NCBI GenBank assembly: GCA_965225945.1
Contig: CBDDBZ010000021.1
Coordinates: forward strand, 32,001-96,000
Source of the DNA: Alphaproteobacteria bacterium
GTDB lineage: Bacteria; Pseudomonadota; Alphaproteobacteria; GCA-2731375
Length of the DNA stretch: 64,000 nucleotides
Direction of reading: 5' to 3'
Positions within the stretch are counted from its first letter, which is position 1. Each line of letters starts with the position of its first letter. The notes beneath the pieces were generated by a model. That model was not told where the DNA came from, searched no databases, and saw only the letters and a list, made by a program, of their open reading frames with translations. The position numbers and the translations under genes are program-made. Below, one piece after another: positions 1 through 64,000 of the stretch.

Positions 1-1
1 C

Positions 2-367
2 CTGCGCGTCACCATCTGCCATTGCGCCTGGTGTCAGCGACGAACCGGGACGGCCTTCGCGGTGGAAGCGGTCTTCGAGGTGGACCAGGTCGAGTTCCAG
101 GGAGGCTCACGGAGCCGATATCGCCACGTCTCCGATGAATCGGGTCGCTGGCTCGAAACCGAGTTTTGCCCCAAATGCGGCACGCCCGTCGGCTTCACGC
201 TGGAGGCGGTCCCCGGAATTCGAACGATCGGCGCCGGTACGCTCGACGAGCCGAACTGGATCAGCTCCGATAGGTTCACATTTCGACATGTCTACGCACG
301 ATCGCGACGGGAGTGGTCGAAAATTCCCGATGGCGTCGACGTTTTCGAGGCGCACTTTCGCGCTTGA
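2..367 (+). CDS. GFA (CENP-V-like) Zn-binding family protein, 5' truncated by window edge
   Basis: The frame is open from base 2: ICHCAWCQRRTG...FCPKCGT, the CxCxxC / FCxxCG motifs of the GFA family. Confidence 0.85.
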   Translation: MRVTICHCAWCQRRTGTAFAVEAVFEVDQVEFQGGSRSRYRHVSDESGRWLETEFCPKCGTPVGFTLEAVPGIRTIGAGTLDEPNWISSDRFTFRHVYARSRREWSKIPDGVDVFEAHFRA

Positions 368-811
368 ATGACTGACCGAAAATATCGCCGGCGGCGCCTT
401 TTGGCGCCATTCCCGGCCCTCTCCCCAGTCTCGGGGAATTTCGAGCCGGACTCCGAGACCGAGCCTCCGGGAAGGGATCCGCGGGCTTCCTCGGGTGCCG
501 CCTGGCATGGCCCGAGAGATACTCCGGGAGCCGGACTTCGGGGATGTCGAGGCGGGTCATGGCCGTCGCTCACCAGGTGTCGAAATAGGCGTATTTCTTG
601 CCCTCGCGGGGTGGCGTGGGGGGCAGGCGGCTGGGCGGGGCTCGAAAGTGGATGGTCCGACGAGCGGCGGACATCGGGAACGCGGCGCTGATCCTCTCCT
701 TCTTCGCAGGCGCCGGGTAACTTGGCAATGCCCGCCGGCGATGCGCTATCCTGCTGGCGCGGTGGCGTCGCGCGCGGCGCTCCCGGCCCAAGACCGGAAA
801 GGGAGAAAACA

Positions 812-1552
812 ATGGCGCGCTGGCCAGCCGTCGTGGCGCTCTGTCTCTTTGCCTTCCCCTGGGCCTTCCTCCCGCCCGCGCGGGCGGCGACGCCGGTGGA
901 TCTCGCCATCGTGGTCTCGCTCGACCGCTCGGAATCGATCGACGCCGAGGACGCGCGCTCGCAGATCGAGGGCCTGCTCTACACGCTCCGTCACAGCCGC
1001 TTTCGCCACACCGTGGCCAGCGGACCGTTGGGGCGGATCGCGCTCGCCGTCGTCACCTGGTCGAGCTTCGGCCGCCACCAGGTGATTCTGCCCTGGACGC
1101 GGATCGCCGGCCCCGCCGACGCCGAGGCCGCCGCAATCGTGTTGGAACGGGATTTCGACCGCCAGCGCGTCGCCCGCCACGGCAGCCAGACCGACATCGC
1201 CTTCGCCATCGAGGTCGCCAGATTGCAGCTCGACGTGTTGCCCTGGCAGGCGCATGAACGGGTGATCAACGTGGTCGCCGACGGCATTTCCAACATCGGC
1301 CGGGTCGCCCGGGTCGACCGCGACGCCGCCGTGGCCCAGGGCATCACGGTGAACGGCCTGATCATGGGCCAAGGCTCGGCGATCGAGGTGCTGAGCCGGT
1401 AATTCAACCGCGAGGTGATCGGCGGCCCCACCGCCTTCCTCCAGTCCAGCACCACGCCGCCGGAGTTCGCGAGAGCGATGCTGCGCAAGATGATCCTGGA
1501 GATGGTCCTCTTGCGCGCGCCCCGGATGCGGGCCGAGAGGGTGGCGGGTTAG
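812..1552 (+). pseudogene. DUF1194 (vWA-like) exported protein with an internal TAA
   Basis: Signal peptide, VDLAIVVSLDRSESID, VINVVADG and GITVNGL motifs. After TAA at 1400-1402 the frame continues with the family C-terminus (FNREVIGGPTAF...FARAMLRKMILEM) to TAG at 1550-1552. Confidence 0.75.
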
Positions 1553-1718
1553 CTCGCCTTGCGGTCGCCCGGGATGGACCGGCTCGGTGCGGATGGCGAG
1601 AGTTTCGACAATGGCGAGCGAGCGGAGCCAAGCCCAGCGCTCCAGCCGGCGTCGATCGCGCGCGCCGTGCTCGACGATCGGCGGGGTGTTTCTCGTTCAA
1701 GCGGTTCGAGGGAATGCG

Positions 1719-1994
1719 TTATGGACGCCGTTGCGCACCATGAACGACCGAGATGATATCGACGAACGCCTCATCCTGTCGGTAAACGACGACGTAGGGC
1801 AGGCTTGGGACAACGAGCTCTCGTGTGCCTGCGACGACACCGCGCCGTCCGGAAGATGGAAACAGGCTCAAGCGCTCGACGGCCTTCTCGATGCGTCCGA
1901 TGACCGCGCTTGCGGCCGCTGGATTGTCTTGTGCGATGTGGGCATTAATGTGTGCGAGATCGGCGCAGGCCTCGAGCCGGAGCCGTATCTTCAT
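1719..1994 (-). CDS. Type II toxin, RelE/ParE family
   Basis: ADLAHINAHIAQDNPAAA...FPSSGRRGVVAGTRELVVPSLPYVVVY...VVHGAQ; overlaps the upstream gene by ATGA. Confidence 0.9.
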   Translation of the reverse strand: MKIRLRLEACADLAHINAHIAQDNPAAASAVIGRIEKAVERLSLFPSSGRRGVVAGTRELVVPSLPYVVVYRQDEAFVDIISVVHGAQRRP

Positions 1995-2212
1995 ACGCTG
2001 CGTTTCTTGAACAGGGCTGCTACCTCTTCATCACTCGCGTAGCGCGCCGGCGCCTCGAGCCGACGTGCCACCTCTGCCAGTTGTTCCGCTGTCAACTGGA
2101 CACTGTCGGGGTCGTGCGTGACCAGGCTGAGCAGAATTTCGGCGGCCTCATTCTGCCGCTGCTCCGGTAGCTTGCGAATCTCCGCGATCGCTTGTTCAAG
2201 CAGTTTCGTCAC
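1991..2212 (-). CDS. Putative cognate antitoxin (addiction-module component-like)
   Basis: 73 aa, MTKLLEQAIAEIRKLPEQRQNEAA...LTAEQLAEVARRL, 4-nt overlap with the toxin start. Confidence 0.8.
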   Translation of the reverse strand: MTKLLEQAIAEIRKLPEQRQNEAAEILLSLVTHDPDSVQLTAEQLAEVARRLEAPARYASDEEVAALFKKRSV

Positions 2213-2260
2213 GATGGCCTCATTCTACCACATCCCGCCGATCCGGCCAGCGACCGCAAC

Positions 2261-2445
2261 ATCTACGGCCTCCGTCGTTGACAGACTTGGCAAATGACCT
2301 GAAGAATGGCACACCCGTGCGCCAGTTCATGACGCAAGAGATACGAACCGTCCCGGCTTACATTGACTTGAGCATGTGACGTGAGCGTGGCCGCGCGGCT
2401 CTACGAGAAAAACATCACCGTCCTTGACCATGAGGGCCAGCGCAC
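2261..2445 (+). pseudogene. Possible CBS-domain gene remnant
   Basis: TPVRQFMTQEIRTVPAY, then in another frame DVSVAARLYEKNITVLDHEG, resembling a CBS pair; frameshifted. Confidence 0.3.
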
Positions 2446-2519
2446 CACGTCCGATTGCGGCCTAACACGCCGAACCGCTCAGACAGAGCACGCTTCGAGC
2501 CCTATTCACGGGAACGCGG

Positions 2520-2750
2520 CACTTCTTGCCATTTGGCAGGATATCCCTGAAAACCGTCAAACCAATGCCCCACCCGACAGAGCCATACACACTCGGCGAG
2601 CACAGACGGAAGCAGCCCCATGAGCTTGGGCTGATGCAGGAGTTCGCCGCCCTCTCGAATGTGGTCGCTTGGACCCTGACCAACCGGGAGAAAGGCCGAA
2701 CCCACCCTCCGATGCGCCAGCTCCCCAGGATCATCGATCGAGATCGCCCG
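2520..2750 (+). pseudogene. Degenerate XRE-family helix-turn-helix remnant
   Basis: PTEPYTLGEHRRKQPHELGLMQEFAALSNVVAWTLTNREKGRTHPPMRQLPRII resembles the XRE pattern TLGEHIRKRR.ELGL.Q...NWEKGRT.P. Confidence 0.5.
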
Positions 2751-2858
2751 CCAGCTCGTCGATATGATCCTGCTGGGGCTCGCACCCCGGGAGGGCCCGC
2801 CGTCGGGTCGATCGGCGTGACCAAGGCAAGGCCCGGGAGCATCGCAAGGCGTGCGATC

Positions 2859-3575
2859 ATGGCGGTTCTCCTCGTCCCGCTCCTCGCCGCCACGGCGAGC
2901 CAAGCGCGGGATGGCTTCGAGGCGGCCCGGCGCGAGATGGTGCGGGTGATCGAACGGCACGCCTTCCAGGCCGCCGAGGCGGTGCCGGGGCGCAAGCTGG
3001 AAGCGCCGGTGCTGGAGGCGATGCGCCGGGTGCCGCGGCACGAGTTCGTGCCCGCGAGCCTGGCCGGCCGGGCCCATGACGACCGGCCGCTGCCGATCGG
3101 CCACGGCCAGACCATCTCGCAGCCCTTCATCGTCGCCCTGATGACCGATCTCGCCGGCGTGCGGGCCGGCGACGTGGTGCTGGAGATCGGCACCGGCTCC
3201 GGCTATCAGGCCGCCGTGCTGGCCGAGGTCGGCGCCGAGGTCTACTCGATCGAGATCATCGAGGCGTTGGCGACGGTGGTGCGCGAGCGCCTCGAGCGGA
3301 TCGGCTATGGCCGGATCGAGACCCGGCTCGGCGACGGCTATTACGGTTGGAAAGAGGCGGCGCCGTTCGATGCCATCGTGGTGACCGCGGCGGCGAGCCA
3401 TGTGCCGCCGCCCCTGGTCCAGCAGCTGAAGCCCGGCGGCCGCATGGTGATACCCGTCGGCGGCGGCGGTTATTCCTTCCAGTACTTGGTCCTGATCGAG
3501 AAGGACGCGGACGGCCGGGTAACCTCGCGCCAGCTCCTGCCGGTGCGCTTCGTGCCTCTGACCGGCGGCCATTGA
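2859..3575 (+). CDS. pcm: Protein-L-isoaspartate(D-aspartate) O-methyltransferase with a signal-peptide-like N-terminus
   Basis: VPRHEFVP, PLPIGHGQTISQP, VLEIGTGSGYQAAVLA, APFDAIVVTAA, QLKPGGRMVIPVG and VRFVPL motifs. Start is uncertain (ATG 2859 or GTG 2817). Confidence 0.93.
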   Translation: MAVLLVPLLAATASQARDGFEAARREMVRVIERHAFQAAEAVPGRKLEAPVLEAMRRVPRHEFVPASLAGRAHDDRPLPIGHGQTISQPFIVALMTDLAGVRAGDVVLEIGTGSGYQAAVLAEVGAEVYSIEIIEALATVVRERLERIGYGRIETRLGDGYYGWKEAAPFDAIVVTAAASHVPPPLVQQLKPGGRMVIPVGGGGYSFQYLVLIEKDADGRVTSRQLLPVRFVPLTGGH

Positions 3576-4482
3576 GGCGGACGTGCGGCTCTGGGCGGTA
3601 GCGCTGCTCTCGGCTGGGGCGCTGTCGTACGAGGTGCTGCTGATCCGGCTCCTGGCGATCGCCCAGTGGCACCACTTCGCCTACATGGTGATCAGCCTTG
3701 CGCTCTTGGGCTATGGCGCCAGCGGCAGCTTCCTGGCGCTGTTTTCCGACCGCCTCCGAGCCCGGGCCGAGAGCGCCTTCGCCGCCCTGGCGATCGCCTT
3801 CGCGCTCGCTGCCGTCGCCGGCGTCGAGGTGGCGACGCGACTGCCTTTCAACGCCTTGGCGATCTTTTGGGAGCCGCTGCAGCTGCTGTGGCTGGCGCTG
3901 CTGTACCTCGTCTTCGCCGTGCCCTTCTTCTTCGCCGCCCTGGCCATCGGCCTGGCGCTGGCGGCCTTCCCCGAACCGGTCGGGCGAATCTACCGCCATG
4001 ACCTGCTCGGCGCCGGAGCCGGGGCCGTCGCGATCATCCTGGCGCTCTTCCTCTTGGCCCCGAAAGCGGCCCTGGTGGCGAGCGCCGGCTTGGCGCTGCT
4101 CGCGGCGCTGCTGGTCGGCGGCGCCAGGGGAGCGCGGCGTCTTCGACGCATCGCCATGGTCGCGCTCGCCGTCGTCGCCGTTTTGCCGGCGGCCTTCACG
4201 CCGCTGCCGATCTCGCCCTACAAGGGCCTGTACCAAATGTTGCTCCGGCCGGAGGCGCGCGTCGTCAGGGAATTGTCGGGTCCCTTGGCGCAGTTGACCG
4301 TCGTCGAGAGCTCGGTCGTGCCATTGCGCCACGCGCCGGGGCTGAGCCTGATGTCGCCCGCGGTGCCGCCGGAGCAGCTGGCGCTGTTCGGCGACGGCGG
4401 CGAGTTGAGCGCCATCAGCCGCTTCGACGGCCGGCTCGAGCCGCTCGCCTATCTCGATGCCGGCACCCAGGCGCTGCCCTAT

Positions 4483-5943
4483 CAGCCCGTTGATTAAGTG
4501 GCTTTTTCCGGCTCTCACTCCCAGATGAGGAATGCGGCGGCGAAAACCGTCTGGCCGCTTTGCGAGACCCCCAGTGCGACCAGCATGGCCCCGGTGGGCG
4601 TGAGCAGCACGAAAATACCGCCATATCCGCCCGCCACGGCCTCGCGCGGGGTGCCGGCGCCGATGAGTTGGCGCATCAGCAACGATAGGTTGTGGCCGGC
4701 GACGTGGAGCAGGTATCGCTTGTGCACGTTCTCGCGGCCCCGAAGCCAGGTCCGGCGCATGCCGCCGCGATCGAGGTTGTGGGCGAAGGAGCGCTCGACG
4801 ATCTCGGCGCGCAGCTTGAAGGCTTCCTTGGCCACCCCCGATAACAGCCGGGTCCGGTTGTTGGTGACCGCGCGCCGCGCCGCCTCGTCGCCGCGCCAGC
4901 GCGCGAAGCCCTTCTGCTTGGGCTCGGCGATCCGGGTCTTCCACGGGCCGTTGTCCAAGGCCTTCAAGACCGCCCGTGAGTGATAGCCTTTGTCGGTCAC
5001 ACATTCGGCCGGGTCCTCTGCCGTCGGCGCCGCGTCAACGCTCGCAAGGTTCTCCTTGGCCGTCTCCAACGTTTTGGGAAGCGTCGTCGTGTCGCCCTCG
5101 TCGGCCGGGTGCAGCTCGGCGGCCACCACCGCGCCGGTGTCCAGATCCACCGCGTGCTCGGGCTTGTAGGCCAGATGCGTCGTGCCGTCCTTCATCTTGG
5201 CGATCTTGGCCTCGGGATCGCTCTTCGAAACCCAGTCCTCGTTGGAAAGCTTCTTGCCCTTGCGCTTGCGGTCCAGACGCGCCAAGTCCTCGGCCGTGGG
5301 CGTCTCGATGCCGCTCTCCCGGGCCAGGTGCTCCAGCATCTCCCGGTAGCCTTCACCCGTGTCGCGCCGCACGATGTTGCGCAGCGCCGCGTTGGCCTCC
5401 ATGGTCGAGGCATCCACCCCGATGCGCTCGCCCTTCACCAGACCCGCCTCGCCGATCAAGGCCAGAACCCAGTCGAAGACCGCCGCGTGGACTTCATGGG
5501 GCAGGCGCGCGCGGGTCCGTGACAGCCAGGAATGGTCCGGCACCCGTTCCCGCATCTCCAACAGCAGGAACTCCCGTAGCGACAGGGAATCCGAGCAGCG
5601 CCACTCCAGCCCACGCTCAGAGTCGATACCCTCGAAGTAGCCCACCAGGTGCATACGGAAGTAGCGCCCGGGTGGCACCGAAGGCGCCCCCATCCTGGCC
5701 GCGTAATAGGGCTGGCAGACCGCCTCGGCGAAGCCGTCGAAGCCGCCCTCGATCAGCACCGACTGCAGGCGGTCGTAAAACACATGACCCGGCGAGCGCG
5801 GCATCTCCGCCCAGCCCACCATCAAGTCCCCCTGAGGATCCTTCTGCTGTCCCATCGCCATCGGCGAATCCTCCGGTCAAATCAGAACATCAAAGAATCA
5901 GACCAAGCCGCTTGCGTCCAGTGCCGACTTCGTCAACGGGCTG
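4483..5943 (-). mobile_element. IS1182-family insertion sequence (1461 bp)
   Basis: Terminal IRs CAGCCCGTTGATTAAGT / ACTTCGTCAACGGGCTG (15/17 match); 4-bp target duplication CTAT at 4479-4482 and 5944-5947. Confidence 0.93.
4515..5861 (-). CDS. IS1182-family DDE transposase
   Basis: 448 aa; GIDSERGLEWRC..SLSLREFL, PDHSWLSR, GVDAST, DPEA, DKGYHS and VERSFA motifs. Confidence 0.92.
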   Translation of the reverse strand: MAMGQQKDPQGDLMVGWAEMPRSPGHVFYDRLQSVLIEGGFDGFAEAVCQPYYAARMGAPSVPPGRYFRMHLVGYFEGIDSERGLEWRCSDSLSLREFLLLEMRERVPDHSWLSRTRARLPHEVHAAVFDWVLALIGEAGLVKGERIGVDASTMEANAALRNIVRRDTGEGYREMLEHLARESGIETPTAEDLARLDRKRKGKKLSNEDWVSKSDPEAKIAKMKDGTTHLAYKPEHAVDLDTGAVVAAELHPADEGDTTTLPKTLETAKENLASVDAAPTAEDPAECVTDKGYHSRAVLKALDNGPWKTRIAEPKQKGFARWRGDEAARRAVTNNRTRLLSGVAKEAFKLRAEIVERSFAHNLDRGGMRRTWLRGRENVHKRYLLHVAGHNLSLLMRQLIGAGTPREAVAGGYGGIFVLLTPTGAMLVALGVSQSGQTVFAAAFLIWE

Positions 5944-7811
5944 CTATCACCTGCTTCGACGCCCGCGCGTCCTGGTGCTGGGCCTGGGCGGTGGCGCGGA
6001 GGTCCTGCGGGCGCTCTATCACCATGCCCGCCGCATCGACGTGGTCGAGCTGGATTCGAACCGTCTGCGCCTGCTTCGCGAGAGCGGCGCCGACTTCGCC
6101 GGCCGGCTGCTGGAGCGATCCGAGGTCGCGGTGCACGTGGCGGAGCCGCGCGCCTTCGTCGCCCACGATCGGCGCCAGCATGATCTGATCGTCGTGCCGC
6201 CGATCGCGGGTGGCGCCGCCGCCAGGGGGCACGGCCTGGGCGAAAGCTACCTGCACACCGAGGAGGCCTTCGCCGGCTATCTCGACCTGTTGGCTCCGGG
6301 CGGCCTGATCGTCGTCAGCGGGCCCCTGAAGCTGCCGCCCCGCGATGCCCTGAAGCTGGTTGCCACCGCGCGCACAGTGCTGGCGCGGCGCGCCATCGCG
6401 CGCCCCGACCGCCGGCTGGCGCTGATCCGCGGCTGGGGCACGACAACGATGCTGGTCAAGCGGGGCGAATTCGGTGCCGAGGACATCGCTCGCCTCAAGA
6501 GCTTCACGGACGCGCGCGGCTTCGACCTCGCCCATTACCCGGGCATGCGGCGGAGCGAGGCCAACCGTGTCAACCGCTTGAGCGCGCCGGTGCTCCATGA
6601 CGGCGCCGCCGCGCTGCTGGGCGACGCGGCACTGGCGGACCGCTTCCTCGCCACCTATCCCTACAACCTGACCCCGGCGCGCGACGATCGGCCCTACGCC
6701 GCCGACTTTTTCGCCTGGCGCGGGCTGGCCGAAGTCTGGCGCATCAGCCGCGCGGGCGGCGCCGTGGTGCTCGACTGGGGACACCTGATCGTGGTGGTGA
6801 CCCTGGCCCAGGCAGTGTTGTTCAGCGCCGCCTTGATTCTGTTGCCTCTGGAGCGCAAGCGCGAGCTCAAAGCCGGTCTCGCCGGGGCAGGGCGGCTCAC
6901 GCTCTATTTCGCCTTGATTGGCGCCGCCTTCCTGCTGATCGAGATTGCCACCATCCAGCGTTTCGTCCTCGTTCTCGGCCATCCCCTCTATGCGGTCGCC
7001 GTGGTCCTGGCGACTTTTCTGGTCGCGGCCGGCATCGGCGCCGGCCTGGCGCCGCGCCTCGATGCCTGGTCCCTGGGACGCCGGTTCGCCGCGCTCGACG
7101 GCGCGGTGGTATCGATCGCGATGATGGCCGGTCTGCATACCGCGTTATTGCCTGTCTTGGCCGTTAGCCTCGGCGCGCTCCCGCCGGCGCTCGAGCTCGC
7201 TGCCGCGGTGCTCGCCATCGCGCCCTTGGGCCTCGTCATGGGGCTGCCGTTCCCGCTCGTGTTGGCCCGCGTGCGGCGATCGAAGCCCGCATTCCTGCCT
7301 TGGGCCTGGGGCGTCAACGGCTTCGCCTCGGTCGTCAGCGCCGTGGGGGCGCAGCTCCTGGCCATGACGCTGGGCTTCCATTGGGTGATGGCGATGGCGG
7401 TGTGCTGCTACGCGCTCGCGGCGTGGGCCGGACGGCGCATCATGAGCGATGCCGGCGGGCAAGACTAATCGAGCGGGGCCTCGGTCTCGCTGATCTCCGT
7501 GCCGAAATCCGACCGTCGGATCACCCGGCGAATCTGCCCGGGACTTACCGAAACACGATACGTGAAGCCAAATCGGAAAAGGCCGGTCAACGACAGCCGC
7601 TGTTACACCAGGTCCTGGGGCACACTCCCGGGTCAAGCCCGATAGGGGAACGTCGTCCTCGCTAGTGGCTTGACTTTAACGCCTGTTTTCACCAAGAATG
7701 AGTGCCGTGACAGTTGATATGTCGATTCCGCGGTTGTCGAGAATCAGGTGGACCTCGCGAATAGCCACGGCCTTGCGATTGAACACCGAAATTGAATGGG
7801 AAGCAGTAGTG

Positions 7812-7919
7812 ATGGCAGAAGATTATCAACTAAAGCACGTAGGAACCGTAGCGGGGATCATTGCGGCTGTTGTATTAGTGTTAGGATTAGGGGGACTTCT
7901 TCTTACTCTTATGACTTAG
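7812..7919 (+). CDS. Putative 35-aa single-TM small protein
   Basis: MAEDYQLKHVGTVAGIIAAVVLVLGLGGLLLTLMT, a long hydrophobic run in an AT-rich patch. Confidence 0.4.
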   Translation: MAEDYQLKHVGTVAGIIAAVVLVLGLGGLLLTLMT

Positions 7920-8067
7920 TAAGGCGTGATCAGCGCCTCATATTTTTCGGTGTTGCAACATGAGAAAGCGCGTGTTTTCTAGCCGTACAATATCAAGTGC
8001 CATAAGCGGGAGCGTAAAGCGACACGGGAATTAAAAGAAAACGACTTAAGTAGAACAGGCGGGTCTA

Positions 8068-8157
8068 ATGCTTTGGGTTGGATTGATAGGGGGATTGCTC
8101 GTAAGCGTACTCGTCATGTTCGGTATATGGTTGTTGATTCGACACTTGGATGAATGA
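8068..8157 (+). CDS. Putative 29-aa single-TM small protein
   Basis: MLWVGLIGGLLVSVLVMFGIWLLIRHLDE (manual translation; below the ORF-track cutoff). Confidence 0.35.
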   Translation: MLWVGLIGGLLVSVLVMFGIWLLIRHLDE

Positions 8158-8348
8158 ATATTTCCGGACGTCGTGGTCGATGTCTCCCATGCCCATGATG
8201 CAAAGACCCCGTCGTCGAGGATCGAGACGGAAATTTTTTGCGCGTTACGCCGGATCGTCGCCTCGGGCCGTGGGAGTTCCGAAGTTTCGAACCGGCATTT
8301 AAACGCTTAGTAACGCCCCACGGCGGTCAGGCGGATGCGCCAACCTCA

Positions 8349-8696
8349 CTATTCCCCCACCTTGAAGAATGTGAGTCGTGTTAGGATGGTGTAGTCTGAT
8401 TCCATCGTCATGAGGGCAACGAACACCATCACCAACACCGGCGGGATCGCAATGGCATAAACCAGGGCCAGCCGTTCCCAGCGCATGTGCATGAAGACGG
8501 CGACGATCAACCCTGCCTTGATCATCATGAACAGGAGGATCAGAGACCATCTCAGGTAACCCTGGAGGTGAAAGTAGTCGACAAGATAGGAAAATAAGCT
8601 GAAAACAAACAGCAACGCCCAGATCTTGAGATAAATGCCAATCGGATGTTGTTGCCCTTCTACGTGGGCATCTTGTTGCGCTTCTTCGTGTGCCAT
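8349..8696 (-). CDS. Cytochrome c oxidase subunit IV family protein
   Basis: QHPIGIYLKIWALLFVFS...KAGLIVAVFMHMRWE; last gene of the cox operon. Confidence 0.88.
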   Translation of the reverse strand: MAHEEAQQDAHVEGQQHPIGIYLKIWALLFVFSLFSYLVDYFHLQGYLRWSLILLFMMIKAGLIVAVFMHMRWERLALVYAIAIPPVLVMVFVALMTMESDYTILTRLTFFKVGE

Positions 8697-8707
8697 GTTT
8701 TTCCCTC

Positions 8708-9433
8708 TTACCAAAGGTAGAATACCGCAAAGATAAACACCCAAACCAGATCGACGAAATGCCAATAGAGACCCATGATTTCGACGGCCACGTAGTCTCC
8801 TTTTCTGCTCGTAAAAAAGCCTGGCGTATTGCGGTCATAGTCGCCCCGCCAAACTTTTCGAGCAATGATAATCAGGAAGATCACGCCGATCGACACGTGC
8901 GTACCATGGAATCCCGTAATCATGAAAAACGTCGAGCCAAACTGAGCCGCGCCCATGGGGTTGCCCCAGGGACGGACACCTTCATCCACGATCAGCTTGG
9001 TCCACTCGAAGGCTTGCATTCCGACGAATGCGGCGCCAAAGGCCGCGGTCGCCAGAATCAGAACAGCACTTTTTACGCGATCGTGTCGATAGCCGAAGTT
9101 GACGGCCATGGCCATCGTCCCGCTACTGCTGATCAAAATGAAGGTCATGATGGCGATCAGAATGAGTGGGATGGGTTCGCCGCCGAGACTCAGGGCGAAG
9201 ACCTCGCTGGGGTAGGGCCAATCCACCGTGGTCGACGATCTGACGGTCATATAGGAGAGCAGGAAACAGCTGAATATGAAGGTGTCGCTGAGCAGGAAGA
9301 TCCACATCATCGCCTTGCCCCAGTGGACATTCTTGAATGCCCGCTGGTCCGACGACCAGTCGGCGACGACGCCTTCCAGGCCACCCGGCGGCGTGAGGGA
9401 TTGTTCCGTGTCGCTCACCGTCGTTTGTGCCAC
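8708..9433 (-). CDS. coxP: Heme-copper oxidase subunit III (CoxP-like)
   Basis: GKAMMWIFLLSD, FFMITGFHGTHV and GLYWHFVDLVW motifs; GTG start after GAGGTGG. Confidence 0.88.
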   Translation of the reverse strand: MAQTTVSDTEQSLTPPGGLEGVVADWSSDQRAFKNVHWGKAMMWIFLLSDTFIFSCFLLSYMTVRSSTTVDWPYPSEVFALSLGGEPIPLILIAIMTFILISSSGTMAMAVNFGYRHDRVKSAVLILATAAFGAAFVGMQAFEWTKLIVDEGVRPWGNPMGAAQFGSTFFMITGFHGTHVSIGVIFLIIIARKVWRGDYDRNTPGFFTSRKGDYVAVEIMGLYWHFVDLVWVFIFAVFYLW

Positions 9434-9449
9434 GAGCTCATCCACCTCT

Positions 9450-10064
9450 TTACGTAAACAACAGCAAACCAAACATTACCAGCCAGACCAAGAGCAGAAA
9501 GTGCCAATAAACGGCACATAATTCGATGCTCAAGCGCACCTGGTCCGCCTGGAGACCGCGCCGCACCTTGTCGCTGGTCCTGGCCCAGGCCACCAGGCCG
9601 CCCAGCAGGTGCACCCCGTGTAGCGCGGTGATCAGGTAGAAGAAGGCGTTGGCCGGGTTCGACGCGGCATAATAGCCCAACGCCACCAGTTCTCGCCACG
9701 TCCAAAGCTGCCCGGCCAGGAAGATAAAGGCGAAAACGCCGCCGACGAGCAGCCCGACCCTGACGCCGTCGATCCGTCCGCGCCGCGCCGCAACCCGTGC
9801 CCATTGCAACGCGATACTACTCAGGACCAGCATGGCCGTGTTGGGCCACAACAGCCACGGTTCGGGCAAGGGGCGCCAATCCCCGAGCGCCATCCGATCG
9901 GCATAGACGATCACCAGAAGCGAAAACACGACCGTGGCCACGGCGAGAAACACCCGCAGTCCGAGCGTCTCCGTGGGCAGGGAAAACAGCGCTCCACCAT
10001 GAAGGGGAACCACCGTGCTCTGCGTCTCCCATGGTTTTTCAGTCAGCTGACGGAATAAATTCAC
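9450..10064 (-). CDS. coxO: Heme-copper oxidase subunit III (CoxO-like)
   Basis: FFYLITALHGVHLLGG and YWHFLLLVW motifs. Confidence 0.88.
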   Translation of the reverse strand: MNLFRQLTEKPWETQSTVVPLHGGALFSLPTETLGLRVFLAVATVVFSLLVIVYADRMALGDWRPLPEPWLLWPNTAMLVLSSIALQWARVAARRGRIDGVRVGLLVGGVFAFIFLAGQLWTWRELVALGYYAASNPANAFFYLITALHGVHLLGGLVAWARTSDKVRRGLQADQVRLSIELCAVYWHFLLLVWLVMFGLLLFT

Positions 10065-10111
10065 CGATAGGTTCCTATAAGCGCCGCACGTGATCGAGCG
10101 ATTTTTCGACC

Positions 10112-11920
10112 CTATTCCGCCGGCTGGACCGCGACGTTGGGATCGTCGCCATGCTCGGCGCTGAAGACGACCTCATTCTGCGGCACGTTTTGTGGCACGA
10201 AGTCCTGCTCTACGCCTGGCACGCTGTAGTCGTAGGCCCAGCGATAGACCACCGGTAGCGTCTCGCCAAAGTTGCCATGTCCCGGCGGCATTTCAGTTGT
10301 TTGCCACTCCAGCGTCGTGGCCCCCCAAGGGTTGCGTTCGGATTTCTTGCCTTTGTATGCGCTCCACACCAGGTTGAATATGAACATGATCTGGGTGGCG
10401 CCCACGGTCAATGCTACCACCGTGATGAAGGCGTTCAGAGGCTGGACCGACGGCGGGATGAAACTGGTTTCGCCCATTTCGAAATAGCGCCGCGGCACGC
10501 CCAGGAAGCCCAGGTAGTGGATCGGGAGGAAGATCGTATAGGCCCCGAGGAAGCTGACCCAGAAGTGAATTTTACCCATCGTTTCGTTGAGCATTCTGCC
10601 GGTCATCAAAGGGTACCAATGGTAGATCGCCCCAAAGATGACCATAATCGGCGCCACACCCATCACCATATGAAAGTGAGCAACCACGAACATGGTGTCG
10701 GAAAGCGGAACATCGACGACGACGTTGCCGAGGAGCAGGCCCGTGATCCCGCCGTGCACGAAGGTGATGATGAAGGCGATGGCAAACAGCATCGGAATCG
10801 TGAGGTGAATATTGCCCTTCCACAGGGTCAGCACCCAGTTGTAGACCTTGAGGGCGGTGGGGACGGCGATGATGAGCGTGGTGGTGGCGAAGAAGAAGCC
10901 GAACCACGGGTGCATGCCACTGACGTACATGTGGTGCGCCCACACCACGAAGCTGAGGGCGCCGATGACCACGATCGCCCAGACCATCATCCGATAGCCG
11001 AAGATGTTTCTTCTCGCATGGGTAGCGATCAGATCGGAGACGATACCGAAGCCGGGCAGGGCGACGATGTAGACTTCGGGATGGCCGAAAAACCAGAACA
11101 GGTGCTGAAACAATATTGGGCTGCCGCCACCGTATTTGAGATGCTCCCCCATCTCCACGATGAATGGCATGAAGAAGCTGGTCTCCAGGACCTTGTCGAA
11201 GGTCATCATCACGGCTCCGACAAACAAGGCGGGGAAGGCCAACAACGCCAGGACGGTGGCCATGAATATCCCCCAAACGGTCAAGGGCATGCGCATCAGC
11301 GTCATTCCCCGCGTCCGGGCCTGCAGCACCGTCACCACATAGTTCAACCCCCCCATGGTGAATCCGATGATGAAGAGAGCCAAGGAGACGAGCATCATGA
11401 CAATACCCGCATCCGACCCCGGCGTGCCGGAGAGGATGGCCTGGGGCGGATACAGGGTCCAGCCGGCGCCGGTCGGCCCGCCCGGCACGAAGAAGCTCGC
11501 CACCAGCACCAGCACGGCCAGCAGGTAGACCCAGTAGCTCACCATATTCACATAAGGGAAAACCATATCGCGGGCGCCGACCATCAAGGGGATGAGATAG
11601 TTGCCGAAGCCGCCCAAGAAAAGCGCCGTGAGCAGATAGATCACCATGATCATTCCGTGCATGGTGATGAACTGGTAGTAGTCGGCAGGGTCGATAAAGT
11701 CGAAGACCTCCGGGAATCCCAGTTGCAGCCGCATCAACCACGACGACGCCAACGCCACCAGGCCTATCGCGACGGCCGTGAACGAGTACTGGATGGCAAT
11801 GACTTTTGCGTCTTGAGAAAAGACGTATTTCGTCACCCAGCTTTTCGGATGGTAGAGTTCTACCTCCGGCACTTCCGCGGGGCGGACGAATTCGGCCTCG
11901 GCGGGTGCTAGTTCGGCCAT
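10112..11920 (-). CDS. coxN: Cytochrome c oxidase subunit I, A1 type (CoxN-like)
   Basis: TMHG, GWTLYPP, WFFGHPEVY, VWAHH and VAHFH heme/CuB ligand motifs. Confidence 0.95.
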   Translation of the reverse strand: MAELAPAEAEFVRPAEVPEVELYHPKSWVTKYVFSQDAKVIAIQYSFTAVAIGLVALASSWLMRLQLGFPEVFDFIDPADYYQFITMHGMIMVIYLLTALFLGGFGNYLIPLMVGARDMVFPYVNMVSYWVYLLAVLVLVASFFVPGGPTGAGWTLYPPQAILSGTPGSDAGIVMMLVSLALFIIGFTMGGLNYVVTVLQARTRGMTLMRMPLTVWGIFMATVLALLAFPALFVGAVMMTFDKVLETSFFMPFIVEMGEHLKYGGGSPILFQHLFWFFGHPEVYIVALPGFGIVSDLIATHARRNIFGYRMMVWAIVVIGALSFVVWAHHMYVSGMHPWFGFFFATTTLIIAVPTALKVYNWVLTLWKGNIHLTIPMLFAIAFIITFVHGGITGLLLGNVVVDVPLSDTMFVVAHFHMVMGVAPIMVIFGAIYHWYPLMTGRMLNETMGKIHFWVSFLGAYTIFLPIHYLGFLGVPRRYFEMGETSFIPPSVQPLNAFITVVALTVGATQIMFIFNLVWSAYKGKKSERNPWGATTLEWQTTEMPPGHGNFGETLPVVYRWAYDYSVPGVEQDFVPQNVPQNEVVFSAEHGDDPNVAVQPAE

Positions 11921-11957
11921 CAGATTACCCTCTTCGCTTCCAATTTGTCGGGCGCCA

Positions 11958-12839
11958 TCAATTTGACGCCCATTGTCTGGATCCACTCTCCGCGGATTCC
12001 GGCGTCCTCTCACTCGAGATCACGCCATCCGCCTTGCCGTTCCCGGCTCGAGCCAACAGTTCCGCGAACGTCGGCTGCTCTTGCAACCACGCCTGAAAGG
12101 AACTTTCTTCCTCCACCACGACCGAGCCACGCATCACATAGTGGCCGGTACCACACAATTCGAAGCAGAGTATATCGAATGTCCCAACCCTGGTGGGGAT
12201 GAACCAGAAGTAGGTGACCAAACCCGGCACCAGATCCATTTTGGCGCGGAACTCCGGTACGTAAAAGTCGTGCAGGACGTCTATGGAGCGGAGCAACACC
12301 TTGACCGGCTGGTCGAGCGGTAGGTGTAACTCGCTGTCTTCGATCAGGACATCGTCCCGCCCGTTGGCATCGTTCGGATTAATCCCAAACGGGTTGTCAT
12401 CGCTGATGTTTCGGACATCCGAGGTGCCCAACACACCGTCTTTCCCGGGGAAGCGGAAGGTCCATTCCCACTGCTTGCCCACGACCTCGAATTCCGCCGC
12501 GCCTTCCGGCACGGTGATGAATTTGTCCCACACGAACAAGCCGGGAGTCAACATTACCGCGACACCCACCGCGGTCCCCACGGTGAGCCACACCTCCATC
12601 TTCGTGTTCTCCGGCTCGTATGCCGCTCGCTTTCCGCGCGTGTGATGATAACGGTACACGCAATAGGACATAAACAAGAGGACGACGATGAAAACAAATC
12701 CAGTGACCCAAAAGGTGATGATGATCGTGTCGTCGATGTAGCCCCAGTTCGAGGCGATTGGCGTCCACCACCAGGGGCTCATAAAGTGAAATATGACGGT
12801 GCCGACGATCACCAATACCAGCACGATTGCAACGAACAT
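11958..12839 (-). CDS. coxM: Cytochrome c oxidase subunit II with CuA site (CoxM-like)
   Basis: QWEW, DVLHDF and CFELCGTGHYVM CuA motifs. Confidence 0.95.
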   Translation of the reverse strand: MFVAIVLVLVIVGTVIFHFMSPWWWTPIASNWGYIDDTIIITFWVTGFVFIVVLLFMSYCVYRYHHTRGKRAAYEPENTKMEVWLTVGTAVGVAVMLTPGLFVWDKFITVPEGAAEFEVVGKQWEWTFRFPGKDGVLGTSDVRNISDDNPFGINPNDANGRDDVLIEDSELHLPLDQPVKVLLRSIDVLHDFYVPEFRAKMDLVPGLVTYFWFIPTRVGTFDILCFELCGTGHYVMRGSVVVEEESSFQAWLQEQPTFAELLARAGNGKADGVISSERTPESAESGSRQWASN

Positions 12840-13632
12840 CGCTCAACTATCCTTGTATCGCACGCGGTTCGACCCGCCCGCCGTCCGTGTCCGCCATGAC
12901 GTCGGGAGCAGCGGTGACGATCTCGCCGTGAGCGGCCGTGCCCCGAATCGTCCCATGGAACGCGGCGAAGGGGGACGGCGTTCGAGAAAACCGGTTGGCC
13001 CGCGCAAAGTCCCCGAGCACCGTCCACCGAGCCGTCGTCAGCCGCTCCACGAGCTCCTCGTCGGACGCGGTGCGCCCGAAGTGCATGTCCTACTCCACGA
13101 TGTCGCGACTGTCCACCTTCAGTTCCCGAGCATGCGACGATGGTAGCGATTCCGGATTATATTGACAAGCTATCAGCTTGGGAACCATACTCTGTGGGTT
13201 CTGTGTCGATACGAGATTGGCCAACACGGGGGTTGCAGGTAGAGACGAGATGCAAATCAGTCGCAACGCCCCCATGGGCGTCGAGACCTTGGTGCGCCTG
13301 GCCGGGCACCGCCTGAAAGCAATGCCGGGCGACGCCCTCGGTCCGGCTCGGCTCCCCTAATTGCAGATCACGCCGCGGTGCCGCCGAGCCGCGGGCAACC
13401 TTCGCGCGCCCATTAGCCGCGCGCCCGTTAGCCGTCGCTCCGGAAAAAAGCTCACCCGCCGGCGGAATGGCTCGTGGAGCCGGCCGCCTCGCCGCCGGCT
13501 CGCGCACCAATCGCAGGACGTTCGCGCCCAAGCGACACCGGGCGGGGCGAGGTCGAGGCGGCCCAGGCGATAATGCTCTAACCAAGCCGCCAAACCGTCC
13601 AACCATGTGGGACCACCTCGGGAGCTACGACC

Positions 13633-14424
13633 ATGGCGAATGATCATGCAATCACCGCTCAACCAACCATCCGAGTAATCACCATGGCCGACCTCGGCGA
13701 CGCTTTGGCTAAAGGCCTCGCCGACTTTAAAGCGACGCCAACCCACTTGTTGTTCCTTTGCGTGATCTATCCCGTCGTCATAGTCGTTTCCATCAGAGTT
13801 GCCGCCGGCTACGACGTGTTGCCGCTGGTCTTCCCACTGCTTGCCGGATATACCCTGATCGGCCCCTTGGTCGCGGTCGGCACCTACGAGCTGAGCCGAC
13901 GTGGCGAGCTGGGTCTCGAGGTCTCTTGGCTGCATGCCTTCGACGTCTTCCGAACCGCGTCTATCCGCGGAATCGGGGTGCTCACCGTCATGCTGATGGC
14001 AATTTACTTCGCTTGGCTGGGCGCGGCGCAGGTCATCTACGAGCTTACCTTCGGCGGCGCGGTGCCGGTGTCGATCGCGGAGTTCGCCAGCCAAGTCCTC
14101 ACCACCCCCTCCGGCTGGGCACTAATATTCGTGGGCTGCGGCGTCGGCTTCCTCTTCGCGGTCGTCGTGTTCACCATGAGCGTGGTGTCCTTTCCCCTGC
14201 TTCTGGACCGGGACATCGGCGCCGTGATGGCGATTCAAACATCAATAAGAGCGGTTTCCGCGAGCCCCATAACGATGGCGGCGTGGGGCCTCATCGTCGC
14301 CGGCACTCTGCTGATCGGCTCCTTACCCTTGTTCGTCGGCCTCGCGATCGTGCTGCCGGTACTCGGACATTCGACCTGGCATGTGTATCGCAAGGCCGTG
14401 CGCTGGCCTGGTGAAGAGCGTTGA
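13633..14424 (+). CDS. DUF2189 integral membrane protein
   Basis: ALAKGLADF, GPLVAVGTYELSRR, SFPLLLDR and PVLGHSTWHVYRK motifs; divergent from the cox operon. Confidence 0.88.
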   Translation: MANDHAITAQPTIRVITMADLGDALAKGLADFKATPTHLLFLCVIYPVVIVVSIRVAAGYDVLPLVFPLLAGYTLIGPLVAVGTYELSRRGELGLEVSWLHAFDVFRTASIRGIGVLTVMLMAIYFAWLGAAQVIYELTFGGAVPVSIAEFASQVLTTPSGWALIFVGCGVGFLFAVVVFTMSVVSFPLLLDRDIGAVMAIQTSIRAVSASPITMAAWGLIVAGTLLIGSLPLFVGLAIVLPVLGHSTWHVYRKAVRWPGEER

Positions 14425-14696
14425 TGGCTTAGCGAGCGATATCTGGCTTGTCCCAGCCACGCTCCCGGCGGTCGTTTCGACGAGCCAGTCACCCACGGCT
14501 CCCACACCACCCCCTTGGACCCGACCGCCAAATGGGCCGAGAGAGACATCGGCGTGGAAATCACCGAATTGACCGCGCCAATTCGTCTTACTGCTCGTTA
14601 CGGCGATGCGTCGAGCGCCACGATCTCGGCTGTCGTCGGGAGGACTCCCAACGCCTCTCAAATCCTATAATATCTTTAAAAACAATAGTTTAGTTT

Positions 14697-14771
14697 TGGC
14701 TGGGGCGCCAGGATTCGAACCTGGGATCGCGGGATCAAAACCCACTGCCTTAACCTCTTGGCTACGCCCCA
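14697..14771 (-). tRNA. tRNA-Gln(TTG)
   Basis: TGGGGCGTAGCCAAGAGGTTAAGGCAGTGGGTTTTGATCCCGCGATCCCAGGTTCGAATCCTGGCGCCCCAGCCA: cloverleaf, TTG anticodon, GTTCGAATC T-loop, CCA end. Confidence 0.97.
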
Positions 14772-14957
14772 TCCAGGCGCGTCGCCCACTCGGGCGGCGG
14801 ACGCGGCGGACGATCACGAGGCCGTTCCTAGAGGAGAGCCGAGGCAAACTCAAGCCATGAGCCGCTAAATTGGCCGACCCGGCCCCCCGGCTTGCGCTTT
14901 GGCCGTCGCCCTCCAGGCGATAGGATGGCGCCCGAGGCGGGCGGGGAGGTGGCGGCG

Positions 14958-15956
14958 ATGCGGGTGGCGTTGATCGAGGTCTCGCACTGGCACTATCCGC
15001 TCTACGTCCCGGGCTTGAGCGTGCCGGGGGTGGACGTGGTCGCGGTCTCCGACCGGCTGGGCGAGGCTCGCGGGCGCGAGGCCGCGCGCTACGGCGCCCG
15101 GGCGCACGACGATCCCTTTCGTCTGATCGCGGAAGAGGATTTCGACCTCGCCTTCGCCTTCGGCCGGCACGACGAGATGGCGGCGATCGGTCTGGCCTTG
15201 GTCGAGAAGGGGGTGCCCTTCGCGATTGAGAAGCCGGCGGGGCTGAACGCGGCGGAGGTCGCGCGCCTCGCCCGGGCGGCGGCGGCCCGCGAGCTCTATG
15301 TCGCCGTCCCCTTGATCCAGCGCCTCGGGCCCCTCGGCCGCCTCGCCGACCGACTGCGGGGCGAGGGCGCGCGCTTCACCTCGGCCTCCTGGCGCTTCTT
15401 CGCCGGCCCGCCCGAGCGCTATCCCCGGGCCGAGAGCGCCTGGATGTTGGAGCCGGAAAAGAGCGGCGGCGGCTCGTTGATGAACCTCGCCAATCATTTC
15501 ATCGATTTCTCGCTTCGACTCTTGGGGGCCGAGGCAGAGAGCGTCTTCGCCCGGCTCTCCTCGGCGCTGCACGGCCGCGCGGTGGAGGACTATGCGATGC
15601 TGTCGCTGGCGCTGACCAACGGGACCTCGGCGATGATCGAGACCGGCTATGGCTTCCCCGATTCTTCGGCCAAGCGGGAGTATTCCTTCACCCTGGTGGC
15701 GGAGGACCGCTTGGTCCGAAGCCGGGAGGACGGCGTGACGCTCTACAACACCGGCGACGCGGGCACGGCCGAGACGATAGCCATGGACCTCGACACCGAT
15801 CCGCTCTATGGCGAGTTCACCGCCCGGGTGCTCGCCGAGGCCCGGACGGGCGCGCGGGCGGTGGCGGATCTGGACGATTTGGCGCGGGTGATGCGGATCG
15901 TCGACGCGGGCTATCGGGCCGCCGCGCTGGGCGCGGCCGTGGCGCCGCTCCGCTGA
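14958..15956 (+). CDS. Gfo/Idh/MocA family oxidoreductase
   Basis: IEKP motif, SGGGSLMNLANHFID, VEDYA; GGAGG RBS. Confidence 0.88.
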   Translation: MRVALIEVSHWHYPLYVPGLSVPGVDVVAVSDRLGEARGREAARYGARAHDDPFRLIAEEDFDLAFAFGRHDEMAAIGLALVEKGVPFAIEKPAGLNAAEVARLARAAAARELYVAVPLIQRLGPLGRLADRLRGEGARFTSASWRFFAGPPERYPRAESAWMLEPEKSGGGSLMNLANHFIDFSLRLLGAEAESVFARLSSALHGRAVEDYAMLSLALTNGTSAMIETGYGFPDSSAKREYSFTLVAEDRLVRSREDGVTLYNTGDAGTAETIAMDLDTDPLYGEFTARVLAEARTGARAVADLDDLARVMRIVDAGYRAAALGAAVAPLR

Positions 15957-15970
15957 GGGGAGGTGAGGCG

Positions 15971-17143
15971 ATGAGCCCGCGAGCGAGGCCGAAAGGGAAG
16001 CGTGGCCGGGCCTTCGCCGGCGAGAAGGCGCACCAGGCACTTCGCCGGGCGACGCGCCAGCCCCTGATGGTGGGCCTCTTCCTGCCGCACCAGCAGGGCG
16101 CCTGGAGCCCCTCGGCGGCCCCGCGTGGCACCGAGTGGAGCTTCGACTACAACGCCCGCCTGGCCCGCCGCGCGGACGAGCTGGGCTTCGATCTGGTCTT
16201 CGCGCTGGCGCAATGGCTCCCCAAGGGCGGCTACGGCGGCGAGATCAAATTCCGCGAGAACACGCTCGATCCCTTCATCACCTCGGCCGGTCTGGCGCCG
16301 CTGACCAAGCGGGTGCTGCTGATCGCGACGGTGCATATCCTCTATGGCTGGCATCCCCTGCACCTGGCCAAATACGGCGCGGTGATCGACCACATGAGCG
16401 GCGGACGCTGGGGCCTCAACGTGGTCACCGGCTATAAGAAGAGCGAGTTTCGCATGTTCGGCCTGGCCCCGGTGGCGCACGATGCGCGCTACGCCATGGC
16501 CGACGAATTCACCACGGTGATGCGCCGGCTCTGGTCGGAGGACCGGCCCTTGAACTTCGAGGGGCGTTGGTGGCGGACGGAAGAGGCCTATGTCGCGCCG
16601 AAGCCGGTGCACAATCGGATCGTGCTGGTGAGCGCCGCCAGCTCACCCGCCGGCATCGACTACGCCGCCCGCCACTCGGACATCATCTTCGTGACCTCGC
16701 CGGCCGGCGCCGAGGCGAAGGCGGCCCTCGAGGCGCTGCCGGCGCACACGGCCCGGGTGCGCGAAGCGGCCCGCGCCCATGGCCGCGAGGTGAAGATCGT
16801 CATCAACCCCCATGTCATCTGCCGCGACAGCGAGCGCGAGGCCAAGGCGCAGTACCGCCGCATCCTGGCGGGCGCCGATCCCGTGGCGCTGGACAACTTC
16901 GTCGGCGCCTTCCGTTCCGGCGATCAGGCCTCCTGGCGGCGGCACAAGAAGTCGAGCTGGGCGGTCGGCGGCAACGTCCACCTGGTCGGCTCGCCGGAAC
17001 AGATCGTCGAGTGGTTCCAGCGCCTCAGGCAAGCCGGCTTGGACGGCGTGCAGATCAACTTCTTCGATTTCCTACCGGAGCTGGAGTTCTTCGGCGCCCG
17101 GGTGCTGCCGCTGATGCGCGAGGCGGGCTTGCGGCTCGATTGA
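15971..17143 (+). CDS. LLM-class flavin-dependent monooxygenase (SsuD/SfnG/RutA-like)
   Basis: ADELGFDLVF, DHMSGGRWGLNVVTG, ARYAMADEF and LVGSPEQI motifs. Confidence 0.9.
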   Translation: MSPRARPKGKRGRAFAGEKAHQALRRATRQPLMVGLFLPHQQGAWSPSAAPRGTEWSFDYNARLARRADELGFDLVFALAQWLPKGGYGGEIKFRENTLDPFITSAGLAPLTKRVLLIATVHILYGWHPLHLAKYGAVIDHMSGGRWGLNVVTGYKKSEFRMFGLAPVAHDARYAMADEFTTVMRRLWSEDRPLNFEGRWWRTEEAYVAPKPVHNRIVLVSAASSPAGIDYAARHSDIIFVTSPAGAEAKAALEALPAHTARVREAARAHGREVKIVINPHVICRDSEREAKAQYRRILAGADPVALDNFVGAFRSGDQASWRRHKKSSWAVGGNVHLVGSPEQIVEWFQRLRQAGLDGVQINFFDFLPELEFFGARVLPLMREAGLRLD

Positions 17144-17294
17144 AGGGCTTGGCGCCACGAACGATGTGGATGAACGGGGCGCTGCGTCCGCGATGGGGAC
17201 CGGCGGATTGGGGTTGCGGGGAGGCAATACCTAGCTTCGGACCGCCGCGCTTGCTCGGACCGTCGGCAACGACGAAAGCCCAGGCCCCCGGCGC

Positions 17295-17762
17295 TCAGCT
17301 CCGGCGCTCGATCCGGCCCTCGATGTGGCGCGCGAGCTTGAGCGTCACGCGGCCGTCGACCAGCAGGTCGTTGTCGTCCTGGTAGTCCTCGATCGCAAAT
17401 CGAGTACGCCGGCCCATGACGCCGTCGATCGGTCCGGGGTCGTAGCCGAGCTTGGCGAGACCGGCCTGGACCCGGCTGACCGCCGACTTGTTCGCCGACC
17501 TGTTCGGCGCGCCGGAGTCCGAGGCCCAGATCGGATCGCCCAGGTTGATCGTGTCCTCGCTGGTGAGCGCCCCGGTGAGGCCGCCGGCCGCCGCGCCGAT
17601 CAGCACGCCGTGCAGTACCGAAAGGCCGGTGACCGCGCCCACGACCGCGCCGGCGGTCGCACCGATGCCGGCGCCCGAAACCGTACGGTCGCCGGTGCTG
17701 CTGCCGCAGGCGGCCAGCGCCAGGCAGAGGCAGATCGTCATTGCTGTGGCCGTCGTTCTCAT
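17295..17762 (-). CDS. Lipoprotein with glycine zipper and peptidoglycan-binding domain
   Basis: LAAC lipobox, GAGIGATAGAVVG zipper, VQAGLAKLGYDPGPIDGVMGRRTRFAIEDYQ (PG_binding_1). Confidence 0.88.
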   Translation of the reverse strand: MRTTATAMTICLCLALAACGSSTGDRTVSGAGIGATAGAVVGAVTGLSVLHGVLIGAAAGGLTGALTSEDTINLGDPIWASDSGAPNRSANKSAVSRVQAGLAKLGYDPGPIDGVMGRRTRFAIEDYQDDNDLLVDGRVTLKLARHIEGRIERRS

Positions 17763-17989
17763 CGTTCCAATTCCTCTTCGTCCGCGAGGCGGACGGGCAT
17801 TTCTCGTTCCCACCTATCATATTGGGGGGTCCGCCGGCGAATTCAGTGACCGTCGTCACTTTTCCGAGCCCGGGTCCTAGCCTGATTCGCCCGCGCGGTC
17901 TCGCCTGGCCGCCCGCTCGCGCGGCGTCGCGCGGCCCTCCCTCGTCGTTTCCCTGCTATGCTCACCGCACCGGTGAGGCGACGGCGAGC

Positions 17990-18790
17990 ATGGCGGAGGT
18001 TCTGATGAGGCTGGAGGCGGCCGAACGGGCGGCTTGGGAGGAACGGGGCTTCCTCTTCATGGAAGGCTTGCTGTCGGCGGCGGAGATGGCGGTGGTGGAC
18101 GCCGCGCTGCCTCGACTGCTGGGCTTGCGCCGACGCGAGACGGTACTGGAGAAGGACGGTGAGACCGTTCGCTCGCTCCTCAACCTGCATCTCTACGACG
18201 CGGTCTTCGACCGGCTGGTGCGCCATCCGAAGCTGATCGGACCCGCCCGCGACCTCCTCGGCGACGAGGTTTACATCTTCCAATCCATCCTGAACCTGAA
18301 GCGGCCCTTCACCGGCGACGTCTGGCAGTGGCACCAGGATTTTCCGACCTATCACGCCGACGATGCGATGCCGGCGCCGCGCGTGGTCAACGTCCTGCTC
18401 TTCATCGAGGCGGTGAACGAGTTCAACGGGCCGCTGATGCTGATCCCGGGGTCGCAGCGGGAGTACTTCATGCTGCCGGAGGTCGACACGACGACCACCA
18501 GCTATCCCCTGCGCCGGCTGGAGGCGGCGGACATCGGCGGCTTCGCGGAAGCGAACGGCATCGTCGCGCCGAAGGGGCCGGCCGGTTCGGCGATCTTCGC
18601 CCACACCAACATCATCCACGGCTCCAACCCCAACATGTCGCCCTGGGGCCGGGCGATGCTGTCGCTGACGCTGAATTCGGTGGCGAACCGGACCACGCGG
18701 CCCTCGGTCCGCCCGGCCCACGTCACGCTCGACGATTTCACCCCGGTGGTGGCGCTCGAGGAAGACTGCCTACTGAGCCTGGCGGGCTGA
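17990..18790 (+). CDS. Phytanoyl-CoA dioxygenase family 2OG-Fe(II) hydroxylase (EctD/proline-hydroxylase-like)
   Basis: WQWHQDFPTYHADDAMP, NGPLMLIPGS and HGSNPNMSPWGR motifs. Confidence 0.88.
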   Translation: MAEVLMRLEAAERAAWEERGFLFMEGLLSAAEMAVVDAALPRLLGLRRRETVLEKDGETVRSLLNLHLYDAVFDRLVRHPKLIGPARDLLGDEVYIFQSILNLKRPFTGDVWQWHQDFPTYHADDAMPAPRVVNVLLFIEAVNEFNGPLMLIPGSQREYFMLPEVDTTTTSYPLRRLEAADIGGFAEANGIVAPKGPAGSAIFAHTNIIHGSNPNMSPWGRAMLSLTLNSVANRTTRPSVRPAHVTLDDFTPVVALEEDCLLSLAG

Positions 18791-18910
18791 AGCGTCGTCC
18801 GCCCGAGCGGAATTACCCGGCTACACACTCTCCCGCCGAATACCCGGGAGGCGGTACTTTCGGGCTGGCCGGGCGGAGCCAAGCGCGCCGCATCCTGCTA
18901 CACTGAGGGC

Positions 18911-19822
18911 ATGAGATTCGGGCCGCTCGCGATCGTGATCCTGCTCCTCCCCCTCGCCGCCCTGGCGGAGATCCGGGGCGGCGTCCGGGTGCTCGACGGC
19001 GACACGATTTCGGTGCAGGGGATCCAAATCGAGATCGACGGCATCGACGCGCCCGAGCCGGAACAACGCTGCCTGAGGGATAGCGGCCGATCCTATGCCT
19101 GCGGCGAGCTGGCGACCCGGGCGCTGAGGACCATCATCGGTGGCCGGCGGGTTCGGTGCGAGGAGCTGGGAAAGACGGTCACCGGCACGATACGCGCCCG
19201 TTGCCGGTTGCGTCGGCGCGATCTCGGCCAGGAGATGCTGGCGCTCGGCTGGGCCCTGGCACACGAAGGCGCGGCGAGGGACTACGCCGAGGCGCAAGCC
19301 CGGGCCGAGACGGCGCGGGAGGGCATCTGGTCCGGTCGCTTCGTCCCGCCCTGGGAGTGGCGCCAAGGCAAGCGGATCGTCGAGAGCCCGGCCGCGCCGG
19401 CGCCGCCCGCGACCACCGCCGCCCGCCCGCCCGCTCCGGCGCCGGTGATCGCGCGGAGGTCGGGTTCAGCCCCGGCGCCCGCCCGCGCGTCCAAGTCGGC
19501 GCCGGCCTCGGCGCGCGAGGAAACCGTGACGCCGACCAGCGCCGCGCCGAAGCGAGAACGACCGCCTGCGGCACCGGCGCGCGCCGCCCCGTCGGCGCCC
19601 GCCTCGCCCCGGGTATCGGTGAAGCCTAGCGCGCGACGAGGCGCCGGCCGCCATCCCGCCGGCTGCCCGATCAAGGGCAACATCGACGCCATCGGTCGGC
19701 GCTTCTACTACCTGCCGGGAACCAAGTGGTACAACATCATAGCGATCAATACCGAGGCCGGCGAACGTTGGTTCTGCAACGAAAATGATGCCATGGCAGC
19801 CGGCTGGCGCAAGTTCCCCTGA
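18911..19822 (+). CDS. Secreted thermonuclease (SNase) family protein with a Pro/Ala linker and ExoI-like C-terminal domain
   Basis: VLDGDTI, GIDAPE, GIWSGRFVPPWEWR; C-terminal CPIKGNI...YYLPG...GERWFCNE..AMAAGWRK. Confidence 0.88.
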   Translation: MRFGPLAIVILLLPLAALAEIRGGVRVLDGDTISVQGIQIEIDGIDAPEPEQRCLRDSGRSYACGELATRALRTIIGGRRVRCEELGKTVTGTIRARCRLRRRDLGQEMLALGWALAHEGAARDYAEAQARAETAREGIWSGRFVPPWEWRQGKRIVESPAAPAPPATTAARPPAPAPVIARRSGSAPAPARASKSAPASAREETVTPTSAAPKRERPPAAPARAAPSAPASPRVSVKPSARRGAGRHPAGCPIKGNIDAIGRRFYYLPGTKWYNIIAINTEAGERWFCNENDAMAAGWRKFP

Positions 19823-19831
19823 TGGCGCCGG

Positions 19832-20062
19832 GTCGCGATCGAAATCGCGGCGCAGATCACCACGATCAACTTCTATCAGCGCGTCGGTCACCTGGACGCC
19901 GCCGCCTGCGACGATTTCGTCAATTCGGGCAATGATTTCGTCATCCTCGACGACGAGGTGATCAAGAAAGGCCAGGAGCTGTCCTTCGCCTGGGCCGACA
20001 AGGCCGGGGAGTCGCCATTTATGGCGGCTGGTTCTCTACATGAGGCTGCCGTGTCAAGTTGA
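19832..20062 (+). pseudogene. Orphan C-terminal fragment of a TRAP (DctP-type) solute-binding protein
   Basis: VAIEIAAQITTINFYQRVGHLDAAACDDFVNSGNDFVILDDEVIKKGQELSFAWADK, with no N-terminus or start. Confidence 0.45.
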
Positions 20063-20199
20063 TTCGGCCTTTGTGACGGGTGGCGGGGCGGGACAAGTCA
20101 ATCGCGAAAAAGTCCCTCGGCTTCGCCTCGGTGGGCTTTTTCCCGAACAATTATCCGAGAGCGCGAGGTAAAAATCGAGTTTGCCGGCGCGTTGGTGGA

Positions 20200-20811
20200 T
20201 CAGCGCGAATAATACTCAATCACCAGGTTCGGCTCCATGCGGACCGGGTAGGGCACGTCGGCGAATTTCGGCACCCGCGTGAAGGTGCCTCGCATGGTGC
20301 GGTAGTCGACCTCGACATAGTCGGGGGTATCGCGCTCGGCGCTGTCGATCGCCTCCAGCAGCATCACCATCTGGCGCGATTTCTCCCGTACCTCGACGAC
20401 GTCGCCCTCGGCCACCCGGAAACTCGGGATGGTGACCCGGCGGCCGTTCACCGAGACATGACCGTGGTTGACGAACTGTCGGGCGGCGAACACCGTCGGC
20501 ACGAACTTCATGCGATAGACCACGGCGTCCAAGCGGCGCTCCAAGAGGCCGATCAAGTTTTCCGAGGTATCGCCCCGGCGCCTCACCGCCTCCGCGTAGA
20601 CCCGGCGGAATTGCTTCTCGGTGATGTTGCCGTAGTAGCCCTTGAGCTTCTGTTTGGCGGAGAGCTGGATGCCGTAATCGGACGGCTTGCGCCGGCGCTG
20701 ACCGTGTTGGCCGGGGCCGTATTCGCGCCGGTTCACCGGGCTCTTCGGCCGGCCCCAGAGATTTTCGCCGAGCCGCCGGTTCAGCTTGTATTTCGAATGT
20801 CCGTCTCGTCG
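20200..20811 (-). CDS. rpsD: 30S ribosomal protein S4; 5' end disrupted by a tandem repeat
   Basis: [33 protein letters not shown]...[11 protein letters not shown]...ARQFVNHGH...LVIEYYSR. The frame is closed upstream by TGA at 20814-20812. Confidence 0.95.
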
Positions 20812-20939
20812 TCATGTCCGTCTCGTCGTCATGTCCGTCTCGTCCGTCCGTTCGTCGTCATGTCCGTCTCGTCGTCATGTCCGTCTCGTCGTCATGTCCG
20901 TCTCGTCGTCATGTCCGTCTCGTCGTCATGTCCGTCTCG
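20797..20939. repeat. 17-bp tandem repeat (ATGTCCGTCTCGTCGTC), about 8.5 copies with a degenerate middle
   Basis: Perfect units start at 20797, 20814, 20860, 20877, 20894 and 20911; 20831-20859 is degenerate; 20928-20939 is partial. Confidence 0.97.
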
Positions 20940-21025
20940 CTCGCCGGTCCCGCCCGAGCCTCGGGCGGGCCGCTTGAATTCGCTTGGCTTGGGGCCGGCC
21001 GGGGCAGGCTCCGCGCCGAAACGCG

Positions 21026-21054
21026 CTAATACAAGGCCGTCGGGCACAAGTCAA
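21026..21054 (-). promoter_or_regulatory. Putative sigma70 promoter of rpsD
   Basis: TTGACT-17 nt-TATTAG on the minus strand. Confidence 0.6.
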
Positions 21055-21842
21055 ACCTCGCCGTCGCGTCGGTTTGCGGCCTCTTGCTCCAGAGCCGGGC
21101 CGGCCCGCCGCAGCGCGCTGACGATGCCGTGGAGCGTCCTCACTTCGGCTTCGCTGAACCCGGCGCGGGCGAACATGTTGCGGATGTTGCGGGTCATGGC
21201 GGGCCGCTTCTCCGGTGGCTTCAGAAAGCCGCCCGCGTCGAGCCCCGCCTCGAGGCGGCGGTGGAAGTTCTCCAACTCGGCGGCGCTCGCCCGCGCCGCG
21301 CCGCTCGGCGGCGCTTCCGCCACCGGGTCGGCTCGGAACCACTCGTGCCCCATCAACAGCACCGCCTGCGCCAGGTTGAGGGAAGAGAAGGCCGGGTTGG
21401 TCGCCACCTCGACGATGGCGGCGGCCGGGGCGATGTCGTCGTTGTCGAGCCCGGCCCGCTCAGCCCCGAACAGAATGCCGGCCTTTTCGCCCCGAGCCAG
21501 CGCGTGGCGCAGCCTCGCCGCCGCCTCGCGCGGGCGCAGCACCGGCTTCGCCATGTCGCGCGCCCGCGCCGTGGTCGCCAGCACCAGGTTCAAATCGGCG
21601 ATCGCGTCAGCCGTCGTGGCGTGGACCGTCGCCCGGTCCAATACGAGGTCCGCTCGGCTCGCCGCGGCCCGCGCCTGCTCGCTCGGCCAGCCGTCGCGCG
21701 GCGCCACCAAGCGCAGTTCGGTGAGGCCGAAGTTCAACATCGCGCGGGCCGCCGCGCCGATATTCTCGCCCAATTGCGGGCGCACGAGGACGACGGCGGG
21801 GCCGCCGAGGACGGCCGGCCTGGAGGTATCGGTTCCGGCCAT
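21051..21842 (-). CDS. trmJ: SPOUT RNA methyltransferase, TrmJ/LasT family
   Basis: VLVRPQLGENIGAAARAMLNFG, ILFGAERAGLDN and SSLNLAQAV motifs. Confidence 0.9.
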   Translation of the reverse strand: MAGTDTSRPAVLGGPAVVLVRPQLGENIGAAARAMLNFGLTELRLVAPRDGWPSEQARAAASRADLVLDRATVHATTADAIADLNLVLATTARARDMAKPVLRPREAAARLRHALARGEKAGILFGAERAGLDNDDIAPAAAIVEVATNPAFSSLNLAQAVLLMGHEWFRADPVAEAPPSGAARASAAELENFHRRLEAGLDAGGFLKPPEKRPAMTRNIRNMFARAGFSEAEVRTLHGIVSALRRAGPALEQEAANRRDGEV

Positions 21843-21966
21843 GGCGCTTCAACTCCGGCGAGGTCGGGGCGAGCCTCGAGCTATATCACGACTTCGCGGC
21901 GTCTGGTCTTTGCCCGAGGTGATGCTATGGTCGCAGCGACACGCGGTGACCATGTCGGGAGGGGAG

Positions 21967-22752
21967 ATGAGCCTCGAGGCGACCTCGATTGAGGTTTCGG
22001 ACGTCCGGATCGATCTCCGCGCGGGCGGCGCGGGGCGGACATTTCTCTATCTTCACGGCGGTCTCGGGCCCGGCGGCGACGAGGTCTTTCTCGACGCGCT
22101 GGCGGGCGAGGCCCGCGTCCTGGCGCCGACCCACCCCGGTTTCGGTGCCTCCGAGTGGCCGCGCGAGTTCCGCGGCGTCGACGATCTGGCCTATTTCTAC
22201 CTCGACTTCGCCGAGGCCTATGGGCTCGACGACGCGGTCCTGGTCGGCGCCTGCTTCGGCGGCTGGCTCGCCGCCGAGATGCTGATCCGCAGCCGGCGGC
22301 AGTTCTCCCGCGCGGTGTTGATCGGGACGCTCGGGGCCAAGTTCTCCGACCGGCTGAGCCGCGACATCGCCGACATTCACGGCGCCGAGAAGGCGGAGCT
22401 CGACCGCCTGCTGTTCCACGATCCGGCGTTTGCCGCGCGCGACCTGACGGCGCTCGACGAGGCGACGCTGACCGCGATCGCGCGGGACCGCGAGGCCTTC
22501 GCCTATTACGGCTGGAAACCCTACATGCACAATCCCGGGCTGCGGCGCTGGTTGCACCGGATCGACGTCGCGACCCTGCTGATTTGGGGCGAGAGCGACG
22601 GCTTCGTCACCCCCGATTACGGCCGCGCCTGGGCCGCGGCGATACCCGGCGCGCGGCTGGAGACGATTGCGGAAGCGGGACATTTTCCCCATCTCGAACA
22701 GCCCGAGGAGACGGCGGCCCATGTCTTGGCCTTCGCCGCCGAGGGCCGGTAG
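21967..22752 (+). CDS. Alpha/beta hydrolase fold protein
   Basis: YLHGGLG, HPGFG, nucleophile elbow GACFGG (Cys at the usual Ser position), WGESD, AGHFPHLEQP. Confidence 0.88.
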   Translation: MSLEATSIEVSDVRIDLRAGGAGRTFLYLHGGLGPGGDEVFLDALAGEARVLAPTHPGFGASEWPREFRGVDDLAYFYLDFAEAYGLDDAVLVGACFGGWLAAEMLIRSRRQFSRAVLIGTLGAKFSDRLSRDIADIHGAEKAELDRLLFHDPAFAARDLTALDEATLTAIARDREAFAYYGWKPYMHNPGLRRWLHRIDVATLLIWGESDGFVTPDYGRAWAAAIPGARLETIAEAGHFPHLEQPEETAAHVLAFAAEGR

Positions 22753-22786
22753 GGACGGAAGGGAAGGGAAGGGAAGGAGCGCGAAC

Positions 22787-24010
22787 ATGCAGGTCTGGCA
22801 CTTTTCCGAGATGGCCTACCCACCGGCCTGGGACGCCGGGCGGAAACGGGGCAGTTTCCGCGTCACCCTGCCGAGTCGCGAATTCGACCCGGAAATCGGG
22901 GCCGACATCTTCCACCGGCACTACGACGAGTATCAACTCTGCGACGAACTCGGCATGAACATCATGGTGAACGAGCATCACAGCACGGCGACTTGCCTCA
23001 ACGCGGCGGTCACCGTCTCGCTCTCGATCCTGGCCCGGATCACCAAGAAGGCGCGCCTCCTTTCCCTCGGCATGCCGATCGCCAACCGATCGGACCCGGT
23101 CAGGGTCGCCGAGGAGATGGCGATGGTCGACGTCATCAGCCGGGGCCGGCTGGAAATGGGGCTGGTCAAGGGCGCGCCCTACGAGATCGCGCCGGCGAAT
23201 TCCAATCCCGGACGGATCATGGAGCGTTTCTGGGAGGCCCACGACCTGATTCTGAAGGCGATGTCGACGCACGACGGGCCGTTCAACTGGGAGGGCGAAT
23301 ACTTCCACTACCGCAAGGTCAATATCTGGCCTCGGCCCTGGCAACGGCCGCATCCACCGGTCTGGATCACCGGGCTCAGCCCCGGGACCGGTCGTGCCGT
23401 GGCCGAACGCGGCCATGTCGCGGCGGCGCTGTTGAGCGGCGGCATCGCCGGCGCCATGTTCGATGCCTACCGCCAGCGGGCGGCGGAGCTCGGCTGGGTG
23501 GCGCCGCACGACCGCATGGCCTATTGCGCGCTGGTCGGCGTCGGCGTGAGCGAGGCGGAGGGCAGGCGCCGGGCCGACGACGTCGCCGGCTACGTCCGCA
23601 CCTCGCCGCTCGTCGCCGAGCCGTTCCGCAATCCCCCGGGTTATAACGCCATTGCGGCCAACGTCGCGGCGATGCGCCAAGGCCCGAGCGTCAGTGTCGC
23701 CCGGGTCGCGACCGTCGATGGCCGGGTGATCGATCCGAGGGTCGCCTCGGTGCAGGAGTTCATCGACGCCCGCACCCTCTTCGCCGGCACGCCCGATCAG
23801 GTGTTCGAGCAGATCGTCCAGTTCAACCGCGAGGTCGGTGGCCTCGGCCATCTGATCATCATGGGCCAGGGCGGCACGCTCGGCTTCAAGGATACGTGTG
23901 AAAATCTCCGTCTTTTCGCCGAAGAGGTGATGCCTCGGCTCGGCGAGATCGAAATGCCGGAGAACCCCTACGCCGAACAGGCCGAGCGGGCGTCGAGCGC
24001 CGCCGAGTGA
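22787..24010 (+). CDS. LLM-class flavin-dependent oxidoreductase
   Basis: VNEHH, PVRVAEEMAMVDVISRGRL, PWQRPHPPVW and AGTPDQV motifs; operonic with the hydrolase. Confidence 0.9.
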   Translation: MQVWHFSEMAYPPAWDAGRKRGSFRVTLPSREFDPEIGADIFHRHYDEYQLCDELGMNIMVNEHHSTATCLNAAVTVSLSILARITKKARLLSLGMPIANRSDPVRVAEEMAMVDVISRGRLEMGLVKGAPYEIAPANSNPGRIMERFWEAHDLILKAMSTHDGPFNWEGEYFHYRKVNIWPRPWQRPHPPVWITGLSPGTGRAVAERGHVAAALLSGGIAGAMFDAYRQRAAELGWVAPHDRMAYCALVGVGVSEAEGRRRADDVAGYVRTSPLVAEPFRNPPGYNAIAANVAAMRQGPSVSVARVATVDGRVIDPRVASVQEFIDARTLFAGTPDQVFEQIVQFNREVGGLGHLIIMGQGGTLGFKDTCENLRLFAEEVMPRLGEIEMPENPYAEQAERASSAAE

Positions 24011-24315
24011 GGCCCTCGGGCGCGCCGCCCGGCGCGCCGCCCTCGACATCGGCTCCCAACCGCGTCCCGTTCGGGCGGCGAGGCTTTCAGGCTCGACCGC
24101 CAATTCGTACTCATTTGGGTGATTTATTTGTTGTTATTTTGGATTAGCTTTGGGTTCGCGGGACCAAGTTGGTTTCGTGACTTGCCGTTTTGGCGGTTTT
24201 GTCGAGGATTTCGGGGTGTTTTGATGTCGAATGTGACGCTGCGCACTTTGAATTCCGGCAATTTTATCCAAATCTCCTGAGAGCCAATGGGCGCTAGGGG
24301 ATATTCGGGAGCAGC

Positions 24316-27300
24316 ATGATGGCCGATAGCATCGAGACCACGGGCATGAACGAGAGCGCGGGCACGACCACGGGCATGGCGGAGAACCTGGCGGCGGTGG
24401 ACGATTCCGTGCTTGTCGGCGCCGAGGGCCAGGTGACGGCGGTCGGCCAGGCGGATCTCGGCGAGACGGTCGAGGTCACGGACGAATCGCAGGAGATCGC
24501 GGTCGATCCGGGCGACGACTTCGTGCTCCCCGAAGGCATCGCCTCGGGCGACATCCAATATTCACAGTTCGAAGGCAGCCTGGTGATCGTGCTGCCGAGC
24601 GGCTCCGAGATCACCTTCACCGATTTCTTCGTGATCGCCTCTCAGCAGGAAGAGGGGGGCCTGCCCCCGGTGCTGACCCTGGCGGACGGCACGGTGATGG
24701 ACCCGCCCCTGGTGATCGCCCAGATCGCGGACTTCGACCCCAACGCGGTCGAGGCGGCGGCCGGCGGCGGCGGCGGCACTGGCGGCAACGCCTCGTTCTC
24801 GCCCTATGCCAGCGGCGACATCGGCCCCGGCGACGCCGCGCTGGATCTGTTGGGCAACTTGCCGGGCTTCCCCTTCGACCTCGGGAACCTGGAGGAGGAG
24901 TTCCTGGACGAGGCCGGCGGTCTGTTCCAGGTGGTGACTGCGCTCTCCCAGGTCGTGCCGGTGGGTCTGCCGACGGACCTGCCGTCGAGCGTCACCGGGT
25001 TGATCTCCGGCGACTTCGACGGCGGCTTCGAGGATGCGCTGCCGAACCAGCATCTGGGCGCGGTCGATGCGGCCAACGAGACCAAGACGCAGTTGGTGAT
25101 CGAGTTCGTGCCCGACGACGACGAGGTCGTCGAGAGCTTCGCGGTCGAGGGCATCCCGTTGGACGTGCGGATCTTCATCCGCCCGCTCGACGGCGGCGCC
25201 GACGTCGAGCTTGCGCACGACGGCTCGGTGACGGTGCCGGGGAGCTTGCTCAACAACATTTTCCTGATTCCGCCGGAGGACAACGACGCCGACATTCCGC
25301 TGTCGTTCAGCGCCGTGGTGGTGGATCCGCAGAATCCGACCAATCCGGTGACGCTGACGGGCACCTTCACGGTGGTGATCGACGCGGTGGCGGACGTCCC
25401 CTCGGTCGGCCCGACCGGGACCGGCGGCGGCTTCGTCGCGGGCGCGATCCCGAGCGTCGAGGGCGAGGCGGGCGGCACGGTCGCGGTCAACCTCGACGTC
25501 GTCTCGAACGATATCGACGGCTCGGAGACGACGGCGGTTCAGCTGTTCTTCTCCTCGCCCCAGAACTTCACCGCGGCGGACTTCGACGTGATCGCGGTGG
25601 GCGCGGAACTGGTGGTGCCGGAGGACGGCTCGCCGCCGTTCTGGGTGGTGCCGCAAGAGGGCTTCGCGGGCCTGCAAATCGTGGTGCCGGAGTCGGCGAC
25701 CGAGACCGTCGACGTCTTCGCCTTCGGCGTGGCGACGGAGACCTTGATCACCGGCGAGGAGCTGACCTTCGACAACAACCAGGCGTCGACCAAGAAGGCG
25801 GTGGCCTTCCAGATCGCGCTGGAGGGCGAGCTGATCGTCAACATCGGCAACCCGACCTTCCTGGAGACGGAGACGGATGATGTTCTGACGATCTCCTTCG
25901 CGGACCTCCAGGTGAGCGCGACGCTGGGCGGCGCGGGCCGCCCGGACCTGGTGGAGAGCGTGACGGCGACGTTCGAGAATCTGCCGGACGGCGCGGTGAT
26001 CTTGGACGCCTCGGGCAATGTGGTGGCGACGGCCTCGGGCGGCACGATCAGCGTGACGGCGCCGAGCCTGGACGACTTCAACGCGTTGACGCTGCAACTC
26101 CCCGCCGACTTCGCGACGCCGGGCCCGGGTGGTGTCATCGATCCGGGCGACATCAGCGGCACGGTGGTGGTGGAGAGCCCGGTCGCGGTGCTGAACCCGC
26201 AACCCGGCTCGATCGCCATCGACGTCGCGGTCGAGGGCGACATCGACGTGACGGCGGCGCCGGAGACGACGGCGGAAGACCAGAACCTGGCGACCATCTC
26301 CGACGGCGCCGGCAACAGCGTGACCTTGAACGTGGTGGTGCTGAACCTGGCGGCGGTGGCGACGGACGCCGACGGCTCGGAGACGGTGCAGACGGCGACG
26401 GTAACCTTCAACGACGTGCCGGCGGGGACCGGCGTGCTGTTCTTCGGCACCGCCGGGGCGACGATCGCGACGGTCGAGCGGAGCGTCAATCCCGACGGCA
26501 CCGAGGATCTGGTGGTGAGCAACCTCTCGCCGGCCGAGCTGGCCACGCTGCGGCTCGGCGTGCCGGAGGACTATAGCGGGACGATCACGGGCAACGTGGT
26601 CTCGGCCTTCACCGACGAGCAGGGCGAGGATTCCGCGACCTTCATGGTCGTGGTGACGCCGACGCCGGTTCTGGTGCTGCCGAGCGAGAATATCGGCGGT
26701 TCCGGCCTGGACCAGGAGACCGACCAGCCGATCACGGTGGATCTGAACCTCTCGGCGGCGATCACGGACGGCGACGGCAGCGAGGTCCTCACCTCGATCA
26801 CGGTGACCTTCGACCAGTTGCCGGCCGGCACGACGGCGAGCGGCGGCACGCTGACCGGCCTGGTCTGGAGCGGCACGCAGGCCGAGCTCTCGGCGCTCGC
26901 GCTGACCTTCCCGACGGACTATTCCTCCGAAGACGGCGGCGTGATCAACGGCAGTCTCAGGGTGACCACGGACGAGGGCGGCGACCAGACCGTCGGCTTC
27001 ACGGTTCCGGTGCTGCCCGAGGAAGACCTCGACGTGGTCGCGAACGACGTCACCGTGCCGGAGTCGGACACGGGCGTGACGGTCAACCTGAGCCTGTCGG
27101 CGACGGTGACCGACCAGGACGGCTCGGAAGTGGTCGATAGCGTGACGGTGACCTTCACCGGCCTGCCCGCGGGCTCGTCGGTGAACGGCGGCACGCTGGT
27201 GGGTGGTGTCTGGAGCGGCACGGCCGTCGAGCTGGCGGCGCTGCAACTGACGCTTCCGGCGAGTTTCACGGGCGACATTACCGGCCTTCTCAACACCGGC

Positions 27301-30300
27301 CTTCTCAACGCGACCTCGGACGAGGGCGGCAACGAGAGCGCGCCGTTCACCATCACCGTCGATGCGATGCCCGATGTGATCGCGGTGGACGACGTGACGG
27401 TGGACGAGGACGGCTTCGAGACCGCCAACCTCGATGACTCGCCGCTACGGCCGGGTGAAGTGGACAGCACGGAGTCGACCACGGGCACGGGCACGATCAC
27501 GGTCGATTTCGAAGCCGACGTCCCGGCGACGCTGGACGGCTCGTTGAGGCTTCTCGACTCGCCCGCTCTCGACGGCCAGTTGACGACGCTGGACGGCGGC
27601 TCGGTGAGCTTCACGAGCCCGGATGGCGGTCTGACGCTGGTCGGCACGGTGCCCGACGGCGAGGGCACGCGCGAGGTGCTGACGATCGCGGTGCAGACGG
27701 GGGCCTCGGCGAGCGGCACGGAGGTGACCTACACCTACGTGGCGACGCTGAACGAGCCGCTGGAGCATCCCGACCCCGAGGAGGGCGGGAACACCGAGAA
27801 CACCTTGACCTTGAGCGGCGTCGGCTTCGTGGCGACGGACTCGGACGGCGACCCGACGCCGGCGGCGAGCTTCGACGTGACGATCGTCGACGACATTCCG
27901 CTGGCGGTGAACGACGCGACGACCACGGCGGAGGATACCCAGGTCACCTACAACGTGATCACCAACACCGACGGGACCTCGGACGCGTCGGGCGCGGACG
28001 CGCCGCTGACGCTGGTCTCGGCGGGTCTATCCAGTGGTTCGGGCTCCGTGAGCTTCGCCTCGAACGGCGACGTCACCTTCACGCCGGCGAACGGCTTCGA
28101 GGGCGACGCGGTGATCGCCTACACGATCGAGGACCAGGACGGCGACCGGTCCTCGGCGACGCTGACGGTGACGGTCGGCGATGATTCGACCCCGATCGTG
28201 ACCCTGGACGAGGACGTGACGGTGGACGAGGACGGCTTGTCGGGCGCCAACCTGGACGGCACGCCGCTTCGGACGGGCGAGGTGGACAGCACCGAGGACG
28301 ACACGGCGACGGGGACGATCAAGGTCGACTATCTGAACGCGGCGGATGTTCCGGGGACGCCGGACGGCTCCCTGAAGCTTCTCGACTCGGCGGCTCTCGA
28401 CGGCCAGCTGACGACGCTGGACGGTCTCTCGGTCAGCTTTGCGCTTGACGGCGACCAGAAGCTCGTCGGCTCGGTGACGGACGGCCAGAATGTCACCCGC
28501 GAGGTGTTGACGATCGAGGTTCAGACCGGGGCCTCGGCGAGCGGCACGGAGGTGACCTACACCTACGTGGCGACGCTGAACGAGCCGCTGGAGCATCCCG
28601 ACCCCGAGGAGGGCGGGAACACCGAGAACACCTTGACCTTGAGCGGCGTCGGTTTCGTGGCGACGGACTCGGACGGCGACCCGACGCCGGCGGCTTCGTT
28701 CGACGTGACGATCGTCGACGACATTCCGCTGGCGGTGGACGACGCGACGACGACGGCGGAGGACACCCAGGTCACCTACAACGTGATCACCAACACCGAC
28801 GGGACCTCGGACGCGTCGGGCGCGGACGCGCCGCTGACGCTGGTCTCGGCGGGTCTGTCCAGTGGTTCGGGCTCCGTGAGCTTCGCCTCGAACGGCGACG
28901 TCACCTTCACGCCGGCGAACGGCTTCGAGGGCGACGCGGTGATCGCCTACACGATCGAGGACCAGGACGGCGACCGGTCCTCGGCGACGCTGACGGTGAC
29001 GGTCGGCGATGATTCGACCCCGATCGTGACCCTGGACGAGGACGTGACGGTGGACGAGGACGGCTTGTCGGGCGCCAACCTGGACGGCACGCCGCTTCGG
29101 ACGGGCGAGGTGGACAGCACCGAGGACGACACGGCGACGGGGACGATCAAGGTCGACTATCTGAACGCGGCGGATGTTCCGGGGACGCCGGACGGCTCCC
29201 TGAAGCTTCTCGACTCGGCGGCTCTCGACGGCCAGCTGACGACGCTGGACGGTCTCTCGGTCAGCTTTGCGCTTGACGGCGACCAGAAGCTCGTCGGCTC
29301 GGTGACGGACGGCCAGAATGTCACCCGCGAGGTGTTGACGATCGAGGTTCAGACCGGGGCCTCGGCGAGCGGCACGGAGGTGACCTACACCTACGTGGCG
29401 ACGCTGAACGAGCCGCTGGAGCATCCCGACCCCGAGGAGGGCGGGAACACCGAGAACACCTTGACCTTGAGCGGCGTCGGTTTCGTGGCGACGGACTCGG
29501 ACGGCGACCCGACGCCGGCGGCGAGCTTCGACGTGACGATCGTCGACGACATTCCGCTGGCGGTGGACGACGCGACGACGACGGCGGAGGACACCCAGGT
29601 CACCTACAACGTGATCACCAACACCGACGGGACCTCGGACGCGTCGGGCGCGGACGCGCCGCTGACGCTGGTCTCGGCGGGTCTGTCCAGTGGTTCGGGC
29701 TCCGTGAGCTTCGCCTCGAACGGCGCCATCACCTTCACGCCGGCCAACGGCTTCGAGGGCCCGGCGGTGATCGACTACACGATTCAAGACCAGGACGGCG
29801 ACCAGTCCTCGGCGAGCTTGACGGTGACGGTGGGCGATGATTCGACCCCGGTGGTGACCCAGGACGACGACGTGACGGTCGACGAGGACGGCTTCCAGTC
29901 CGCCAACCTCGACGGCACACCGACGCTGCGGCCGGGTGAAGTGGACAGCACGGAGCTGACCGCGGCGACGGGGACGATCAAGGTCGACTACCAGAACGCG
30001 GCGGATGTCCCGGGGACCTTGGACGGCTCCCTCAGGCTTCTCGACTCGGTCGCTCTCGACGGCCAGTTGACGACGCTGGACGGCGGCTCGGTGAGCTTCA
30101 CGAGCCCGGATGGCGGTCTGACGCTGGTCGGCACGGTGCCCGACGGCGAGGGCACGCGCGAGGTGCTGACGATCGCGGTGCAGACGGGGGCCTCGGCGAG
30201 CGGCACGGAGGTGACCTACACCTACGTGGCGACGCTGAACGAGCCGCTGGAGCATCCCGACCCGGCGGAGGGCGGCGATACGGAGAACACTCTGACCTTG

Positions 30301-31845
30301 AGCGGCGTCGGCTTCGTGGCGACGGACTCGGACGGCGACCCGACGCCGGCGGCGAGCTTCGACGTGACGATCGTCGACGACATTCCGTCGATCGATTCCG
30401 CCATCGACGGCATCTTGGCGAGCGAATCGGGGAACGCGCTCAGCGGAACCTACGAAGCCGACTTCGGCGCCGACGGGCTCGACCTGCTGACCGTGGCGCT
30501 GGGCAACGCTGTGACCGACTTCGCCTTCACGGAGTTGGCTCCGGTCGGCGGCGTGACCCAGGTCAACGTGACGCCGACGGCGGGCGACGACTTCACCTTC
30601 TACTACACCAAGACGGATGGTGGGGTCGGCACGCCGGCGCTGCTCGAGGCCTACGGCGATCTCGCCCTCTCCGAAGTCAATCGGTTCTTCACCATGGCGG
30701 TGAACGACGACGGGACCTATGATTTCGATCTCCACAGCAACGCGATCGCCACTCGCACGACGACCGATTTCAGCACCGTCGATCCCGGCATCAAGGATCA
30801 GCTCCACCTGCCGTCGGGGACCGAGGATCCGCCGGCCGACGGGATTTTCTCGGTGCTGGTCGACGCGCTGGCGCCGGACAGCAACGGAGTTCTGCAGGAC
30901 GTCCGGGTCAACACCTCAACGCACGGCATCGGCGCCTCGAACCAGAACACGGTTCAGGGCGAGGTGGTGACCTTCGACTTCCGGAACGATCAGTCCTTGG
31001 TCCGCTTCGACGTCACCAAGTGGCAATCCGGCGCGGCGGTGCTGACCATCATCGTGACCCTGGCGGACGGCTCCACCCACACCGAGGACGTGCCCGTCAC
31101 CAAGACCAGCGGCGGTAGCGATCCGACGGTCGAGGTGGTGTTTGGCACGCTCCCGACGGGCCTGGCCGACGCGGCGGTGGTCGTGGCTCAGGAATTCGAC
31201 CATATCGACGTCGTGTACAAGACCGGCACCGAGAACATCAACTACAACAACCTGGAGTTCGACCAGGAGTTCATCGTCGACGACCTGGCCTTCAACTTCA
31301 CGCTGGGGGCCACCGACAACGATGGCGACACGGCCACGCTCACGGATGCGGTGATGATCGATATCGAGAGCTACGTCGACGCGGGCGACAGCATCGTCGG
31401 CAGCGGCGATGGCGAGGCGATCGCCGGTGGCACCGGCGACGACACGCTCACGGGCCTCGGCGGCGACGACTTCCTGTTCGGCGGCGCCGGCGACGACGAG
31501 CTCTCGGGTGGGACCGGCGACGACGTCTTCTTCTCCGACGCCGCCGCCCTTGCCGACGGCGACGGGACGGGCCTCACCGATCACGACGTCATCCTCGACT
31601 ACGAGGCCGGCGACACCATCGATCTCGATGCCCTGTTCGATTTCCTCGATCCCGATCGCACGACGGATGTGAATACGGATCCGGTCGTGACGGAGGACAA
31701 TTCGATCGACCGCACAGGCGACAGCACGATTGACACCCTGATCACGGTCACCGACGAGAGTGGCGGCGCCGTTTCGGACTTCTCGATCGTGCTGAACGAC
31801 TTCACCGGTACCGTCGACATAGACGAAGGCACCGGCGGCGTCTGA
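24316..31845 (+). CDS. Giant LapA/RTX-type T1SS-secreted adhesin (2509 aa)
   Basis: N-terminal retention-module-like region ending DPNAVEAAAGGGGGTGG; acidic Ig/cadherin-like repeats (DxDGD, TTAEDT); C-terminal GGxGxD nonapeptides; no Sec signal peptide. Confidence 0.92.
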   Translation: MMADSIETTGMNESAGTTTGMAENLAAVDDSVLVGAEGQVTAVGQADLGETVEVTDESQEIAVDPGDDFVLPEGIASGDIQYSQFEGSLVIVLPSGSEITFTDFFVIASQQEEGGLPPVLTLADGTVMDPPLVIAQIADFDPNAVEAAAGGGGGTGGNASFSPYASGDIGPGDAALDLLGNLPGFPFDLGNLEEEFLDEAGGLFQVVTALSQVVPVGLPTDLPSSVTGLISGDFDGGFEDALPNQHLGAVDAANETKTQLVIEFVPDDDEVVESFAVEGIPLDVRIFIRPLDGGADVELAHDGSVTVPGSLLNNIFLIPPEDNDADIPLSFSAVVVDPQNPTNPVTLTGTFTVVIDAVADVPSVGPTGTGGGFVAGAIPSVEGEAGGTVAVNLDVVSNDIDGSETTAVQLFFSSPQNFTAADFDVIAVGAELVVPEDGSPPFWVVPQEGFAGLQIVVPESATETVDVFAFGVATETLITGEELTFDNNQASTKKAVAFQIALEGELIVNIGNPTFLETETDDVLTISFADLQVSATLGGAGRPDLVESVTATFENLPDGAVILDASGNVVATASGGTISVTAPSLDDFNALTLQLPADFATPGPGGVIDPGDISGTVVVESPVAVLNPQPGSIAIDVAVEGDIDVTAAPETTAEDQNLATISDGAGNSVTLNVVVLNLAAVATDADGSETVQTATVTFNDVPAGTGVLFFGTAGATIATVERSVNPDGTEDLVVSNLSPAELATLRLGVPEDYSGTITGNVVSAFTDEQGEDSATFMVVVTPTPVLVLPSENIGGSGLDQETDQPITVDLNLSAAITDGDGSEVLTSITVTFDQLPAGTTASGGTLTGLVWSGTQAELSALALTFPTDYSSEDGGVINGSLRVTTDEGGDQTVGFTVPVLPEEDLDVVANDVTVPESDTGVTVNLSLSATVTDQDGSEVVDSVTVTFTGLPAGSSVNGGTLVGGVWSGTAVELAALQLTLPASFTGDITGLLNTGLLNATSDEGGNESAPFTITVDAMPDVIAVDDVTVDEDGFETANLDDSPLRPGEVDSTESTTGTGTITVDFEADVPATLDGSLRLLDSPALDGQLTTLDGGSVSFTSPDGGLTLVGTVPDGEGTREVLTIAVQTGASASGTEVTYTYVATLNEPLEHPDPEEGGNTENTLTLSGVGFVATDSDGDPTPAASFDVTIVDDIPLAVNDATTTAEDTQVTYNVITNTDGTSDASGADAPLTLVSAGLSSGSGSVSFASNGDVTFTPANGFEGDAVIAYTIEDQDGDRSSATLTVTVGDDSTPIVTLDEDVTVDEDGLSGANLDGTPLRTGEVDSTEDDTATGTIKVDYLNAADVPGTPDGSLKLLDSAALDGQLTTLDGLSVSFALDGDQKLVGSVTDGQNVTREVLTIEVQTGASASGTEVTYTYVATLNEPLEHPDPEEGGNTENTLTLSGVGFVATDSDGDPTPAASFDVTIVDDIPLAVDDATTTAEDTQVTYNVITNTDGTSDASGADAPLTLVSAGLSSGSGSVSFASNGDVTFTPANGFEGDAVIAYTIEDQDGDRSSATLTVTVGDDSTPIVTLDEDVTVDEDGLSGANLDGTPLRTGEVDSTEDDTATGTIKVDYLNAADVPGTPDGSLKLLDSAALDGQLTTLDGLSVSFALDGDQKLVGSVTDGQNVTREVLTIEVQTGASASGTEVTYTYVATLNEPLEHPDPEEGGNTENTLTLSGVGFVATDSDGDPTPAASFDVTIVDDIPLAVDDATTTAEDTQVTYNVITNTDGTSDASGADAPLTLVSAGLSSGSGSVSFASNGAITFTPANGFEGPAVIDYTIQDQDGDQSSASLTVTVGDDSTPVVTQDDDVTVDEDGFQSANLDGTPTLRPGEVDSTELTAATGTIKVDYQNAADVPGTLDGSLRLLDSVALDGQLTTLDGGSVSFTSPDGGLTLVGTVPDGEGTREVLTIAVQTGASASGTEVTYTYVATLNEPLEHPDPAEGGDTENTLTLSGVGFVATDSDGDPTPAASFDVTIVDDIPSIDSAIDGILASESGNALSGTYEADFGADGLDLLTVALGNAVTDFAFTELAPVGGVTQVNVTPTAGDDFTFYYTKTDGGVGTPALLEAYGDLALSEVNRFFTMAVNDDGTYDFDLHSNAIATRTTTDFSTVDPGIKDQLHLPSGTEDPPADGIFSVLVDALAPDSNGVLQDVRVNTSTHGIGASNQNTVQGEVVTFDFRNDQSLVRFDVTKWQSGAAVLTIIVTLADGSTHTEDVPVTKTSGGSDPTVEVVFGTLPTGLADAAVVVAQEFDHIDVVYKTGTENINYNNLEFDQEFIVDDLAFNFTLGATDNDGDTATLTDAVMIDIESYVDAGDSIVGSGDGEAIAGGTGDDTLTGLGGDDFLFGGAGDDELSGGTGDDVFFSDAAALADGDGTGLTDHDVILDYEAGDTIDLDALFDFLDPDRTTDVNTDPVVTEDNSIDRTGDSTIDTLITVTDESGGAVSDFSIVLNDFTGTVDIDEGTGGV
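27388..30387 (+). repeat. About 3.6 copies of an 828-bp (276-aa) near-identical repeat inside the adhesin
   Basis: GASASGTEVTYTYVATLNEPLEHPDP recurs at about 27700, 28528, 29356 and 30187 (spacings 828, 828, 831). Confidence 0.95.
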
Positions 31846-31866
31846 TCGCGAGCCGACCAACGACCG

Positions 31867-31890
31867 GCCGGTCCCCGCGCGGGGACCGGC
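31867..31890 (+). terminator. GC-rich hairpin after the adhesin gene
   Basis: GCCGGTCCCC-GCGC-GGGGACCGGC, 10-bp perfect stem; no U-tract. Confidence 0.4.
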
Positions 31891-31958
31891 CCCATCGCCC
31901 GGCGGAACTCATCCTTGCTCGGATCGCCTGGCCGCGCGCGGGGCGCCCCGTTGCCGGT

Positions 31959-32450
31959 TCAATCTCGTCTGATCGCCTGAAGTTTGATCAGCATCGAGAG
32001 CATGCGTTCCAGCTTCCGATCCAGGGAAACCTCGTAACGCGCCAGCCGCTCCAATCGAGCGGGATCGAAGGCGTTTCCGAAAGCGTAGCGCCGGATGAGA
32101 TCTCGGTGCTCGAGCAGCACCTTGCGCTTTGTCAGTTCCGCGATCAGGTCCCGGCTCAGCCAGGTCGCGAACTCGGAGGCGCGGCGCGCGTCCTCGCCCT
32201 GTCGCGCCGACCGGCCGACGTCTTCCCCATCGCCGTCGAAGCGCTCCGCGTGCCGCCGCCAGGCTTCTCGGGCATCGTCGTCCAGGATTGCGACAGCTTC
32301 GCCATAGGTCGCCTCGCGCTCGCCGAGGAACCGTTGGGCGTCGAGCGCGCTCGAGTCGCTCGCCCGTCCTGGCCAAGTCGGCCCGAACGCCATCCCCGTC
32401 CATGCGCATGACCTCGCGAACGCTACGCGCCGCGATCTCCCGCGCCCGCT
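31959..32450 (-). pseudogene. Truncated, frameshifted paralog of the 34079-34975 hypothetical protein
   Basis: C-terminus EHRDLIRRYAFGNAFDPARLERLARYEVSLDRKLERMLSMLIKLQAIRRD aligns by eye with ESHELLRQQAYGCAVHPKHVEAFDRYEGSLWNGIERTLSMLTKLQQIRKD; the upstream part (VREVMRMDGDGVRADLAR) is in another frame. Confidence 0.75.
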
Positions 32451-32515
32451 GGCGACCGCGAGCCTCGAGGCCGTCGCCTCGGCCATCTAGCCGGATTTGC
32501 AGTTTTTACGAATAC

Positions 32516-32665
32516 ATGGAAATGCGCCGCCGGCCCGCGCTCGCCGGCATCGCGGCCATCATCGAGAGCGTGGATGAAAAAGCGCGACTGGTCGTGCTTC
32601 TGGACATCATGGGCCGCAAGGTGCGCACCCGAGTCGGGCGGGCGCAGGTCTCTCGCGACCTCTGA
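32516..32665 (+). pseudogene. NusG/RfaH-family KOW-domain C-terminal fragment
   Basis: LAGIAAIIESVDEKARLVVLLDIMGRKVRTRV; the NGN domain is missing. Confidence 0.6.
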
Positions 32666-32982
32666 ACGTCGATTCGGCTGTCCACCAATCATCATGCCGC
32701 CGAGGGGTCTCTGGCTCCCGCCGAAAGACGGTCCCGCCAAAGCCGCGAAGCCGTTTCCTCGGCGTCGATCCGTCGGCGCTTCCACCACGCGCGTTCGTCG
32801 CCCGCATCATGCACGTCGCGGTGAGCCGAATCATCGCCGATTTTTCCGCTGGGGACGTGGTCGGCAACGTCCTGACGATTGCCATAAGCGCGTGACCCCG
32901 CATGACGCACGGCAGCAGACTCGTTTCGTTTTCATGGGATTTGAATCCCCGATTTCAGATAATATTACCATGAAATCACGTT

Positions 32983-33011
32983 ATCATAGATATTGTTGTT
33001 CAAATTGTCAA
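32983..33011 (-). promoter_or_regulatory. Near-consensus sigma70 promoter in an AT-rich patch
   Basis: TTGACA-17 nt-TATGAT on the minus strand, overlapped by the inverted repeat ATATTG...CAATAT. Confidence 0.65.
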
Positions 33012-33098
33012 TATGATTCATAGGATTTCGCAAAATAACTTGAGGCAGGTGGATTAAGTGATTTCAGGGACAGGCCAAATTGGTGGCGCTTCTGGGTA

Positions 33099-33818
33099 TC
33101 AGAGGGCGTGGCCACGCCAGAGCACGAGGCCGATGATGTCGAGTGTCGAAAGGGGGGTGTTGGGAATGGGGGGATATTTGGGATTGTCGGCGATGATTGT
33201 GGTGGCGTCGCCCTGGGGGCCGAGTTGAAGGCGCCGGATGGAGATGTCGCCGGGTCGGTGGAGGACGTAGAGACCGTCGCGGCGGGGACGCGTCACGGCC
33301 AGATCGATCAGGAGAAGGTCGCCGGCGTTCAGCGTGGGGGCCATGGTGTCGTCGTGGACGGTCAGCACGGCGGGGTCGCCGACGTCGAGCGAATTTATCA
33401 CCGCGTAGGGCAGGCGGAGGGTTCCCTTGAACCAATGTTCCCGGGGCTGGTCGGCCTCGACGGCCTTGAGGTCGAGAACCGGGATTTTGCGGGCGCCATC
33501 AGCGGCTTTCCTAAAAAATCTGGGCGCAGTTTCGCGAGCGGGTGGTCGAGAGGCCATAACGGACGTGACGCCCCAGCGTTCTCGATTCTGTTGATCGATG
33601 ATCAGGTCGAGATCGGCGGGAGGATTGAGGATCTCATCGACGGAACAGCCCAAAACCTGGGCGATGCGATGGAGCGTTTGGCGACGGGGCTGTTGCGAGC
33701 GGCCGGAGAGGATGTCGCGCACCGCCGTGGCGCCGAGACCCGCGGCGAGTGAGACGGCACGGGGGTTGAAGCCAGCGGCGGTGATCCGCAGGTCCAGGGC
33801 GTCACGCCAGTCGATCAT
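33099..33818 (-). CDS. Phage CI-like repressor (XRE HTH plus S24 peptidase-like domain)
   Basis: SLAAGLGATAVRDILSGRSQQPRRQTLHRIAQVLG HTH; VHDDTMAPTLNAGDLLLID...DGLYVL...IRRL...IIADNPKY. Confidence 0.88.
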   Translation of the reverse strand: MIDWRDALDLRITAAGFNPRAVSLAAGLGATAVRDILSGRSQQPRRQTLHRIAQVLGCSVDEILNPPADLDLIIDQQNRERWGVTSVMASRPPARETAPRFFRKAADGARKIPVLDLKAVEADQPREHWFKGTLRLPYAVINSLDVGDPAVLTVHDDTMAPTLNAGDLLLIDLAVTRPRRDGLYVLHRPGDISIRRLQLGPQGDATTIIADNPKYPPIPNTPLSTLDIIGLVLWRGHAL

Positions 33819-34078
33819 GGGCGACCGGAAGAGGGGTTGGCCGAATCATGACCCATAGTATCGAACAAATCGGTGGATGGGCGACCGGAGACATGCTGTG
33901 CCCATGATTCGATCTGCACAACTCAAGGTAATGTGTCAAGGTCATTTTTGCGCAGCATGCTGTTGAAATGGCGTCGTCGTAGTGATGGTATTTTCCACAG
34001 GAAGGACCCTTGGTTGCGCCTCGCCGTAGTCGGCGGCTGCTACGGTGGAGGCGCGACCTCAGCGATTGAGGTACTTCC

Positions 34079-34975
34079 ATGAAAGAGAAAGCCGCCAAAC
34101 CCAAAACCGCGCAGCCTGTCGACGCATCAGCCCCCAGCGCGGGAGCCGGCGCCCGAGATGAAGGTCGATCACGCCTCAATGCGACACGGCATGGAATCCT
34201 GAGTCGTGCCAGGGTTATGCCCTGGGAGGACGCGGCGGAATACGATCGCCTCCTCGATATCCTGCACGAGGAATATCAGCCCGTAGGGTTTACGGAAGAG
34301 AAGCTGGTCGAGGACTTGGCGGACATATATTGGCGAAAACAGCGGCTTCGTGTCGCCGAGGGTGCCGAACTTCAGACCCGAATGGCCTCTGTCGTTGCGG
34401 GTGTCGATTCGGACATCAGCCGGACGAGAAAGCCCTCGTCCTTCAGCGCCGACGCGTTGATGCTGGTTTCGGAACACACGGACTTCTCGTCGGAGGAGGC
34501 GAGAGAGGTGTTCCGCTTGAGCCATGACGATATCGAAAGTGAAGTGGCCCGACTCACCGAGTTAATCTCTTCTGCCGGCAACATTGTTACGCTCCTAGAG
34601 GCACATAAGATCGACTGCGAGGAAGCGCTCAGGCGCATGGAACTCGTTACCGGGAAATCCATGGACCGGTACAAGGAAGATCCGAACCAGGATTCCAGCG
34701 AGCCCGAGGCTTCCGCATCGGACAAAGACTTGGCCGCGTTGAATCTGAGATGGGCTAAGTTCATCGGAAGTAAATTTATGCGCCCGTGGGGGAGGCGGAA
34801 ATCTCTTTTCGAAAGCCATGAGCTTCTTCGACAACAAGCCTACGGGTGTGCCGTTCATCCGAAACATGTCGAGGCATTCGACCGGTATGAGGGAAGCCTT
34901 TGGAATGGGATTGAGCGCACGCTCTCAATGCTGACCAAACTCCAGCAAATCCGGAAAGATCGGACGAACTCCTAA
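34079..34975 (+). CDS. Conserved-type hypothetical protein (NATRHG.LS...PWED..EY motif)
   Basis: 298-aa ORF with GAGG RBS, divergent from the repressor; has a decayed paralog at 31959. Confidence 0.75.
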   Translation: MKEKAAKPKTAQPVDASAPSAGAGARDEGRSRLNATRHGILSRARVMPWEDAAEYDRLLDILHEEYQPVGFTEEKLVEDLADIYWRKQRLRVAEGAELQTRMASVVAGVDSDISRTRKPSSFSADALMLVSEHTDFSSEEAREVFRLSHDDIESEVARLTELISSAGNIVTLLEAHKIDCEEALRRMELVTGKSMDRYKEDPNQDSSEPEASASDKDLAALNLRWAKFIGSKFMRPWGRRKSLFESHELLRQQAYGCAVHPKHVEAFDRYEGSLWNGIERTLSMLTKLQQIRKDRTNS

Positions 34976-35222
34976 TCGATGAGCCCGCGGAGACGCACTT
35001 GGGACCCAACTTTCGCATCGCTGCTCGGCGACATCATGCCAAGAACGTCTGACTCGTTATAAGACGCCGACAGCGCGTTTCATGTGCCGGCGATCCTGGT
35101 CAACAAGCCTTCCCGTCGTCTGATCGTCAAACGGTAGGTTCAGAAAATGTGACCTGGTCAGACGATTTACCCAAGCTCAGCCCGCCCTTGCGGCTCATGC
35201 GCTTGCCATGTCCCGCCGGCGT

Positions 35223-35570
35223 CTATCGCCGTAATCGCGCAAGGGCAATCAGAAGCCGTGCTTCAGCGGCATCACAGAGCGCCATGATGCCGCGGCAACG
35301 GGTTCGCCACTGGTCGAGTCCGTCGAGGAATTCCGACCATATCTCGGGACTGTCGATTGCGCGAACCTGGGTGCCGAGGACGGCATCGCCCTGGCTAGCA
35401 AGAACCGACGAGAGGCGTAAGAGGACGTAGTCTTTGCGGGCTTCTTCCAGCCACATGTCAAGTGTCAGATCAGCGAGCAGATGAACGACATCTGGATCGG
35501 CGTCGAGTGGAATGTCGGCAATCGTGTAGCCGTGTTCATTGCGTAACTTGTCGGATTTTGAGCTGGGCAT
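35223..35570 (-). CDS. Hypothetical protein downstream of a C4-like antisense leader
   Basis: 115-aa ORF whose RBS (AGGA) lies in the a2/b2 target box. Confidence 0.6.
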   Translation of the reverse strand: MPSSKSDKLRNEHGYTIADIPLDADPDVVHLLADLTLDMWLEEARKDYVLLRLSSVLASQGDAVLGTQVRAIDSPEIWSEFLDGLDQWRTRCRGIMALCDAAEARLLIALARLRR

Positions 35571-35578
35571 CGTGCGTT

Positions 35579-35762
35579 CCTATTGTTTGGCTTTTCAGAC
35601 CATCACCAACATGCGGAGTTGGCGCCCGGGGCTGAAAACACGCAATAGGTCGTGCCCGACTGCCTTTAGGCTCGCGCCCTGGACATACGCAGCCGGGCCC
35701 CGGACATAGAAAACCCGCCGGTATCGGTGGCGGGCCTCCGCCTATTGTGACGTTTTCAGCGC
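35579..35762 (-). ncRNA. Phage P1 C4 / c4-a1b1-type antisense regulatory RNA region
   Basis: On the minus strand: CTGAAAAC-GTCA-CAATAGG (35759-35741), complementary CCTATTG-CGT-GTTTTCAG (35649-35632), and a second target CTGAAAAG-CCAAA-CAATAGG (35598-35579). A CCCGCC...GGCGGG-TTTT hairpin follows the first box. Confidence 0.75.
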
Positions 35763-35769
35763 CAACAAT

Positions 35770-35798
35770 AGGTTACGTGATGGAGGAAACTATGTCAA
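35770..35798 (-). promoter_or_regulatory. sigma70 promoter of the C4-like leader
   Basis: TTGACA-17 nt-TAACCT on the minus strand. Confidence 0.65.
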
Positions 35799-35822
35799 AT
35801 CGATAACGGCGGCATGGCGAAT

Positions 35823-36345
35823 TAGAGCGTTCCCCGACCTGGTTGAGCCGGTTTTTGCCGTTGGGGGGATTCCCATATCTTGCGGTATGAGGGAGAATAG
35901 TTGGCAGATCTCGTGTCATAGTAGTCTGCCATGCTCAAACCGCTGTCGATTGATCTACGCCGACGCATCGTCGAGGCCAAGGAGGCCGGCGGCTCGCTCC
36001 GCTCGGTCCGCGATCGCTTCGGCGTCGCCGCGAGTTCGGTCAGCAACGGAGCGTCGAGCCGAAGAAGCTTTACTCAGGAAAATGGGTGCACATGCCGCGA
36101 GTTCGGTCAGCAACCTCCACACCTTGTGGCGCGCGAGGGGGAGCGTCGAGCCGAAGAAGATGGGGGCGATCGCCGCAGCCATGCGATCGAGGCGCACCAC
36201 GATTGGCTCCTGGAGCTGGTCGCCGAGACACCGGACCTGACCCTGGCGGAAATCCGTCTTGCGCTGCTGGGCCGGAGCCACGGCTTTGGCAAGGGAACGG
36301 TGTGGCGTTTCTTCGAGCGCCATCGCATCAGCTTCAAAAAAACCG
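35823..36345 (+). mobile_element. IS630-family relic (left end and degraded orfA; DDE part absent)
   Basis: TAGAGCGTT end; MLKPLSIDLRRRIV...RFGVAASSV...PDLTLAEIR...VWRFFERHRISFKKT with the AAAAAAA frameshift run; internal duplication. Confidence 0.8.
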
Positions 36346-36348
36346 GAA

Positions 36349-36446
36349 AAAAGGGGTCATTCTACTTTTCCGCCTCCGCTGGCGCTGGCGACACGAGCCA
36401 CGAAGAGGCCCGCCGTAGCGACCGATAAAGTAGAATGACCCCTTTT
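36349..36446. repeat. 98-bp MITE/REP-like element with a perfect 20-bp inverted repeat
   Basis: AAAAGGGGTCATTCTACTTT (36349-36368) and AAAGTAGAATGACCCCTTTT (36427-36446). Confidence 0.85.
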
Positions 36447-36505
36447 CTACGCCATCACGATTGTGTGACGGCCGTCGCGGGTGGCGGTGATTTACCTCCA
36501 CTGCC

Positions 36506-37699
36506 TCAAGCCGCCGCCGGGGCCGCCGGGCGGGCGACGCCGGGCAGGGCCAGACCGAACGCCGTGATCACCAGGGCGAAGGCGCCCAAGATCCAGAACA
36601 CCGCCTCGAAGCCGCCCCGGCTCTCATGCAGGAAGGCCACCAGTGGCACCGCGCTGGCCGCGACGCCGAGGGCCAGGACGTATTTCACGGCATAGATCCG
36701 CCCCCGCCATTCGTTGCTCGAATGGCGCGCGATCAGCGTGTCTAGAATCGGGATCTGGCCGAACACCAGGCTCATCGCGATCAATCCGCCCAAGAACATC
36801 CCCACCTCCGTGAGCCCGGTCAGCAGCAGGAACATCGGCACTTGCAGGCCCAGCAACACCAGGAACACCGGCTTCACCGGATATTTGTCGATCAGGTTGC
36901 CGACCAGGATCTGGCTGAAGGCGGCGACGGCGAAGATCGCCGCGACCAAGAGGCCGACGTCGGAGGTGCCGGCAAGGAAGCTCGACACCCGCTCGTCGAT
37001 CACCTTGGGCATGGCGATGGTGGTGGCGTTGAAGATGATGCCGCCGAGCGAGGTGGCGACGACGATCACGGTGAACACCCGGATCATGGTCTGGCGGTCG
37101 AAGCCGCCGCGCGGCGCCTCCAACTTGCGCAACTGCCCCGCCTCGGCCGCCCGTTTGGCGAAGACGAGGAAGGCGAGGCCGGTCAGGATCGCGATCACGC
37201 CGGGCACGACGAAGGCGGCGCGCCAACTGATCAGATCGGTGAGCACGCCGGCGACCAGCCCCGCCGCCGCGACGCCCATGTTGCCGAAGACGCCGTTGAT
37301 GCCCAGCAAGCGGCCCACCTTCTCCCGCCCCTCGACCAGCATCGAGATGCCGCAAGGGTGATAGATCGAGGCGAAGACGCCGATCACCAACAGGCCGGCG
37401 CCGATCTGGAGCGGTGTGCGGGCGAAGCCGGTCAGCACCGAGGCGAGGCCGATGCCGATGAAGAAGATCACCATCATGCCCGCCCGGCTCCACTTGTCGC
37501 CGAGCCAGCCGGCCAGGATCGCGCCGCCGCCGAAGGCGACGAAACCCGCCGTCGAGAAGGCGAGCAGCGTGCCGTAGGAGGCATCGAACTCCCGTTCCAG
37601 CGCGATCACCACGGTGGTGAACAGCAGCATGATCATGTGGTCGAAGAAGTGTCCGACATTCAGGAACAGCGTCCGGGTCGCGTCGCGAGACATCACCAT
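36506..37699 (-). CDS. MFS transporter
   Basis: About 12 hydrophobic segments; GWLGDKWSR motif A; ASIYHP. Confidence 0.9.
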   Translation of the reverse strand: MVMSRDATRTLFLNVGHFFDHMIMLLFTTVVIALEREFDASYGTLLAFSTAGFVAFGGGAILAGWLGDKWSRAGMMVIFFIGIGLASVLTGFARTPLQIGAGLLVIGVFASIYHPCGISMLVEGREKVGRLLGINGVFGNMGVAAAGLVAGVLTDLISWRAAFVVPGVIAILTGLAFLVFAKRAAEAGQLRKLEAPRGGFDRQTMIRVFTVIVVATSLGGIIFNATTIAMPKVIDERVSSFLAGTSDVGLLVAAIFAVAAFSQILVGNLIDKYPVKPVFLVLLGLQVPMFLLLTGLTEVGMFLGGLIAMSLVFGQIPILDTLIARHSSNEWRGRIYAVKYVLALGVAASAVPLVAFLHESRGGFEAVFWILGAFALVITAFGLALPGVARPAAPAAA

Positions 37700-37943
37700 T
37701 TCCCTCGTTTCGAACTTCGCGGCGCCAGGCTAGCCGCTTTGGGCGCGGCCGTCTCACGCGGTTCCGACAAATTACATCGAGGTTCGGTCAAATCGACCGA
37801 TCGCCGGTCTCGAAGAGGCGAGCGCCCAGATCACAAGGGCGCGGTCCGGACGGAGCCATGGTCGAAGTATTCCATCCGAAGCGGCGCGAATTGGCGAATC
37901 AACGGGTTTTTGCGACCCCGGCGAGCCGTGGCAATTCGCCCCC

Positions 37944-39896
<1,953 letters not shown>

Positions 39897-40058
39897 TGAT
39901 CCTCCCTTAAGGGCCGCCTTTTCGACGGCCCGAACGCTAGCATGAGTTCCCGGCGATTATTCCGCCATCCGCCCAGCCCGGCAAGCGGCTGAGCGGACGT
40001 TCGTCGGCTCCCTCGGGTATACCATCGCGATTCCGTGACGGAAGGAAGGAGTGACGCC

Positions 40059-40496
40059 ATGAGCTGGGACTGGCGGCGGGTGGCGCCGGAGGAGGAGGGC
40101 TTCGAGGCCGATCTCGGGGCGCGGCTGGAGGCGGCGGCGGCCTCCGGCTTACGGATGCGGCCGCGCGACCTCGCGCAGATCGGCCGGCTGGTGAATGCCG
40201 GGGGCCGGTGGGGCGAGAGGGAGATCGTGCCGGCGGCCTGGGTCGAGGCGATGCTGACGCCCCGGGTGCGTCCCGACGAGACCATCGAGTATGGCTACCA
40301 GTGGTGGATCGGGCGGGCCTCGCGTTCCGGCAGGCCCTGGCACGGCGCCTTCGGCAACGGCGGCCAGCGCCTGATGGCGGCGCCGGGGCTCGATCTCGTC
40401 ATCGCCGCCACCGCCGGCAACTACAACAGCCTCGACGCCTGGCGCGTGCCCGTGGGCGTGTCCACCGAGGTGGTGTTTCCAGCGTTGAGGCAATGA
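40059..40496 (+). pseudogene. Serine hydrolase (class C beta-lactamase-like) with a large in-frame internal deletion
   Basis: N-terminus (VAPEEEGF..LEAAAASG) is joined directly to the C-terminus (LRMRPRDLAQIG...YGYQWW...GNGGQRL); SxxK and YxN are absent. Confidence 0.75.
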
Positions 40497-40562
40497 TGCA
40501 TCCCGCCGCTTCCGGCGACCGCCTCGAGGAGGGCGTCGCCGCGCGCGTGGGTTGACGATTCC

Positions 40563-41642
40563 TCACCCCAGGTGCCATTCGGGCTCCAACGGACAATGGA
40601 GGACCGTATCGGGGCCGACGATGCCGCCGGGGCGAGGCACGGTCTCGGGCGTCCCGTGGCGTTCGTAATAGACGGCCGGCAGCGGCCGTCCGTCGTGGCA
40701 GAGCAGCCAGAGTCGCAGCAGATGGCGCCGCCCGTCCGGCGCAACGTGATCCTCGAAACCCCGGCGCGAATGCAGGATCGCGTGGTTGTTCAGGAACTGC
40801 ATGTCGCCCGGCTCGAAGGCGATTTCGAGGTGCAATGCCTCGGCCACCTCGCCGACCATGGCGACGCCCTCGATCTGCGCCGCCGAGTTCGGGTCGCGGC
40901 CGTCGAAATGGCGGGCGACGGAGCCGATGTAGGTCGGCTCGATGGTGGTCGACAGCAGCCCGTCGTGGCGGTTGAACACGGGGATCGCGTACCACGGCGC
41001 CTTGCCCGGCGGGATCTCGTCGCGGCGATCGCGATACACCGGCGCCTCCAGCGCGGCGACCAGATCCGGGCGGCGTTCGAGCATCGCGTTATGGACCGCG
41101 CCGGAGCTGGCGATCAGGCTCTCTCCGCCGGCCTTGGCCGGGGCCAGGCACAGCAGACCGGCGATGTCGCAGCAGTCGACGTGATAGGGGATGGTCTCGG
41201 CCGAATAGGGGCCGCGCTGGCTGGGGTTGGCGCGGCTCTGGCCGAGATCGAGGATATGGCCCAGAAGGTGGCCGTTGGCGTTCTGCGAGGCGACCTCGTG
41301 GCCGAGATGACGGCCGATTCCCCAGAAGGCGATCGCCGCGCCGAGCCGGCCCAGCCGCGCCACCGGCAGGCCCCGGAGCTGCGCGAAGCCGCGTCCGTCG
41401 AGGATCTCGCGGCGGATCTCGCGCAAGGCGGGGCCGAGGCGGGGCAAGGGAAAATCCTCGGCGCGAATGGCCATCAGGTCGGCCTCCGCCGTCGTCAACG
41501 GCGCCACCACCGCCTCGATTTCCGCCACCTCCGCCGCCGACAATCGATAGAGCCAATCGTCATGGCGCGCCATCTCCGCCCCGGTCCAGACCGAGGGATG
41601 GGAAATCGGCGCCGATGGTCGGCTTCGGTCGTTTCGCGTCAT
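40563..41642 (-). CDS. TauD/TfdA family 2OG-Fe(II) dioxygenase
   Basis: YHVD, LLCLAPAKAGGES, PGDMQFLNNHAILHSR and RHLLRLWL motifs. Confidence 0.9.
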   Translation of the reverse strand: MTRNDRSRPSAPISHPSVWTGAEMARHDDWLYRLSAAEVAEIEAVVAPLTTAEADLMAIRAEDFPLPRLGPALREIRREILDGRGFAQLRGLPVARLGRLGAAIAFWGIGRHLGHEVASQNANGHLLGHILDLGQSRANPSQRGPYSAETIPYHVDCCDIAGLLCLAPAKAGGESLIASSGAVHNAMLERRPDLVAALEAPVYRDRRDEIPPGKAPWYAIPVFNRHDGLLSTTIEPTYIGSVARHFDGRDPNSAAQIEGVAMVGEVAEALHLEIAFEPGDMQFLNNHAILHSRRGFEDHVAPDGRRHLLRLWLLCHDGRPLPAVYYERHGTPETVPRPGGIVGPDTVLHCPLEPEWHLG

Positions 41643-41894
41643 CTGTCCGCCTCGTCCCGTATTTCCGCCAGCCGAGGGAGGATCTTAGGCCGTCGCCGAT
41701 GTGCGATCCAGAGAATGCAAATCCCTGGTCCCCGCGCCCAGGGCGGTTCCTCGATTTGATGGTATAATCGCGGCAAGTTCCGAAGCATCCGTTTGGCGAT
41801 GATCGACATGAACCAAACGTGAGATTCCCATATTGGGTTCAAGAAAGAAATCGCGGAACCAGGCAAATTCGCGCGACACGTGGAGAGGGCGTGC

Positions 41895-43259
41895 ATGATC
41901 GACGACGAGTTGTTGCGGGAAACCTCGGCGCGGGCGGCGCGCTATCTGGCGGGGTTGGAAGACCGAGCCGTGGCGCCCACGGCCGAGGCCTTGGCGGCGC
42001 TCGACCCGTTGGGCGGCGGTCTGCCCGAGGACCCCATGGCGCCGCGCGCGGTGATCGATCTGATCGATCGGCTGGGCGGGCCCGCGACCATCGCCTGCGC
42101 GGGCCCTCGCTATTTCGGCTTCGTCACCGGCGGCGCCCTGCCGGCGGCGCTCGCCGGCAACTGGCTCGCCTCGACCTGGGATCAGAACGCCTTCTCGAGC
42201 GCGAGCTCGCCGCTCGGCGCCAAGTTGGAGGCCATCGCGCTCGCTTGGCTGGTCGAGGCCCTGCGTCTTCCCGAAGGGACCGCCGGCTCGCTGGTCACGG
42301 GCGCCACCATGGCCAACTTCACCGGCCTGGCCGCCGCCCGTCACGCGGTGCTGGCCGAGCAGGGCTGGGACGTGGAGGCGGACGGCCTCTTCGGCGCACC
42401 GGAAATCCGTGTCGTCGTCGGCGAGGAGGTCCATGCCTCGCTTCTGAAGGCCCTGCGTCTGGTCGGCTTCGGCGCCGAGCGGGTGACGCGGGTCGCGGCC
42501 GACGAGCAGGGCCGGATGCGGGCCGACGCGCTGCCGGGAATCGAGGGGCCGACGATCCTCTGTCTGCAGGCCGGCAACGTGAACAGCGGCGCGCTCGATC
42601 CCGCCGCCCTGATCATCCCCCGCGCCAAGGCGGCCGGCGCCTGGGTCCATGTCGACGGCGCCTTCGGCCTGTGGGCCCGCGCCGCACCGAAGCTCGCGGC
42701 CCAGGCGGAGGGCTACGAGGCGGCGGACAGTTGGGCGATCGACGGCCACAAATGGCTCAACCTGCCCTACGACTGCGGGATCGCGCTGGTGCGGCGGCGG
42801 GACGCGTTGCGCGGCGCGATGCGGGTCGGCGCCGCCTATCTGGGGGAGGAGGCGCTTCGCGATCCCTTCGAATATACCCCCGAATGCAGCCGGCGCATGC
42901 GAAGCCTCGAGGTCTGGGCGGGGCTGAAGTCACTGGGCCGCGCCGGCCTCGCGGAATTGGTGGAACGCTGTTGCGGGCTCGCCGAACGCATGGCGACGGG
43001 CCTGCGGGCCGCCGGCTTCGAGGTCTTGAACGAGGTATCGCTGAACCAGGTGATGGTGTCGTTCGGTGACGCGGAGCGGACCCGGGCGGTGATGGAGGCG
43101 GTTCAGGCCGACGGCACCTGCTGGTGCGGCGGCACCGTCTGGCACAATCGCGCGGCGATGCGGATCAGCGTCTCCAACTGGGCCACGACGGCGGCGGACA
43201 TCGACCGGAGCCTCGCCGCCATCACCCGTCTCGCGCGGGAGATCACGAGTCGGAATTAG
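41895..43259 (+). CDS. PLP-dependent group II amino-acid decarboxylase
   Basis: WVHVDGAFG and DSWAIDGHKWLNLPYDCG (PLP lysine). Confidence 0.92.
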   Translation: MIDDELLRETSARAARYLAGLEDRAVAPTAEALAALDPLGGGLPEDPMAPRAVIDLIDRLGGPATIACAGPRYFGFVTGGALPAALAGNWLASTWDQNAFSSASSPLGAKLEAIALAWLVEALRLPEGTAGSLVTGATMANFTGLAAARHAVLAEQGWDVEADGLFGAPEIRVVVGEEVHASLLKALRLVGFGAERVTRVAADEQGRMRADALPGIEGPTILCLQAGNVNSGALDPAALIIPRAKAAGAWVHVDGAFGLWARAAPKLAAQAEGYEAADSWAIDGHKWLNLPYDCGIALVRRRDALRGAMRVGAAYLGEEALRDPFEYTPECSRRMRSLEVWAGLKSLGRAGLAELVERCCGLAERMATGLRAAGFEVLNEVSLNQVMVSFGDAERTRAVMEAVQADGTCWCGGTVWHNRAAMRISVSNWATTAADIDRSLAAITRLAREITSRN

Positions 43260-43291
43260 GGCGCTTCAGAATTGAAGCGAATCGTCCGGTA

Positions 43292-44285
43292 TTAGCCTCC
43301 GACCTCGACCATGCGTCCTTCCGCCAGCGAGCGGTAGGCGGCGTCGGCCAGGAGCAGAGCGCGGCGACCGTCCTCGGCGGTGGTGCGCGGCGCGGCCCCG
43401 TCGAGGAGGCAGGCGAGGAAATGTTCGAGCTCCAGCCTGTAGGCCTCGGCGTAGCGTTGGAGAAAGAAATCGAGCGGACGTTCGCCGGTGACACCATCGG
43501 CGTCGGTCACCTCGAGCGTGGTCTCGGTCCGGTTGGCGACGCGCAGCATGCCGTTCGATCCCAGAACTTCCAGGCGCTGGTCGTAGCCGTAGACCGCGCG
43601 CCGGCTGTTGGTGATGACGGCGATCTGGCCGGCTTCAGTGACCAGGGTGATGGCAGCGGTAATCGTGATCGCCCGCCTCGGCCGCCGCCGGATCGAACAG
43701 CCGGCTGGCGGTGGCGTGGAGGCGCACCGGCTCGGCCCCCAGCAACCAGCGCGCCATGTCGAAGTCGTGGATGGTCATGTCGCGGAATAGACCGCCGGAG
43801 CGCCGCAGATATTCCAAGGGCGGCGGTTCCGGGTCGCGACTGGTGATGATCACCGTCTCCACCCGGCCGATTCGTCCCTCGTCAATCGCCCGCTTCAGTG
43901 CGGCCATGCTCGGATCGAAGCGGCGGTTGAAGCCGACCTGCAGCAGGACGCCGGCCTCCCGGGCGACCGCCAGGCAGCCCTCGACGCGGGCGAGATCCAG
44001 GTCGATCGGCTTCTCGCAGAAGATCGCCTTGCCGGCGCGGGCCGAGGCCTCGATCAGCTCGGCGTGGGTATCGGTGCTGCTGGCGATGATCACCGCGCCG
44101 ACGGCAGGGTCCGAGAGCGCGACGTCGACGTCGCTCACCTCGCCGCCGTGACGGGCCGCGAGACGTTTGGCGGCCTCGGCGTCGATGTCGACGACATGGC
44201 GAAGGCGGGCGCGATCCGCGGTCGCCAGATTGGCGGCATGGATCTGGCCGATGCGGCCGGCGCCGAATTGCACGATCTCGATCAT
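43292..44285 (-). pseudogene. iolG: Inositol 2-dehydrogenase, frameshifted
   Basis: GAGRIG, CEKP, GFNRRFD and DMTIHDFD motifs. A one-base insertion near 43661 shifts GDHD|TAAITL...NSRRAVYGYDQRLEVLGS into another frame. Confidence 0.85.
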
Positions 44286-44410
44286 GGCCCCACTCCGACG
44301 ATGCTACCTCGTGGTCTATCAGGTGCTGGAGGTGGCGCAAACCCGCTTGGCCGCTTCGACCTGCACTCTACTATTCCTTCCCTCGCGCGATTTACCCGAG
44401 GTGGCGCCAC

Positions 44411-44659
44411 ATGGCGAGCCTACGCTTTACGGCGGCGCATCTGAAGCTGGCGATGGCCTACGTCATCGCCAACAACGGTGGCTATCGGGTTGTCAAGCAG
44501 CGCCTGCTCGCCTTCGACGGCAACGACGAGTTCATCGCCATGAGGCTCGAGGTTCCGCCGATCGATGAGCTCGGCCTGGCCCGTTCTCTCGACCTGGAGG
44601 CCACGCGGAGCGGCAAGACCAGCCTGCTGGACATCCATATCGAGGGTTCGGTCGGATGA
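44411..44659 (+). pseudogene. C-terminal fragment of a TPP-dependent decarboxylase
   Basis: SLRFTAAHLKLAMAYVIANNGGYRVVKQRL, the end of the TPP-binding motif only. Confidence 0.6.
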
Positions 44660-44855
44660 GCGGGGACCGGGCAGTTCCGCGCGGGCGGATCGCATTCCGG
44701 ACAGGTCCGCGCCGGTCGCGAACAGAAAGCTTCACATTTCCAAGCTATTAGGTCACACTTCGTCTGCGAGTTGGTCATCGGGGGGCGCCCTGTGGGATCC
44801 GCCGGGGACGACAATACGGGGACGACAATAAAGTTGAGTGAAGGGATTGAAGAAG

Positions 44856-45059
44856 ATGCGTGTCGGCGACATGCCCCTTTGGGGAATTCTGGTCGGTATC
44901 CTACCGGCAATCGTGGTCAAGCTTCCCGGCATGGATATGAGCTGGGGAGCGGCGTTCCTGACATACCTCGGAGTAACCGCGGTGGTGGCGATACTCTGGC
45001 AGCTCGACAAGCTGGATGACACCATGCGCAGCGGACCGGGCGAATCGGACGATTCCTGA
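44856..45059 (+). CDS. Small 2-TM hypothetical protein
   Basis: Two hydrophobic helices with an acidic tail. Confidence 0.45.
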   Translation: MRVGDMPLWGILVGILPAIVVKLPGMDMSWGAAFLTYLGVTAVVAILWQLDKLDDTMRSGPGESDDS

Positions 45060-45264
45060 CGCCGCCGGGGGCCGCGCGCGGTCCCCGATTTGGCCTCGCT
45101 CCAGGCCATGCACCCGATGGCGAGACCGCGCCGTCGCGCCACCGTCGGCTCGGTGGACAGGCGACGAGAACGGTACGACGCGATAGACGTGAGCTCGCGA
45201 GTCGCACGGCGATTGCGATTCGATTCCCCGACTCCGTGGATCATTGGGCGTGGATCATTGGGCC

Positions 45265-46899
45265 ATGGCACGGCTGACTGGTGGCCAAGCGCTGGTGAAA
45301 TCCGTCATCGCGAACGGCGTCGATACGCTGTTCGCGCTCCCTGGCGTCCAGTTGGATCACTTCTTCAACGCGCTGCACGATGAAGGCAACGCGATCCGGG
45401 TGATCAATTCCCGCCATGAGCAGGGCTCCGCCTACATGGCGCTCGGCCAAGCGATGGCGACCGGCGGGATCGGTGCCTATGCCGTGGTGCCCGGACCGGG
45501 CGTGTTGAACACGCTGTCGGCGCTCGCCACGGCCCAGAGCGCCGGTGCCCGGGTGCTGTGTCTCACCGGTCAAATCCCCTCGGCCCACATCGGCCGGGGG
45601 CTCGGCATGCTGCACGAGATCCCCGATCAGTTGGGCACGCTGCGCGGCCTGACCAAGTGGGCCGACCGAATCGATCATCCGACCAGCGCGCCGGCCGCCG
45701 TGGCGGAAGCGTTCCGTCGCCTGCTCGGCGGCGCGCCGGGACCGGTGGCGCTGGAGATGGCGCTCGACCTGCTCGCGGATTCGGCGGAAGTCGGGCCGAT
45801 CGCCGCCCACGAACCGTTGCCCCCCGCGCCCCTCGACAAGGAGGCGGTGGATCGGGCCGCGACCCTGTTGGGCGAGGCGGCGGCCCCGATGATCTTCGTT
45901 GGCGGCGGCATCTTCGGCGCGGAGGACGAGCTCCAGGCGCTGGCCGAGATGTTGCAGGCGCCGGTGGTGGCCAATCGCATGGGGCGGGGCGCGCTCGACG
46001 ACGCGCATCCCCTCTCGGTCACCAGCCCGGTCGGCCACGCGCTTTGGGCCGAGGCGGACGTGGTGCTGGCGGTCGGCACCCGCTTGCAGCCGCAGCGGAT
46101 GAACTGGGGCATGGATCGGGACTTGAAGCTGATCCACGTCAACACCAATCCGGTGGAATTGAAGCGCATCGCGACGCCCGAGGTGGCGCTGGCGAGCGAT
46201 GCCAAGGCGACGCTCGCGGCACTGCTCGATCTGGTAGCGATACGAAATCGCGCCCGGCCCCCGCGCGGCGAGGAAATCGCCGCCATGAAGGCGGCCATGC
46301 GTGCTGATCTCGAGGCCAGCCTCGGTCCGCAGATGGGTTTCGTCGGGGCACTCAGACGGGCGCTCGATCCCGACGGCGTGCTGGTCTGCGACCTGACACA
46401 GGTCGGCTACGTCTCGCAGGCGGCCTTCCCGGTGCATCGGCCGCGCGGCTTCATCTCCAGCGGCTATCAGGGCACCCTCGGCTACGGCTTCGCCACCGCG
46501 CTCGGCGTCAAGGTGGCCCGGCCCGACGTTCAGGTGCTCTCGATCAACGGCGACGGCGGCTTCATGTACAACGTGCAGGAACTCGCGACCGCGGTGAAGG
46601 AGGGGATCGGCGTCGTCGCCGTGGTCTTCAACGATTCCGCTTACGGTAACGTCCTCAGGATGCAGCACGAGCTGCATGACGGCCGGGTGATCGCCAGCGA
46701 CCTCCACAACCCGGATTTCGTAGCGCTGGCCGAGAGTTTCGGCGCCCGGGGCTACCGCGCCGAGACGCCGGCGGCGTTGGAGGAAGCGTTGGCCGATGCG
46801 TTTCGCCACGGCGGTCCCGCCCTCGTCGACGTGCCGGTGGGGCCGATGCCGAGCCCTTGGGGCCTGCTGATGCCGGGCCGCGTCCGGCCCCGCGCTTGA
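45265..46899 (+). CDS. TPP-dependent enzyme (acetolactate synthase large subunit-like)
   Basis: LPG, RHEQ, PGPG and GDGGFMYNVQEL...FND motifs. Confidence 0.92.
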   Translation: MARLTGGQALVKSVIANGVDTLFALPGVQLDHFFNALHDEGNAIRVINSRHEQGSAYMALGQAMATGGIGAYAVVPGPGVLNTLSALATAQSAGARVLCLTGQIPSAHIGRGLGMLHEIPDQLGTLRGLTKWADRIDHPTSAPAAVAEAFRRLLGGAPGPVALEMALDLLADSAEVGPIAAHEPLPPAPLDKEAVDRAATLLGEAAAPMIFVGGGIFGAEDELQALAEMLQAPVVANRMGRGALDDAHPLSVTSPVGHALWAEADVVLAVGTRLQPQRMNWGMDRDLKLIHVNTNPVELKRIATPEVALASDAKATLAALLDLVAIRNRARPPRGEEIAAMKAAMRADLEASLGPQMGFVGALRRALDPDGVLVCDLTQVGYVSQAAFPVHRPRGFISSGYQGTLGYGFATALGVKVARPDVQVLSINGDGGFMYNVQELATAVKEGIGVVAVVFNDSAYGNVLRMQHELHDGRVIASDLHNPDFVALAESFGARGYRAETPAALEEALADAFRHGGPALVDVPVGPMPSPWGLLMPGRVRPRA

Positions 46900-46914
46900 G
46901 CGGGGACGAGAGCG

Positions 46915-47406
46915 GTGGGCGACATCGCTGCACGCGTCCGCACGCTTCTCGAGGCGTCCGGCCTCGACTTCGAAATCATCGCCTGCGATCCCGAGCTGGC
47001 GGATACCGCCATCTTCTGCGCCCACTACGGCTATGCGCCGGAGGAGAGTGCCAACACCATCATCGTCCGCTCCAAGACCGGCGAGGTACGCTACGCCGCC
47101 TGTGTCGTGCTGGCGACGACTCGGCTCGACGTCAACAAGACCGTCCGCAAGCGGCTGGAGGCGGGCAAGGCCTCCTTCGCCTCCGCCGAGGAAACCCGCG
47201 AGATGACCGGCATGGAGATCGGCGGCGTTACGCCATTCTGTCTGCCGGAGGGGCTGGCGCTCTGGGTCGATGCTCGGATCGTGGCGCTTCCCCGCGTGAT
47301 CCTCGGCGGAGTGGACCGCTCGAGCAAGATCATCGTCGACCCGGCGATATTTCACCGCACCCCCGGAACCGAAATCGTCTCGAATCTGGCCCGCGCGCCC
47401 GCCTAA
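46915..47406 (+). CDS. YbaK/EbsC family protein
   Basis: ASFASAEETREMTGMEIGGVTPF motif. Confidence 0.88.
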   Translation: MGDIAARVRTLLEASGLDFEIIACDPELADTAIFCAHYGYAPEESANTIIVRSKTGEVRYAACVVLATTRLDVNKTVRKRLEAGKASFASAEETREMTGMEIGGVTPFCLPEGLALWVDARIVALPRVILGGVDRSSKIIVDPAIFHRTPGTEIVSNLARAPA

Positions 47407-47628
47407 TCCGACCGCGCGTCCCCACGCCGTCGAGGCGACATTCGTCGCGCGAGCACACAAGCTCGAAACATGTCCGCCTGGGCCTGATCTCGTCCTTGGG
47501 CGGCATGTTGCCGCTGCCCCCGAGGTCGGTCTCGCCAAGGCAACGGAGTCACTGTCGCTGGGCGATCGCATCGGCCACGTCAACCGGGTGGTGGCGCCTG
47601 AATTCAGCGGCCGGCAAGGCGGCGAAAT

Positions 47629-47829
47629 TCAGGCGATGATGTCGGGTTCGAGAAGATCCCCGAGCTGGGCGATCTGATCCTTCAGAATCAGCTTGCGTTT
47701 CTTCAGCCGCTGCACGCCCAACTGATCGTAAGGGCGGCTGTCGACCATCGCGGCGATGGCGTCATCGAGATCGCGATGTTCCTGCCGCAGTTCGAGCAGG
47801 CGTGTCCGCATTGCCTCGCCTTCGCTCAT
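47629..47829 (-). CDS. DUF465/YdcH family protein
   Basis: LRQEHRDLDDAI...QRLKKRKLILKDQI. Confidence 0.9.
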   Translation of the reverse strand: MSEGEAMRTRLLELRQEHRDLDDAIAAMVDSRPYDQLGVQRLKKRKLILKDQIAQLGDLLEPDIIA

Positions 47830-47965
47830 GCCTCCTCCAATCGGTTTCGAGCAACCGACCGATCGAGCGTATCACAAGTGATCGATCGCGTGGCGGGGCG
47901 GACTCGCAAAACGAGGTCGAAATGGGCGAAACTGGGCGCCGCGACAGAACGACGGGAGGATTCGA

Positions 47966-48142
47966 ATGACGTCGGATAGGGATGTCGAGTCGTTGCGTGC
48001 CGAACACCAAGAGTTGGAACGGCAAATCGCCGAGGAGAACCAACATCCAAATCCAAACGAATTTCGAATCAAGGAATTGAAACGCCAGAAGCTGCTGGTC
48101 AAGGATCGCATCGCCGGCCACGGACGCGATACGTCGGTCTGA
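47966..48142 (+). CDS. Second DUF465/YdcH family protein (58 aa, not in ORF track)
   Basis: GGAGG RBS; MTSDRDVESLRAEHQELERQIAEENQHPNPNEFRIKELKRQKLLVKDRIAG. Confidence 0.8.
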   Translation: MTSDRDVESLRAEHQELERQIAEENQHPNPNEFRIKELKRQKLLVKDRIAGHGRDTSV

Positions 48143-48168
48143 AGACATCCTGCGTCGCTGGCGTCGGC

Positions 48169-48636
48169 CTACGGCTCGCCCACGGCGTGGTAGGGATGGC
48201 CGGTGAGGATCGCGTGCGCGCGGTAGAGCTGTTCCGCCAGCATCGCCCGGACGAGCAGATGCGGCCAGGTCATCGGCCCGAACGACAGTAGCAGATCCGC
48301 CTCCGCCTTGAGCGCCGGGTCCAGCCCGCCGGCGCCGCCGACGACGAAGGCGAGGTCGCGGCGGCCGGCCTCTTGCGCCGTCGCGATTTGCCGGGCGAGT
48401 TCCTCGCTCGAGAGGATGCGACCCGCCGAATCCAGCAAGATCTTCAGCGCATCCCTCGGCACGGCCTGGCGCAATTGCGCGCCCTCGCGACGAAGGCGGG
48501 CGTCGAGGGCGCGATCGCGGGCCGGCGAGATCTCGTGCTCTCGCACCTCCCAGGATAGGCGTTTTAGATAGTCGTCGACGAGCTGACGCTCGGGCCCGCG
48601 CCGCAGGCGGCCGACGGCAATGATGGCGAGGCGCAA
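48169..48636 (-). CDS. rlmH: 23S rRNA m3-pseudouridine-1915 methyltransferase
   Basis: FVVGGAGG, LSFGPMTWPHLLVRAMLAEQLYRA...GHPYH. Confidence 0.95.
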   Translation of the reverse strand: MRLAIIAVGRLRRGPERQLVDDYLKRLSWEVREHEISPARDRALDARLRREGAQLRQAVPRDALKILLDSAGRILSSEELARQIATAQEAGRRDLAFVVGGAGGLDPALKAEADLLLSFGPMTWPHLLVRAMLAEQLYRAHAILTGHPYHAVGEP

Positions 48637-48654
48637 GACGCGGGCGGCCTGTCG

Positions 48655-49026
48655 CTAGACCGCGGCCAATTCCTCGGGAAGCGCCACCGACCACATCTTC
48701 TCGATGTTGTAGAATTCGCGCACCTCGGGACGGAAGATGTGCACGATGACGTCGCCCGCGTCGATCAGTACCCAGTCGGCGCGGGCCATGCCCTCCGCCC
48801 GGCAGCGCCCATGGCCGGCGTTCCTCAGCCGTTCCATCAGATGCGTGGCGATAGCGCCGACCTGGCGCGTCGAACGGCCGTTCGCGACCACCATGTAATC
48901 GGCGATCGGGGTCTTGCCGTCGAGATCGATGATGACGATATCTTCCGCCTTGTCGGCATCCAGCGACTCGGCGACCAGGTCCAGCAGTATTCCAACCTCG
49001 GCTGGACGATTGTCACGTGTTTCTAT
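48655..49026 (-). CDS. rsfS: Ribosome silencing factor
   Basis: SLDADKAEDIVIIDL...IADYMVVANGRSTRQV...DWVLIDAGDVIVHIF..EVREFYNIEKMW; probable ATA start. Confidence 0.93.
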   Translation of the reverse strand: METRDNRPAEVGILLDLVAESLDADKAEDIVIIDLDGKTPIADYMVVANGRSTRQVGAIATHLMERLRNAGHGRCRAEGMARADWVLIDAGDVIVHIFRPEVREFYNIEKMWSVALPEELAAV

Positions 49027-49095
49027 GACCTATGGCTCCGTGTTCTCGGCCGCTCGACCCGTCCCCACCCCCGGCTTCGAGTCCGGAGAGCCCGT

Positions 49096-49680
49096 TCAAG
49101 CGATCCATGACCTGGATTCCCGTAGCGCGGTGGCGGAACTCGCCTCCAACCTTTCGCGGAGAAAGCACCACGCCGGCGGCGTCATCCGGATCAGCATCCT
49201 TGGCGTCCGAACACGGTAACCTCCGAAGCGGCGCGCCGCCTGTCCCGCGAGCGCGTCATAAGAATAGGGTGCGCGATCGAAGATCGCAACGGGAACCAGC
49301 GTCATCAGCCGCATCCACTCTCGCCAGCGCGGCAGTTGCACCAGGTTGTCGGCACCCATCAGCCAGACGAAGCGGTGGCGGGGAAAGCAGCGGCCGAGCG
49401 CGCGGACGGTATCGACGGTATAGCGGGTGGCGAGGCGGCTCTCGATATCGTCGACGCGAATTCGAGGATGGCCGGCGAGCGCCCGGGCCGCCTGGAGCCG
49501 GCGCTCGAGGCTGGCCATGCCGGCGGTCGGCTTCAACGGGTTCCCTGGCGACACCAACCACCAGACCTGATCCAGCCCTAGGCGGCGAAGGGCGATCAGG
49601 CTGATGTGGCGATGCCCGGCATGGGCGGGGTTGAAGGAGCCGCCCAGCAAACCGACCTTGAGGCCCGCCATCGGACTCAA
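49096..49680 (-). CDS. nadD: Nicotinate-nucleotide adenylyltransferase
   Basis: [21 protein letters not shown] and SSATALR motifs. Confidence 0.95.
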
Positions 49681-50960
49681 GGTCGGATCTGGCCGTCGCC
49701 CCTGACGACGTATTTGAAGGTGGTCAATTGCTCCACCCCGACGGGCCCGCGCGCGTGTAGCCGATTGGTGGAGATGCCGATCTCCGCGCCCATGCCAAAT
49801 TCGCCGCCGTCGGCGAACTGGGTGGAGGCGTTGTGCAATACGATCGCTGAGTCGACCAGTGCGAGAAATTTCTCGGCCGCCGCCGCGTCCTCGGTGACGA
49901 TGCAGTCGGTGTGGTTGGAGCCGTGGCGGGTCACGTGCGCAATCGCGCCGTCGACGCCGTCGACGACGCGGACGGCGATGATCTTGTCGAGATACTCGCT
50001 ATCCCAGTCGGCCGGGCTCGCCGCCACGACGTGAGGATCCACTCCTGCCGTCGCCGCGTCGCCCCGGACCTCGCAGCCCGCCTCCAGCAGATCGCCGACC
50101 AGCGGCGCCAGGTGACTGTCGGCCACCGCCCGATCGACCAGCAGGGTCTCCGCCGCCCCGCAGATCCCGGTTCGCCGCATCTTGGCGTTGAGGGCGATGG
50201 CGCGGGCTTTGTCGAGGTCGGCGGCACAATCGACATAGACGTGACAGTTGCCGTCGAGATGCGCGATCACCGGCACCCGGCTTTCCCGTTGCACCCGTTC
50301 GATCAGGCCCTTGCCGCCGCGCGGCACGATGATGTCGATAAATTCCGGCATGGCGAACAGCATGCCGACGGCGGCCCGCTCGCGGCTCGGCACGCGCTGG
50401 ATGGCGGCCTCCGACAGGCCGGCGGCGACCAGGCCCCGGACCAGGCAGGCATGGATCGCCATGCTCGAAGCGAAGCTCTCGGAGCCGCCGCGCAGGATCG
50501 CCGCGTTGCCCGACTTGAGGCAGAGCGCGCCGGCGTCGGCGGTGACGTTGGGCCGGGATTCGTAAATGATCGCGATGACGCCCAGCGGCACCCGGACCCG
50601 CGAGATGCGAAGCCCGTTCGGCCGGGTCCAGCTCGCGAACTCCTCGCCCACCGGATCGGCGAGCGTCGCCACCGCCTCGATGCTGCGCGCCATGCCCTCG
50701 ACCCGCTCGTCGTTCAGGAGCAGCCGGTCGAGCATCGCGTCCGAGAGGCCGCGTTCGCGCGCCTCCACCATGTCCTGGGCGTTAGCCGCGAGGATCGCAG
50801 CGACGTCGTCGCGGATCGCCTCGGCCTGGGCGACGAGAGCCTGGTTCTTAGCCTCGCTTCCGGCCTGGGCGAGTTCCGCCGCCGCCGCGCGGGCGGCGCG
50901 CCCCATGGCGGTCATGGTCTCGGCCAGGGCCTCGTCGTTCAAGCGCTCGGCGACGCTCAT
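49677..50960 (-). CDS. proA: Glutamate-5-semialdehyde dehydrogenase
   Basis: [19 protein letters not shown] and [22 protein letters not shown] motifs. Confidence 0.97.
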
Positions 50961-51030
50961 GCTCGTTCTCCCTCGGCTCCGGCGATTGCCGGATCGCCCG
51001 AAACTAACATGCACCCCGGTCGCGTGACAG

Positions 51031-52167
51031 TCAGGTCAACACCAGATCGTCGCGGTGGATCATTTCGTCCCGGCCCCGGTAGCCCAAAAGTTCGGCGATC
51101 TCGTGACTGCGATGGCCGAGGATCCGGGACGCGTCGGCGGCGGAATAGGCGATCAAGCCGCGCGCCAACTCCCGGCCTTCGGAATCGCGGACGACCACGG
51201 CATCGCCCCGCTCGAAGGTGCCCTCGACGGCGCTGACGCCCGCCGGTAGCAGGCTCTTGCCGGTCCTGAGCGCCGTCACCGCGCCGGCGTCGATGACGAT
51301 GCCGCCGGTCGGGTTGAGGCTGCCGGCGATCCAACGCTTGCGGGGAGTGGTGGGCGTGACCCCGGCCAGGAACCAGGAGCCGCCGCCCGCATCGGCGCGG
51401 CGCAGCGCGTCCATCGCGCGACCGTCGGCGATCAGCATGTGGCAACCGCCCTGCATCGCAATCCGCGCCGCCTGCAGCTTGGTCGCCATGCCGCCACGCC
51501 CCAAGCTGGTCTCGCCGGAACGTGGCTCGGAAGCGCGCGCCATCGCCTCCAACTCCGGCGTGATCTCGGCGATCTCCGGGATCTTTCGGGCCTCGGGATC
51601 GCGGCGGGGATCGGTGGTATAAAGGCCGTCGACGACCGAGAGCAGGATCAGGCAATCGGCCCCCATCATCACCGCGACGCGGGCTGCCAGGCGGTCGTTG
51701 TCGCCGAACCGGATCGCCTCCGTGGTGATCGTGTCGTTCTCGTTGATGATCGCCACCGCGCCCCGGCTCAGCAGCGCGGTCAGCGTGTCGCGGGCGTTGA
51801 GATAACGTCGCCGCGTCTCCGTCTCCTGCGCCGTCAGCAATACCAGCGCGACGGTGATGTCGTGCTTCGCCAGCGCCTCCTTGAAGGCATGCGCCAGGCC
51901 GAGCTGACCCGTGGCGGCGGCGGCCTGACTGTCCTCCAGGCGGAGCGGCCCCGGCGGGAGCCCGAGCTGGCGACGGCCCAGCGCGATAGCGCCGGAGGAG
52001 ACGATCAGCACCTCCTGGCCACGGGCCCGGCGACGCGCGATTTCGGCGGCGAAGGCGGTCAGCCAGTCCGCCCGCAATCGACCGGTCTCGCCATCCACCA
52101 GCAGCGCCGAGCCGATCTTGACGATGATGCGGCCGGCCCCCGCCAGCCGGTTCAGATCGGCCGCCAC
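51031..52167 (-). CDS. proB: Glutamate 5-kinase with PUA domain
   Basis: VKIGS, VSSGA, INEND, FGDNDRL and GGMATK motifs. Confidence 0.97.
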
Positions 52168-53192
52168 GCCGCCGCCTCCTCAAATTCCGGCTGGTCCCGG
52201 CGGCGCGCCTCGCGGACGACCTCGGCGAGCCGGCGCAACAGCGCCTCGACACCCGTCCCCGCGACGCCGGAGATCGCCTCGACTTCGCCGCCCGAGGCCC
52301 GCGCGAGCCGACGCCGTCGCGCCCGATGGGTTTCCGCATCCAGCGCGTCGATCTTGTTGAGGGCGATGATCTCCGGCTTCCGCGCGAGGTCCTCGCCGTA
52401 GGCTCCCAGTTCGCCCCGGATCGTTCGGTAGGCCGCTTCCACATCCTCGGCGGTGCCGTCGACCAGATGCAACAGGACGGGGCAGCGCTCGACATGGCCG
52501 AGAAAGCGGTCGCCCAGGCCGGCGCCCTCGTGCGCGCCTTCGATCAGGCCCGGGATGTCGGCGACGACGAATTCCTCGCCGTCGAGATAGACCACGCCCA
52601 GGTTGGGATGAAGCGTGGTGAAGGGATAGTCGGCGATCTTCGGATGGGCCCGGCTGACGGCGGCGAGGAACGTCGACTTGCCGGCGTTCGGCAGCCCGAC
52701 CAGGCCGACGTCAGCGATCAGTTTCAGCCGCAGCCAGAGCGTGAGCTCAACCTCGGGCTGGCCGTCGTCGACGCGCCGGGGCGCCCGGTTGGTGGAGGAC
52801 TTGAAATGGGCGTTGCCACGCCCGCCCCTGCCGCCCTCGGCCAGGACCGCGCGCTGGCCCACCTCGGTCAGGTCTGCGATCACGAACTCCTGGTTTTCGT
52901 CCAGGATCTCGGTGCCGACCGGCACGCGGACATAGGCATGACGGCCGTCGGCGCCGGTCCGCCGGCGGCCCTCGCCGGGGCGACCATTGCGGGCCTTGGC
53001 GTGCTGCATAAAGCGAAAGTCGACGAGCGTGTTGAGCCCCGCCACCGCCTCGGCGACGACGTCGCCGCCGCGCCCGCCATCACCCCCGTCGGGGCCGCCG
53101 AACTCGATGAACTTCTCGCGCCGGAAGCTCATGCAGCCGTGCCCGCCCCGGCCGCTTCGGACGTAGATTTTGGCGAGATCGAGAAACTTCAT
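52152..53192 (-). CDS. obgE: GTPase ObgE/CgtA
   Basis: [28 protein letters not shown] and NKID motifs. Confidence 0.98.
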
Positions 53193-53286
53193 CGCACTTG
53201 CTCGAGATGACCGTCACGGTCGGACTCTAAACGAAAATGGGGGAATGGCGCGCCATTCCCCCTCGACGTCGGCGCGCACGGGAGCC

Positions 53287-53544
53287 TCAGCCCATCGGCT
53301 CCACCGAGACGTAGGTCCGATCGCCGGCCCGCTTGCTGTACTTCACCTTGCCCTCGACGAGGGCGAAAATCGTGTGGTCCTTGCCGAGGCCGACATACTC
53401 GCCCGGGCGCCATTTGGTGCCGCGCTGGCGAACGATGATGTTGCCGGGAATGACGGCCTCGCCGCCGTACTTCTTGATGCCGAGCCGGCGGCCCGCCGAA
53501 TCCCGACCATTGCGCGAGCTGCCACCCGCCTTCTTGTGCGCCAT
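53287..53544 (-). CDS. rpmA: 50S ribosomal protein L27
   Basis: [16 protein letters not shown]...RQRGTK. Confidence 0.98.
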
Positions 53545-53578
53545 TCCTCGGGTCCCCTCGATTTCCCTCGCCGGCGCT

Positions 53579-53896
53579 TTAGCCCGCCGCCTGGATATCG
53601 GTGACGCGGACCACCGTCAGATCCTGGCGATGGCCCCGCTTGCGCCGACTATTCTTGCGGCGCCTCTTCTTGATCATGATGATCTTCGGCCCGCGTGCCT
53701 GCTCCAGCACCGTGGCCTGGACGCTGGCACCCTCGACCAACGGCGTTCCGACCTTGACGTCCGCGCCCTCGCCCACCATCAGGACCTGATCGAAGGTCAC
53801 GTCCTCGCCGGCCCCGACGTCGAGTTTCTCGATTCGAAATACCGCGTCCTTTTCGACCCGATACTGTTTTCCACCCGTCTTGATGACCGCGTACAT
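53579..53896 (-). CDS. rplU: 50S ribosomal protein L21
   Basis: [14 protein letters not shown]...GHRQ. Confidence 0.98.
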
Positions 53897-53974
53897 GGCT
53901 TCGTTTCTCTCGATCCAGGCGCCTGCGCACAACCAACCCGTGGCGCGGCGCTACGCCGCGCGTCCAGGAGGCGC

Positions 53975-54003
53975 GGTATAAGTCGCGACCGGGCCCGTGT
54001 CAA
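53975..54003 (-). promoter_or_regulatory. Putative sigma70 promoter of the rplU-rpmA operon
   Basis: TTGACA-17 nt-TATACC on the minus strand. Confidence 0.65.
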
Positions 54004-54004
54004 T

Positions 54005-54062
54005 CGTCCCGGCGGCTTCCCGGCGGCTTCCCAGCAGCGTCCCGGCGGCGTCCCGGCGGCGT
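54005..54062. repeat. 11-bp tandem repeat C(G/T)TCCC(G/A)GC(G/A)G, 5 copies
   Basis: Units start at 54005, 54016, 54027, 54038 and 54049. Confidence 0.9.
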
Positions 54063-54077
54063 CGCAGAGATGCCCGA

Positions 54078-54698
54078 TCAGTGGCGCAGCCGCCTGGCCT
54101 GGAGCTTGACGCCGGAAATCTTGTATTCGACCGGCTCGGCGTCCGCGTGGACGCCGGCGTCGAGCCGCCCGTGCGCCCTGGCGCTGACCAGGATCTCGCC
54201 CCGTTGCGCCGAATCCTCGCCCAGCTTGCAAGCGAAATTCACCGCCTCGCCGAAGAGGTCGGGGCTGCGCATCGGATCGGGCGCCTCGAGCACCAGAACC
54301 TCGCCAAAATCGATGCCGATCTTGACGAAGATGTCGCGTTTGTCCTCGGTGAAGATGTTGAGCATGTCGAGGGCGGAATTGATGGCGACGGCCGCCTCGA
54401 CCGCCGGCCCGGCGTCCTCGAAGATCGCGAAGACGTTGTCCGCCTCGAACTTGATCACCTTGCCGCCATGCTTTTCGATGATCGGATGGGCCACTCGGTT
54501 CATCCGGCGAATGAGCGAGAGATAGAAGACGATGCCGTGACGCCGCGTGGCGAGGGAGAAGCCGCTCATGTCGAGGATCAACACAGCGCGATCGACGGCG
54601 AAGCGTGACTTGATCCCGGTCTCGATCCTGGGCCGATCGTCGTCACCCGCCCGATCATAGGCGTCGAGCAGATTCAGAATTTCAACGTTGTCGCTCAT
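54078..54698 (-). CDS. Stand-alone class III adenylate/guanylate cyclase domain protein
   Basis: LDMSGFS, IKFEADN, IGIDFG and [13 protein letters not shown] motifs (Lys in place of the usual transition-state Arg). Confidence 0.88.
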
Positions 54699-54737
54699 CG
54701 CTCCCCCGTCGCGCGATCCGACAGCGCCCGCCGGGCC

Positions 54738-55613
54738 TCACTCCGCCGCCGAGCGCGCCTCCGCCAGCAGGCGATCGGATTCGAGCTGATAGCGCGGCGT
54801 CTCGTCGCGCGGCGCCCGTTCATCGCCCCCGTCCGCCCGCATCTCGTCGGCCTTCCAGCCCTCGTCCTCCGCCCAGCGCCGGTCGAGATCGATGATCCGG
54901 CCCGGTCGCTCGAAGCTCGGCCACGCCTCCAGTGCGGCGCGTAGAAGCGCCAATTGATCGGCCGGATCGAACGGCTTGCCGGTGGTGTGCCCCAAGGGAT
55001 AATCGACGAAGACCGCGCGCGGCGGCCGGCCGGCCTCGATGATGTCACGGGCACTGACGATTGCGAGGGTGGGGATGCCCCGGGCTTCCAGATGGCGCGC
55101 GACCAGACTCACGGTCTGGTGGCAGACCGGTCACAACGGCACCAGCAGGGCGACATCCACCGCCTGCGCGACGAAGGCCGCCTCGATCGCCGGGACCAGC
55201 TCGTCGCGCGTGCGGCGCTGCGAATAGATCCCGCCCATGCACGAGAGATGGTCCTCGGCGAGCGCCCCGATCACGCCTTCCTCGGCCAGGCGGGCGAGCG
55301 GGGTCATGGGAAAGACGCAGTTCGGATCCGGCCGGGCATCGGGTAGATAGTTCTCCGTGATGTGGGAGAAGCGCATGTCGGCCGGATCGGTGTCCCGGGG
55401 GATGCGGCGCATCGAGGTGTCGTCCTTATAGAAGAAAGCGACCTGGCCAACGGCATAGGCGCCCGCCGTCGACAGCATGCCGAGGCGCGAGTCGGACAGC
55501 GGCTTGGCAAGCGGCGTCAGCACGCCGTCGTCCTCGGCATGATACCAGGCGTAAGCTCGGTAGCCGAGTCGCCGGTAGCGCTCCGTGATGGCCTTGATGT
55601 ATTCGACGTGCAT
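54738..55613 (-). CDS. GrdB/PrdB-like selenoprotein (291 aa with in-frame UGA, UxxC motif)
   Basis: ORFs 55131-55655 and 54738-55112 share a frame and join as DVALLVPL-U-PVCHQTVSLVARHLEARGIPT; also LAKPLSDSRLGMLSTAG, DPNCVFP and PPRAVFVDYPLGH. Confidence 0.88.
55102..55130 (-). promoter_or_regulatory. Putative bacterial SECIS element
   Basis: ACCAGAC-CGUGA-GUCUGGU, a perfect 7-bp stem starting 11 nt after the UGA, with GU at loop positions 2-3. Confidence 0.7.
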
Positions 55614-55706
55614 GCCGTGGCGCCCCTCGTCGGCCTTGAATCGCCGGCATCTCACCAGATCGACCCCGGCCGTGCAAGCCGATCTCCGGATCGCCGCGTA
55701 GGCGTC

Positions 55707-56702
55707 CTACCCGGGCGCGCAGGCCCGGATTGCCGCCTCGAACACGGCCTTGGCGCCCGGCCCCCGAGCGAAGGGGCTGATGATCGGCAGATCGATGCCG
55801 GAGGCGCGATAGGCTTCTATCCGTTCCTTGCACTCCTCCGACCGCCCGGCGAGGCTGGTGGCGGCGACCATCTCGTCGCTGACCGCGCTGATCGCGTCCC
55901 GCCGGTCGCCCCGCGCCCAGGCCTCGGCGATCGCCGCCGCCTCGGCCTCGAAACCGTGCTCGGCTAAAAGCCTATTGTAACGCGGGAAGAAGCCGGCATA
56001 GAGCGCCAGGCCCGGGCGCATCATGTCGAGCGCCTCGGCCCGATCCTCGGCGACGACGGTCGGCAGGAGAGAGGTGATTTCGATTCCCGAACCATCCCGC
56101 CCGACGCGGGCCGCGCCCTCGGCCAATTGCGCCCGCACCGTGCCGCCGGTGTCGAGGCTGCTCCGGGTCAAGATGATGCCGTCGGCGATCTCGCCCACCA
56201 CACCGATCATCTTGGCGAAGACGGCGGCGGCGTAGATCGGAACTTCGCGGCGAAGCGGCTGGAACCAAAGGTCGAAACTCTCGATTTTGACGGTCTCGCC
56301 CAAGTATCGTGCTTCGCCGTCGCGCAGCAGCGCGCGGACCACCTCGATGGTCTCGCGCACCCGGGTGACCGGTTTGGCGTAGGCGACGCCGTGTTCCGGC
56401 ACCACCTGCACCTTGTGGCTGCTTCCGAGGCCGAGCACGAAGCGCCCGCCCGAGAGCTGATCGAGGGTGGCCGTCGCCATCGCGATGGTCGGCGCGGTGC
56501 GAACGAAAACGCTGCTGATCGCGGTGCCAAGGCGAATGCGCGAGGTGAGCGTGGCGGCGGCGGCGAGGACCGCGAACTGATCACCGCCGTGGCCCTCCGC
56601 AGCCCAGGCCGAATCGTAGCCGAGCGATTCCGCGAGGCGGATACATTCGATGATCTCGCTCGCGTTGGGGCCGCCGGAAAACGCCACACCGATCCGCCCC
56701 AT
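55707..56702 (-). CDS. LLM-class (F420/flavin-dependent) oxidoreductase
   Basis: AESLGYDSAWAAE, TSRIRLGTAI and LDQLSGGRFVLGLG motifs. Confidence 0.9.
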   Translation of the reverse strand: MGRIGVAFSGGPNASEIIECIRLAESLGYDSAWAAEGHGGDQFAVLAAAATLTSRIRLGTAISSVFVRTAPTIAMATATLDQLSGGRFVLGLGSSHKVQVVPEHGVAYAKPVTRVRETIEVVRALLRDGEARYLGETVKIESFDLWFQPLRREVPIYAAAVFAKMIGVVGEIADGIILTRSSLDTGGTVRAQLAEGAARVGRDGSGIEITSLLPTVVAEDRAEALDMMRPGLALYAGFFPRYNRLLAEHGFEAEAAAIAEAWARGDRRDAISAVSDEMVAATSLAGRSEECKERIEAYRASGIDLPIISPFARGPGAKAVFEAAIRACAPG

Positions 56703-56880
56703 GACGTGCTCCCTCGCTGCCGTCGAGCACCGACTCTAGCACGCGCGCCGCCGCCGGTTGACAGCCCCGGGGGGAAACGCGGATACCGGCGCGGCACGAC
56801 GGCTTCGGGACGCTCGCTCTCCGGCCCCTGACGGTGGTGTTCGGCGCCGAAGTCGACGCGTCGCGCGCGCTCGCAGGCTA

Positions 56881-57721
56881 GGTCGTGGACTCATTAGCTC
56901 GCAACCAGATGCGGATGGCGGCGAGCTTGATCATGGCGAGATAGTTGGCGGCGAGCTTTTCGTAGCGTGTCGCGATGCGCCGGCAGTGCTTGAGCCGGTT
57001 GAAGAAGCGCTCGACTCGGTTGCGCTCGCGCTAGAGCGTCGGGCTGAAGGCGTGGCGCGGCTTGCGATTGCTGCGATCGGGGATGTTGGCGGCAGCGTCC
57101 TGATCCTCGATCAGTTGCCTGATCTCATCGCTCTCGTAGGCCTTGTCGGCGAGCACGAAGCAGTCCGGCTGAAGCGCCTCCAAAAGCGTCGGCGCGGCCT
57201 GACTGTCGTGCGCCTGGCCGGGCGTGAGGTCGAAGCGGAACGGCAGGCCCTGGGCATCGACCAGGGCATGGATCTTGGTCGTCAATCCACCTCGGCTACG
57301 ACCCATGCAACGATCTCCGGCGTTTTTTTTGCCCCTGCCGCGTGCTGATGCACCCGCACGCTCGTGCTATCGATCATCTGCACGTTGCCGTCATAGGCCT
57401 GGACGATGGCGTCCATCAACCGGTCCCAGACACCGGCCTTGCGCCAGCGGTTGAAGCGGTTCTAGCAGGTCGTGTAGGGCCCGTAGCGCTCCGGCAGGTC
57501 GCGCCACGGCGCACCCGAGCGCAAGATCCAGAAAATCCCGTTCAGAACCCGCCGGTCGTCCACCCGCGGCACACCCCGCGGCTTGTTCGGCAACAGCGGC
57601 GCAATCACCGACCACTCAAAATCCGTCAGATCGTAACGTCCACCCATGATCCAGCTCCCACAGTTTGGAAGCTTGAATCACATTTGCCCCAAAAAGGGAA
57701 TCACTTTATGAGTACACAACC
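56881..57721 (-). mobile_element. IS5-family (IS427-like) element with an inactivated transposase
   Basis: IRs GGTCGTGGACTCAT / ATGAGTACACAACC (12/14 match) flanked by TA in a CTAG context; RYDLTDFEW, WRDLPERYG, SRGGLTTKIH, LADKAY and RNRVERFFN motifs; A8 frameshift run; internal TAG stops at 57462 and 57031. Confidence 0.9.
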
Positions 57722-57726
57722 TAGTA

Positions 57727-58694
57727 TCAGGCAGCGCTTACGGCATGTCTTTGATTTTGCATTTGTCCGAACATATCTAAATCAAAGTCGAATTTCTCCG
57801 CCAGAGTTCGGAGCTTAAACAATTGGGTGCTAGTAAATAACTTCGACCCTCGACCGGAAATTCCTATATTTTCGTTGAGTTTTTCTTTCAAACGCGAGGC
57901 GTTTCTAAATTTTTGGATCACTTCCTCCACAAACTCCTTCGGTATTTCATGACCAAGGAACTGAATCAGCTGCACAATCAACGCAGATTCATCCATCAAT
58001 AAATTTTCATAAGACACGAAGAAGACGTCGAGATCGTGTCGCGCCTTTGCGCAAAACCATGATGTATAATATTGAAAGTACCAGGTAGCCGAAATGTCGA
58101 TCACAAAATCAAATTTGTATTCCAGTGAGCCAGACAAAAACTTCCGAACGGCCGTCGAGGGAATCGGCCCTTGAAACGACCCGATATTGCCATGGGCTTC
58201 AATTTCGTCGATGTTTAGCGCCCATTGTCTTCCAAATTCTTCCTTTTGACTCACCAACGAGTCCGAGATGTCTCGAAGACATATCACTGGGATAACATTA
58301 AAAAGATCCAGCATCCGCAGTGTGTGCGGATTGGCCATGAGGTGTGCATGGGTGATAAATTTATCATGACTGGAAGTCAAGGCCAGCATTGTGGTGAAGT
58401 CTATTTCATTGACAACGTGAAGCAGACTCTTTTGCTCCAAATCCCGATCATAATCCAAAAGAATAGACCGCTGCGGTAGGCGCAAGACATCAGAAATAAT
58501 ATTAAATATGAATTTCGTAGCACTTTTGGAAGGGCCAAAAACACCCATGTAAAACCGCCATCAGTCAGTTTGCAATTGTGCGAAATATGATGAACAAACT
58601 CTGAAAACTGCGCTCTATCGAACTCGAATACCTTATCGTAGTCCAAGTTTGTATCCGCCATATTCATATTCCGAAATCCGTTTGTATCACTCAA
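57727..58694 (-). pseudogene. Low-GC sulfotransferase-domain protein, probably frameshifted
   Basis: One extra A in the run at 58524-58527 would join ORF 58401-58694 to ORF 57727-58548 as WVFLALPKSATKFI (5'-PSB loop); also LRDISDSLVS and VSYENL. Confidence 0.65.
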
Positions 58695-59228
58695 CTGACA
58701 CTATGCGCACCAAACGCGGGTATATGGTGATTTCCGCGCAATTTCTTCCCGGCGCTGGATTCATGACATCACTCAAGTTTCCAAGTGGGGAAATGTATCG
58801 AACTTTGGTTAAAATTAAGTTAACTTTTCTCCGGTTAAAAATTTATTACGAATGGCTATGATCAGAAAGTTGAACGGTTGCCATTCGCCAAGGGAGTCTA
58901 TACGGTTCGGCGCGTGTGGCGATAAGCTGATGTTTTGAAACGGGCTTTGAGATTCGTCGAAGGCAGTCACTTTTGCGTGCCGAGCAAAAAAATGACCGTC
59001 TTATGATAGGTGAGGTAGGGGCCCGAAGCCCCGAGAGACCGGGCGGGGCGCGTCAAGGGGAACGGCGGACCTGGTGGGCCTGCGGAGCGGGTGCGAGGGC
59101 GCCGACGGCGATGATCGAACGGCTCACTCGCCTTCCGCGTGCAGCTTGAACCGAGCTATACCGAACCCCACGCCGGGTTGCAGGGGCGGACCGCGGGCCT
59201 AAGCCCGCGGCCTACCGAACCGGGAACC

Positions 59229-59579
59229 TCAGCCTATCACCTCGCGCAGCACATGGCGGCGGTTGGTGGTGTCGGCGCGCACCTCGCTCGCCCAGCGCCC
59301 CTTCTCGACGGCCGCTGTCCAGGCGGCACTGAGCAAGACGTCCGGGCTCTCGAGCTCATAGATCGCCGTGTAAGCCGGCTCGCCCTCGATGACGATGTCC
59401 ATGACCTCGCCGCCGATCTTCACCTTGAGCGGCACTTGCTTGGCGCGCCGCACCTTCAGCACGCCCGGCACGGCCGAGATATAAGGCACATGTTCGGTGT
59501 CGTAGACCTCGTTGAAGAGGTCTTCCTTGTCCGCCGCGACGTCCATCGAGACGATGAAGAGATATTTCGCGTCCGCCAT
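59229..59579 (-). CDS. EthD-like / dimeric alpha-beta barrel protein
   Basis: EDLFNEVYDTEHVPYISAVPGV...YTAIYELES. Confidence 0.75.
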   Translation of the reverse strand: MADAKYLFIVSMDVAADKEDLFNEVYDTEHVPYISAVPGVLKVRRAKQVPLKVKIGGEVMDIVIEGEPAYTAIYELESPDVLLSAAWTAAVEKGRWASEVRADTTNRRHVLREVIG

Positions 59580-59597
59580 TTTCCTTGTCCTCCCTAG

Positions 59598-59927
59598 TCA
59601 ATCGACGATGAAGAGCTTGGCCCCGATCTCGCTCGAGGAGCGATGCGCCTCCGCCCGGTCGGCGACCTGATAGGACATCCCCGGCCCTATGGTGAAGCGG
59701 CGGCCGTCGCTGAGCTCGGTCTCCAGACGGCCCTCCAGCACCAGCAGCACATGGCCCTTCTCGCACCAATGATCGGCCAGGTAGCCGGGCGTGTATTCGA
59801 CCATGCGGACCCGGATCTCGCCATAGAGGCGGGTCCGCCAGATGGCCTTTCCGGTGGTGCCTGGATGCTCGCTCGGCGCCACCTCGTCCCAAGCCTGGAC
59901 GGTGAAAGGGATATCGCTCATTCGCAT
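59598..59927 (-). CDS. DHCW-motif cupin protein
   Basis: [17 protein letters not shown]...[13 protein letters not shown]. Confidence 0.9.
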
Positions 59928-60018
59928 CTCGTTCGCTCCCCTTGCCTCGCATTTCCCGGCCGTGTACTCGGTGGTGGCCCGCCCCGGGCGGCGCGCGCAT
60001 CCAGCGGGAGCCAGCCTC

Positions 60019-60495
60019 ATGAGCTATACCCGACTCTATCCCGTTTCGTGGGAACAATTTCATCGCGACGCCAAGGCGCTCTCGTGGCGCCTGGCCGACG
60101 TGCGCGAATTCGCCGGCATCGTCGCCATCACCCGGGGCGGTCTGGTGCCGGCGGCGATCGTCGCCCGCGAGCTCGACCTCAGGCTGATCGATACGATCTG
60201 CGTCCGCTCCTATCGCGACACCAGCCGGGACGCGCCGGAGATGATCAAGCCGCTCGAATCGGACGACGAGAGCTGGCTGATCGGCGACGATCTGGTCCAC
60301 ACGGGCGGCACCGCGCAGGTGGTGCGCCGGATGCTGCCGAACGCCCACTATGCCACGGTCTACGCCAAGCCCGAGGGGCGCCCGATGGTCGATACCTATG
60401 TCACCGAGGTGAGCCAGGACACCTGGATCCTGTTCCCTTGGGACAGCGAGCTACGGCCGGCCCGCACCGTCGTCGAATTGACCCAGGACGAATGA
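60019..60495 (+). CDS. gpt: Xanthine phosphoribosyltransferase
   Basis: [30 protein letters not shown] and [10 protein letters not shown] motifs. Confidence 0.93.
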
Positions 60496-60513
60496 GCCGG
60501 GGCACGCCCGCCC

Positions 60514-61698
60514 ATGATACGGGATCGCGCCGTCCTTTATCTCGGCATCGCCCAGACCTTGGCCTGGGCCGGGATGTTCTATGTCTTCCCGGCATTGCTG
60601 TTGCGCTGGGAGGCGGCCTTGGGCTGGTCCAGGGCGGAGCTCACCGGCGCCATAACCGTGGCGCTGTTGCTCTCGGCCCTGGCCTCGCCGCTGGCGGGCC
60701 GGCTGATCGACGCCGGCCGTGGCCCCGTGATGCTGGCGGGCGCCACGTTGCTCGGCGGCGTCTCTTTGATCGGCCTCTCGGTCGTGACGGAGGCCTGGCA
60801 GTTCTATCTCGTCTGGGCGCTTCTCGGCGTGATGATGGGGGGCTCGCTCTACGATCCTTGCTTCGCGCTGCTGACCCGGGCGCGCGGGGCCGAGGCGAAG
60901 CGGAGCATCATCCAGATCACCTTGATGGCGGGTTTCGCCAGCACGATCAGCTTCCCGGCGGCCCATGCCCTGGCGGACGCCTACGACTGGCGGGTCGCGG
61001 TGCGAATTTTCGCGGTCGTCGTCATCATCGTCGGCGCGCCGCTGATGTGGGCGGGCGCGCGCTCGGTGGAACGCGCCGGCAAGCACGGCGGTGGCGCGCC
61101 GTTGGCGGCGGCGGGGCGCCGGCCGGCGATCTTCGCCTCGCCGCTATTTTGGCTTTTGGGGATCGGCTTTGCCTTCGCCGCGGTCATTCATGGCGGGACG
61201 GTGCAGCATCTGTTGCCGATGCTCGACGATCGCGGGATCCGGGCGGATGTCGCGGTGCTGGCGGCGTCCTTCATCGGGCCGATGCAGGTGGCGGGCCGGA
61301 TCGCCGTGATGGCGGCCGGGCGTCACCTCTCCAACCACGCTGTCGCCGTCGGCAGCTTTTTCCTGATGGCCGTGGCGATCCTGTTGCTGTTCGCCTCGGG
61401 GGGCGCGCCGCTGCTGGTGGTCGGCTTCGTCATCCTGTTCGGCGCCGCCGTCGGCACCCTCAGCATCATCCGGCCGGTGATCACCCGCGAGATCATGGGC
61501 GAGGCGCATTTCGGCGCCAAGTTCGGCGCCATGTCGATGCTCTTTCTGGCGGGCTCCGCCGCCGCGCCCTATCTCGCCTCGCTGCTCTGGAGCGTGGGCG
61601 GCTACGACCTGGTCCTGCCCTGTCTCGGGGTCCTGGCGTTCCTGGGCCTCGGCCTCTATCTCGCCGCCCGGCGCGTTGCGCGCGGGACCAGTCCATAG
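60514..61698 (+). CDS. MFS transporter
   Basis: About 12 TM segments; AGRLIDAGRG and ITLMAGFASTISFP motifs. Confidence 0.9.
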   Translation: MIRDRAVLYLGIAQTLAWAGMFYVFPALLLRWEAALGWSRAELTGAITVALLLSALASPLAGRLIDAGRGPVMLAGATLLGGVSLIGLSVVTEAWQFYLVWALLGVMMGGSLYDPCFALLTRARGAEAKRSIIQITLMAGFASTISFPAAHALADAYDWRVAVRIFAVVVIIVGAPLMWAGARSVERAGKHGGGAPLAAAGRRPAIFASPLFWLLGIGFAFAAVIHGGTVQHLLPMLDDRGIRADVAVLAASFIGPMQVAGRIAVMAAGRHLSNHAVAVGSFFLMAVAILLLFASGGAPLLVVGFVILFGAAVGTLSIIRPVITREIMGEAHFGAKFGAMSMLFLAGSAAAPYLASLLWSVGGYDLVLPCLGVLAFLGLGLYLAARRVARGTSP

Positions 61699-61715
61699 AG
61701 CAATATCCGGACGGG

Positions 61716-62015
61716 CTATTTCGACTTCGGGCTCTGGCGGCGCCTGGTGGCGCGCGTCTTGGCCGCCGCTTTCGGCGCGCCGGCCTCCAATTCGGCGATG
61801 CGCGCGGCCAGGCGCTCGTTCTCCAGCCGGGCCTCGCGCGCCATCTCCTTCGCCACCTGGAACTCCTCCCGCGTCACCAGGTCCATGCGGTCGAGAAAGC
61901 GTTCCAGGCGCTGGCGCGCAAGCCCTTCCGCCTCCTTGCCGGCGCCCTGGGCGATGCCGGCGGCGGCGGTGGCGAGCTTGGCGAGATCATCGAGCAGTTT
62001 TCGCGGCGCGGACAT
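61716..62015 (-). CDS. UbiK/BMFP family accessory factor
   Basis: LDDLAKL...MDLVTREEFQVAKEMA..AR.ENE.L.ARIAELE. Confidence 0.88.
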   Translation of the reverse strand: MSAPRKLLDDLAKLATAAAGIAQGAGKEAEGLARQRLERFLDRMDLVTREEFQVAKEMAREARLENERLAARIAELEAGAPKAAAKTRATRRRQSPKSK

Positions 62016-62123
62016 CGGCGAGCTCCCGGCGGTCGGCGATACTCGGGACTATGCGGCGGCCGGTGGCCGAGGGCAATATGTGGCACCCGTGCGAACCGCC
62101 GCCGAGTTGGAGCATCCCCGTTC

Positions 62124-63005
62124 ATGTCCGCCACGCATCCGCGACGCCTGCACGTCTACGACGGTCCGCTCGTCGAGGGAAAACGCTGGGACCACTACGT
62201 CGCCCGCGACGACGACATCTTCATCTGCACCCCGCCCAAGTGTGGCACCACCTGGATCCAGGCGATCTGCGCCCTGCTGATCTTCGGCCGGCCCGATTTG
62301 GCCGTGAAGCCGGGCGTCGTCTCGCCCTGGATCGACACGAACCTGACGGTGCTGGAGGATACCCTGGCGATGCTGGAGGCGCAGACCCATCGCCGCTTCA
62401 TCAAGACCCACACGCCGCTCGACGGCATCCCGTTCCTCGCGGGCCACGTCTATCTCACGGTCTACCGCGATCCGCGCGACGTCTTCCTCTCCTGGCGGGC
62501 GCACGCCGGCAACCTGAAGAGCGGAATTACCGACAACCGCCTGGCGCTGGACGTGAACGAGGGCTTCCGCCAATGGTGCCGGGCGCCGTTCACGCCCCCC
62601 GCCGCCGAGGGATTTTGCCTGGCGCGGATCGTCCATCACTATCGAGGCTTCAAGGCCTTCGCGCATCTCGACGAGATCCACTTCCTCCACTACGCCGACA
62701 TGAAGCGGGACTTGCCGGGGGCGATGGCGCGGATCGCCCGCATCCTCGGCCTCGACGTGGGGGAGGCGTTGCTGGGCGAGCTGGCGGCCGCGGCCGGTTT
62801 CGACAACATGAAACGCAACGCGGAACAGTTCGTGCCGGATGCCGGCCGTCTCGAATGGCGCAGCACGGACGCGTTCTTCGCCAGCGGCGCCAACGCGCAA
62901 TGGCGCGAGGTCCTGCGCGCCGAGGATCTCGACCTCTATGACGCGCGAATGCGCGAGCTGTTGCCGGGCGACGAGATCGCCTGGCTACAGGCGGGCGAGG
63001 GTTGA
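62124..63005 (+). CDS. PAPS-dependent sulfotransferase domain protein
   Basis: DDIFICTPPKCGTTW, RRFIKTHTP, YRDPRD and LHYADMK motifs. Confidence 0.92.
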   Translation: MSATHPRRLHVYDGPLVEGKRWDHYVARDDDIFICTPPKCGTTWIQAICALLIFGRPDLAVKPGVVSPWIDTNLTVLEDTLAMLEAQTHRRFIKTHTPLDGIPFLAGHVYLTVYRDPRDVFLSWRAHAGNLKSGITDNRLALDVNEGFRQWCRAPFTPPAAEGFCLARIVHHYRGFKAFAHLDEIHFLHYADMKRDLPGAMARIARILGLDVGEALLGELAAAAGFDNMKRNAEQFVPDAGRLEWRSTDAFFASGANAQWREVLRAEDLDLYDARMRELLPGDEIAWLQAGEG

Positions 63006-63061
63006 AGGCCGGGTCGCGGCGGCGTGGAACGATCGGCGTTCGCACAGCACCGGGGGAGCCC

Positions 63062-63277
63062 ATGCCGTCAGCCAAAACCTCCGTCGAGACGACCCGCGAT
63101 TGCCTCGACGTCATCGATCGTCCGAATCCCGAATTCAACGCCTTCATCACGGTGATAGCGGAGCAGCCGCTCGCCGAGGCCGAGGCGATCGCGGCCCGCA
63201 CCCTCATACCGGCCCTCGCCGCGCGCACGGTGTCTCCGAGGGCCGAGGCGGTGGTGGCGCGGGCCGGCATTCGCTAA
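63062..63277 (+). pseudogene. Amidase N-terminal remnant
   Basis: TSVETTRDCLDVIDRPNPEFNAFITVIAEQPLAEAEA, then ARTLIPALAARTVSP; no catalytic core. Confidence 0.55.
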
Positions 63278-63307
63278 GCTCGATGTCCGATTCTCGACGA
63301 CGGGGCC

Positions 63308-63694
63308 ATGCCCATGAGCCAACGCCTCACGATCGCGCTGCTGGACGAAATCCAGGACGGCTTCAATGCCCATGACGTCGAGGCCATCCTCTCCCACTTC
63401 ACCGACGATTGCGTTTGGCTGATGGCGCGCGGGCCGAGGGCGCCGGAGGGGCGGCGCTGTCGGGGCAGGAGTGAAATCGGCGAGGTTCTCCGCGCGCGCT
63501 ACCATGAGATCCCGGACATGCGCTGGGAAGAGATGCGCCACTGGATCGTCGACGACACCAAGGCGCTGTCCGAATGGGTGGTCCGCGGCACGCCCCGGGA
63601 CGGCCCAGCCTTCGAATACCTCGGCTGCGATCTCTGGGAGTTTCGCGACGACCTTGTCGCCAAGAAAGACACCTATTGGAAGTTCATCGCCTGA
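63308..63694 (+). CDS. NTF2/SnoaL-like protein
   Basis: FNAHDVEAILSHFTDDC...GCDLWEFRDDLVAKKDTYWK. Confidence 0.88.
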   Translation: MPMSQRLTIALLDEIQDGFNAHDVEAILSHFTDDCVWLMARGPRAPEGRRCRGRSEIGEVLRARYHEIPDMRWEEMRHWIVDDTKALSEWVVRGTPRDGPAFEYLGCDLWEFRDDLVAKKDTYWKFIA

Positions 63695-63725
63695 GGCCCC
63701 GGGGCCGGGCGAGGGGGAGGGTATC

Positions 63726-64000
63726 ATGCGTGTGGCGATGATCGGCGGCGGCATGATCAGTGACGTGCACCTGAAGGCGCTCGCGGCCCACCGCCATGTC
63801 GACCTCGCCTGTCTGGTGGAGCCGAACCCAACGGTCCGCGAGGCCCAGGCGGCCAAGTACGGGATCGCGCGCGGCTGCGCCGATCATCGCGAGGTGTTGG
63901 AGGATCCGAGCATCGAGGCCGTCGACGTCGCGGTGCCGCACTACCTCCACTGTCCGATCACGCTCGATGCGCTGGCGGCCGGCAAGCACGTGATCTGCGA
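63726..64000 (+). CDS. Gfo/Idh/MocA oxidoreductase, 3' truncated by window edge
   Basis: MRVAMIGGGMIS...VAVPHYLH...ALAAGKHVIC. Confidence 0.88.
   Translation, partial: MRVAMIGGGMISDVHLKALAAHRHVDLACLVEPNPTVREAQAAKYGIARGCADHREVLEDPSIEAVDVAVPHYLHCPITLDALAAGKHVIC

Follow-up and report, generated by a model that had tools for sequence, protein, structure and literature searches.

A 17-nt tandem array lies across the start of the gene for ribosomal protein S4 (rpsD; uS4) in the window that we analyzed, which is a 64-kb stretch of a contig from an alphaproteobacterium. The array leaves S4 without an uninterrupted reading frame. We consider it probable that a short tandem duplication over the ribosome-binding region and start codon of rpsD has expanded out of control, in a change private to this contig, and that the array is a lesion rather than a regulator. 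As to where the frame break lies, in the DNA of the cell or just in the assembly or its consensus, the chances seem about equal.

The S4 reading frame is open for 203 codons (20200..20811 on the minus strand), and it contains both of the domains expected of the family: the Ribosomal_S4 N-terminal domain (Pfam PF00163, 1.2e-27) and the S4 RNA-binding domain (PF01479, 1.6e-19). However, the frame has no start codon leading into x-[KR]-R-x-x-x-K-[YHF]-K, the pattern with which S4 begins in the relatives. In agreement with an earlier note on this DNA, which had described S4 as lacking an uninterrupted frame, we found no ATG, GTG, or TTG start upstream of the GTG at 20736. This GTG is the first canonical start, and AAGAG lies 4-8 nt upstream of it. 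Starting there gives a protein of 178 amino acids, which is the N-truncated form that the note had proposed, and also the public gene call for this contig (P0121; 20200..20736, minus strand). By exact look-up in the public collection, P0121 is known from one contig only (110,537 bp). S4 is described as essential for the biogenesis of the 30S subunit, and its N-terminal region is implicated there in the tight and specific binding of 16S rRNA (PMC2665224).

The array extends over 20797..20939 on the minus strand. TRF reported a period of 17, 8.7 copies (close to the previous estimate of about 8.5), 92% matches, and a score of 251, which is the top score among the 13 rows for the 64-kb window; the runner-up locus scores 105. 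The unit, ATGACGACGAGACGGAC, occurs six times with no mismatches, always on the minus strand (at 20929, 20912, 20895, 20878, 20832, and 20815). By shuffling, 0.02 perfect copies would be expected, and none of 100 shuffles reached six. Reading along the minus strand, the array consists of a partial copy, four perfect copies, a 29-nt imperfect block, two more perfect copies, and then "AT." The imperfect block (20861-20833), which separates the fourth and fifth perfect copies, corresponds to two units minus 5 nt, with one substitution. At the other edge, the junction ACAT-TCG (20794..20800, minus strand) joins the last unit to codon 7 of S4, and the distance from the last ATG to codon 7 is 19 nt, not 18.

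Two other tandem loci in the window are worth recording. The second-strongest (54005-54067, read on the minus strand) has 5.4 copies of an 11-nt unit, GCCGCCGGGAC/A, and lies directly upstream of a promoter-like site (TTGACA-17-TATACC) before rplU-rpmA, which encode L21 and L27. An 11-nt period is about one helical turn, so the units may be a series of operator or UP-like sites. Also, a 2,515-amino-acid ORF on the plus strand (24298-31842), which is adhesin-like, with Big_9, cadherin-like, and RTX repeats, contains identical 18-nt tandem-repeat rows at 28197-28234 and 29025-29062. These are about 828 nt apart, which suggests a large internal duplication in the ORF. The exact protein from the first ATG of this ORF was absent from the protein collection that we searched.

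When we recomputed the reading frames over the start of rpsD, we obtained the same picture that the earlier note had drawn. The perfect units encode MTTRRT, from the ATGs at 20929, 20912, 20895, 20878, and 20832, and each of these ORFs ends on the TGA of the next ATGA. Together with the 10-residue MTTNGRTRRT, which is encoded from the ATG at 20861, they form a chain of six mini-ORFs (20812..20929, minus strand) in which every stop overlaps the next ATG. Such a chain follows by arithmetic once a 17-nt unit includes ATGA. The ATG at 20832 is in the frame of S4 but is stopped by a TGA in that frame (20812..20814, minus strand). This TGA occupies the same codon position as the ATG of the homologues, in which six residues precede K-[YHF]-K; the last ATGA is shifted by one base, and this is why a stop stands at the proper position of the start codon.

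The last ATG (20815) is out of frame with S4, and the list of ORFs confirms that it opens an overlapping ORF of 199 amino acids (20216..20815, minus strand), which is the S4 gene read in the +1 frame. This ORF is not a gene, and its exact sequence was absent from the protein collection that we searched. Long ORFs in alternative frames are frequent in this window (65.8% G+C). An example is an 890-amino-acid ORF on the plus strand (20080-22752), whose stretch antisense to rpsD and to the adjacent methyltransferase gene is most likely open only because of the G+C richness; given this example, the 199-amino-acid ORF is no evidence of a gene. The C-terminal part of the 890-amino-acid ORF may be a real gene.

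The 5' ends of rpsD in close relatives, which the earlier note had singled out for comparison, are ordinary. We inspected all ten of the distinct S4 sequences in the 90% cluster that includes P0121. Nine of the ten have a start of the form MTKR[LV][RK]SKYK, either directly or behind an over-extended N terminus; the exception is P0121. P0122 (204 amino acids; found on four contigs, the longest of 1,231,031 bp) is identical to the window's S4 at 198 of 198 residues, from Ser7 (window position 20796) to the C terminus, and the S4 proteins of the same species that are identical from Ser7 onward start with MTKRLRSKYK. Because S4 and its flanking proteins are near-identical elsewhere, the window comes from a separate but extremely close assembly or strain, in a lineage that otherwise has a normal S4. 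We also considered 80 loci from relatives, which were obtained from one scan of genome contigs (best identity to the window, 83%). All 80 have a plain S4 start (M-x-[KR]-R-x-x-x-K-[YHF]-K, or more fully, [M/V/L]-[STAG]-[KR]-R-x-x-[SAV]-K-[YHF]-K, with six residues ahead of K-Y-K), none has an in-frame stop, and none has the tandem array.

The N-terminal extensions of some of these proteins give a view of the conspecific leaders. The over-extended calls P0127 and P0129 translate the leader in the frame of S4, starting with MPDGLVLAR. Within the window, the ORF at 20895-21047 (VPDGLV...) is identical to residues 1-49 of P0127 (MPDGLV...DDETDMTKRLRSKYK) at 47 of 49 positions; the differences are the V/M at the start and K3. 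The leaders of P0127 and P0129 include ERDGHD and DETDMT, which together are the translation of two consecutive 17-nt units. Judging from these translations, the conspecific leaders probably hold two copies' worth of the unit. On the basis of the match to P0127, the ATG of the second copy in the window (20910..20912, minus strand) is equivalent to the true S4 start of the conspecifics. The in-frame start that the earlier note had set against its own reading is thus found at the level of conspecific assemblies rather than of reads from this contig: in those assemblies, S4 does start in frame and without the expanded array.

In the sister species (P0001 and P0002; 93-94% identity in S4), translating the leader in the frame of the start gives ...ARRAPSSETKM or ...RARAAPSSETKM. 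The first ATG of the array (20927..20929, minus strand) is collinear and in frame with this start context: the window's frame of the ATG at 20929 reads ...ARAGPASETDM, and when ...PEARAGPASETDM from that frame is aligned by eye with ...PRARAAPSSETKM from P0002, 9 of 13 positions are identical. The sister species therefore appear to carry a single copy of the unit. As far as can be judged at the protein level, the copy number would run from about 1 in the sister species to 2 in the conspecifics and 8.7 on this contig.

These comparisons suggest how the break could have arisen. The starting point would be the two-copy duplication of this species, with S4 (MTKRLRSKYK) translated from the ATG in the second of the two copies. 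Perfect duplications of 17 nt are classic starting points for expansion by slippage, and slipped-strand mispairing on the pre-existing duplication may have expanded the array to 8.7 copies. This may have been followed by a junction event out of register or by an error of one base at the array's edge. A pure expansion would keep ATG-ACG-A and then the codons for K-R-L-R-S behind the last unit (...GGACATGACGA and then the KRLRS codons). Instead, the last unit runs on (CGAGACGGACAT) and abuts TCG, the codon for Ser7. The last unit thereby overruns codons 3-6 of S4, with 12 nt in place of the 11 nt of the homologues, which puts the last ATG at +1 from S4, and the S4 frame is closed by the TGA of the ATGA where the ATG belongs. 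Two descriptions of the change are equivalent: the array expanded and 16 nt were lost, or the repeat spread in register by a further period and a T was added at ACAT-TCG. If that T were removed, the last ATG would read MTTRRTSKYKLN... and S4 would have its normal length of 204 amino acids. None of the ten members of the cluster has such an in-frame allele (MTTRRTSKYK, that is, the array without the extra base).

Upstream of the array, a promoter-like sequence (TTGACT - 17 nt - TATTAG; 21026..21054, minus strand) precedes the rpsD leader. The elements of the promoter that the earlier note had placed here are visible by eye, but a scan for consensus promoters reported no sites; the scan misses TATTAG because the required final T is missing. 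Five relatives (L028, L054, L058, L059, and L060) have TTGAC[TA] and TATAGT ahead of their leader motif. A scan for terminators found one terminator-like site on the plus strand, which is at chance level. The 241 nt of the leader and array fold with z = -2.13, and 7 of 200 shuffles fold as well. The longest uninterrupted stem is a GC-rich hairpin in the 5' leader (GGCCCGCCCGA/UCGGGCGGG; 20946..20971, minus strand), which is present in both the minimum free energy and the centroid structures; in the latter, the array is without pairing in its 5' part. Between 19800 and 21500, there was no match to an Rfam family; three matches to unrelated families (E<=1) were below threshold, at 17.7-18.2 bits compared to gathering scores of 40-72.

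The relatives have leaders of their own. A motif, GGnCTACCGGGACAA, lies in the 3' part of the rpsD leader in 34 of 79 relatives, mostly about 35 nt before the ATG of S4, and 32 of these 34 leaders also have a 5' element, ATTCCCGGGAAyGTGG (for example, in the relatives' loci L004:2382-2467, L012:2374-2461, L021:2364-2460, and L054:2400-2469). RNAalifold, when run on 31 leaders with the motif, predicted a long-range helix of six pairs. Three of the six pairs change on both sides (CG to GU in nine sequences, GC to AU in three, and UA to GC in one). When 20 of the relatives' loci were scanned with Rfam 15, most of them with the GGnCTACCGGGACAA motif, there were no matches at the gathering score and nothing relevant. 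These leaders are a candidate for an unannotated S4 leader of Rhodospirillales/Acetobacterales-type Alphaproteobacteria; the S4 leaders published so far come from other phyla (PMC7247131). Rhodobacterales-type loci (such as L037, L046, L049, L055, and L069-L073) share another leader motif, AGGACAACGCCCTTC; GAAGGAGATCAGCC comes next, and S4 then starts with GTG. We considered whether the window's leader belongs with the conserved leader of the relatives and rejected this: the window lacks the 5' half of the motif, and as this half cannot be aligned, the clade of the window has a different leader.

The upstream neighbor of rpsD encodes a SpoU-family RNA methyltransferase (P0130; PF00588; 21051..21842, minus strand), and the exact protein is found on four contigs. 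A homologue is present in 24 of the relatives' 80 loci; in the 12 that were listed, it is upstream of rpsD on the same strand. Elsewhere in the window, we noticed a remnant of an IS4/IS5-family transposase on the minus strand (57034-57677), with two ORFs that match DUF4096 and part of a DDE domain (profile positions 30-108 of 200), and also a separate full-length DDE transposase ORF of 453 amino acids (4518-5876, minus strand). An iolG-like gene (43295-44303, minus strand), for an inositol 2-dehydrogenase of the GFO/IDH/MocA family, has an extra base at 43661 (GAT-T-ACC) compared to the intact 330-amino-acid P0146. Its 216-amino-acid fragment matches P0294 letter for letter, and because six contigs carry P0294, the lineage has a genuine pseudogene here. 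We rejected this frameshift as a sign of a poor assembly, because the contigs with P0294 include the one of 1.23 Mb.

Might the array serve a purpose, or might the gene be dispensable? The earlier note had raised the idea of an error-sensing or phase-variable control, in which translational accuracy or the copy number would set the level of S4. Error sensing draws on the role of S4 as the ram accuracy protein, and phase variation is suggested by a unit at the 5' end of the gene whose length is not a multiple of three and by the varying copy number among close relatives (about 1, 2, and 8.7). However, we give this idea only the slimmest of chances. When we simulated 1 to 12 copies of the unit with the observed 3' flank, not one of the 12 gave S4 in frame: each unit brings an ATG and the next unit brings its TGA, so a change in copy number cannot switch S4 on. 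Furthermore, rpsD is an essential and not a contingency gene, as described in PMC2665224, so an OFF state would be no usable phase. The expanded state is found on just one contig, the conspecifics start plainly, and damaged units are not what a maintained switch would have. We also think it very unlikely that the allele functions in another way, by readthrough of UGA after the ATG at 20832, by a +1 shift after the ATG at 20815, or as the 178-amino-acid protein. In favor of readthrough, the ATG at 20832 is in the frame of S4 with a single UGA in between, and that stop is followed by C, a context that is leaky in E. coli; in favor of the shorter protein, AAGAG precedes its GTG. However, there is no recoding in the relatives, given the plain starts at 80 of 80 loci and in nine of ten cluster members, and readthrough gives low yields whereas S4 is required in stoichiometric amounts. 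The stretch from the ATG at 20815 to codon 7 lacks any slippery or RF2-like CUU-UGA-C motif, and in ATG ACG ACG AGA CGG ACA T TCG, no +1 re-pairing of the P-site tRNA is possible, as such motifs are usually defined. The 178-amino-acid form would lose 26 N-terminal residues, including the conserved segment, from the region that PMC2665224 implicates in 16S binding. It strikes us as highly improbable that both the array and its junction are real and that the organism survives on S4 from UGA-C readthrough, with a new N terminus (MTTRRT-x-RRDGHS...), or on S4 without its 26 N-terminal residues; if it were so, the output of S4 would be tied to the leakiness of stop codons, and so to the very accuracy that is set by S4. 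We rejected a sense reading of TGA, as TGA ends six of the eight genes that we checked (S4, obg, L27, the methyltransferase, the TPP enzyme, and acs). In-frame stops between neighboring ORFs in the same frame elsewhere in the window turned out to be ordinary gene ends and intergenic spacers. Finally, if there were an intact second rpsD elsewhere, then this copy could be a decaying pseudogene that was free to gather an expansion and a frameshift. This would explain how an S4 gene without a start could be real, and the lineage does have a genuine pseudogene nearby (the iolG-like gene, common to six contigs). But this is unlikely too: tblastn with P0122 gave a single match in the 64-kb window, with no second S4; the copy adjoins the SpoU methyltransferase gene, a homologue of which is present in 24 of the relatives' 80 loci; and past the break, the identity of 198/198 to the conspecific S4 and a GC3 of 0.86 leave no decay beyond the start.

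A private lesion thus remains the reading that we favor, whether it arose in the cell or in the data. The earlier note had warned that an artefact of assembly or consensus was at least as likely, and its caution stands: the state is private to one contig, and we put the two possibilities roughly level. Because S4 is essential, a lethal lesion should not dominate a population, which points to an artefact or else to some unseen rescue. An artefact is also suggested by the privacy of this state among several near-identical assemblies, by units that are damaged when the rest of the genome matches its sisters almost letter for letter, and by the nature of the break, which is one base at the edge of a repeat, where polishing and consensus are weakest. 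On the other side, the window contains no N, and other proteins are matched exactly. The methyltransferase P0130, the 303-amino-acid neighbor P0140, Obg, L21, L27, and COX1 all have exact counterparts among entries on 3-12 contigs, and the one further frameshift, which affects the iolG-like gene, is genuine and common to six contigs; these six exact proteins and the shared frameshift do not support a generally sloppy assembly. (The sequence of Acs is private to this contig; the exact sequence of the TPP enzyme is found on two contigs and is one residue off its counterpart on the 1.23-Mb contig.) Also, the ACAT-TCG junction and the damaged units cannot be composed from the two-copy allele, so molecules or reads that carried the array most likely existed.

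Among known systems, the array most resembles a variable-number tandem repeat with slipped-strand expansion: the short units are near-identical and head to tail (8.7 copies, 92% matches), the copy number seems to differ between very close relatives (about 1, 2, and 8.7, from proteins), and a perfect duplication was already in place as a seed. Unlike such repeats, it covers the start codon of a ribosomal protein gene that is essential, and its 3' edge replaces coding sequence and shifts the frame, which makes it a null allele (or an assembly fault) instead of neutral length variation. Phase variation of contingency genes by simple sequence repeats, such as the Neisseria loci (PMC5084427), also involves a slippage-prone repeat at the 5' end of an ORF with a unit that is not a multiple of three. 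There, however, copy number toggles the frame, whereas here no copy number gives an ON state; an essential gene is affected here, and the unit is longer (17 nt, against 1-7 nt).

Another comparison is with upstream ORFs that are coupled to a main ORF by ATGA. The prfB gene, whose +1 frameshift motif is CUU-UGA-C, and UGA readthrough resemble this gene in having an in-frame UGA early in an essential translation gene, with a product that could in principle sense fidelity; the differences are that rpsD here has no shift-prone motif, no conservation in orthologues, and a private state. As for ATGA coupling, upstream ribosome-binding sites and upstream ORFs have been predicted in Sinorhizobium meliloti, as described in PMC13285730; the window contains a chain of six ORFs with overlapping stops and starts. 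If the DNA of the conspecifics matches the first two units of the window, then their two-copy state would give one upstream ORF of six codons (MTTRRT) whose UGA overlaps the AUG of S4. However, conservation of this ORF ends with the species (none of the 80 relatives' loci has the array), and no stop in the window overlaps an in-frame start of S4, as the last start (20815) is at +1 and the chain ends in the wrong frame. Nothing in our analysis points to a function for the chain. The location in the 5' leader of rpsD also recalls the autoregulatory S4 leaders in Rfam, which are described for Bacteroidia, Clostridia, Flavobacteria, and Fusobacteriales by Eckert and Weinberg (2020; PMC7247131). 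In contrast, the window's leader has no match in Rfam, and the array is purine-rich, with its 5' part unpaired in the centroid. A literature search did not find any paper on a tandem array at the start of rpsD, which is no proof of absence.

For annotation, the public 178-amino-acid S4 of this contig is a stump and not a genuine short S4. The ordered chain of ATGA mini-ORFs is striking, but it can be explained fully by the arithmetic of a 17-nt unit and a lesion on one contig, and it makes a cautionary example. If this allele is real and is the sole rpsD of the organism, then it would be a natural test of how much S4, or how much of the N terminus of S4, a bacterium needs.
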